A model generated the notes under the pieces. It ran no database searches, was not told where the DNA came from, and saw only the letters and a list, made by a program, of their open reading frames with translations. Below, one piece after another: positions 1 through 64,000 of a stretch of 64,000 nucleotides of DNA (its first letter is position 1; the number at the start of each line of letters is the position of its first letter). The position numbers were made by a program, and so were the translations under genes. The DNA is from Octopus bimaculoides (taxonomy: Eukaryota), in NCBI RefSeq assembly GCF_001194135.2, contig NC_068988.1, positions 42,301,443-42,365,442 of the forward strand, given 5' to 3'.

Positions 1-789
1 ATATATGCATGTATGTATTTATATGTGTCTGTGTGTGTATCTATCTGTCTAAAGAATCCTTAAAACTCAAGAACTACACAACCAATTTCATTCAAATTTT
101 ACTCATGCCTTACTTAGGGTCCAAATTCTTGTTTAATGCAAGCCCAGACCAATTTCTTATCTTTTACACTATTTCAGTATTATGTGTCAAAAGTGAAACC
201 ATAACATCTCTATTGTAAGGTGAGATACTTTCGATTAATTATTTCACTATTAATAATGAAACTATTAAAGTGAAACTATTATCTCACATTTATACCCCCC
301 CACACACACACACACATACACACATATATATATATAATATAAATTGAACATGGGCGGCTGTTGTATTCTTTCTTGTCTCGAGGTTCACGGCCAAATGACC
401 AGGTGGATTCGCGTGAAAAATGGCACACATGTGCAGATGGGTGCATAGATTGGAACGTGCTTTGTATTTTTTCCTAGACCCCATAGTTACCGAGAAAATC
501 GATTAAAACAACCGGCGTGCGTGTGTGCGTGTATGTGTGTGTCACTGAAGCCATTCATACATACATACATACATAATTACTCTCTCTCTCTCTCTCTCTC
601 TCTCGGTTTTTCTCTGTCAATCACTCACACATTCACTCACTACAAAAATTGAATAGAAAATGTTAGTTATCTCTCTCTCTCTTTCTTTCTTCCTCTCTCT
701 CTCTCATATACACACACACCTTCAGCATTACTCTCTCTGTCTCGCACACCCCATCAAACATACACACACACACACACACAGACATACGC

Positions 790-855
790 ACGAAGAATGG
801 TTAGTGAGAGCTGTGCGAGCCATGTACAGAGACGCTGTCAGTAAGGTGAGAAAAA
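790..855 (+). mobile_element. Short RTE-like RT fragment
   Basis: EEWLVRAVRAMYRDAVSKVR, an RT-domain motif typical of RTE elements, isolated between microsatellites. Confidence 0.55.
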
Positions 856-1319
856 ACAAGTGAGACAGAGTGGGGAAGAGACAGAAGATACTTTTAACTT
901 TTATTATAAGTAAAATGGGATGAAGGCCAGGAGGCCTGTTACTATATTGTATATATTATATATAAGCTAAAAAGTTAATTCTAAAATCTCTCTAAGAAAT
1001 GATCACCTTAGTTGTACTAGCAAACAATGTTCACAACCACTTCAGCATGGCTGTTCTGCTCAAGTAGGAACATCTCTTCTAGCTGGTTAATGATGCACAG
1101 CTGCATCCAATATATATCGAGCAGGGGAACGAACCCCCTACCACTTTGTAGCTATGGGACCAACATACCAGTCTGGTTTCAGGTTATTTCTGACTCTCTT
1201 TAGTATTGGACACCTTGTCGGCTAGAGATGGCAGTAGCTCGCCTCTGCTTGCAATATATATAAATTCAAGTGACACACAGTTGCTGATTTTGCAACAAGC
1301 TAAAAAACTAGTTATAAAA

Positions 1320-1530
1320 TCTCTCCAGCTGGCCATACAACACAATCTGTGTTCTTGTATTTTCAAACATGGGAATCTAGCACCCCTACTCAGCTCAAAA
1401 CAATATATGTGCATTAGGAAATAACCCGGAAATTGCAATACACAGATATTGTTTTGAGCTGAGTGGGGGTGCTAGATTCCCTTGTTCAAAAGTATAAGGA
1501 CACAAATCGTGACGTATAGCCAGCTGGAGA
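1320..1530. repeat. Inverted repeat with ~95-bp arms and a short loop
   Basis: ctccagctggc..gggaatctagcacccctactcagctcaaaacaata versus tattgttttgagctgagtgggggtgctagattccc..gccagctggag. Confidence 0.7.
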
Positions 1531-1559
1531 AGATGTCTCCTGGGCTGAATTACAGCAAC

Positions 1560-2040
1560 ATTCATCCTAGACCAGGACTGCCATGTTATGTTGGCAAACA
1601 ATCTTTACTCCATTTTTAACCTTGTTCCATTCACAAAAATGTTTGGTTCAGAATATGTTTGTCCTGGCACGTTACTTTAGCTTTCCCCAGACTAATTGTG
1701 AGTCTGAAATGTACACATGCAGTGGAAAATCTGTTCATGATATGTTGCACATCCCACTCTAAATGTGCCAACAAATCGGCATCATCAGCATAAAGTAAGT
1801 CTCTAACAAGTGTTTTGAAAGTCTTTGCTTTGCAGTTAAACTAGGTCAAATTAAAAATACAACCAGATGTCCAAAATCTGATTTCAATTCTCCTGTTGCA
1901 ATCCTTGAAAGCATACCAAAGCAATGCAGCAAAATAAATAGAGAAAAGTGTAGAGGCTGGAATATCTCCCTGTTTGACACCGTTGTCCACCGAAAATTCA
2001 TGAGATAGCTCACCATTAAAGACTACTTGAGCTTTCATTT
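1560..2040 (-). mobile_element. RTE-clade LINE reverse transcriptase relic
   Basis: KAQVVFNGELSHEFSVDNGVKQGDIPASTLFSIYF followed by LVRDLLYADDADL (YADD). Confidence 0.85.
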
Positions 2041-2546
2041 ATGTGTGTGTGTCTTTATGTCTGTGTTTGTCCCCACCATTGACAACAGATGTTGGTATGT
2101 TTACATCCTTGTAACTTAGCAATTTGGCGAAAATGACCAATAAAATAAGAACTAGGCTTTCAAAGAATAAGTCCTGGAGTTGATTTCTTTAACTAAAAAA
2201 ACCCTTTAAGGTGGTGCTCCATCATAACCGCAGTTAAATGAGTAAAACAAATGAAAGAATAAAAGAACAGACTATACACACACACACACCATTTTTGCCA
2301 TCTGAGTGGACTGGAGTTATATGAAAGGAAGTGTGTTGCCCAACAACACAACAAATTGCCCAGTCTAAGAATCAATACCATAATCTTACAATCATTAGTG
2401 CAACTCATTAAGCCACGCACCTTCACTATATGAATGTAAGTATGTATATTTATATGTCAGCATATATAGGCATATTGTCATGCACCTGTTGGAGTTTGGT
2501 GTTAAAAACTTAAGGTCTACCAAAAAGAAAAAAATATTTCTCTTAC

Positions 2547-3208
2547 CATTTCAGGGGTTTCCTTAGGGATAAAATCCTGCATTTCATGTTTTATTTCATC
2601 TATAGGTGTCACTTGGAATCTACTCTGCGGTTTTACTATTCAACCTTGAGAATCTGCACCCAGCTGAGGTGGCACCTTACTCAAGTTACCCAATACGGAA
2701 TTTGAGAGAGCCAGTGTTTTATTGTTACCCTGACCTTTAACGTCCGAACCACTGATTTTGATTTGCACGTCAACATCATCCTTTCCTATCGATCCACCGG
2801 ACTCTTGATCCAAAACATTAATACTGTTTGCACCAGACTTACCATTTTTATTACTAATATTACTGCTGTCACTACCAACACTTCTGTAATTAACGTTGTT
2901 GGAAACCGTAGATGTAATAGTGTTGTCATTGCTTGGTTTTGGAGAGACAGCTTCGGATGCTTCACAAACCTTTGTAAAAGAAATATTATCATTAAAGGAA
3001 CAATTGGTGTTTTGGTTATCCCCGAATAATAAATCAGAGTTAGGTGCGGTTTCTAACAGCAGCTCAGAACTTGATGAATTACTCAGTTCAAGTTTTGACA
3101 AACATGATTTTTGCTTCGGCAATTTAATAACGAACAAAGTAGCTGCCATTATGAGAAAATCACAGCTTAAAAAGCTAAAAATCGATCCTTGTTGTTTGTA
3201 AATATATT
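2547..3208 (-). CDS. Putative exon of an unidentified gene with low-complexity N-terminus and RFxV motif (QSRFQV; SLC12/NKCC-, WNK- or TSC22D-like), with one in-frame TGA at 2642-2640
   Basis: 169-codon ORF from ATG 3149; the frame is also open back to an acceptor ttttactttttag at 3209. After the TGA the frame continues for 31 codons (IVKPQSRFQVTPIDEIKHEMQDFIPKETPEM) to a phase-0 GTAAGA donor at 2546. Identity is not established. Confidence 0.6.
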
Positions 3209-3538
3209 CTAAAAAGTAAAAACGATAGACAGGTCAAGTATCATATAATAGTGTTACGAGATATTAGCCTGTGTACAATTCATCTATGAACAAACTAAGG
3301 AGTTACTAACTCGCTGTCACACCTTTCTCCCTCTTTCTCTTTCTTTCATCCATTGTTCTGCCCCACCTCTCTCTCTCTTTCTCTCTCATCCATTCTGTCC
3401 TGCCCACTCTCTCTCACTCTCTTATTCATTCTGTTCCACCTGCTTTCTCTCTTATTTATTTTGTCTCACCCACTCTCTCATTCATTCTATCCCACCCACT
3501 CGCTCATACACTTTATCCCACCTACTTGATCACACACA

Positions 3539-3569
<31 letters not shown>

Positions 3570-4312
3570 ATCTGTTTTACATATAATGAAATCAATGTGT
3601 CCTACCAGTCATGCTCTGAAAGTGAGGCTAAAACAACCAATGGAGTGAGAGTGAGTGATAGTCAGAGGTGTTAAATGCAGGTGAACTGTAACAAGTACTA
3701 AAGCCACCAGTCTTTTAATTTAAATGTAAAATTTTTATCGTAAACTATATCGGCTTCACATACATAGACGCACACAAACACATATAACCTGACATACAAT
3801 AGAATGCATTGCATTTCATGTGGGCCATGCCCATAGAGGGAAAATAAATGACAAAGGTAATGGGAGAGAGTAGGTGCAAGGAGAAGTATAACAAAAAAAT
3901 AGAGTGAATCTGTGAGTGAGTGAGTGAGTGAGTGAGTGAGTGAGCAGCATATCAACAACTGGAGCAGCAGTTATTATGACAACAATAAAACTTTTTGTCA
4001 TTTACAAACAAAATAAAAAAATAAAAAAATGTATATGAATTTGTTTTGCAAGATTCCTGGTGTGGAATTGTGTGTTGAAACAGGCATTGTGAAGATCATT
4101 TTTTTTTTCTTGTCAAATAAGCACATGCAGTATATATTCATTCTTCACTTGTTTATTATTATTGTTCTTATTCTATGTCCATTGTCTGAAATCTTTTGTC
4201 ACACACCTGTGACCTCATCAGCAACTCTCCATTCCACATGTCTCCTCCTGTTCTGTTCAGCTCATTTTGTTTTTCTCTGGTATATATCCTTATCTGCACA
4301 TGCATTTGCTCA

Positions 4313-4354
<42 letters not shown>

Positions 4355-4364
4355 NNNNNNNNNN

Positions 4365-4396
<32 letters not shown>

Positions 4397-4499
4397 CTGT
4401 GTGTGTGTGTGTGTTTGCACGTCTGTGTGTGTGTGTGTGTGTGTGTGCATATGTATGTACATGTTTCTATGTCTTTCGTATGTACTCTCAATATGTGGA

Positions 4500-5330
4500 T
4501 GATATGAACATAGTGGCTAAAGCACTCCCACAAGACAGTGTCTATGAACTATAAGCTAGCACTATGGAGAGCATCCAGCAAATAGCTAACTCCATCCACA
4601 GAGTATTAAGGTAACAGCAGATTACCTTAGCAAGCAAACTAACTATAGGCTACTGATCTTAGACACGAAACACTGGCTGGAAACTAAGAATAATAAGGTC
4701 CAGATGCTTCATTCCCTTTATGCCAAAGCCATGGCCTCTAAATACCTGGTCCACAAGAACACAACTATTGCAGACAATGCCAAGTTCAATATCCTAACAG
4801 CAGACTTGGTAAGAGTGATGAGAAATGTGTCCTGCATATGTAACCCAACAGAATTGGAAAGACACATACAACACTTCAACCACTGCATGCAGTTCTCTGG
4901 CTGCAGCCAAATGGACAACATTAGAGTGGACAAAGGAGCATGGGTTAAGTACAACGTCATTTTAGAGAATGGTGCAAATGGAATCTGTTTGCTATACAGG
5001 ACGAAATCCTCTGGAACAGCATAGAAAGTATCAAACGAAAGATAGGTAAGTCCTGCTCATGGTATGACAACCAAAAATACCAGAGTGTCATGTTCATTGA
5101 TGTTGTCCCTGGTGGCAAACTAGTGTGTCTTTTTAGGAAAGCATTAGATAGAATAAATCTACAGACTAAAGTAGCAGAAAGGTCAGGAACCCCCATAAAA
5201 TCCTTGATCTGTAAAACTTAACCATTCAATAGGTCCCCATGTACAGAGAATAACTGTAGAGTGTGTAAGATGAACCCACAAATTAACTGTAAGATTAGGA
5301 ATGTAATCCATTGCACCATCCTTCTATGTA
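4500..5330 (+). mobile_element. Penelope-like element relic (RT C-terminus to start of GIY-YIG)
   Basis: Frameshifted translation includes YAKAMASKYLVHKN..KFNILTADLVRVMRNVS..HIQHFNHCMQFSG, then WYDNQKYQSVMFIDVVPGGKL..TKVAERSGTPIKSL and a Cys-rich linker (CRVCK..NCKIRNV). These motifs are typical of Penelope RT thumb-linker regions. Confidence 0.75.
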
Positions 5331-5797
5331 GTCATAGAAGGATGGTGCAGAACAAGACGACTTACAATGGGGAGAGGGCATGTAGCATGCAAACAGCAAA
5401 ATATATAAACCTATGCACACACACACACATACTTAAGATGAAATGGGGGAAAAAAGAGAGAGATAAATAAGAAAATAAATAAATGAATAAAAAACATGGA
5501 TACAAACTGTATAGTAAGCAAACCCATATGCACACACACACAAAATACACATACAAAAGACATAGTGATGCATCTGTGCACCTATACATGCACAAACACA
5601 CAGATAAAAACACAAATGCATGCATAGAAAGATAGAATGGATTAACCAGGACAGGAAACACCTGGGATGGAGAGTCACTGAAGAGGTCACAAGTGTGTGA
5701 CGAAAGATTTCAGACAATAGATATAGAATAAGAACAATAATAATAGACAAGTGAAGAATGAATATATTGTGCACACACATCTATGCAGGCACACACA

Positions 5798-5840
<43 letters not shown>

Positions 5841-5979
5841 TCTCACACACACACACACACATACCTACACATACAGACACAACACATTTTACCCTTTAAA
5901 ACATCAAATTTGTTATTCACTGATGCAACTCAACCTACATATTTCTTGGTTAATTCTAGTTCATTTCTCATCATTATCA

Positions 5980-6340
5980 TCATCATCATCGTTTAACGTC
6001 CGCTTTCCATGCTAGCATGGGCTGGACGATTTGACTGAGGACTGGTGAACCAGATGGCTACACCAGGCTCCAGTCTGATTTGGCAGAGTTTCTACAGCTG
6101 GATGCCCTTCCTAACGCCAACCACTCTGAGAGTGTAGTGGGTGCTTTTACGTGCCACTGGCACAAGGGCCAGTCAGGTAGTACTGGCAACGGTCATGCTC
6201 AAATGGTGCTATTTACGTGCCACCGGCATGAAGCCAGGCAGCTGGTGCTCTGGCAACGATCACGCTCGGACAGTGCTCTTAGTGAGTTACTGGTACTGGT
6301 GCCATCATGATTTCGCTTTCGCTTGCCCCAACAGGTCTTT
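5980..6340 (-). mobile_element. Repeat family C (RTE-tail-like SINE or LINE 3' end, (TGA)n tail); other copies ~8665-8850(-), 25215-25656(+), 25835-26230(-), 52110-52290(+)
   Basis: Shared gcatggaaa(a/g)cggacgttaaa(c/t)gatgatgat tail and aggaagggcatccagctgtagaaac core, with internal subrepeats ttttacgtgccac. Confidence 0.8.
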
Positions 6341-7049
6341 GCAAACTGCCATTAATATATATATAACTGGTATCAGTCATTCGACTTTGACTATGCTAGA
6401 GTTTTGTTTTCAACGGTTTCAGACTAAGTTATTTTATTGATCTCTGTTTATTGAAAGACTAAGTTATTACTTTTGGACATAAAGAGGACACAACTTGACA
6501 TAGAAATTTACACTGGTAGACATAATCACAGTGTGCATAAACATATACAACGGACTTCAATACTAATAAAGCATTGATCAATCCAGTGCAGACAGTAGAT
6601 GACACTTGTGCAATGTGCTGCACAGTAGGAGCAAATTCGGCACCAGGTAATTGTAAAGTAAACTTCTTAACCAGACTGCAATGCCTACATATATAATACA
6701 TTTGTAAATCGATTCAACATTGGACTGCTCTGTTGTAATGACTGGTACAAGTTAACATAAATGCCCTGTACCCCATCACCTACTCATATTCATATTCATA
6801 GTTTTCAGTTCATCATAATAAACTAACAACGAAATGCTGATCGTGAATTGCGCTGCTCACATTTGAAGGATGTGGGAAATGCTAATAAAATAATATTAAA
6901 ATGTAAAATGAGTTTGTTTTTATTCCTAAAAACCTGTTATTTCTGTTCTTCACAAAGAAATTCACATCTTATCTTTACTCTTTGTTGTTATTGATATTTA
7001 ATGCCAGGGTCAGCCTTGGTCTACAAGGCCTTCTATGTACATATATATG

Positions 7050-7090
<41 letters not shown>

Positions 7091-7321
7091 NNNNNNNNNN
7101 NNNNNNNNNNNNNNNNNNNNNNNNNNNNNNNNNNNNNNNNNNNNNNNNNNNNNNNNNNNNNNNNNNNNNNNNNNNNNNNNNNNNNNNNNNNNNNNNNNNN
7201 NNNNNNNNNNNNNNNNNNNNNNNNNNNNNNNNNNNNNNNNNNNNNNNNNNNNNNNNNNNNNNNNNNNNNNNNNNNNNNNNNNNNNNNNNNNNNNNNNNNN
7301 NNNNNNNNNNNNNNNNNNNNN

Positions 7322-7373
<52 letters not shown>

Positions 7374-7461
7374 ATACATATATATATGTATGTATGTATG
7401 TATACATATATATATGTATATATACATATATATTTTACAACAAAATTTTATATCTTGGACG

Positions 7462-7524
7462 TAGAGTTACCCAAGGTTTTGCAAGCACAAAGCTAAAACC
7501 TTGTGGACAGCTCGTCAGACTCTA
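7462..7524 (-). ncRNA. Type I hammerhead ribozyme with G12A core mutation, 3' of a Penelope-like relic
   Basis: Minus strand reads TAGAGT-CTGACGA-[GCTGTCCACAA...TTGTGCTTGC]-AAAA-CC-TTG-GG-TA-ACTCTA. Stem I has 6 perfect pairs, stem III is ACC/GGT and the cleavage triplet is GUA; GAAA has decayed to AAAA. Confidence 0.7.
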
Positions 7525-7639
7525 TAAAAGGGCAAAAAATGTTTAATTTCTACATCACAGAAATGAGGAAACACTCAGATGAGAAATACAGCTTAAAAAA
7601 AAACGGTAATGAAGACAGGTTATTTCCCCTGAACCAGAG

Positions 7640-8620
7640 ATAAAAAAACAACTCTTATAGACCCAAGAAGGCCTAACTAGCAAATAGGCAGATCCAATTT
7701 TCTAGTAAGTAGTGGACACATTTAGAAAACACTTCTTTCCGACTATTTAACATGCCAGGTCTTGTATAGTCCTTAAGAATTCAGGATCTCGCTGCGATGC
7801 AGATCTTGCAACAACCATTTCCATTAATATATGGGCCCAGATGATCAATTAATTTTCACATGATGTCACACGGAGTCCCTTGATCTTTGAGATGACACAC
7901 ATGGTGGGCCAGGGACTTAACAATCCATCTTTCTGGGACTTTGAGGGATGACTGGTGGTTAAGAAAACGTCGCTTGAAGGAAGTACTTGCAGATCCAATA
8001 TATTTACAGTCATAGGCTGTGGCCCTAATCGGACCCCTTGGTAACATGGTGTGGGGATGGTCATCTCATCGGTGTCAAAAATAAGTATTTGGTCATCATC
8101 CATGGTGCTGGTGGTGGTACTGGGAACAGCAGATACTTCCTCCATGTTGTTGGTGCTGGATTGGTCATCATTTCTAGGCGTAGCAATTATGCTGGTGGTA
8201 ACATACGTTGCAAGCCTGGTTACTTTATTTGTGTCTATGGAATGTTCATTATCTGTGGTGGTGGTACTGGGCTCATCGGTGACACTCTCTGTGATGCTGG
8301 TCCCAGACTGGTTATTATCTCTGGGTGTGGCAATTGTATTGGTGTGAGGTCTAGTTAATCTGCTGTTGGATGCTACAATACTGTTACTGCTGATAGCAGG
8401 TCTAGGTATCACCCTAGCCTTATAGATTACCCCTTCAATCTTGCATCCGCCTCCTACTGGACAATTATTATATACCCTGAAACAGCAACCTGCCTCTGTT
8501 TCCAAGCAAGGTAATATATCCTCATGGGTAGACATCCTTTCACAGAAGATTGGAAAGAAAGGATACAGCTGTCTGACAGTGACACTTATCTACAACTATT
8601 ACACAATGTCAAAACAAGGG
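7640..8620 (-). mobile_element. Penelope-like element relic, GIY-YIG endonuclease region with a large insertion
   Basis: CCFRVYNNCPVGGGCKIEGVIYKARV ... CKYIGSASTSFKRRFLNHQSSL ... LNSRKEVFSKCVH; resembles Naiad/Neptune-type PLE endonucleases. Confidence 0.8.
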
Positions 8621-9156
8621 GACACCAACTCACACACATACACACAAACATACATATATCATCATTACTGTCATTTAACGTCTGTTTTCATGCTGGCATG
8701 GGTTGGACAGTTTGACAGGAGCTGACCAACCTGGGAGATATCCAGACTCCAATTGTTTGTTTTGGCATAGTTTCTGTGGCTGGATGTTGTTCCTGATGCC
8801 AACCACTTTATTAAGTATGCTTGGTGCTTTTTACCTGCCTCTGGCTCAGGGAATATTTAAACCCGTAAGAAAGCCATTCATTGTGTTTTTATCATGGAGA
8901 AAGCTTCTCACTGTAAACAAATGGTGTAAATACACCAAAATAAGCTTGCAGTGCCACCTACCCAGACTGTTGGATGCAAGCATTTTGGAGTGGTTACCTC
9001 CTCTTCAGTCACAGAAACCAGACAGAATGCACTGTGAACTGATAAGACAGATTGTCTCTCTTATGATATTCTCATCATTGTATGATGACTGTGCTAATAG
9101 TGCTCACCACAAATTACAGAGTGGCAGCACTAAGCAGTGATATGTATAAATACAAG

Positions 9157-9303
9157 GTGTGGTAAGTAGCTTGCTTACCAACCACATGGTCCAGGGTTCA
9201 TTCCCACTGTGTGGCACCTTGGGCAAGTGTCTTCTGCTATAGCCTCGGGCCGAGCAAAGCCTTGTGAGTGGATTTGGTAGACGGAAACTGAAAGAAGCCT
9301 GTC

Positions 9304-9361
<58 letters not shown>

Positions 9362-9577
9362 ATATGTTTGTGTGTCTGTGTTTTCTCCCCCAACATCGCT
9401 TGACATCCGATGATGGTGTGTTTACGTCTCCATAACTTAGCGGTTCGGCAAAAGAGACCAACAGAATAAGTACTAGGCTTCCAAAGAATAAGTCCTGGGG
9501 TCAATTTACTCGACTAAAGGTGGTGCCCCAGCATGGCTGCAGTCAAATGACTGAAACAAGTAAAAGAGTAAAAGAGT
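9157..9577 (+). mobile_element. tRNA-headed SINE family A (head-core-(TA)n-tail); other copies ~2040-2260, 16270-16440(-), 22116-22380, 29095-29500, 33172-33500, 46172-46310, 51468-51610, 51630-51785(-), 61248-61420, 62990-63350(-)
   Basis: Pol III A-box (TGGCTGTGTGG in the best copy at 61263) and B-box (GGTTCAGTCCC); shared core gtggcaccttgggcaagtgtcttct..gtggatttggtagacggaaactgaaagaagcc; shared tail ..ccagcatggctgcagtcaaatgactgaaacaagtaaaagag. Confidence 0.85.
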
Positions 9578-12556
9578 TAAAGAGTATCTATAATACATTG
9601 CTTGCTTGCTTGCAATGTTACACAACCAAACTGGCACATAATGGAAAAAATACTTTGAAAGTAAAGTAAGTGCCCCTGAAATCTGAATACGAACAGAATA
9701 AAACAAGTTTCACATAAATCAGACAAGTAGCTGAAATATTCGGGGTTTTGTGGTATGAATACCCAAAACAGTGCATAACAGGAAAATACTCCAAAAATAA
9801 CTCTGAAAGGGAAGAAACTCTAACCTTTCCATTAGACACATTATGATGGGCAAAATATTTTTTAAGTGAAAATGACTTTAAAAATATGATAAATATTTCG
9901 TAAAAGACAAGTTTGTAACCGCAGTGTGGAAAAGTTTTTTTTTCCAAAGGTTTCTTTCGAGTGCACTCAACATACCTCACCTCCAAAGATTTGGCTGCTA
10001 TTTCTAACACGCCCTGCCACTATGTAACAGCTATTTGTGATAAAGGACCCAAAATACCTCTTACATGGTAGCAGGACGTGCAAGAAATAGCAGTGAAATC
10101 TTCCCTTTACTGGGAAAAGGAGCTGTTTACGCATTATTTTGATGTCACATTCATTGAAAGCGTGCGAAATAACATGGAAAAGAAAAAAAAAACCCACAGA
10201 ACAAAACTCCTTTGCTGGGGAACTCAGACTTCCCCAGTGACCCAACGGGTTGTGGGTAGTCTAGTCTAGTGCATCATGATAGATCGCTGACCACTACATT
10301 TATATCTTTTTTCTCCTTGTTTCTTTCGGTTGAAGAGCATAGCTCGAAACATCATAAACTTTCTCTATTCCCGAGCGTTAAACTAATACATCCATTTGTT
10401 GTTTACACCACCGGTCTTCGTCTGTTGTTTTTTTCATAAATTCTCCCATATATATATATGAGAAAATTGATAGTTTTGTCAACCTCAATATTTGACTGGT
10501 ACTTGATTTATAAACTCCAAAAGAATGAAAGTTGGCTATAGCAGGATTTGAACTGAGGACAAAGAATGGATCTAAGTAATTGCTGTTAGGAGTTGATTGA
10601 ATGTTGCACCAATTCTAAAAATTTGAAATTTTAGCATGAAAAATTATCATCATCATTTTTACATCAACCTTTCCATGCTGACATGGTTCAGACAGAATTC
10701 TGTTAAGATGGATTTTCTTACAGCCTGATGCCTTTCCTGTCACCAATCTTCAACTACTTCCAAGGTAATATTTCCCTGTAATCAGACATGTTTTCACAGA
10801 GGATCTGGAACAAAGGACATCACTTGCATGACAGTGATATTCATTCACAGCAATCATTGGATGTTGAGGCAAAAACAAAGTAACACACACGACTTTGGTC
10901 AACCTGGGGCTGTAATAGAAGATATCTGCACAAGGAGCCATGCAGTGGGATTGAACCAAGAACCATGAGGTTGGGAAGCAAACGTCTTACCACATAGCCA
11001 ATACCTGTGCCTACAAGTGGTTAGAATCAACTCAGAAAGGTAATGGCAAACATTTTTGCCTAACGTTCAACCAATTCAACAATCAGCTCTCCTATCAATA
11101 ATTTTTTAAATAAGCATCTTTTTGCGTGTGGTAAAATTATTTGTATCACGTCATCAAAATGATATCTTGTAAAAAAAAATACCCAAAGGAAAGTAATAGA
11201 AAACAACCATATTTTTCCACAAAAATTCCAAGGCAAAAACATGGTGCTAATCAGAGAATTTACTAGGTTGTATTCATTGACCTGATGGCACAGAGAGAGA
11301 AAAAAAAAACAAACAGCACAAGTCCATAATATTTGTAGAGTGATCAATTTATTGATCCTAGTACTTAAATACCAGGAAAAGACAAAAGACAAAAGAAAGT
11401 CAACTGAGTCAAAATGTTGTATCAAAGAAGGGAGACAACCGAAAGCCATCAAAGACATTTATTTAGTCAAATAGTTTCTGGGTATTTTATTGATCATTTT
11501 TGTATTTTCCCCAATGATGCAAAATAAAAGACAAAGAAAAGGCTTTTTATACAACTGAAACTAAACGTTTATTGAGCCAAAGGAAACAAAAAAAAAAAAA
11601 AAAGCAGTAAAATTTCGAACGAAAAGTAAAGAGAGAGAGAGTATTCATGTAAATGTTTTTGTTTTGACAAAGAATTTTCTCAAACTGCACTCATTAGTAC
11701 CATTCATTGCCAATATTTGGTAGAATTTTAAATAGACAGACTTTCTTAGCAAATGAATGACTAAACAACAATTTTTAAGTGTTCATATTGAAATTAAAAC
11801 CTTCCATCACATTTGGGTCCCAAACAACAGCTACAAAATGAAAAGGAAAATTGTTTTACTAAATACCTCCAAATTCTTCTTATTTTTTTAAAATGTCAGT
11901 GTTTAATTACAAATATGGTCAAAGAGGGTTATTCCATTTACAGAATATTAACAGGCATGTTTAGACAATTCTAACCATATAGTAAATACTTTAACACAGA
12001 CACGCATGTGTATATTTGTATGCATGTGTGTATATATATATATATGTCTGTATGTATGTATACACACACACAAACACAGATCTATAAAACACATGCACTT
12101 TGCATGTGAAGTAGCTCAGTAGAATATCAAGTTCACATTAACAGTGTTAGTAGTAATCTGCAATAAGCACCAAATAGAGATTATGGTCTAATTAAACTGT
12201 ATGACTCTTAAGATATCACCTTACCTCAAGCTATCCTCAAGATTATCAAGCTATCATTAAGATATTAATCTATTTTTAATATATATCAAGCTATCCTCAC
12301 GTTATCAAGTAATTATACTCATCAAAATATCTTACCACCATAGAAACAATATCCAAATGGTGTCAGCTATATCTTATCACCTCATTTACTCAGAATATCA
12401 AATATCAGCAATGAAAGCAATAATATTAATAATCCTTAATAGCAGTACTTGTCTTCTTTATGTTTTAGAGATTTTTCTTTGTTTTGATGTGATAAAGGTT
12501 CATTTTGATAATGTCTTATTTTTGGATTTGTTGTTGTTTTTCAGTTTTTCATTCAC

Positions 12557-23008
<10,452 letters not shown>

Positions 23009-23100
23009 GTTTACTTCTCCTAGCGGTGGTCGTCTCACATCCAATTACTTCCGCTGGCAAGAGGAGATAACCTCGTAGAAAGTCTACGAAAATTGCCAAA
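23009..23100 (-). promoter_or_regulatory. Putative COPS5 core promoter / short 5' UTR
   Basis: Locally CpG-rich segment just upstream of the ATG, with an ETS/GABP-type GCGGAAGT (ACTTCCG at 23047-23053 on +) and a CCAAT box (23041-23045). Confidence 0.55.
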
Positions 23101-26100
23101 TCATGTAATAAGTATTATGTTATTATATTCGTAGTCGCTAAACCTCTTTCTGAAATTACACCTTTCTGTCTTATAAAAATAATCTTTTCTACTTACTATA
23201 AGCACAAGGCCTAAAACTTTGTGGGGAAGATTCTAATCGATTTCATCGACTCCAGTGCTCAACTGGTATTTATTTTATCGAACATTAAAGGATAAGAGAC
23301 CAAAGTCGACTTCGGCCGAATTTGAACTCAGAACGTAAAGACAGACGAAATGCCGCTAAGTATTTTGTCCAACATGCTAACGATTCATCCATCTTACTAT
23401 CTTTATCTTACAAAAATAACACATATTATAATGTTTTTCTAAATATCCCTCCTGAAAACACATGATCATTATTGGAAGAGTTTTCATCATAAATGAAAGA
23501 CACCACTGACTTGGAGCTAAAGCATAACAAAGACGAGGGAGCCAGTATGTCTGAGTGCTTGAAATAGCACTCAAATCGTACCCTACTGTTGTAAGTGGAA
23601 GGACGTGTTTAATATTGTAGTCTTTGACATATCTCTAAGAAGAATGCGTAATCACGGCTGGATTACATTTGATTATAAATCTATTCAATCAGGTCTGACA
23701 ACACTGATTGACAAAATGACAGAAAGTAGATACATTTTGATATCTTGTAATGTATATCAGACATATGGCTACATATTAAGAAGGATGGATAGAGTCAATT
23801 AAGTTAACCCTGTTTTGTGACTGGTACTAATTTTATTGATCCTGGACTGAGTGGTGAATAGTTAATTCGATCTCAGAGGTATTGGAATACAGAAGGTAAA
23901 GGGACGTAACTAAATACATGACATTTTGACAAGCAGATGCGCTGACAAATGCACAGAATATTAAATATATTGAATTTAATAAATGATAATTTCTATTGTA
24001 GGTATAAACCTTTATTTATAGAAATCCTTCTCTACGTTTGTTATTTTATCAGATTTATTTTATTAACTGGATTTACTAATTTTTCATAGATGAGTTCTCT
24101 GCAAGTGGTACCAGCCTAACGTAAAAAAAAAAAACATAGAAAAGGTGATAGTGAACATTAGCGTACCAAATTAATTATAATGTTAAAGGAAAGCAATTTA
24201 ATTATTTTGTTGGCTTGTCCCCTCTTTGATTTTAATACTTTTTCGTAGTTGATCTCTTTACAAGTAGCAGCATTCTAACGTAGGAAGAAAAGAAAAGTAG
24301 CACAAAGGGCGATAGTGAATATTAAGGGTATCAAGTTAATCACCATATTAGAAAGAAACAGCTTGGATGTTTGTGTATATGTTTTGTCATTGGATCCCAG
24401 TCGTCAACCCAGAAATATATGAATCTGTTGTGGGATTAGACGAAAGTAACTGTTTACCCAGAAAATATGTAAGAGGTCAGAAGGCCACTGAGTTTTTGAA
24501 GAAACAGTTTGAAAGGTCTTAATGAACTTGTATATGTTGTTGAAAATGAAGTTCTCATTAATCAATATGCTCTGATTATTGGTGACATTCTTATGGTGAA
24601 ATACAGTTCTTACTACATGCATTTGATCCATTATATTGTGAATCATTAGAATTTTGCTAATCATCATCTACAGACAAACTATTGAGTCCTTTTGATCTCA
24701 TACTGAGAAAAACCTGAAACAAATGAACAGTACATCAGAAGATTATTTGATAAATTACTTGAATGCTAGTACATACTGATATGCAATGACAAATGATAGT
24801 AACTGAACATTCGAAAAACAATTCTTATTGTTAAACATGAACAATGTGTTCATTAACTATTTAGCTATATCATTGATTTGCTTTTGTTCATTAAACATAT
24901 AATTTTAGGATCTTTGTAAAATATACACCTATTTTAATAAACTGATTTCTAATTTGCTTTAAAGTTTGAGAGAAGAAGCGGTTGATTAGTTCTGTATTTG
25001 ATTGGTATTTATTTCATTGACCATAAAAGGAAAAGATGCAAAATTACCTAGGCAGGAATTTAACTCAGAAGGTAAAAAAGATGTAATTATAGCATTCACT
25101 CAATCTCAGATTCAGATAAATTATATTAAATATTGGTTTCAAATTTTAAGAAAAAGACCCAGTAAGCCAAGTGAAATTGTAGCTGTGGCCGATACTAGTG
25201 TCACATAACTGGCCCATTTAAAAGTACCCTTCAATCATCGACCAATATACTGTGCTTGAGAAGACCTGTTCAGTCAAGTGAAATCATTGTCATGGCCAAT
25301 ACCAGTGCCACCTGATTGGCTCCTGTGCCAGTGGCATGTAAAAAGCACTATTTGAGTGTGGTCGATGCCAGTATTGCCTGACTGGCTCACATGCTGGTGG
25401 CAAGTAAAAACCATCATTCAAGCATGGTCAATACCAATGCTTCCTGATTGGCCCCCCATGCCGGTGGCACATAAAAAGCACTCACTACATTCTCTGAGTG
25501 GTTGGCATTAGGAAGGGCATCCAGCTGTAGAAACCTTACCAGAACAAATTGGAGCCTGGTGCAGCCTCCTGGTTTGCCAGTCTTCAGTCAAACTGTCCAG
25601 CCTATGCCAGCATGGAAAACGGATGTTAAATGATGATGATGATGATGATGATGATGCAGCCATAAGGTCTGACAAGACATTGTAAAGCTAAATGCTTTAT
25701 GGACATGAAACCCTGGGTAACCCTATAAACTGGCTATAACTTATCTTTATCTAAATATTCTACTGCTCTATAATTTATAGTGGACTAAATATATATATAT
25801 GTATATATATATCGTCAGCGTATCATATATATCATCATCATCATCATCATTGTTTAACATCCCCTTTCCATGCTAGCATGGGTTGGACGATTTGACTGAG
25901 GACTGGTGAACCAGATGGTTACACCAGGTTCCAATCTGATTTGGCAGAGTTTCTACAGCTGGATGCCCTTCCTAACGCCAACCATTCCGAGAGTGTAGTG
26001 GGTGCTTTTACGTGCCACCAGCACTAAGGCCAGTCAGGCGGTACTGGCAACAGCCACTCTCAAAATGGTGTATTTTACGTGCCACCTGCACAGGAGCCAG

Positions 26101-26248
26101 TCCAGCGGCACTGGCAACGATCTCGCTCAAATGATTTTTCACATGCCACCAGCACAAGTGCCAGGAAGGCGATGTTGGTAGCGACCACACTCGAACGGTG
26201 CTCTTAGCGCTCCACTGGTACAGGTGCCATAGATATCATCAGTGTATC

Positions 26249-26289
<41 letters not shown>

Positions 26290-26630
26290 TAGAGGGTCAA
26301 GGGGATTAATTGAATGATTAAACAATCGATTAGTTAATTGGTTAAGTAGTCAACCAATAGACANNNNNNNNNNNNNNNNNNNNNNNNNNNNNNNNNNNNN
26401 NNNNNNNNNNNNNNNNNNNNNNNNNNNNNNNNNNNNNNNNNNNNNNNNNNNNNNNNNNNNNNNNNNNNNNNNNNNNNNNNNNNNNNNNNNNNNNNNNNNN
26501 NNNNNNNNNNNNNNNNNNNNNNNNNNNNNNNNNNNGTGTATGGCTTTTTCAAATAAATTACGTAGCAATCTTCTCTAACTACAGTTATCATATTCGGTTA
26601 AAATGTCTTATGGTTAAGCTGGTTCCTATG

Positions 26631-26722
26631 TATTTCCCTGAAGAGAAGATTACATCCTTATCAACATCACCTATTCCTATGGAAGGTATAATTTGTAATC
26701 TTCGAAACATATGTTGGAAATA
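26631..26722 (+). ncRNA. Type I hammerhead ribozyme, all core nucleotides intact
   Basis: Stem I TATTTCC(26631-37)/GGAAATA(26716-22); core CTGAAGA (26638-44); stem II GAAGATTACA(26645-54)/TGTAATCTTC(26694-703); GAAA (26704-07); palindromic stem III ACATATGT; cleavage triplet GUU ending at 26715. Confidence 0.85.
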
Positions 26723-27004
26723 AAAGAATTCATTTAACATATGCGTTTTACTCCAGTTACTAAATTTATATATTTACTCAAGTACCCAAAATAACAAGGA
26801 GTTTCTACCTCATAAACAGGAGTTACACCACAGTCATTTTGTGATCTTTGCTACCCTGGTATCTATTAACCAATTTATTTTGTCCGAGTTAATTATTAAC
26901 TTAGAGAAAATAAATACATATAATAAAATATATATATATATGTGTGTGTGTGTGTGTATGTATAGCAGCATCAGCACTAAGCAGTGATGAAGAATGGACT
27001 TTAG

Positions 27005-27168
27005 GTTAGTTAAAATATGCTTGTGATATATTTTAGTGTCTTAAAGGCAAATTCACTGCAGTTACTGCAGTAAAAAAATTATACCATGAGAGAATTTTTG
27101 TCTCCATGTTAACTGCAGTGAATTTGCCTTTAGAAGTTAAAATATGTCACAAACATATTTTAACTAAC
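27005..27168. mobile_element. 164-bp hairpin / MITE-like inverted repeat
   Basis: gttagttaaaatatgcttgtgatatatttta..aaaggcaaattcactgcagtta versus taactgcagtgaatttgccttt..taaaatatgtcacaaacatattttaactaac. Confidence 0.7.
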
Positions 27169-28299
27169 AAAAAGTTCATGTGTGTGTGTGTGCATTGCTA
27201 GGTTTCTTTCCTTGGCATTTTGCATAGTTCAGCCTACACAAGTGAATGTGTGATAAACAAAATAGAAATTTTGAAAGAAGTCACTCTGAAATTAGTTTTT
27301 AAGCATCAAGTGGCAATGGAGGTCCACCAGAATAGAATAGTAATCAAAAGGGTCTGTAGATAAAAAATGGTTGAGAATTGCTGGTTTAGTTGATCATATT
27401 GAACATAGTTGAACATAAATTCATGTACAAACACAGCCACACGCAAAACGTGTGTATGTATGATAAGCTTCGAATCAGTTTCTGCCTAGCAAATTTTACT
27501 CATAAATCATTAGTCAGCTGTAGCTGTATAGTAGAAGACACTTGTCCAGGTATCATACAGGTACACTGAACCCAGGTAAGATGATTGAGATCTTGGACTG
27601 ATGCTTTCTTCTAATTTTTAAAGGCACAGGTTGCTCTAAAAGGTTGATGGATTTGATGTAGACAAATAGAAAGACAAGATCAACATCTTTAATCAATTAG
27701 AAATCAAACTAGGTGGGGGTCTTGCGAGCATTGGATGTGGTGCTCACATGTGCACTAATGTCTCCAAACAGCTGTTGGAGATTTTATTTCCACTTCATAT
27801 CAGAGCACTTACTGTGAGAAATTAAAAATTTTTTCACATACTTCCATTCATGTGACACAGCTAGATGAATCTTGCAACTTTGAGCATTATGAAATGGTAA
27901 TGCTAGACTTTTGCCAATGTTACAAGCAGTTGGAAAAAAAATTATTTACATTCTTTTGGCTTGAAATCTTACATTTGTTCTCAAATTTTTTTGAAAATTG
28001 TATTCATCTGCTGGTACTATGTAAAAAGCACATTCTGTAAAGTGGTTGGTGTTAGGAAGGAAAACAGCTGTAAAAGTCATGCCAAAGCAAACAGTGGAGC
28101 TCGACAATTTTTTGTGTTTTTTTTGCTCTTCACCTCTGGGAGGCAGGAATCTGTTACAGTCATTTGATCAAAGAATCACCAAAGAATAAATACTCCAGGG
28201 TCAGAAGGACGGATTATCTCCCTTAGACCAGTTCATCTGGGCCAAATGAGGGGGGAACAGGGGATTTTCCCCTTGTGCTATTTTTAGACCATAAGGACC

Positions 28300-28500
28300 C
28301 TTCTGGATCTAATTGGAGGATAAGGAACCCCATGCTTGCAGCAGGTAGCGTTTGAAATGGATGCAAGAATTGTAAATTTCCTGGTGAGTATTCAGTGATA
28401 GAAGTTTTAGGAAGTTTTTGAGTATCCTTACTCGCTCAGCTATGTAAAGCTTGCAGTATTTGCTCTTGTTAATGTAGGGTCCTGGCCACATTATCCTTCA
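28300..28500 (-). mobile_element. Penelope-like GIY-YIG C-terminal fragment
   Basis: PYINKSKYCKLYIAERVRILKNFLKLLSLNTHQEIYNSCIHFKRYLL resembles the PLE endonuclease tail (PY...C.LC..E...IL....LLN.R.E....C.H..KYLL). Confidence 0.55.
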
Positions 28501-28734
28501 CATGATATTCAATATTATACAATATCCTTCATGTGATATTGTATTGGGTCCCTTCAACACTGAGGTGCCATACATGATTGGCTAGAGATGTGACAAATAA
28601 TCTTTCCAGAATTCTGAAAGTGGATCTGTGGTTGTACAGGTGCCATTTGAAGACCTAACAACTGCTACCATGGAAGATGGACATTAAATGATGAGGATGG
28701 TATATATATATAAGATATATAATATATTTCCAAG

Positions 28735-28970
28735 CAGTCACCCATGCATACCGGCCTCTCCTCTCCACGCTACCAGTGTTGTCCAAGGGAAAGGCAAAGG
28801 CCGATACAGCTTGGTACCAGTGACATCGCAACGCATTTCTACAGCTGAGTGAACTGGAGCAACGTGAAATAAAGTGTCTTGCTCAAGAATACAACACGCA
28901 GCCCTGTCCGGGATTCGAACTCACAACTTCACGATCGTAAGCTCGTCGCTCTAACCATTGAGCCATGCGC
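28735..28970 (-). mobile_element. tRNA-headed CORE-like SINE (family D)
   Basis: Minus strand ggcgcatggctcaatggttagagcg..gttcgaatcccggacagggctgcgtgttgtattcttgagcaagacactttatttcacgttgctccag; A/B boxes followed by a non-tRNA body. Confidence 0.7.
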
Positions 28971-28971
28971 C

Positions 28972-29019
<48 letters not shown>

Positions 29020-29519
29020 ATGCATAACACACACATATATAAATACATATTTAAATATTTATGTATATATATGTGTGTGTGTGTATTTTATTTCCTTCCC
29101 AACCACATGGTTCTGGGTTCAGACCCACTGTTTGGCACCTTGGGCAAATGTCTTCTACTACACCTTTGGGCCAACGAAGGCCCTTGTGGGGATTTGGTAG
29201 ACAGAAATTGAAAGAATCCCGTTGTACACACACATACATATGTATGAATATATTTACGCATTCATGTATGTATGTGTGAGTGTGTGTATATGTCTTTGTA
29301 TCTGTGTTTGTCCACCACCACTTGAAAACAGGTGTTGGCGTGTTTACGTCACTTATAATCTAGCGGTTCGGCGTAAAAGACCGATAGAACAAGTACCAGT
29401 CTTCAAAAATATTAATAAGTACTGCAGTTGATTTGTTCGACTAAAATTCATCAAGGCAGCTCCCCAGCATGGCCGCAGTCTAATGACAGAATGAAGCAAA
29501 AGATAGACGATATAAACAC

Positions 29520-29700
29520 ACTGGCCGAATCGTTGTTGTTCGGCTGAAGTTCCTAGTGCGTGTTGAACGTGAACGTCGGGGGCCGGCCGAGTCAGCTAGA
29601 CGTCATATGCTATCTCAGTGATCACGTGTCAGTGTTTATGATGGCGGCGGAGGGTAGCAGCAGAAGAAGCAGCTAAGCCGGAGCTGGAGTTGGTGGGAGA
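29520..29700 (+). promoter_or_regulatory. Putative ARFGEF promoter / TSS region
   Basis: GC- and CpG-rich island in AT-rich DNA. It holds CRE-like AGACGTCA (29598-29605), E-box TCACGTG (29622-29628) and a YY1-type GATGGCGGC (29640-29648) on the + strand, ~1.35 kb upstream of the ARFGEF ATG. Confidence 0.55.
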
Positions 29701-30987
29701 TATATACATACACACATAGACACAGAGGGGAAAAAAAAGCAAAAAGAAATCCCAAACAATCTGCAGACACCCAACAAACATTATATAACTACATATAATT
29801 TATCAATATTCTGCTTAGCTTATATATATATACGTATAAATATATCCACATATACTGAAATATATACACCTACCTAATCTCACTAACTCAGTTGTTACTT
29901 TACCTGACTGGATATTGTGAATTACACGAATATATATTTTTTTTCTGTTAACTTTCTACCACCTACGGAAAACACCTTAGCCAGGAAGAAGACGACTGTT
30001 ATTAACTATTATTGTTATTATTATTATTATTATCTCTCCCACTTAGAAGCGGATATCACATATCTATATACATATACACATATACCTATATATATATATA
30101 TTGTGTGTGTGTATGTATAACAGGGAGTGTGAAGAAGAAAACAGATAAACCGAAATTAAAAAGAAAATTCAACTGCTGCTACTACATATTAGATTAGGGA
30201 AGAGAGGGCGAAGAGAAACGGCATATAGTTATATCTATATATTTTTATAATTCTGAGTACCTACATAAACACGTACGTGAGTATATACATATGTACCGAT
30301 TTCCTGTCCACACACACCCGTATATAACATCTACATGCGCATACCTGTAATTATCTTTCTGTACACACACACACACATTACATATCTATATTCTACATAC
30401 CCGCATGACTATAGATACTACATTTCAACAGAAACCCTCCGTTCCTATCTATATATCTATCTATCTATATTCTACACAGGCTATACGTATACGCATTCAG
30501 TATATCAAAGCAATCATATAAACGTATGCAAATACAAGTAACACACCTGTATGTCTTCACACACACACACACATGTATATTCTGTATTATCCATTCATTC
30601 TATATATACACACCTTTTGTTCATATGTTCAACTCATTTGAACAAATTCGTATACTTAACACACCCATTCGTAGGCATATTCTATCTATCTATCTATCTA
30701 TCTACATACAGGTTTGCAGTCTGCTGCATGTCGTCTACGTACGCAACAAGAACTATAGGAACAACAATACTAAATCTATCCATCCACATAGTTTCCGATC
30801 GGGATCTTCCTCTTTCGTCATCATCATCATTATTCTCTTCACCACCACCACCACCAGCAAGCCAGTTCAATGTCATAACGGCCAACACCAATGCCCAACA
30901 TCTTTACACCATCAAGTACCTAGTAAGACCATTACTATTTTCATCGATGTCGTATCTTCCCAAATATCGGCCAGCTTCTTCTGAATT

Positions 30988-31111
30988 ATGCATGATACAG
31001 AAAAAGTAAAAGCCATGTTTTTAACCCGAGCACTTGAGAAAATCTTGGCTGACAAGGAAATCAAAAAGACATATCACACCCAGTTGAAGAAGGCCTGCGA
31101 AGTAGCACTCG
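30988..31111 (+). CDS. ARFGEF1: Brefeldin A-inhibited ARF guanine-nucleotide exchange factor (BIG1/BIG2 family), coding exon 1 (124 nt); rest of the gene not found in the window
   Basis: [41 protein letters not shown] matches the BIG1/BIG2 N-terminus (human BIG1 as recalled: [41 protein letters not shown]). Phase-1 donor GTACGT at 31112. A single invertebrate co-ortholog of ARFGEF1/2 is likely. Confidence 0.93.
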
Positions 31112-34100
31112 GTACGTATTGATTATTTGTTTTATTTGCGGTGCCCTTGTGGTAAATAAAGAAATCGCTATCATCATCATCATCATTATTATTATTACTC
31201 TTATTGTTGTTGTTTTACCTTTTTTACCTTCTGGATTCCTATTTACCGGAGTTGATTTTTGCCTTTCTTCCTTCCGGCGTCGATAACATCTGTGCGAGTC
31301 TGTGCCCCACCCCTCAAAATTTGTGGCCTTATGCCCAATTTCGAAATAATTGGTATTATTATCATCGTCCTTGTGGCAAATAAAGAAAATATAATGGTTT
31401 CCTTCAGGTATTTTTTGTTCAAATTTCATCGGACCCAACTTAGCTTTTCATTCTTCCGGTATTGGTAAAACAAGCCCCAGACAAATACTAGTTCGATTTA
31501 CTCGACTATACACCCTCCCACAAAATGCTTTGTCTTGTTCCTGTTAAAAAGCAACCACCACTGCATCATTATTGCAATTATTAATCTCTACATTCTAGGT
31601 TCAAATTCTGCCAGGTTCGACTTAGCCCCCTCCACTCGTCTAATCACTGAGATAAGCCATTGAAGTGTACTGAAATCTATTCAGTCGTTTATAAACCTCC
31701 CTCTGTAAAAGTTGTCCTTGAAATCTCCGACTCTAGTCGTAAAGCACTGGACTAAATCCCTTACTACATTTCGTTCACGTCCTGACTGGTACGATTTCGT
31801 TTTACTGTTGTTTAACCCCAAGTTAGCTTTAATCGAGCAGACGTATGCTTTGAAGCATTCCATCTGATTACACCGTTATATATATANNNNNNNNNNNNNN
31901 NNNNNNNNNNNNNNNNNNNNNNNNNNNNNNNNNNNNNNNNNNNNNNNNNNNNNNNNNNNNNNNNNNNNNNNNNNNNNNNNNNNNNNNNNNNNNNNNNNNN
32001 NNNNNNNNNNNNNNNNNNNNNNNNNNNNNNNNATATATATATATATATATATATATCATTATAAACGAAGAAAAGCTCTGTAATAAATTATTGCTGGGAT
32101 TGCAGACTCAAAGAGAGAGAGAGAATTATCGGAATATTGCAGTGAAATCGACTTTACTTTTTATCCCTCGGGGGATGGTATTAAGTCAAGTACAACGTCT
32201 GTCCCAATATTTCTAGCCTTGAAGCTATTAATATTATCGGCACTGAGCTGACAAATCAGTAGAGAGGCGGACAAAATGACTTTCAATATTTAACTTGGTG
32301 ACTACACGTCACATAAACAATGTCTTGCCTTTAACCCAACCCGGAGTCGAATTAATTCTCTATTGTGTCAGTTTAATTGACTACACACCTTGTGTCCACT
32401 TTAGGAAATCATTAATTACCATTATTGTTACTTATTGCGCTTTCGTGTCAATAAGGGTGTGAGTTCTCGATAAAAGGACCCGTGATATACCGGATCCGAT
32501 GGAAGCATTTAAATTACACGCCCCCTTTTCTTGACAGTAAACAACCGTTGTTGCAGGTGAGGAGTTGATTGGCTGAGTCACTAACGTACCTTTGCACTGT
32601 ACAGTTAAGTCCCTTTACGTTTCGAGTTCAAATTCAGCTGAGGTCAATGTTTACTTTATATCCATTAGTACGATGATGGGGGAAGGGTGATAATTGCAGA
32701 CGTGTAATGTGGGGTGGGCCTTCATGCAAGATTGAAAGCTGTCACCTACATAGTCTACATAGTTTAGGGGATTTGTGTCAATGTAAGTCATCAAAACAAT
32801 TTTTTTTGGAGGCCATTTGGGGCAGTGGATGGCGGAATAGGTATTTAGTTATGGCCTTACATTCTGAGTTGAAATCGTGCAGAGGCTTATTTGTCTTTCA
32901 TCCCTTTAGGGGCTGATCAAATAAGTTACAAATCGAATAGTGGTGTTGATTTGTATAAATATTTGTGGTCTTGTTCTATATAAGAAATGATTATCATCAC
33001 TTTTTAGTGAGTTTAAATCTGTAGTTTTATGGCTTGCAAAGTTTTCTGAAAAATTTTATCCCCTCAGTGAACCTACGAAGCAGTTTCACTTATGTTTGCA
33101 GAAAGGCATGAATATCCCAGATTCCTTGTATCTTTTGTCTTACAAAAATATTGCTTTAAATATGTATGTAGACATGGGCTGTGGTTAAGAAGCTCACTTT
33201 GCCACCATGTAATTTTGGGTTCAGTCCCACTGCACATCTTGAAGTGTTTTTCTACTATAACCTCAGGGTGACCAATGGCTTGTGAGTGAATTTGATTGAT
33301 GGAAACCTCTGCAGAAGCCCATTGTATGTATGTATGTATGAATATGTATATATGTGTGTGTGTGTTTGTCCCATATCCACCGTTTGACAATCAGTATTGT
33401 TTACATGCCTGTAACCTAGTGGTTCGATGAGTTTGACTAAAACCCTTCAAGGTGGTGCTCCAGCATGGCTGCAGTCCAATGACTGAAACAAGTAAAAGGT
33501 AGACGGTATATCGTGATATACATATAGAAGTTATATTTGTATTTTTAATTTAGTCTAGAACAGTGATGCAGGACATGCTCCAGATGGAGCACATCTACTC
33601 TTAAGTCTTTAGTTAGCTACACAATGGGACTGAACTTGAAACCATGTGGTTGGGAAGTGAAGTTCTTAACCACACAACTATTATGGGCATACATACTTGT
33701 TAGTGACATCACAAAGGTAGTGTCTTTACGTGGTCACTAGACCTGTTAGAAAAAGCAGCTAAGTTTCCCTTGAATATCACCTTATCATAGAAAATGGAAA
33801 GATTGGATAATACAGCCCCTGAAAAACTCTGAATAAAAATATTAGGGTGGTCATTGGTTGGAATATCTTGCCTCATAAATACAGCTGATTTGGCTCTAAG
33901 CATCACTATCATAATAATCATCAGTTGTGTGTTGATGAAACAACATTGGAATCTCTACATGGTCATTTGACCTACTGTTAGGTCACCTTCAAATTACATC
34001 CCTATCATCTTGAGAAAGGAAAGGGCATGTTGAATTATGTAGTCTTACATACTTCTGAAAAGATGGGATTTTCATGGTGAAATTGCCTTCAGTGATAGGC

Positions 34101-34599
34101 CTGCTGGATCAAGTTGACTAAGAGTAAATGATAATTATGAGTTGTATATAATAGTATGTGATGGTGTGTAAATCAAATTTGGTAGATGCCCTCTTTGCAA
34201 ACCAACATACATATATGTGTAGTTTTTTTTTTCTTTCTCTGACTTTTTTTTTTAATGTTCACAAAAAGAGTGTGCTTATTTCCTTTGCAAGCCTTTTGAG
34301 ATTTGCAAGACTGAAGTGTTGTAGCTAATCCTCATTGTGCTGATTAATTACATTCCACATGCTAATGATATATAAATCAGTTCTTTTAACCTCTTTCTAT
34401 TGGCCAATAAAAATAAACTGTGCATACTGTGTCACATGATATATGGAGAATTCCAGAAAGTACCTCATGATCAAAAAGGAATTAACTTGGTTCCTTTGCA
34501 CTGAACTTGAGTATATTCAGTTCCTGTGCAGTAAGGGTTAATCTAATCCTTGATCATTGTGGGGAGGAATTCTAAAGGGCTGACATTCTAGAATTTAGT

Positions 34600-35200
34600 G
34601 TTTAGTGTTAGTTTTGGTTGGTGGATGCAGTATGAGTGATGAGAGGTGAGCGAGTCAGAAGTGTGAGTGGAGATGGCATGGGACTAGTCAGCTCCAAGGA
34701 TCAGACCTCACAGTCGTGGTGCAAGGAAAGGTAGGGAAAAGAGGCAGTTTATCTGTGATCCAGAGGAGCAATTTCATACTGAATTGATTTGGTGACCTTA
34801 AAAAAAAAAAGGAGGTAGTTGATCTGTGATCCAGAGGAGCAATTTCATACCAATTAATTTGGTGTCCTTAAGAGTATTTATGTAGTTAGGATGCCTGTCT
34901 CTATGTTGCAGATGTGGGAGAAGCACTTTGTGGGTTTCCCATGGGCTTCCTGGAGGGTTAGTAATTGTTGTTGGAGTGTTTTCTGACTGTGAAGAGTAAG
35001 ACCAGTCTTTGTGAGGTAGTTTTTGCTATGTTGTGGTTGTGTTTTCAAGGGAGAGATCCTTGATCCTGGTGAGGTCAAGCATTTGTAGCAACCTTTAGTG
35101 TTCTAGTTGCACATTATTTTGAGGTTGGTGATTTTCTTGATATGTATAGAACCAATTTGTTGGGTACTGATTGTTGTTTAATCTCATTCAGCCTAAATAG
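34600..35200 (-). mobile_element. Second, more decayed CR1/L2-like 3' relic, inverted relative to the 35.4-36.3 kb copy
   Basis: NIAKTTSQRLVLLFTVRKH / QQQLLTLQEAHGKPTKCFSHIC parallels the same RT C-terminal motif; contains a ~70-bp tandem duplication at 34740-34870. Confidence 0.5.
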
Positions 35201-35449
35201 ATTTATTATTAAAGGTATTCTAGCTATGTCCATGTTTTATCTTTTTTTCTCTATTAAATAACAATTATAGGGTATTTAGTGTGCCCTTCCTCATTAAAGA
35301 CCTTGTTAAGGTGGGTGATTTAGCTGCTGTTTGTAGCAGCTTGAGTGATGGCATAGTGGTTGCTTCATTGGCTCATAGGTTTTATTTCAACCGTTAACAT
35401 CCTGAAAGGTGAGCATTAACTCTGAAGGTCTCTTCTGTGGCAATGCTAA

Positions 35450-36350
35450 AAATTCTTACTCTATACTTAACCTGTATTGATTTCTCTATATGTTAGGGGG
35501 TTCAGGTTGCCCTCCCCTCTCTATTCTTTCTATATATTGATCTAGTTGCTGCTACAACCAACACAAAGTCTTATGCAGATGGCATGACTCTTCATTCCTC
35601 CTAATTTTTGCTGATCATGCTTCATCCATATGCAGCCAGTATTGATTTCATAACAAACATCTTGAGAGCACTCTGTGCCAGCCTTGTCTCTTTTAGCAGT
35701 AAAAATACTCTAGCACCACTCATAGAAAGAAAATACCACTGCATCCTTCTCCTCTAGACATGTGCAGCACTCAGCTAGAGCCCCCTCTCTCCTGGTAGAA
35801 ACACTTTCTTAGCCTAGCTAGGACTATATCCCAAAGACTAGCCTTTCTTCACAGAGCCAAAAGATATTTCAGTCCCCAATAGTCACTGTCACTCTACAAG
35901 GCTCAAGTGAGGTTCACAATGAAGTACTGCATCCACGTGTTGGACAGTGCTGCCACTAAATATACAGACATCCTGCACTGCAGCCAAAGAAGGACCACTC
36001 AAGTGAGTGGCATTCAATCATGAAAGGACACACTCCAGCTTCTGGATTACAAGCATCCTGTTTCTTCTCTCTGCCTTTATATTGCTGCTATAAGAGCCTC
36101 TACTCTGACTGGTGTCACATCTCCACCACTCAGGTACTGCTGACCCCATCCATCTCGACTCCTTTTACCACCCTTATTGTGTCCACCCCCATCCCACATC
36201 GCCTTACATTAGCCACTCTGACCAGTCATTTCGCCCCAGAACATCACCACTTTGAAATCTCCTCCTTGCTCATGCCTTTCCTACTAGTGTTGACCTACAA
36301 CAGTTTAAATGGTCAGCCTTACTAGTTTCAGAATGTCTACAAGTGTCATA
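35450..36350 (+). mobile_element. CR1/L2-like LINE 3' relic
   Basis: KSYADGMTLHSS..SLARTISQRLAFLHRAKRYFSPQ..LYKAQVRFTMKYCIHVLDSAA. Confidence 0.7.
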
Positions 36351-37559
36351 GACATTGCCTTTTCCTTTAGACTCAGCTAGTAAAAAGAAGAAAGGAAAAA
36401 AGCCACATTACAAGAGGCATATTTGATTATCTCTTGTTTTTCTGAAGTCTATAATATGGAACACTTTATCAATTATCTCCAAAGAACTTTTAAAGCTAGT
36501 AAAACTTGGATCAGGCTCTGTAAAAAGTTACTGTAGTAGCCCTATATTACTACAAAACTTGACTATCTACAGCACAATAGCAAGATTAAGTTTTATTTAC
36601 CAAGATAGTTCCGCTTCTCATGCTATGATGGCTAACTATGATACTCTCTTCCTTCTCTATCGCAGTCCATTGACATTTGTTTCTCCCTTTAATGCTACTC
36701 ATCACTTGCTCCTTTTTCTTTTTTTAATCTACATCCAAATGTGCATTTATTTCATAAACTCTGTTACCTTCTCCTATACTGCCTCCAATTCTTGGAATAC
36801 CTGCATTGAAATTCATCTTTCATGTTTATCATTTATCCCTTTTTATTATCATCCATCAGTTGTTCACCCCTTCAACCAACATATCCCATTCACTCTGTTT
36901 CTGCCATCACACACTTACTTGTTCCACATCTGCCCCTTCTTCCATCATTACTGTCATTTCTACTTACCTCCTTGGCCACGTAGCCCTTAGTGAACATAGT
37001 GGTTGCCTAAGCTATGGCAAATGAAATGTATGAGTTAACCCTTCTTGGAAGGCAATAAATGAAGCTGGCTCAGATCATTTGAATCATGCCAACATGTAAA
37101 GCATGTGAAATAATGATGATATGACCCACATTCACAAAGTGAGATGGCTGAGCAGATAAGGTATTAGAACAATTTATTCATTGGTCATGGGTTCAAGTCT
37201 TTTGTAGGTTGTTTGTTAAACTTCAAGACAGAACACTTTATTCTTATTTCAGTTCACTTATCTGTCAGTCAGAATAGGTATCAGATCAAAAGTGACATGT
37301 CTTCTCTGGTATACTATTGTCTTATTCAGATTTCTGCCTCATTCGCTTCATGCTATAAAATCCGAACTTACCAATGTTCTCTTATAATCTATTAGAGCTT
37401 TGGAAATGTACATTTACACACACATGCACACATATGCATTATGTATTTATTATTGTGATTGGTAACTGTTTCTTGTGTACTGGAATGTCTTTTTCTTCCC
37501 TATGAAAGGAAATATGAGCAGGAAGAAATGCAATTTGCATAGATTAGTTTACTGTGTAT

Positions 37560-38050
37560 ATCAATCACCTTCTTAGGGTGTGACCCATACGCTATAGCTT
37601 GGGCCATCCCCTATTCATCTCTTTTGTTGTTATAGTTTACACTATGTGCACAATATCAAGTTCCTACCAACTCTTTTTCTGCATATTAAACATGTTCAGT
37701 AGTGTCCTGTTGTCTTTCTTGCCAATTAATTCTTTCTCCTTTGTTTGATTTACTCTAAGTTCTTTCAATTCTAAACCTTACTTTGGTATTAGAAATTTCT
37801 TCTCTAATTCTTTAATTCATTTATGAGAACTAGCGCATCAACATAAAGTAGTTCCCTTACCTGCACAAAAAATACTTCACTGAACTTATTGTCAACTCTC
37901 ACTTTGATGGTTTTCACAGCTCTCACAAGCTCTCCGTCTACACTTAGTTTACTTTGTGACTACTAGACTCCAGAGTGTGGTACCTTGTCAAATCCACCTC
38001 CAGACCAACAGATGCTAGGTATAATGAATTGCTCTTTGCTAAACATTTCT
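37560..38050 (-). mobile_element. Degenerate LINE RT relic (RTE-like); probably extends over ~36.4-38.7 kb
   Basis: FDKVPH.. and ELLYVDALVLINELKELEKKF..GLELKELRVN read on the minus strand. Confidence 0.5.
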
Positions 38051-39789
38051 CTTGTAGTTGCCTTACTGGAAAGAGATCAGTGATACTTAGTATTGGTACA
38101 AACTTGAACTGTAATCTAATCTAAGATAATTTTCTTTCTAATTAATTGTGCTATAACTCTGTTACTTTTGTAACTTGGTTTATTATTAATTTAATGCTTC
38201 TTATAATTGCTTCTTTTTATGATCATCTTCTTTGCCCTTGTAGCTGTTGATGATGACACTGCTATGCCAGTCATTGCAAATGTCTTATGTACTACTTGAT
38301 TGACTATGTGAGTGACTAACACACCCTCAACTTTGCCAGATATCTTCAACACATCAGTTACTATCTCTGATGGTCAAGTGGTTTTTCTCTGCTTTAACTG
38401 TACTTTTGAGAATACTATTGTTAATTTCAATAGCTGATCCCTCTGTTGGATCTACTTGGGATAATCCTGTCTTCTTTCATGTATATTCTCTTCTGGCTCC
38501 CAGTTATTGTTTCCCTCTTTCTTGTATACTTTCCAAGCCTACACCTTAGCTTTTATGATTCTATCTACCATACCATTTCACCACTATTTTGCTTTCTGCT
38601 TGACTTGAAACCTGTTCAATTTACAGATCTGGTCTGTGATTTACTGTAGATTGTCTTGCAGAAATTCCTAGTTTGACACACTGACAGTCACATTTATTAT
38701 ATTAGATATGTTTAATTTTGGGGAAACTGTATTTCAGTTAAAGTGTATTTAATATATGTATGTATGTATGTATTAAAGAAAGCGAAAAATAAAACAAAAA
38801 TGATAGTGCTCAGTAGTTGGTTCAATATGCTGACCACAGGAATTTCTGTCCAAGAAAGTTGTACACCATCTCCCTCTTTCTCTTACACACTCACTCTCTC
38901 TCTCTCACTTATTATTACTCCCATTGCCACCAGCAACACTACTACTTTTAATAAAACATCAACTCTCCCTAAATTTCTTTGTCTCTCTTTTTCTCCCTGT
39001 CTCTGTCTCTCTTTTTCTCCCTGTCTCTGTCTCTCTTTGCCACCACCCTCAACGTCTCCATGCCTATTATTACTCTCACCCTAACATGAGGAAGTGTCAT
39101 TGAATAGTGAGAGAAGGGGTCAATGTGTGACACACTGACACACAGAAATTAGTTTTCGCATTTATTATATTATATATTTATATATATAAATATAGTTTTT
39201 GTATTTGGTTTGCAAGATTCTTTGTGAATTTGTGTGTTGAAGCATATCTTATTGTCTGGAGAGTGTCAGTCTTTTTTAGTTCTTTATTATTTAACACGCT
39301 TACCAGTTCGATTGCCACTCATTTATTTATTTTTTATAAAATTTTCGTTGTCTTGCAAACTTTTCAATAGTTGTTGACTGTCTGTTATCAGAGCTGCATT
39401 CTTTTTGTTTGTTTGTGCACATGTGTGCATGTGTATACACATATGTATCTGCGTGTGTATGCATATATATGTATGCATGTGTGTACATTTGTTTGTATGT
39501 ATGTATTCTGCATATTCATGTGTTTGTGTGTGTGTGCGCATGCTTGAGTGTATCTATGTGTATGGGTTTGTGTGACTGTACATGTGCTTGTTATGTATGG
39601 ATGATTTCCATATGTGTCCTTTGTGTGTGAAGTGTGCATGTGTGTGTATGGTCATGTGTGTATGTATGTGTGTGCTTGTCTATCTTTTACCTATGTACAT
39701 ATCTATCTGTTTACTTATCCATTTACCTACATTATATATATGTTTACATAAGTCCACTAATGTATAAACTGTGGGTATTGGGATATGAC

Positions 39790-40330
39790 TGCCTTCTACA
39801 TATATTTCCTATTTAGTATAGGGAATGTTTCATTTATGAGGGCGCACTCCTGTATTTGTCTGAGTCTTGGGTCCTTCAGGTGCTTGGATAAAATGCAGAT
39901 GTCAAGTTGACCCAGTGTGCCTCCACACTGGTCTTTGGCATGTTGGTAGAGTATGGAGGACTGTTTTTTGTTGTCGTATTGTCTCAAATGTTGATTTAGT
40001 CTCTCGGCAATGCTTCTAGATCTCTCACCTATGTATATCATGTTCTTATCTTTACAAGCACTCTCTATTCACCTTATGTTGTAGACTACATTTCTAGTTC
40101 TACAGTTAATGCAGTTATCATTGGTGCTTGTGGTATTCTCAAAGGGGTACGTCCTACTTAGTTGTGATCTGATGGAACTCCCTGGCTTTTCAACAATCTT
40201 AATGTTGAGTTTGACCTCCTTCAGAGCTTTCCTATATATACATATATGCTTAGGCCTAGCTATAAGAAGTTCATTCTGTTGCAAGCTGGTCACCCTGTTT
40301 GATGACAATTTTTTTTTTGCCAATCTCAGA
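39790..40330 (-). mobile_element. Penelope-like element relic with GIY-YIG endonuclease
   Basis: KIVEKPGSSIRSQLSRTYPF..CINCRTRNVVYNI..MIYIGERSRSIAERLNQHLRQY..SILYQHAKD..RLRQIQECALI..PILN. Confidence 0.8.
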
Positions 40331-41024
40331 GGGGCTCTGAAAAAAATAAAGTGGCATGAATATTGCTTTCTTCAATTACATGCCAAAAATAATTTACTTT
40401 CTGTTTTGTAAGTAAAACCAAAATGTAGCTGGTCCCTAGCTACATTTTGGCATAAAAAAGGATTGAGATTTGGTCCAGTAGTAAAAAGTTTACATCAAAA
40501 TTTGTAGTGACATTATAGGAAAGTAACACCACCAATCAACTTTAGATCTAAATAACTTTTTTTATTTTAAAAGCAAAATATATATCTTAGTTTCAATGAT
40601 AGAAGAAAGCGTGAAGAATGTCATAGTTTTGGTCCCATGCAACAAAAATATGTATCAAAAAAGTTGTGAGGTAAAATATCACGAAAAAAATATAAGTAAG
40701 GCAAAAAATTAGATTTAAGTTTAATTAACTTTTTTATTTTAAAAACAAGCTATATTTTAATTAAGCTTAAATGATAGAGCTCAATTCGAAAAATTTCATG
40801 GTATCAAGCTAATGCAATGAAGTTTTAAAAGAAAATGTTATGAGTGTTTGTTTCTCAAATTTATGAGTCATAGTATAGTTCTGTACTTTTTTATGAATAT
40901 AGTTCTAGGAGACTTTTAATATGTCACCAGCATCATTAAGGTAAGGAAAAAAATTATCAACGGCACCGCGAATTGACACATTTGACACATTATTAATTAG
41001 CATAATAGCATTGCCTGGAAAAAA

Positions 41025-41852
41025 CATGGATTACATGGAGAATGCAAGCAAGAGAAATAATATTCTTAATATTATAAATCTGGAGAAGTTATTACACTTG
41101 GGAAAGTTCAGGGCAAGTTATTACATCTGATAAAGTACAGAACAAGAAAATGTTTGCTTAAAATATTGCAGCTAAGGATAAAATTTGAATATTAAAAATT
41201 ATTTGATTTTAATTTACAAAGTAACATTATAATTAAAAAAAGCTACCATCATTTTGTTAAAATATTGACACACTAGAATACTTAAAGATGAGAGCCAGAA
41301 GTACCAATATAGCTAAAGTTTTATGCAAAGTAGAATAGTATATATGGTCGGCAAATTCATTATGTAAAAAATAGGCATTGGGTCAAGACTAAAAATGTGA
41401 AGACTTGGCAATAACTTAGGCAATAACTCAAGCAAATTTTACTGTGAATTTGTTGTTATAGGTAGGTTTTACTGTAATATATAACTAATTTTTGTATTCT
41501 ATCTATTGTACTAACTAATTATGTACTACTATTTTTTATAACCTATTTTCAAATTTTTAATTATTAATTAATTTTAAAAAGTGAATTTTTTTGAAGTGCA
41601 AAAAATATTTTGAGTTATTTTTAATAGAAGTAACAAGTAATAGCAGATAGAAATAATAACATGTAATAAAGTTTTTAGTTTTAGTAAAAGCTAATATTTT
41701 CTAAATCTAAACATTTTATTTGAAATTTTATCCTTAGCTGCAATATTTTAAATGAAAATTTTCTTATGTAATAACTTATCCTGTACTTTTCCAGATTTAT
41801 AATCTTAAGAATATTATTTCTTTTGCTCGCATTTTCCTATGTAATACATATG
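41025..41852. mobile_element. AT-rich MITE-like element with ~170-200-bp imperfect terminal inverted repeats
   Basis: gaaataatattcttaatattataaatctgg..aaaatattgcagctaaggataaaattt (41.04-41.19 kb) recurs reverse-complemented at 41.72-41.85 kb. Confidence 0.65.
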
Positions 41853-42009
41853 TGTGCATGGTTTGTGTCTTGGAGCTAATTGTTTAATGTCATTTATTGC
41901 TCTTCAGAACATTTCTCCATTTGTAACTAAAGCATACTTTCTGTGTTAAAATCTTGCTGAGGTTCATTTTAAAATGTGTTTCCTTGTACCTTTGTAGAAT
42001 TAGTGATAA

Positions 42010-42446
42010 TTTCAAATTTTGGCTTAAGGCCCCAACAATTTTAGGTGAGTGGGTAAGTTGATTTCATTGACGCCAGGTTCAACTGGTATTTGTTTTATCA
42101 ACCCTGAAAAGATGAAAGGCAAAGTCAATCTTGGCGAAATATGAACTCAATATAAACCCAGAAGAAATGCCACTAAGGATTTTGTTCAACATGCTAACAA
42201 TTCCATGAGCTCAAATAATAATAATAATAATAATAATAATCCTTTCTTCTAAAGGTACAAGGCCTGAAATTTGTTATGAAGGGTGTGGTCAATTACATCG
42301 ACCCCAGTACTCAACTGGTAGATATTTTATTGACCCTGAAAGGATGAAAGGCAAAGTTGTCCTCAACAGAATTTGAATTCATAAGACAGACAAAATGCTG
42401 CTAGGCATTTTACCTGGCATGCTTATGGTTCTGCCAGCTTGCTGCC

Positions 42447-42481
<35 letters not shown>

Positions 42482-42915
42482 CCTTTCTACTATAGGCACG
42501 AAGCCTGAAATTTGTGGGGAGGGGACTAGACGATTACATCGACCTCAGTGTTTAACTGGTACTTAATTTCTCGACTCTGAAAGACAAGGTCGACCTCAGC
42601 AGAACTTGAACGTAGTAACGGGCGAAATACTCCTAAGCATATTGCCCAGCGTGCTAACAATTCTGCCAGCTCGCTGCCATTAATAATAATAATAATAATA
42701 ATAATCATTCTTTCTACTTATAGGCAGAAGGCCTGAAATTTTTGTCGGGGCGGGGGCTAGTCGATTATATCGACCTTAGTACTCAACTGGTACTTATTTA
42801 ATCGGCCCTGAAAGGTGAAAGGCAAAGTTGACCTCAGCGGAATTTGAATTAAACGTAAAGACGGATGAAATGCCGCTAAGCATTTTGCCCGGTGTGCTAA
42901 CGATTCTGCCAGCAT
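42010..42915 (-). mobile_element. Head-to-tail array of four SINE family B copies separated by (AAT)n tails; partial copies continue to ~43230
   Basis: ~200-230-bp units bounded by (AAT)n at ~42216-42240, 42449-42480 and 42681-42706. Confidence 0.85.
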
Positions 42916-43489
42916 GAACCCCAGTACTTGACCGGTACTTTGTTTAATCAATCCCCGTGGTTTTTAATTAACCTCCGTGGTATTTGAACTGAGAGCAATA
43001 AAGCACCGGAACGAATACTGCAAAGCATTTTTTTTTTCTGACGCCCTAACAATTTTTCTAAGAAATAATACTTTCCTAACATAAGCACAAGGCTAGAAAT
43101 ATGGCGGAGGAGGAGGAGTATTGTTGGTTATATCGACTTCAATACTTGATTACTACTTTATCTCATCGTTACTGGAAAGATAAAAGGTAAAGTTTCTTTC
43201 GGTAAAGAGCGGTAACTAAATAGCGCACGTTAGATTAATGATGGTTTCAACATGTTTAATTACTACATTGACCACAAACCTAATACCCTACACAGCAGGT
43301 CGACTATTTTATATAGTTCCGTCATTATATTAAGGTGTATGTTTGTAATGTTACATGAGGTGAGGTGACATTTGTCGAGCGATAAAACACCCACTGCTGA
43401 CTATGTAATACACCTGATGCTAGGTTTTTGAAAACTGTTTAATAGATGTTATTATAAATAAATCTGTCTCTGCATATATACATCTCTCT

Positions 43490-43496
43490 CTCTCTC

Positions 43497-43585
<89 letters not shown>
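43490..43585. repeat. Long (TA)n microsatellite, representative of many (TA)n/(CA)n/(GA)n/(AAT)n/(CAT)n tracts in the window
   Basis: Direct reading. Confidence 0.95.
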
Positions 43586-43589
<4 letters not shown>

Positions 43590-44311
43590 AAAATAGCATA
43601 GAATGGCTGTAGTCGCAGTATAAACTATTTGATCACTCGTGCTTGCTGTGTGTGTGTGTGTATAAACCTTTTAACGTACGGATTTTTTTTTACGATTCTT
43701 AGTTGGACGTGTCAGTCATAGATCTTTTATACATCTATATACGATTTTCGTATACATGTATATACATGCATAGGTGTATGCGTTTATTTTGTAATTAGTA
43801 CGGCAAAACCTAAATATTGATAATGCTGATTTAATTTTGTTGTGAGAGAGAGAGAGAGAGAGAGGGAGGGAGGGAAAGAGAGCAATTTATGTCCGTCCTT
43901 TATGACCGATCAGAAGAGTTATTAAGATCTTAAGGGACGTGAGGAAATCGATGGTTTGGTCCAGTTTCGGTTATCCCATTTGATGTTGTGTCCATCATCA
44001 TCTGGAGTTAGTCTCTCCAGTCCTTGCATCATACCGTACGCTTAGCGTGGAATCGGAAGATTTTTTTCGCCATATGATTTCCTTAACACATTTGCTTCGA
44101 CAAGATTTAGTTTGTTTTTTTTTTTTCCTCTTTCACCCCGTTCTCTGTTTCTTTTACAACGTCACTTTTTTTTCTTTGCCGCTGTCACGTTCACACATAG
44201 TATACGTGTGTGTGTGTGTAGATGAGTACTTCGGCACACACATTTGTACACGAAGACAAGCGAGTTTTATACACAGGAAATGTCACACCAATATAACTAT
44301 TTGTTGCATTA

Positions 44312-44373
<62 letters not shown>

Positions 44374-44715
44374 CATACATACACACACACACGTTCGATA
44401 TTTGCACGCCTTTTTCCTTTAGACGTATCAATCATCTATGTTTCCATGTTTTTTTTTAATCAGTAAGACGTCCTGGGGCTTATTTCCGTTTACTACCACT
44501 ACTACTACTACTACTACCACCACCACCACCACATTACTAAAATGTAACCACACACACACACACGCACTTCCACTCACACAGTCGTTGTTGACCATGTCTT
44601 AATTAACTGAAGGACGTGTCCTTTTCTAAACGAGCCATTGTCGTGGCTGTGTACCACCTCCACCACTAAATATCGCTCTAAGAATACAAAAACACGACGG
44701 CCGCCAATCACACCG

Positions 44716-44749
<34 letters not shown>

Positions 44750-46120
44750 TTTTCCCAAGGCCACACCCACCATCACCAATATCACTGCTACTTGTCAACT
44801 ATCTCCTGTTGGAGACCACGAAGACTAAGACCGCCACCACTACCCACCCAACCAACCGACCGACTGACCCCACCCTCTTATGACTATATCTTTTAAGGCC
44901 ACCCCAGTACTATACCTACTCCAACGACACCTGTACTACCCTCCGCCATCAAACATCTCTTTCCGATGACCACAAACAACGTCTACGACCATCTCATTAC
45001 TATAACCACTCCAACCTGAATACGATCTTTTTGTTGTTGCTGTTTTTGTTTTTCCATTAATTTATTTCGACAAGATTACGGCCAATTACAATGTGTATAC
45101 AGACAAAGCAGAGAACGGGGGCATATGACCAAGGCCAAAATTGGCAGCAGAGTCAAGGCCACCACTGCTGTCATACCTATCACTGCTGTTATTATCATTC
45201 TTACCACGACGACCACTACTATATACCAATATAACATTGTTACATATGTTATAACACTACCATATTATGCCTTCTCTTGCATTACTTCTGTTTCCATTTT
45301 TATCCACCTTCACTTTACACCAGATGTGTGTATATGTATCTGTAAGTCCGTATGTATGCTTGTAGATCTGTCTATGTTTGTGTGTGTGTGAATTGATGTA
45401 TTTCTCTGTAAGTTGTTTAGTCCCAGGTCAGCCCTGATTGAGCAAGGCTCGTGGTTAAAGGCGTTCCAGCCAGGACCGTCCTAAAGAAGAACGTCTAGGA
45501 ATACATTCTCACATATGCTTCCCTTTTCCCAATAGTACGGCGTGATATGATGGAAATTCGGCTGCTATTTCTAGCAGTTATATGTACCACGTGGATACTC
45601 GTTAATTGCTTTCTTTCTAGGTGTGTGATGTTGATGTTGCATGTGTTTGTGGTTATCTCTAGTTCTGTATCCGACTATATTGCTTCATCATTCCTCTATA
45701 GACGGGTGGTTATATATTTACAGTACTTCATCGTGTCTTATGTGCTTGTGTATACAATCTAGAAAGAATATATATACATGACTGTGCATATGCACGTAAC
45801 TGTCTACATATGTGTGTGTGCGCCTGTGCTTTTCTCCAGATGTTTGTTTCTGTTTATACTGCTTTATATGACACACATCCCTGTATATATGTGCATACAG
45901 TGTGTGTATGTAATATGCATGCTAGTGTGGTATTATGAATGTACATATCTATATCTTTAGGTGTGTTTGTGTATTCTTCTTGCGTACAGTTCTTGTCTTA
46001 GGTTAAATCATTTCTTAATTGTTTTCATGCTGTAACATTACCTCATATTGTTTATTTTCACTCCACCTCTTTGTCAAAACCACGTCATCGACTACATTGC
46101 ACAACATAGATGTGTGTGTT

Positions 46121-46169
<49 letters not shown>

Positions 46170-46899
46170 CACACGTGGCTGTGTGGTTGAGAAGTTTGCT
46201 TCCCAGCAACATGGTTTCAGGTTCAGTCCCACTGTATGGCAACTGGGGCTAGTATCTTCTACTTTAGCCCCAAGCCAAAGACTTGTAAGAAGATTTAGTA
46301 AATGGAAATTGTGTCATCATCACATAAACAATGCTGGTCATTTCTAATTTTCATTGAGAACATGTCTGACCATGGGAAAATATTAACATGTTTGGAAACA
46401 GTTGAGGGTTGGGGACAGGAAGGAAACTTGGCCAATGTTTTGTGGTGTGAATTTGTATTTTTTTACATGTCTCACCATTGGTTGTAAACCATGGCTTCAC
46501 TAATAGTGTCATTTGTCCACTACAAAAGCTTGTCTGGGCTTCTTGACATATCTTGACACATTGCCCAATTTTTGTAAAGTAGAAAAAAAAACTTGTTTTT
46601 ATGTCATTTGTTTCTGGCTTTCTATATCAGCATGCCTGTCCTGCTTGTTTGTAAGACTGGGAGGTTATTACTTCACTTGGAAAGAGGTAGGGGTTGGTAA
46701 CAAGATCATGTGGCTGTAGAAAAATCTGCCCCAGTAACTTTACATATGATCTATGCAAACATCGAAAAATAGATGTTAAAGTGATGAAAGATGATATGCA
46801 TGTGTGTGTATATGTACATACATGTGTGTGTGTGTTGGAAATGGAATCACTTTCATAAAACTGGTGTAGTTCTCCATTTCTTCATGAAGGGTGGTAGGC

Positions 46900-47500
46900 A
46901 TTCTTCCAATAACTACCTTAGTATAAGTTTAATTGGCATTCAAGCTTCAATATTCACTGTCATTCTGCTGCAAAGACTTCAATACAATCATTATCAATGT
47001 ACACAAGCAAATCAGTGTGGTCTTGGCATGGCCAAAGTTGCATACATCAAATTTTCATCTTGTGAAGGATTCTGGAACAATATTGGCATACCAACAATGA
47101 ACCATCATATGGTTTGTGGACTTCACAGCAATCATTGATTTTGTTGATCTGCAGATGGATTACCTGTGAAGGTGCTGAATCTAATTAGAGCATACTATGA
47201 CTCCACACAAAGATAGATTTTGTTTTATGTTAAGGAATCCAAATTTATTGTAATTTATACAAGTCTCCTGTATTGTGCTCTAATAACTCTGGTAGTCAAC
47301 TCCGTTATTTACTAACTTGTGGAACATGCTTTGGTATATTTCACAGGTGTTGGTATAGGATGACATTTTACTGTCACTCACCTTAACTATGCTGATGACT
47401 TCATGATAATTTACAACAATTATATGAATATCCAATCAGCTGTTGAATGCCTCTGTTGCCCTAAAAAAATCAATGTGACCAAGATGTCCTCCGAATGGGT
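46900..47500 (+). mobile_element. RTE-like LINE RT relic
   Basis: NYLSISLIGIQASIFTVILLQRL..QCG..CIHQIFIL.RILEQ..FVDFTAIIDFVD..HLNYADD, with frameshifts and stops. Confidence 0.7.
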
Positions 47501-48378
47501 AGAGAGACTCTAGAAGTTGATCAGTTCAATACTTTGGTATTACCTTCACTCTACAATCCAGTTGATGATATAACTGAAGAACACTGAAGACTGCTAGAAC
47601 ACATCCATGCAGGACATACAAATGCATTTTCAAGAATTTGGATTCCTTGTCATAAAACAGATGAGATAGATGTCTGTAACAATTGTATGCATGCTGGATT
47701 TTGTTGTCTTCATTGCCTGTTTTTGCCTTGGAGAAATGTGTAGCAACATGAATTTGCATCTACCAAACACTCAATCACTCTATCTTGTTGCATGGCTATA
47801 CGACATGGCCAGTGAGATCAATGCAATTTAATTTTGATAGGCTTCAATTTAAATCACTTTAAAACAAGGTGTTTGTATCATGGGACCAGAAAAGATCTTA
47901 GGTGGGTTGATATCAAAAGGGTCAAAGATTGATTTGAGTATGTGTGTATTTTGTTGGTAGTGATTACACGTTGGTGTTTGTATTTCTTTTTATTTAGTTT
48001 TATGCTGATCGTGATCTTTTCTTTTGAATTTGTCTCTTAGAAAATGTATTTGTAATGGTGTTTGGGAGTGTCTCATTCTACATAGTATTTCATGGTTGGG
48101 TGACTTTTGCTATTTTAGATTGCTCAAGAGTTTAAAGGCTTGTTTATTGGAGGAGAGAATGCGTTATTTTCAAAACTAATTAAAAATATTTATTTCATTG
48201 GAGAATTTGGGAGTGTCTATATTGGTATGGGTGACCAATTGTGGGTAGTATTGCTAATATCTATTTTTGAATTTTGTTTTGGTAAAAATTGATATAAACT
48301 AAAAATAGCTAGATTAGTTTGTGTGTTTTGACCAAGGCTTGTTTTTGCCTTTCTATATGGTATACTGTGTTTAATTTG

Positions 48379-48417
<39 letters not shown>

Positions 48418-48539
48418 TTATGTATATGGAAACTTAATGGATTTTCATTGGTTTCATTAATGGGTATCCAGTTGTCTGATCAACTGAACTGCCTACTTTC
48501 TGAATTAGCATTGTATGTGACTGTGTATTCCACAGATGT

Positions 48540-48960
48540 GTACCTGTAATGTAATTCTCAGGTGGAATCAGCATGATGCTGTAACTTAAATTACAGATGC
48601 AGTTCATCTGACAGGATTCTGCATAGTTTCCATCCACTCCATTTCACTTATAAGGCTTCAGTTGACTCCAGACTGCTGAAATACAGTGGGTATACAGTGT
48701 TAATGTCTGCATGTCAGTGTCTACAGGAAATTCCAGATTGTTGTTCCACCAAAGTAGTATTGGTTAGTGATTGGTACAAGAAGAGGAGAGACTAGTACAC
48801 CTGGGCAGGGGCAGTAGCAGTTAGCTTATTCAAAAGAGTTGATATAATACTAGTAAGTAGTTGTAGAATAGGCAGTGTGTCTGTGTGCCAATCCATTGAA
48901 GGCATTTCATTGTGTATGTGGGCAAAATGTTCAATTTTGCTTGCATGAGTTAAATGGAAT
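48540..48960 (-). mobile_element. Degenerate LINE AP-endonuclease relic (CR1-like)
   Basis: Weak similarity (HADIN.. resembling GDFN-type motifs) with many stops. Confidence 0.3.
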
Positions 48961-49143
48961 TTGTTGAGATAGATATTTTTATTGTCAGATGTGCTTCTTG
49001 TCACCACCCTTCACCTATTTCAAAGCAAGGTAATATTTCTCCATGGAAGACTGGAAACCAACAGCATTGATGGTGATGCTCATTCACAACCACCACATGG
49101 TGGTCAAGCCAAGAATACAGATTCACTTGTACATTCACATGTG

Positions 49144-49196
<53 letters not shown>

Positions 49197-51194
49197 GTCT
49201 TCTTTCAATTTCCATCTACCAAATGCATTCCCAAAGCTTTGATTGGCCTGGATCTATAATAAAGACAAGATGCGTAGCTGTGGGACTGAACCCAAGAACA
49301 TATGGTTGAGAAGTATCCTGTTGTAATTAATCCCTTTCTCGTTACATCCTCAGTTCAGTTCTTGCAGATATTTTGTCCTTCTTGCATGGTAGATAAAAGG
49401 CAAGAAATAATTACAAATTAATTGACCGTTCTTTACATCCAAAATGTGTCACCTTTACTCTCTTTGAAATCATTTTCATTGTGGTTCTGTAAGACAGAGT
49501 TGGCAGAGTTGTGGAGAAAATGGTTAAATGGTGAATAAAATGGTAAACTTATTGAATAAAATAGCTTGCACTCTTTATTAAACATTCTTTTAGGTTCTGA
49601 ATTCAGATACTTTTTATCCTTCCAAAACTGGATAAAATAAGCCTCAAGTCTTATGTTGACTGACTTATCATCTACAGGGCAAACTAATCCATAATGCATT
49701 ATGTCCAAAATTTTTCCTGGGATGGCATAAATGGTAAATTGAATAGTTGTAAACATGGATTAGTGTATGGATCTTGAATCAATTCCTTGTTCTCATTGGC
49801 TTCTTCAATTACCACTTAAAGAGGAAGGTAAAGGTGGAAAAGCTGCTTTACAGTAAATTTTACCAAACTTGTGTGAATGTGAAATTCATTGTGGCAGATT
49901 TTCTATAGCTGGATTCCCTTCCTGTCACCAAACCTTACCTTTTTTCAAGCCAGCTAATATTTTCCCATTGCTAGACATGTTTTTCACAGAAAACTAGAAA
50001 CAAGCAACTTCGCTTGTATGATGATGATGATCACCTACAACCATCATGTTAGGTTTAGACTGTAAAGAAGCAGGTGAGGATCCTAGAGTGGTGATATTGG
50101 TGGTGGTGAGGGGCTACATAGGCTGACTGTAACCTTGGAGGTTATCTCTTTTTTTAATGCTGATTTCTCTTTTTGATGTGACTTCCTTCTGTTTTTGTAT
50201 TTTGTTTTTTGTCACCCCAACATTTTGGGTCCACTGAAGAAACCATTTTTATTAAACCCTTTGATACCAACCCACCTGAGACTGCCCATGGTTCTATGAT
50301 ACAAGCCTTCTGCTTTAATGTGATCTAAATGAAAACCTCTCAAAATTTCATGTCAAATTTATGCGCCATATGTTGGTTTTATGATGGCAAAGTTATTTTA
50401 TTAAATTTTTTTTTCTTTTAAAAATTAATTGAAACAAAAGTAAACAGAAATCTGGTTACAAAAATGTTGATGTCTTGCAGTAAGCAGGTAACACTGCTCT
50501 CGAACTAAATCATTTGAGGTCTAATTTTACTTTGTATCCATCTGAGGGTTATTAAAATACTGTGTTCATTAAATAAGTATCAAAATTTCTGGTTGATTTC
50601 TGCTGCTCCTTAGTCAGAAAACCCTCATTCATTGGTGTTTCTTAGGTTTTTTAGTTGGACTGTCACCATAGCAACTCCACTTTATATATGTGTTTGTGCA
50701 AAAACAAAAGTGATCAAAGCAGTTCTGGAAGTGTGTAGCTTATCTCATAAAATGAACAAATGTTTGTGCACATGCATGCATGTATGTCTGTGGTGTATAT
50801 GTATATATGTACATCTATGTACGTGTGTGTATAATATATATATAAATATAAAATCTCCCCTGCCAGTTATATAGCATTAATTCTGAGATGTTTTATATCA
50901 CCATTGATGCTATGTCTGGGTAGACTGCCAAGTGTTTAGCAGTCATGTTTCTGTCCAGCTAGAAGCTATGAAATTTTTTCTTTTTCATCCTCTCCATATG
51001 ACAACTTCCTTGGCAGTTAGCAGTTGATGGATGCACTCTTAAATTTGGCAAGAACTTCCTGGTTGAATATTTTGCAGCTGCATCCATCTATCTGCCTTGT
51101 GTAAAACTGTCATTTTTGAGTGAGATGCATTAAATCACTGGCAGTCACAAACCACATTTCACTTGCAGATTGGCATGCAATAAAGGCAAATGTG

Positions 51195-51234
<40 letters not shown>

Positions 51235-52705
51235 TATACAAAGAGGAGAAAAAATATTCAATGCATCTAGTAGTTTTATTTACTGGTAGTAGTTTTATTT
51301 ATCTGGTAGTAGTTTTATTTATCTGGTAATTCAGTCTGTTGGTACTACATGTTCCTGCTCTGTATGAACACACCAACAAGAAACTCAAAGAAGCAACTAA
51401 ATGGATCATCTGCTTTCAGCAAATACATTTGTAATTAAAAAAAAACAAACTGTTTTTGCATTTTATTCATGACTGTATGGTTAAGAAGCTTGCTTTCCAA
51501 CCATGTAGTTTCAGGTTCTATCCCACTGCACAAGTATTTTCTGCTATAGTCTTGAGCTGACCAAAGCCTTATAAGTGGATTTGGTAGACAGAAATTGAAA
51601 GAAGCCTGTCATATATAGATATATATGAACAGGCACATCCATGGCTGTATGGTAAGAAATTTGTTTCTCAGCCATATGATCTTGGGTTCAGACCCTTGGT
51701 GTGGCACCTTTAGCTGGTGTTTTCTATAGCCCAGGCCAACAAAAGTTTTGTGTGTAGATTTATTGGATACTAAAAGAAGCCCATTTATGTATATATGTGT
51801 ATGTATGCACATGTTTTTGTGTGAGTGTGTGGAAGCACATGGTTTAGTAGTTAGGGTGTTGCACTAGTGATCATGTGATTGTGCTTTTGATTCTTGGACT
51901 GGGTGATGCATTATGTTTTTGAGCAGAACACATCATTTCATGTTGCTCCAGTTCAGTGGAGTGGCAAAAGTGAGTAATCCCACAATGGACTAGCATTGTT
52001 AAGTGGACAATGTACACATGACAAAATCTGGGAAGCTGTCATAACAAGCCTATGGCTCCTGAAGAACCTTTGGTTCTTGATTTGATATAAAGCCAGTATT
52101 ATGTAACACTGCTTGTCAGTGCCACATTAAAAGCACTCAGCACACTGTAAAGTGGTTGACATTAGGAAGGCCATCCAGCTGCAGAAACCAAACCAAATCA
52201 GCATGGACCTTGTGCAGCTCACCAGCTCAGCTTTCCTCACACTGTCCAACCCATGCCAGCATGGAAAACAGACATTAAATGATGATGGTGTGTGTGCATC
52301 TGTTTATGTAGTGTATTTGTTGTAAATGAGTGTCACTGTTTTACAAGCAGTGTCCTTCATTTCCAATCTTTTATGGAAACCTTAGGGAAAAATGACTAGA
52401 GTTGGTGACAGGAAGAGCATCTGGTTGTAAAAGATCTTCCTCAGCAAATTCTGCTTGACTCATGTGAGTATGGAAAAGTGGACGTCAAAAACGATGGTGA
52501 AAATGTTTTGTGGAAAGGCTGCTCATGTTCCAGCTGTCAATCATGTTATTGTTGTTTAACCCTAGGTCAACCTTAATTGAGCAGACCTTTAATCAAGGAC
52601 ATTAGTTGCAACCATCCCATCTTTTTATGGCTATCTAGGACTACATTCTCTAATGTGTTTTCTCTGTATGAAAATAGGAAGTTACATCTTTCTTTACATT
52701 GAATA

Positions 52706-53544
52706 AACATGTTGGATCTTTCTGATTTGGCAGACACCATTTATTTTCTAACGAAACACTTTCAAACTTGGGACACTGGTAGAATGTGTCATATAAAACA
52801 TCTTTTACTCTTAGTGTTGTTGAGAAAAGTTTATATTTTTAAAGTTATTTCGTGTTAAAGTTGTCGTATTTCGGTAATTTCAACCAATCACTGTCATCTG
52901 TTGAGGTGAAAACAATTACTGCTGTGGTTTGTCAACAAGATATTGTGGCGGTGTAATGGGATCTTTTCCCTTGAATAAAATTAGTGTCGTTGTTTGTCAG
53001 CAACAACTATCGGTGGTACTGTTATTTATGACATCATTCGTGCGTTTGTACTGGTTTTTAGGGTTAGGGTTATGAGTATTTTTGCCAAATTTGGTGAAAA
53101 CTTTATTGCGGTGTATTGAACAGATTTTCACCAAATTTGGCAAAAAAATACTCATTACCCTAAAACCCGAACCCTAACCCTAAAACCCTAAAGCTGAAAC
53201 CAGTACAAACGCACAAACGATGTCATAAATAACTACTGCTGATAGCTGTTGTTGACAAACAACGGCATTAATTTTATTCAAGGGAAAAGATTCCATTACA
53301 CTGCCACGTCTTGTTGACAAACCACAGCAGTAATTGTTTTCACATCAATAGACATCAGTGATTGGTTGAAATTACCGAAATATGACAATTTTTAACATGA
53401 AATAACTTTGAATATAAAAATTTTTCTCTGTTGTATGACAAAATATACAAGTATATGAAGTTTTAAAGTGTTTTGGTAGAAAACACACTAAATAAAAACT
53501 GAATAAAAAATGGTGTCTGCCAAATCAGAAAGATCCAATATGTT
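52706..53544. mobile_element. Foldback / MITE-like non-autonomous DNA transposon, almost fully palindromic, flanked by TA
   Basis: Left end aacatgttggatctttctgatttggcagacaccat pairs with right end atggtgtctgccaaatcagaaagatccaatatgtt. The arms pair up to a ~24-nt central loop (53101-53124), and TA dinucleotides lie at 52704-5 and 53545-6. Confidence 0.85.
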
Positions 53545-53871
53545 TAGACTTGATGTGGAAGTGAGCCGTATGCTTGCATCAGCTTCAGATGCCAAGCAGA
53601 GTTAAGTACTCTGCTGGGTGTGAACACAATGACTGTTGTGATGATGTGGCCAGTAGTATGTGTCAGCTAGGATGACACATCTATGTGTGTGAGTAACTTG
53701 CAGATGTGAAAAGCTTGCTTCCAACCATGTGGATTTGGGCTCAGTATCAATGTGCTGCATTGTGAACAAGTGTTTTTTGTAACCCTAGGCTGAGCTAAGG
53801 CTTAAGAGTAGATGTGGTTTAAGGAAACTGAAAGAAGCATGTTGTGTGTATGTATATCTTTTATATATATA

Positions 53872-53905
<34 letters not shown>

Positions 53906-53999
53906 AAAACAAAACATTCAAACACTAAGGTTTGAAATAAGATGTTACTATTAATATCATCTGAAGATAAAATTTAAAATTGATGGTATCAACAGTAGT

Positions 54000-54506
54000 A
54001 ACATAAGTGGTTCACAGACAAACAGCATTATTAAGCTATAATATACAAATTAGCATGCAGCATAAGGATGCAGAAAAGTCCATTATCATTGATGAAGATT
54101 TGGGTGTGAGACACACGTCTGCCAAGTTTGTGCCAAAGCTGCTTTTGGCTAACAATGCACTTGCCCATTCAGCACAGCTTGTGCAATAGTTTTTGGCTAA
54201 GCACAGCATTCCCCAGGTCCGACAGCCACCATATTCCCCCTTGTGACTTTTCCCTCTTTCCAAAAGTCAAATCTCACTTGAAAGGAAGATTTCAGGAAGT
54301 TGAGGAAATCAAAGTAAATGCAACAAGGCAGCTGTTGATTATCCCTGAAAACGAGTTGCAGGAATGCTTCCACCAATGGAAGCCACTGGATTAAGTGTGT
54401 GGCTTCCGAAGGGGACTACTTTGAAGGAGATTAAATGCCAAATTGGTATGTGTTGTAGTTTTGTTTTTATAGCTCCAGTCCGGATACTTATTGATCAGAC
54501 CTCGTG
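54000..54506 (+). mobile_element. Mariner (DD34D-type) transposase relic, internally deleted, with right TIR
   Basis: EDLGVRHTSAKFVPKLL joined directly to NNALAHSA..PPYSP.CDFSLFPKVKSHLKG.RF..EEIK..CVASEGDYFEGD*. TIR gtccggatacttattgatcagacctcgtg at 54478-54506, with a second TIR-end copy at ~54754-54801. Confidence 0.85.
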
Positions 54507-54800
54507 TATACATATATATATATCTGTGTGTGTCCTTGTATCATCATCATCATATAAGTGATATTTTTCGTTTCCAGTCTTCCATGAAAAAGAAAAAAAA
54601 CTTGTCCGGCCATGAGAAATATTATTTTGTTTGAAAACAGGTGAAGGTTTACAACAGGAAAGGCATCCAACCATAGCAAAATTTACCTCAGTAAATTCTG
54701 TTTGATCCATGCAAGCATGGATAAGTGGATGTTAAATGATGATGATATATATAGTTTTGTTTTTATAGCTCCAGTCCGGATACTTAATGATCAGACCTCA

Positions 54801-54845
<45 letters not shown>

Positions 54846-55045
54846 ACACACACACATATATATCTGTATATAATATATTTTTCACATCCCATTTTCCATG
54901 TTGGCATGGGTTGGATGTTTAGACAGAATCTAATGGGTAAGAGGACCAAGTTTTGGTCTAATGTCTGTTTTGGTATGGTTATTATGGCCGAACAGCTCTC
55001 TTTACACCAACCACTTTACAGAGTGTGTATACGTATGTGTGTATG

Positions 55046-55089
<44 letters not shown>

Positions 55090-55593
55090 TTATTACTGTT
55101 TAACATTTTTTTTACATGCTTGCTCGAGTGCAACGGTTATTTGTGTTGGTTGGATGCTTTTGTCCTCCAGCTCACCACTCAACCACAAAGGCAAGAATGG
55201 AATTTACTTTCGCTCAGTCAAGGAAATACTTGCTAGCAGAGTTATGTACCTTGTTCACATAAGATGGGCAAATATACCAAGATGTGGACCATCTGGTGTT
55301 GTCTTGCTCCTTAAACATACTCTCATTGTGCCTTGTTTCACAAACTATATACCTTAAACACAGTCATGGTGACAGCTATGCTCACTTACGCAAACACTTT
55401 GACTCTTCATCTTTCATTCATACAAAGCACTCTCTCACTTACTCTCTCTTTCTTGCGTATATAAATATACACTCCCTCTTCCCTATCTCATCTATACATA
55501 TTTCCTCTATTCTCACTAACCCCCCTCTCAGCTCTCATATACATAATTCCTCATACGCACAGCTGCTTGTATATGCATGTATACACCTGCTTG

Positions 55594-55631
<38 letters not shown>

Positions 55632-56051
55632 TCCTATTCAATGTCTCTCTCTCTCTCTCTCCTTTTACTCAAACACTCTCTCTCCTTTATCTTTATATTT
55701 TCTTTTCCTGACACACCTATAAACATTTAACATCTATGGGCACTTGTGCTCTTCCTCTCCTGCACTCTCTGAGTCCCTTACTCACTCTCACTCTGTGCAC
55801 TCTCTCTTGCAGATACATGCACTCTCACACATATGTACCTGCATGCATATATGCATGCAATACATGTGAGCGGTTTCTCATATATATGCATACTCTGCTT
55901 ACATTTTCACTTATAATCTCTCTCTCTCTCTCATCCTTCAATAACTTCTACATCTAGTCATGACAACAAGCTGCCAGACAAACAGTTGTTCTAACATAGA
56001 TTCTGTCTTTCACACTTTCATTCATTTTCTCTCTCTCTCTCTCACACACAG

Positions 56052-56098
<47 letters not shown>

Positions 56099-56249
56099 TC
56101 GTGACACGACAGTTGGCTACCACAAACAGTTTATTCCTCCTCAAGTTTTTCCGCTCTTCCTTTTCCTTATGCAACCACAGCTTTTACAGCACTTTTATTG
56201 AATCTCTTCACTGTCCATATTTGATAACTCACACACAAACACATCACTG

Positions 56250-56990
56250 GCACTACTGCTTACATAACCACCACCACCACTATGATCATCATTGCCGTCA
56301 TCACTATCATTGATGCTACCACTTCCATCCCCACTATCATCATCACCATCATCGCTATTGTCAATTATNNNNNNNNNNTGCTTACATAACCACCACCACC
56401 ACTATGATCATCATTGCCGTCATCACTATCATTGATGCTACCACTTCCATCCCCACTATCATCATCACCATCATCGCTATTGTCAATTATCACCATCATC
56501 ACTTATTGCCATCATCTTTTATCACCACCATCTCTTATCACCACCATCTCTTATCACCACCATCTCTTATCACCACCATCTCTTATCACCACCATCTCTT
56601 ATCACTGTCATCTCTTATCATTGCCATCATCACTTATCGTCTCTGTCATCACTTATCGTCTCTGTCATCACTTATCGTCTCTGTCATCACTTATCATCGC
56701 CGTCATCGCTTATCATCGCCATCATCACTTATCATCGCCATCATCGCTTATCATAGCCATCATTGCTTATCATTGTCATCTTTGCTTATCATCATCGTCA
56801 TTGCTTATCATTGTTGTCATCACTTATCTCTGTAATCATTTCTTGCCATCATTGTCATCACCAGCCTCAACTATCACCACCAGCAATGCAGTCACCACTC
56901 TACCTCTGCCCCTCAACCATCACCACTTCCCCACTCATCATCATCGTTAACCATCACCACAACTACCACCACTTCCATCATCATCATCAC
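56250..56990. repeat. Degenerate (CAT/CAC)-rich tandem repeat with ~21-nt higher-order units
   Basis: Repeating atcaccaccatctctt / atcacttatcgtctctgtc units. Confidence 0.8.
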
Positions 56991-57504
56991 TAACCCCATT
57001 AGTGAACACATGATTTTTAAAAAGGTGGGAGGATGGGCTTCATATGAGTTTCTGTAGGAGGGTGAGGGATTCTTATTCTTTTCCTTATTCTGTAACTCTG
57101 AAAGCTGTCTACATATCCTTGAAGATATTTTTGCTAGTGGAGTGGGTATAGATGAGTGATTCAGCAGTCTTACGTTAGGACTGTTTCTTATAAAGCCTAC
57201 TGATTGTCCCCTTTACTTTTCAAGTCTGTTGATGGTTTCCAGCTGTTGATGGTTTACACTGGTTGGTTTACAGCTGTTGTTTGCAATATCAAATCTTGTG
57301 CTGTTCTGTTCATTGCTCATCTATTACAGTGTCTATGTGTTAGTTTATTACAATGTGTAGTTAACAAACACTTATTTGTTCATTGCTTATGTTATTTGCT
57401 ACACAGCTGCTGCTTGTTTACTGTTAGTGTCTGTACTACAGTTGTGTTTGGTTCATTTTGCACTGTCTAATGCATTGTCATTAGTGCTTCATTGTGATTA
57501 GTTT

Positions 57505-57935
57505 ACAGCTGACATTGGTTCACCATGTCCAGTCCACACCTGACATTGTTCACTGTGCCCAGCCTACAACTAACATTGTTCACTGTGCCCAGCCTACAGC
57601 TGACATTGTTAACTGTGTCCAGCCTACAGCTGACATTTGTTAACTGTGTCCAGCCTACAGCTGACATTGTTCACTGTGTCTAGCCTACAGCTGACATTGT
57701 TCACTGTGTCCAGTCTGCAGCTGACATTGTTCACTGTGTCCAGCCTACAGCTGACATTGTTCACTGTGTCCAGCCTACAGCTGACATTGTTCACTGTGTC
57801 CAGCCTATAGTTGATATTGTTCACTGTGTCCACCCTATAGTTGACATTGTTCACTGTGTCCAGCTATAGTTGACATTGTCCACTGTGTCCAGTCTACAGC
57901 TGATATTATCCACTGTATTCAGCCTATAGCTAACA
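57505..57935. repeat. 30-bp minisatellite, ~14 copies (tgacattgttcactgtgtccagcctacagc)
   Basis: Direct reading of tandem units; gives the RLDTVNNVSC 10-aa repeat in minus-strand ORF 57624-57854. Confidence 0.92.
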
Positions 57936-60900
57936 TTTTCTTACTAGTCTAGTTTATAACCACAGAAATATAGTCAGTTACTAAATAGTACATATGAGGC
58001 ATTTAGTAACAGTGTCGCAAGCGCCACCCCAACCATTTTCGAGGTTAGTATATCATTTTCGTTGTCTCGATGTCTAGAATTCAAAAAAGATGAACGGAGA
58101 AGACCCGGTGAGGCTTGCAATAAGGTTGAAAATCCGGCTGAAAAATATTGTACCTTGATGCTATTGATATGATGCTCACTCGCTCAGTTCAATCCAGAGA
58201 CTTTAGGAATACACCATCGTAAGCACACACAATCAATAACTTTGGTGTGGTCCCTGTATTATTTTTCGAGGTGTAATGGCTCATTTTCTAATATTCTTCG
58301 TTACCATCATAACAATAACAGGCTATTATCTTACTATCTTGTCTTACTTACCTCTTAAAGATACTCGGTATATTAAAACACAAACAATACCATTGGTGGG
58401 GTCTCTATGTTTTTGCTCAGTATTATGGCTAAAATATGTAATGCGATACATCGTTTCGTAATACCGGTATATTCTACAAAATGAGAACGACACAGTCATT
58501 GTTTTAATTTTTCAGATGCATATTTAAATAATTTTACATAGGTGGAATGATTAGAGGAGATCTTCATGGCCATTTTAAAACCAAAACCAGCTTCCTAACT
58601 TCATTCCTTTCCGAGATATTACATTCTGAAAGTTGCAAAAACTTTGACTGCATTTTTCTTGGTTTTTAAGTTGTGGTGCTCATGGTGGTCTGTTACTAAA
58701 TGCCTCATATGATGCAAGGATACAAGTAAAGGTGATGGTGCTGTGAACACAGCTGCATTCTGCTTAAGGTTTAATTTACTTGATCTGTTCACTTACTGCC
58801 ATCATTTTGACAAAGATAAGATTCTGTTCTATTTATATCTTATGTATTTCTATCTGTATTGTTTCTCAAGGCTCCTTATGAGTCCACTGGTCAAGGTTCA
58901 ACTGTTATCATCACGTGGTGGTAGTGATGGCAGTACCTTATCAACTGGACTTTGTTAAAAGTCACACTTGGTGCCTACTACTTATTAGGTTTAACCTGGA
59001 TTCCCCAAACTTTTGCTTGGGTATATTTGTGTGTGTGTGTGTGGGGGGGTGTATTTTTTATGCATGTGGACACGTGTGTTTGTGTGGACATGCTTGTGTG
59101 TATGTGGTTTTAGTCTGTACTGTTGATATTAATTTGGAGATGTTTATACTTCATGGGTGTGTGTACTTCATGCCCTTGCTTGTTACGATGTCATGTATAT
59201 GCAAATATTTGGAGACATTCATTCATACTCTGTGTGTATATTTTGAGTTGGATTTATTCATTTGGAAATCCATGAATGCTTATTTATTATGTATGCATGT
59301 TTGATGTTTGTGTTTAAAGTATCTGTTGATAAGTAAAACTGTTCATTTTCTGAATACATATACATAGGAGAGTAGTTTAATGTAGTGTGTTTGTTTGGAG
59401 TAGTGTGTTAAATAAGATATTGTTGAATGACATTAGACATAAGTAGCAATTTAGATCAGATAAAGCACAACAAGCTCACTGTTGTTTTTTTTATCTCTAT
59501 CAAATAGCTACTTATGATGTCTGATATTCTGTGTATTTATGGCACCAAATTGGCTGTGTTGCCAGATTGTCAAATAGATTACCTTGTAGTATATATATTC
59601 CAACTCTCTACATTCTTTGTTCAAATAGCACTGATGTTAATTTTGCCTTCTTTCATCCTTTCTGGATCGATAAATAAAATACTAGTCCTCTACTGAAGTC
59701 AGTTCTCCTCTTTGTGTCTGTTTCTCTGTAAGAAATCAACTATGTTCAGACCTGGAGAGGGATGAGCTCCACAAGATTTCAAATTGCCCATGATGTGTTG
59801 TATATCATTATAACATCTATAGCTCCATCAAGAACTGCGAGTCCAAGATAATTGTGTTCATTTATGCTTTGCCTGTCCAAAGCATTTTCATAAGTTTCTT
59901 CTGAATGTCCATGCTTGTTTTTAGACAGTTTCATACATTATTTTTAGTTTAGTTTCATACATTCTGAGTAGTATAAAACTTTCTTTTCATAAGTCCCAAG
60001 TTACTCTGGTGTTGAAGAAAATTGGGGATGTTCCTCATTTGTGATGCTTGGATGCAAGGGAAATATGTCCTATGTATCATATGTGATTCACAGAACAGGC
60101 AAATTGTTAATGTCTTAGCTGCTAACTTAGGAAAAATTTCAAGTTGATTTATTCTAGCAGGTAAATAAGTACCTGATTTCACTAGGGATTGTTGTAGATA
60201 GCCCCAAGTCATGATCACAGGAAAAGTTGTTGATGAGAATTACCAACAAAATCAAAGCTGATAAATATGCACAGATGTTGCAAATTAAGTTTAATTACCA
60301 ATAAATATCTACTTGGATGACTCTTTACTCAACCAACAGAGGAAGGTGACCAGTCAAACTGATTATGTAAACAGAATTCTTCTTCGCCTATTTTTGTCAG
60401 AACCTTTGATATGGAGTATCGAAATTTTAATCCCTTTCACACTTGTAAAATGTCAAGCAAACTTAAAAATTTGTCATTACCATTATTGTCAGTATGGACA
60501 GAACTTATGAATCGTTTGCTGTGAAGGAGAAATTAAATATGTGCTACATTGTGATAAGTAGAAACTCCAAGCAATGTAAAATATGGCCCAGACCATGTTT
60601 ACCAGCATGAACGTCAGACTTCAAAAGCTAGTTAACCATTCAATGGTTTTGGTAAATTTATACAGAAAAAGTAAGCATTATACTGTCCAGCATGTATAAA
60701 AGTCAACTTCATTATGCATATTTAAACCATTATTTTTTCTGTAAAAACCTATTCTGACATTAAATGAGTCAACTTCCGGTGCAAATGTTTGTTTTGTACA
60801 TCTTTTTTCAACAACAAAAATTTCAAAACAAATTCTGAAAACAATCTACTTATGTAATTTATGCACCCACTAAAGCTTATTTTTATTTTTGCAAAAAAAA

Positions 60901-61247
60901 AATGTGCATAAATTACATGGGTTTTTATGGTACATTTAAGGCACACACACACACATATATATATACACACCACTATCCTGAAGAAATATGCAGGCTCATT
61001 CTATACTGTTGTTAGCATCCTGGTTATGAATGAAATTAACTCTGACCAGAAGTTAGTTTGAAATTATGCAATTATTTCAATAGATATATGTAGTTACCAA
61101 GAACCTTAGGTAAATTCTAGATTTCATCCAACCCTCCCTAACAATTTGTATATGTCTGAAACATATTTAGGTACAGAAAATGTTTTGTGTGTGAGTGTAT
61201 GTATATATGTGCCAGTTTGGAAAACAGATATTAAATACATACACATA

Positions 61248-61420
61248 CAGGAGGCGCAGGAGTGGCTGTGTGGTAAGTAGCTTGCTTACTAACCACATGG
61301 TTTTGGGTTCAGTCCCACTGCGTGGCACCTTGGGCAAGTGTCTTCTACTACAGCCTCGGGCCGACCAAAGCCTTGCGAGTGGATTTGGTAGACGGAAACT
61401 GAAAGAAGCCCATCGTGTAT
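61248..61420 (+). mobile_element. SINE family A, well-preserved 5' half running into (TA)n and an N gap
   Basis: aggcgcaggagtggctgtgtggtaagtagcttgcttactaaccacatggttttgggttcagtcccactgcgtggcacc.. Confidence 0.85.
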
Positions 61421-62048
61421 GTGTATATATATATATATATATATATNNNNNNNNNNNNNNNNNNNNNNNNNNNNNNNNNNNNNNNNNNNNNNNNNNNNNN
61501 NNNNNNNNNNNNNNNNNNNNNNNNNNNNNNNNNNNNNNNNNNNNNNNNNNNNNNNNNNNNNNNNNNNNNNNNNNNNNNNNNNNNNNNNNNNNNNNNNNNN
61601 NNNNNNNNNNNNNNNNNNNNNNNNNNNNNNNNNNNNNNNNNNNNNNNNNNNNNNNNNNNNNNNNNNNNNNNNNNNNNNNNNNNNNNNNNNNNNNNNNNNN
61701 NNNNNNNNNNNNNNNNNNNNNNNNNNNNNNNNNNNNNNNNNNNNNNNNNNNNNNNNNNNNNNNNNNNNNNNNNNNNNNNNNNNNNNNNNNNNNNNNNNNN
61801 NNNNNNNNNNNNNNNNNNNNNNNNNNNNNNNNNNNNNNNNNNNNNNNNNNNNNNNNNNNNNNNNNNNNNNNNNNNNNNNNNNNNNNNNNNNNNNNNNNNN
61901 NNNNNNNNNNNNNNNNNNNNNNNNNNNNNNNNNNNNNNNNNNNNNNNNNNNNNNNNNNNNNNNNNNNNNNNNNNNNNNNNNNNNNNNNNNNNNNNNNNNN
62001 NNNNNNNNNNNNNNNNNNNNNNNNNNNNNNNNNNNNNNNNNNNNNNNN

Positions 62049-62083
<35 letters not shown>

Positions 62084-63593
62084 GTAGTATAATTCCAGTT
62101 ATTAGCCAAGTTCATCATGATGATCAGCCTGTCACTTTTTTTTTTACTAGGAGGTGGGGCAAACAGTTCTGTCTGGTGAGTGAAGTTGTGCAGAGTGGAA
62201 ATAACTGAAAGGACTAAATACAAGCACTATTCTCTTTGGCCAGTTTCACAAGAAGGCGGAGGGGTGGAGAGGGAGGTACTGCCCTCCAGTAAATTTGATG
62301 AAAGGTGGAAGAGAGTAGCTAGCATGTTTCTGTACACTGTAGAATGACATTGGGGAGATGGAATTTATTCTTGGTAGTCAGGATAATCCAAGAACTGCAA
62401 TGTTTCTTTGATTTACTCAGTGGTTTTTTTTTATTTGAACATTGCTCTAGTACTTTATGTATGAAGTCCATTCTATACCACCAGCCTTCATTTTATTTCA
62501 TTTAGTTTCAGAGTAAGTCTCCACACTTGCTGTAACCTGTCCCTGTAATGTTCTTTTAGTCATCACCTTTTTGGCAGCAATAAAGAATTATTATAATGTG
62601 AATTGACAATATCTGTATAGTATTTGATGAAGTGATGTCTAATTATATTCTGTTGTTCTGAGTTCAAATCTCACCCGGATCTGATAAAATGTGTACCATT
62701 CAATTACCTAGAGTCAAGATAATCTATACCTCACCACAGAGAATTTATGGCTTTGAACTGTCACATCTTTGTTACAATACTAGGAGATATAAGTTAAAGG
62801 AACAATACTTTATAGCATTTATGTCTCTTTATTTATTGAGTTCAAATCCTATTGAGATCAGTTTTCCCTTTCATCCTCCTAGGGTTTGACAAAATTAATA
62901 TCAATCATATATTTTTCATTAGGTATGCCTTTCAGAAAGTTCTGTGGGTTACAGGTCGCCCATGACTGCAGTAGAGTATTTTTCTTTTCTTTTTCTTCTT
63001 TCACTTGTTTCAGTCATTAGACTGAGGTCATGCTAGGGCACCACCTTGAATTTTAGTTGAACAAATCAAGCCCAGGACTTTTGTTTTGTTTTAAGCCTGG
63101 TACTTATTTTGTTGGTCTCTTTTACTGAACTGGTAAATTACAAGGACATAAACATACCAACACTGGCTGTGAAGTGATGATGGGGGGGGACACACATATA
63201 TATGGTGGGCTTTTTTCAGTTTCTGTCTACCAAATCCACTCACAAGGCTTTGGTTGGACCAAGGCTGTAATAAAAAAACACTTGCCCAAGGTGCAATGCA
63301 GTGGGACTGAACGCAGAATCGTGTGGTTGGGGATCAAAATTCTTACCACATAATCATGCCTGAATAAAATGTCTTGCACTCCAAGTACAAATTCTATCAT
63401 AGTTTTGAATTTATTCTTTTAGTTTCTTTAAATCAATAAAATAAGTATCAGTTCAGTAAAGGTGACAATATTGTTGACACTCCCTGTGTTAGTTATTGAT
63501 CTACTTTACACCAAACTACTATCTGGTTTACTGAAGGAGATGGGTAATAATGGTGCTAGTCACATTTTACTTCTCTCGAAGTGGAAACGTTTC

Positions 63594-63785
63594 TTTACAC
63601 AGGAAAATGTAAATGTTGTGTGTGTGTCGTGATGTTAATTAACTTGTGTGTATGTGTGTGTGTAGTTTGCTTTTTATCTACGTGTATGTAAATTTTACAC
63701 AGGAAAATGCGAATGTTGTGTCTGTGTTGTGATGTTAATTAACTTGTGTGTGTATGTGTGTGTAGTTTATCTGTGTGTAAATGCA
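63594..63785. repeat. ~100-bp tandem duplication
   Basis: tttacacaggaaaatg..gtgatgttaattaacttgtgtgt..gtagttt occurs twice. Confidence 0.8.
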
Positions 63786-64000
63786 AGTTATGGGTGTGCT
63801 TGTTTCATTCTTACCATATCACCACTTTGTCATAATAGGTATATATATATGTGACTATGAACTAATAAATATATATTTATTATATATATATGTGTACATG
63901 TGTATGTATATATATATGGTGGTCTACTGCTTATATTGTGTCTATGTAAAACACATGCATACATAAACTCATAACACATGCATACACACACACACACACA

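Follow-up and report, generated by a model that had tools for sequence, protein, structure and literature searches.

Coleoid cephalopods recode mRNA extensively by A-to-I editing, and several other described systems are comparable to an in-frame stop codon in an otherwise open cephalopod exon. Selenoproteins, recoded through UGA and a SECIS element, carry a UGA in frame within a coding sequence that has no other interruption; programmed readthrough is a further form of recoding, and UGA is the leakiest stop codon. Stops also arise as CpG nonsense alleles and in the early pseudogenisation of duplicated genes. With regard to short docking motifs, SPAK/OSR1/Fray-type kinases control ion transporters and cell volume, and their clients include WNK1 (SAGRRFIVSPVPE), WNK4 (QLVGRFQVTSSKE) and NKCC1. 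Finally, the DUF389 proteins, also described by the TIGR00341 and TIGR00271 "uncharacterized hydrophobic domain" models, have no solved structure, and our literature search with the locus names and animal DUF389 members found nothing relevant.

We analyzed an exon in a 64,000-nucleotide stretch of DNA (hereafter the window) that bears on all of these systems. Its TGA resembles cephalopod A-to-I recoding in that the host is a coleoid and a single edit would make UGG, and it resembles selenoprotein genes in that the UGA interrupts an otherwise open coding sequence. It shares with CpG nonsense alleles and early pseudogenisation of a duplicate an ancestral CGA, a single C-to-T change and an intact nearby paralogue. 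Behind the stop lies a motif whose RFQV core fits the R-F-x-V/I pattern of those of WNK1, WNK4 and NKCC1; it is conserved in all octopod copies and sits in a segment predicted to be disordered.

Identity and layout of the exon

The exon at 2547-3208 belongs to Octopus bimaculoides LOC106871741, a gene for a multi-pass membrane protein of the DUF389 (PF04087) family, here called paralogue 2. Window positions 1-12587 were 100% identical to chromosome CM046608.1 (GCA_001194135.2), and the first-pass annotation, which assumed a coleoid cephalopod, was correct in this respect. O. sinensis LOC115215006 aligned to exon 1 and its flanks and shares the phase-0 donor, and the diagnostic sites at 2708-2643 were of the paralogue-2 type. 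O. bimaculoides has two DUF389 paralogues, LOC106871741 and LOC106871746, arranged convergently about 16 kb apart; the sister paralogue LOC106871746 is intact, and the protein length of both is roughly 700-750 aa. The features of the exon are as follows.

3209..3230, minus strand: polypyrimidine tract and AG (at 3210-3209), putative acceptor, from sequence
2547..3208, minus strand: first coding exon of LOC106871741 (DUF389 paralogue 2), 5' UTR and CDS, by orthology to O. sinensis LOC115215006 exon 1
3208-3150, minus strand: 5' UTR part of exon 1; in-frame stops in paralogue-1 sequences
3147..3149, minus strand: ATG start codon, with 169 sense codons from ATG to stop
3149-2547, minus strand: CDS part of exon 1, 603 nt, phase 0 at the donor
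2710..3060, minus strand: tract sharing 98-99% identity with the sister paralogue of O. bimaculoides, by alignment
2640..2642, minus strand: in-frame TGA, codon 170, context GGT-TGA-ATA, from sequence
2595..2624, minus strand: SRFQVTPIDE, RFxV-type short linear motif (core RFQV at 2621-2610), from sequence, in a predicted disordered region
2585..2587, minus strand: out-of-frame ATG, start of the RefSeq/UniProt model XP_014773846 / A0A0L8HBI4 (MKCRILSLRKPLKC...)
2580..2582 and 2549-2547, minus strand: in-frame ATGs after the stop, the first being the M of KHEMQ; possible re-initiation sites judged by sequence only
2541..2546, minus strand: GTAAGA splice donor, phase 0, conserved in 4/4 aligned sequences
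1..2546, minus strand: 5' part of intron 1, with a LINE reverse-transcriptase fragment at 1634-2038

This layout agrees with the first-pass annotation, which had described an open frame, GGT-TGA-ATA, a further 31 codons containing RFQV and a GTAAGA donor. The minus-strand frame has no stop between 3209 and 2643 (189 codons), and the 31 in-frame codons that follow the TGA (2639-2547, minus strand) read IVKPQSRFQVTPIDEIKHEMQDFIPKETPEM. In O. sinensis the matching donor is spliced to exon 2 (AG|ATGGTGAAG). The segment 3208-3150 was assigned to the 5' UTR because in-frame stops occur upstream of the ATG in paralogue-1 sequences, that is, in O. bimaculoides paralogue 1 and in Logan contigs of a third octopus (L001 type); none occurs in the O. 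sinensis orthologue. About 90 nt upstream of the putative acceptor at 3209 are conserved across paralogues and species, and one related contig (L005) has GG in place of AG at this site.

The comparison with relatives indicates that the open frame of exon 1 is not a chance occurrence. In O. vulgaris, O. sinensis and Argonauta hians, as well as in the sister paralogue of O. bimaculoides, exon 1 is annotated CDS and is spliced from this phase-0 donor. In the alignment of relatives all exon 1 indels were multiples of 3, whereas flank indels were not. The start MAxxLF...P is conserved throughout the animal DUF389 family, with M1 nearly invariant among 56 animal homologues. The coding status rests on these orthologue annotations, on the indel pattern and on the conserved start, and not on dN/dS: omega was 0.43 in frame versus 0.53-0.58 off frame, which is weak as coding proof.

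The annotated octopus homologues were found by exhaustive HMMER search, a word-indexed search having given one Logan ORF only. Exon 1 alone had no Pfam match. In the O. vulgaris homologue, PF04087 scored 101.5 bits, above its curated cutoff of 23.9, TIGR00341 and TIGR00271 matched the same region, and PF04087 is on record for the LOC106871741 product; in these features the protein is like other DUF389/TIGR00341-TIGR00271 proteins. Animal members differ from them by an added N-terminal domain, weakly PII/ferredoxin-like, by long disordered N- and C-terminal tails and by an RFxV-type tail motif. The NKCC, WNK and TSC22D families named in the first-pass annotation do not include this gene: the exon has no Pfam match, its homologues are DUF389 proteins and the downstream exons encode a DUF389 membrane protein. 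A search of window 1-2546 for an SLC12-like ORF detected none.

The AlphaFold2 (AF2) model of the O. vulgaris homologue has a strand at residues 3-11 (pLDDT of the 1-10 block, 88), and the conserved N-terminus MAATLFVIKLP is predicted to be beta-strand 1 of a cytosolic alpha/beta domain. In the same model pLDDT was below 50 over residues 112-184, except residue 157, and the stop position falls inside this disordered stretch. As modelled, exon 1 encodes an N-terminal beta-strand followed by about 170 fast-evolving, disordered residues that contain RFQV. A fold search of the model gave no match at E<=0.001; Foldseek placed the N-terminal domain near PII/ferredoxin-like folds weakly (E only 0.1-1), and the membrane part had poor FNT/ZnT-like matches. 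The RFQV region may be cytosolic, to judge from the basic residues that precede TM1 and the N-glycosylation/Cys-rich loop ahead of the last TM.

The RefSeq/UniProt protein for LOC106871741 (488 aa) opens with a +1-frame translation of 2587-2547. This protein is an artefact, about 250 N-terminal residues short, caused by the in-frame stop and the adjacent 3.46-kb gap. The part of intron 1 in the window ends at this 3461-N assembly gap just past window position 1, and exons 2-4 of LOC106871741 are missing from the assembly. We rejected gene decay as a reason for their absence, since they fall in the gap and are present in O. sinensis.

Origin of the in-frame TGA

The search for the gene and its orthologous codon, which the first-pass annotation had proposed, identified the DUF389 gene and showed CGA, CAA or a Gly codon in relatives. 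The homologous codon is CGA in O. bimaculoides paralogue 1 and in five Logan contigs (L001-L005) of the third octopus, and CAA (Gln) in the O. sinensis orthologue; the homologous residue is Arg in O. vulgaris and O. sinensis paralogue 1 and Gly in Argonauta. Both TGA and CAA are one CpG transition away from CGA. The stop was absent from every relative compared, and the T at minus-strand 2642 was unique to the window among the compared sequences, being one of 9 window-unique changes in the 603 nt of exon 1. Because CGA, CAA and Gly occupy this codon in relatives, the sequences indicate that the ancestral codon is CGA (Arg) and that TGA is a C-to-T transition at a CpG, equivalent on the plus strand to G-to-A at 2642 (CM046608.1 position 42,304,084). 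The first-pass annotation had ranked such a change highest, and its ranking is supported by the two paralogue-1 sequences, which have CGA, by the O. sinensis orthologue, which has CAA, and by the unique T. Exon 1 evolves nearly neutrally in every lineage (omega 0.43-0.8), with unique changes that are mostly non-synonymous in all four sequences, and CGA is therefore an exposed pre-stop codon here.

We consider it probable, with good confidence, that the TGA is a plain nonsense allele of the sequenced haplotype, produced by CpG C-to-T transition and without regulated recoding. Such an allele might be heterozygous or polymorphic, or recently fixed, and would owe its tolerance to the intact sister paralogue LOC106871746 about 16 kb away. 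With termination at codon 170, beta-strand 1 would be cut off from the remainder of its domain and RFQV would be lost; the allele would be loss-of-function for the full-length protein. As in other CpG nonsense alleles, no second disabling change was seen in the assembled exons; moreover, the O. sinensis orthologue has the complementary-strand transition (CAA). Unlike in typical early pseudogenisation, the one animal sequenced may be heterozygous for the allele, and exons 2-4 fall in a gap of the assembly.

The state of the gene downstream is informative as to the age of the stop. None of the 12 assembled downstream exons is interrupted (488-aa model), omega of the DUF389 region was 0.37 versus O. 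sinensis, and the O. bimaculoides branch had no non-synonymous excess in this region (5 synonymous/5 non-synonymous versus 7/11). With the downstream exons intact, the stop should be young or polymorphic; a base error is less likely. An old, decayed pseudogene was rejected on the same observations, there being one stop only, while exons 2-4 are unassembled. A collection of 15 billion proteins contained no exact match to the 169-aa ORF or to its R, W and Q read-through versions, a result that is uninformative.

A consensus or assembly error, in which the animal would have a sense codon such as CGA and the T would be an artefact of a short-read draft, is a minor alternative with a low probability. 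The intact remainder of the assembled gene would fit an error, and the assembly is of draft quality, with N gaps at window 4355-4364 and 7091-7321 in addition to the 3461-N gap abutting position 1. Furthermore, misplaced reads could be drawn to the tract of about 350 nt with 98-99% identity to the paralogue, 65 nt from the stop; this tract (2710..3060) may reflect gene conversion or, less likely, assembly cross-talk. However, the TGA is outside it, in paralogue-2-specific sequence: within 2705-2643, 60/63 positions match O. sinensis paralogue 2. Reads recruited from the sister paralogue would carry its CGA and thus restore Arg, not yield TGA, and the GCA_001194135.2 record carries the same base as the window. 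Single-base errors are also likely to be much rarer than real lineage-specific substitutions in exon 1, as the 9 in 603 nt far outnumber the expected base errors. For these reasons we infer that the T at 2642 is a true allele.

Possible splicing and recoding at the stop

Splicing that avoids the stop, either from a GTAAGG donor at 2680 or in a transcript skipping the stop-containing part of the exon, was the least probable of the readings. The sequence at 2680-2675 (minus strand) matches the donor consensus well, and O. sinensis shares it. However, the 469 nt from the ATG to 2681 end in phase 1, whereas orthologous exon 2 is in phase 0 and IKKENES, the next exon in the assembly, requires 2 nt of the one before it, so that both junctions would shift the frame. 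In addition, the hexamer is part of the Ser-Lys-Val coding sequence (AGT AAG GTG) of paralogue 2, and all annotated orthologues use the 2546-type donor. The first-pass annotation had listed this donor as a way around the stop, which the frame of both exons argues against.

Editing of UGA to UGG (Trp) would make the genomic stop conditionally removable and yield a full-length protein bearing RFQV. Extensive coleoid recoding and the otherwise undecayed state of LOC106871741 are in its favor, as is the fact that one edit, at minus-strand 2640, would suffice; a lone stop in an undecayed gene is the expected look of editing or readthrough as well as of a nonsense allele. On the other hand, a 5' G is the least favored neighbor of an ADAR target, and G is the base found here. 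The local fold (2700-2547) was no more stable than shuffled sequences (z = 0.22). The longest complementarity to 2560-2720 within window 1-12000 was 11 nt, which is at chance level and provides no dsRNA partner for ADAR. The site differs from known cephalopod recoding in all three features. Relatives have R, Q or G at this residue and never W, and there is thus no history of Trp at this position. Editing, which the first-pass annotation had ranked second as attractive in a cephalopod but weakened by the 5' G, is very unlikely.

Readthrough or selenocysteine insertion, by which some full-length protein would be made, is if anything slightly less probable than editing. UGA is prone to leak, as noted above, and the context UGA-AUAG is one base off UGA-CUAG. 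Against readthrough, the +4 base is A and not C, the fold score given above indicates no stimulatory structure downstream, and the stop is conserved in no relative, which leaves a dedicated signal without evolutionary support; programmed readthrough sites differ in each of these respects. With regard to selenocysteine, no SECIS was present among Rfam matches at E<=1 over the gene and 10 kb downstream (locus sequence 9000-57218), and the miRNA-like Rfam matches obtained were below gathering scores, on simple repeats or foldback elements. Aligned residues were R, Q or G, never Cys or Sec, and the site is in both respects unlike selenoproteins. Neither form of UGA recoding suggested in the first-pass annotation, nor its idea of a regulated switch for kinase docking, gained support, and a plain nonsense allele is still the preferred reading.

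The RFQV motif and the DUF389 family

RFQV, the short motif pointed out in the first-pass annotation, is conserved in octopods, being present in 7/7 full-length homologues. Validated CCT-binding motifs have Gly/Ser at -2, Ser/Thr at +3, and no Pro at +1 or +3 (PMC12413468). The window peptide S-R-F-Q-V-T-P has the R-F-x-V/I core and this flank signature (PMC12413468), whereas position -2 is C or N in other octopod copies. As in WNK1, the octopus motif has Ser at -2, Thr at +3 and Pro at +4. Its carrier, a DUF389 protein, differs from the SPAK/OSR1 clients named above, being neither an SLC12 transporter nor a WNK.

A second motif was observed in the C-terminal tail of the family. An aligned RFxV(T/S)(P/K)V-acidic motif occurred in about 40% of 122 homologues from molluscs, annelids, brachiopods, arthropods and rotifers, and differs little from RFIVSPVPE, the docking peptide of human WNK1. 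Its consensus, RFxV(T/S)(P/K)V.E(E/D), is almost that of the WNK1 peptide. Cephalopod copies of the C-terminal motif have K in place of R, and decapodiform homologues are without any perfect RFxV. The peptides are KPQSRFQVTPIDEIK for the motif, GKEKKFTVTSVPES for the cephalopod tail and, for example, ARFQVTPVPEEQL for the canonical family tail.

These similarities raise the possibility, which we regard as tentative, that RFQV is a genuine docking site for a CCT domain (SPAK/OSR1) or a WNK/NRBP CCT-like domain, that the animal DUF389 family comprises unrecognized WNK-SPAK/OSR1 clients, and that octopods gained a further copy at the N-terminal side. In the O. bimaculoides TGA allele the protein would end just ahead of this copy. 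A further layer, in which the UGA is edited or read through and docking becomes conditional, is much less likely, with only a slight chance of being correct.

The stop itself would be of minor importance, one more CpG nonsense change in a redundant duplicate in a draft assembly, and the context of the motif possibly matters more. A wide and uncharacterized invertebrate family, combining DUF389 with a PII-like domain, has a deeply conserved WNK1-like RFxV tail motif, and docking of SPAK/OSR1/Fray-type kinases may be considered a candidate mode of regulation of the DUF389 family.

Identity and structure of the exon

All features that the first-pass annotation described for this exon were found again when the minus strand was read.

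Features of the exon
3210-3209, minus strand: pyrimidine tract and AG 5' of the exon, a putative acceptor
3209 to 2643, minus strand: open frame, with ATG at 3149-3147 and then 169 sense codons
2642-2640, minus strand: in-frame stop (GGT-TGA-ATA)
31 in-frame codons past the TGA, minus strand: IVKPQSRFQVTPIDEIKHEMQDFIPKETPEM, with RFQV at 2621-2610
2546-2541, minus strand: GTAAGA donor, directly after the 31 codons

A Pfam search with the exon alone gave no match. A word-indexed search detected a single ORF (P0001), carried by five Logan contigs from a third octopus species, and an exhaustive HMMER search with this ORF identified P0002, an Octopus vulgaris protein of 748 aa, together with its O. 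sinensis counterpart LOC115215061. The first ~190 residues of both correspond to this exon and the remainder to a DUF389 (PF04087) membrane domain (101.5 bits against a cutoff of 23.9 for P0002). The gene thus belongs to DUF389 instead of the NKCC, WNK or TSC22D families suggested earlier. Literature searches found no link of animal DUF389 proteins to the WNK-SPAK/OSR1 pathway or any other role. The family has no solved structure. Searching with P0002 gave ~750 homologues and revealed two paralogues in octopuses: paralogue 1 (O. bimaculoides LOC106871746, O. sinensis LOC115215061) and paralogue 2 (LOC106871741 and LOC115215006, respectively). Window positions 1-12587 were 100% identical to the LOC106871741 locus on chromosome CM046608.1 of GCA_001194135.2 (record position = 42,301,442 + window position). 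Because the paralogue-specific segment 2708-2643 (LALSNSVLGNLSKVPPQLGADSQG) matched O. sinensis paralogue 2 (60/63 nt, versus 48/63 for the sister paralogue), we assigned the exon to O. bimaculoides paralogue 2 as its exon 1. This gene and its sister copy in the species converge, their 3' ends lying ~16 kb apart. The upstream neighbour, also on the minus strand, encodes a 362-aa JAB/MPN and CSN5_C protein (COP9 signalosome subunit 5 orthologue), whose final coding piece ends at ~12557-12587.

Comparative sequence evidence indicates that 2547-3208 is a real coding exon. The O. sinensis junction, GAAACG|GTAAGA (phase 0), is spliced to AG|ATGGTGAAG (exon 2, phase 0); the N-terminus MAATLF(V/I)IK(L/I)P is common to Argonauta hians and decapodiform-like transcripts, M1 is nearly invariant among 56 animal homologues, and indels measure 3, 6 or 72 nt within the CDS and are not multiples of three in the flanks. 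Since in-frame stops precede the ATG in paralogue-1 sequences (there are none in the O. sinensis orthologue), 3208-3150 was considered 5' UTR. About 90 nt 5' of the putative acceptor (3210-3300, minus), containing TATTATATGA, are kept in both paralogues and three species, and could serve as a core promoter or else as branch point plus polypyrimidine region; farther upstream, in GA-rich repeats, the alignment holds for orthologues alone. In one Logan contig (L005), GG replaces the AG of the acceptor.

Amino-acid constraint on exon 1 appears weak, with omega of 0.43 against a paralogue-1-type contig (L001), 0.6-0.8 against O. sinensis, and 0.53-0.58 in off-frame controls. This is explained by the AF2 model of the O. 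vulgaris homologue, in which most of the exon product is disordered: residues 3-11 form a confident beta-strand of a small alpha/beta domain (residues 189-253), and residues ~20-184 have pLDDT <50. Both the stop and RFQV are therein predicted to lie inside the disordered insert. The peptide MAATLFIIKLP (in P0002; window 3149-3117, minus) is predicted as beta-strand 1 of a small domain resembling PII/ferredoxin folds. The other parts of this domain are encoded ~170 residues further on (exons 2-4); octopod exon 1 therefore appears to consist of a strand plus a long disordered insert. A Foldseek search with the N-terminal domain gave PII-like similarity that was weak only (E 0.1-1).

Origin of the TGA codon

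The history of the codon was examined using a four-way DNA alignment and the O. sinensis orthologue.

State of the codon in octopods
O. bimaculoides paralogue 2 (window): TGA
O. bimaculoides paralogue 1: CGA
L001-L005, contigs of paralogue-1 type from a third octopus: CGA
O. sinensis orthologue: CAA
Paralogue 1 proteins of O. vulgaris and O. sinensis: Arg
Argonauta hians protein: Gly

As a single transition separates CGA from TGA and, on the other strand of that CpG, from CAA, the ancestral codon was deduced to be CGA. Including T at 2642, nine changes in exon 1 are unique to the window (2 synonymous, 6 non-synonymous and 1 stop), a ratio resembling those of the other three lineages, and a second CpG transition, ACG to ATG at 2548, is among them. 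These observations support the proposal of a nonsense allele or consensus error at a CpG, and we consider it quite probable that the TGA is a mundane CGA-to-TGA nonsense allele in a redundant paralogue. A true allele is favoured over a consensus error: real lineage-specific substitutions in the exon (1.5%) would vastly exceed the expected consensus errors, and an assembly error seems improbable. Misplaced paralogue reads are ruled out as the source because the sister paralogue has CGA; the sequence flanking the TGA is also paralogue-2-specific. Exact look-ups of the 169-aa ORF and its read-through versions in the protein collection gave no match.

Escape from the stop by recoding or splicing has, in total, a similarly small probability. 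Selenocysteine insertion or readthrough at the UGA is very unlikely: the gene and 10 kb downstream contained no match to the SECIS family at E<=1, the segment 2700-2547 showed no stable local structure (z = 0.22), the +4 base is A, and the stop is conserved in no relative. The R/Q/G variability at this codon is the opposite of what is expected of a selenocysteine or dedicated recoding site. A-to-I editing of the UGA, which would remove the stop, is unlikely, given the 5' G neighbour, the absence of a complementary partner >11 nt from window 1-12000 as well as of a stable local fold, and the lack of Trp at this position in any relative. Use of a donor at 2680, upstream of the stop, was rejected: ATG to 2681 spans 469 nt and ends in phase 1, which fits neither exon 2 (phase 0) nor "IKKENES", the next assembled exon. 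As a stop codon, the TGA is ordinary.

State of the gene and consequences of the stop

Each of the 12 downstream exons in the assembly has an open frame, and together they encode a 488-aa RefSeq product. Omega for the DUF389 part was 0.37 against O. sinensis, probably an overestimate due to HSP-edge effects, and unique synonymous/non-synonymous changes numbered 5/5 on the O. bimaculoides branch and 7/11 on the O. sinensis branch. These values gave no sign of long-term decay of LOC106871741, and the stop should therefore be young, polymorphic, artefactual or bypassed.

Exons 2-4, present in O. sinensis (L007, the orthologue record, 21960-23629), are absent from the O. bimaculoides assembly, where they fall in a 3461-N gap adjoining window position 1 (L006, the chromosome record, 12588-16048). 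The database protein XP_014773846 / A0A0L8HBI4 starts at an out-of-frame ATG at 2587 (2585-2587, minus; MKCRILSLRKPLK) and joins the 2546 donor to the "IKKENES" exon, which is the fifth exon and whose acceptor requires 2 nt of the preceding exon. This odd protein results from the TGA and the gap together and is an artefactual gene model; a corrected model and recognition of the artefact are by-products of our analysis. Further N runs at 4355-4364, 7091-7321 and ~61450-62050, flanked by TA, CA and GA microsatellites, are typical short-read scaffold gaps, a sign of draft-level assembly around the finding.

Intron 1 contains part of a LINE-type reverse transcriptase, including a YADD motif (1634-2038, minus; Pfam RVT_1, E = 5.8e-5, under the gathering score), and a near-perfect foldback at 1322-1530 (94-nt arms 1322-1415 and 1437-1530, 85% complementary, 21-nt loop). 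The latter is probably a MITE or foldback element; it matched plant miRNA-precursor models below threshold on both strands (MIR5070, 72 bits). A 228-aa, ATG-initiated, Ser/Thr/Asn-rich ORF at 7849-8535 (minus), ~4.6 kb upstream of the exon, had no Pfam match and may derive from a transposable element.

Termination at codon 170 would yield a 169-aa fragment comprising beta-strand 1 and a disordered tail, and the transcript would be a candidate for NMD. Translation might restart at one of two in-frame AUGs (2582, 2549) or where exon 2 begins, at its first codon, giving a protein without the conserved beta-strand 1 and RFQV. Intact paralogue 1 probably buffers the loss. In mid exon 1, a ~350-nt tract (~3060-2710, minus) is 98-99% identical to paralogue 1 (LOC106871746), likely caused by gene conversion between the duplicates, which could repair or spread such a lesion. 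The sister copy of the tract is inverted and lies ~50-100 kb off. On either side of the tract, orthology to O. sinensis paralogue 2 is clear, and the tract includes a 72-nt segment missing from that gene.

RFQV and a C-terminal family motif

RFQV is found in every octopod copy (both paralogues of three Octopus species, and Argonauta), within otherwise poorly conserved sequence. Decapodiform and non-cephalopod homologues lack it in their N-terminal regions; the rate of RFx[VI] there is low (~4e-4 per residue overall) and does not exceed that of the C-terminal regions. A homologous motif was unexpectedly detected close to the C-terminus of family members. In the last 110 residues, RFx[VI] was present in 49/122 proteins, versus 3.8 +/- 1.9 (maximum 11) in shuffles, and fell into a single block of columns when 56 members were aligned with MAFFT, with the consensus (S/P/G)-R-F-x-V-(T/S)-(P/K)-(V/A)-x-(E/D)-(E/D). 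Spiders, for instance, have ARFQVTPVPEE, oyster RFKVSKVNED and Lingula RFTVTKVEDP; the corresponding cephalopod sequence is KKFTVTSVPES. This motif, which appears unreported, strikingly resembles the peptides by which human WNK1 (SAGRRFIVSPVPE) and WNK4 (QLVGRFQVTSSKE) bind OSR1/SPAK. Validated motifs carry Gly/Ser at -2, Ser/Thr at +3 and no Pro at +1 and +3 (PMC12413468); the family motif agrees with this signature, and the window sequence S-RFQV-T-P-I-D-E (2624-2595, minus) matches it fully. BLASTP also gave a weak pairing between the regions around the N- and C-terminal motifs (IVKPECRFQVTPIDETEPEH vs VVGKEKKFTVTSVPES-PKH, E = 0.57). Caution is warranted, since cephalopod tails have K for R and decapodiforms lack any perfect motif. 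The suggestion that RFQV is a kinase-docking motif thus gained family-level support, with docking itself a candidate function, and we regard it as plausible. These sequence comparisons lead to the testable hypothesis that animal DUF389 proteins may bear a conserved CCT-docking-type motif.
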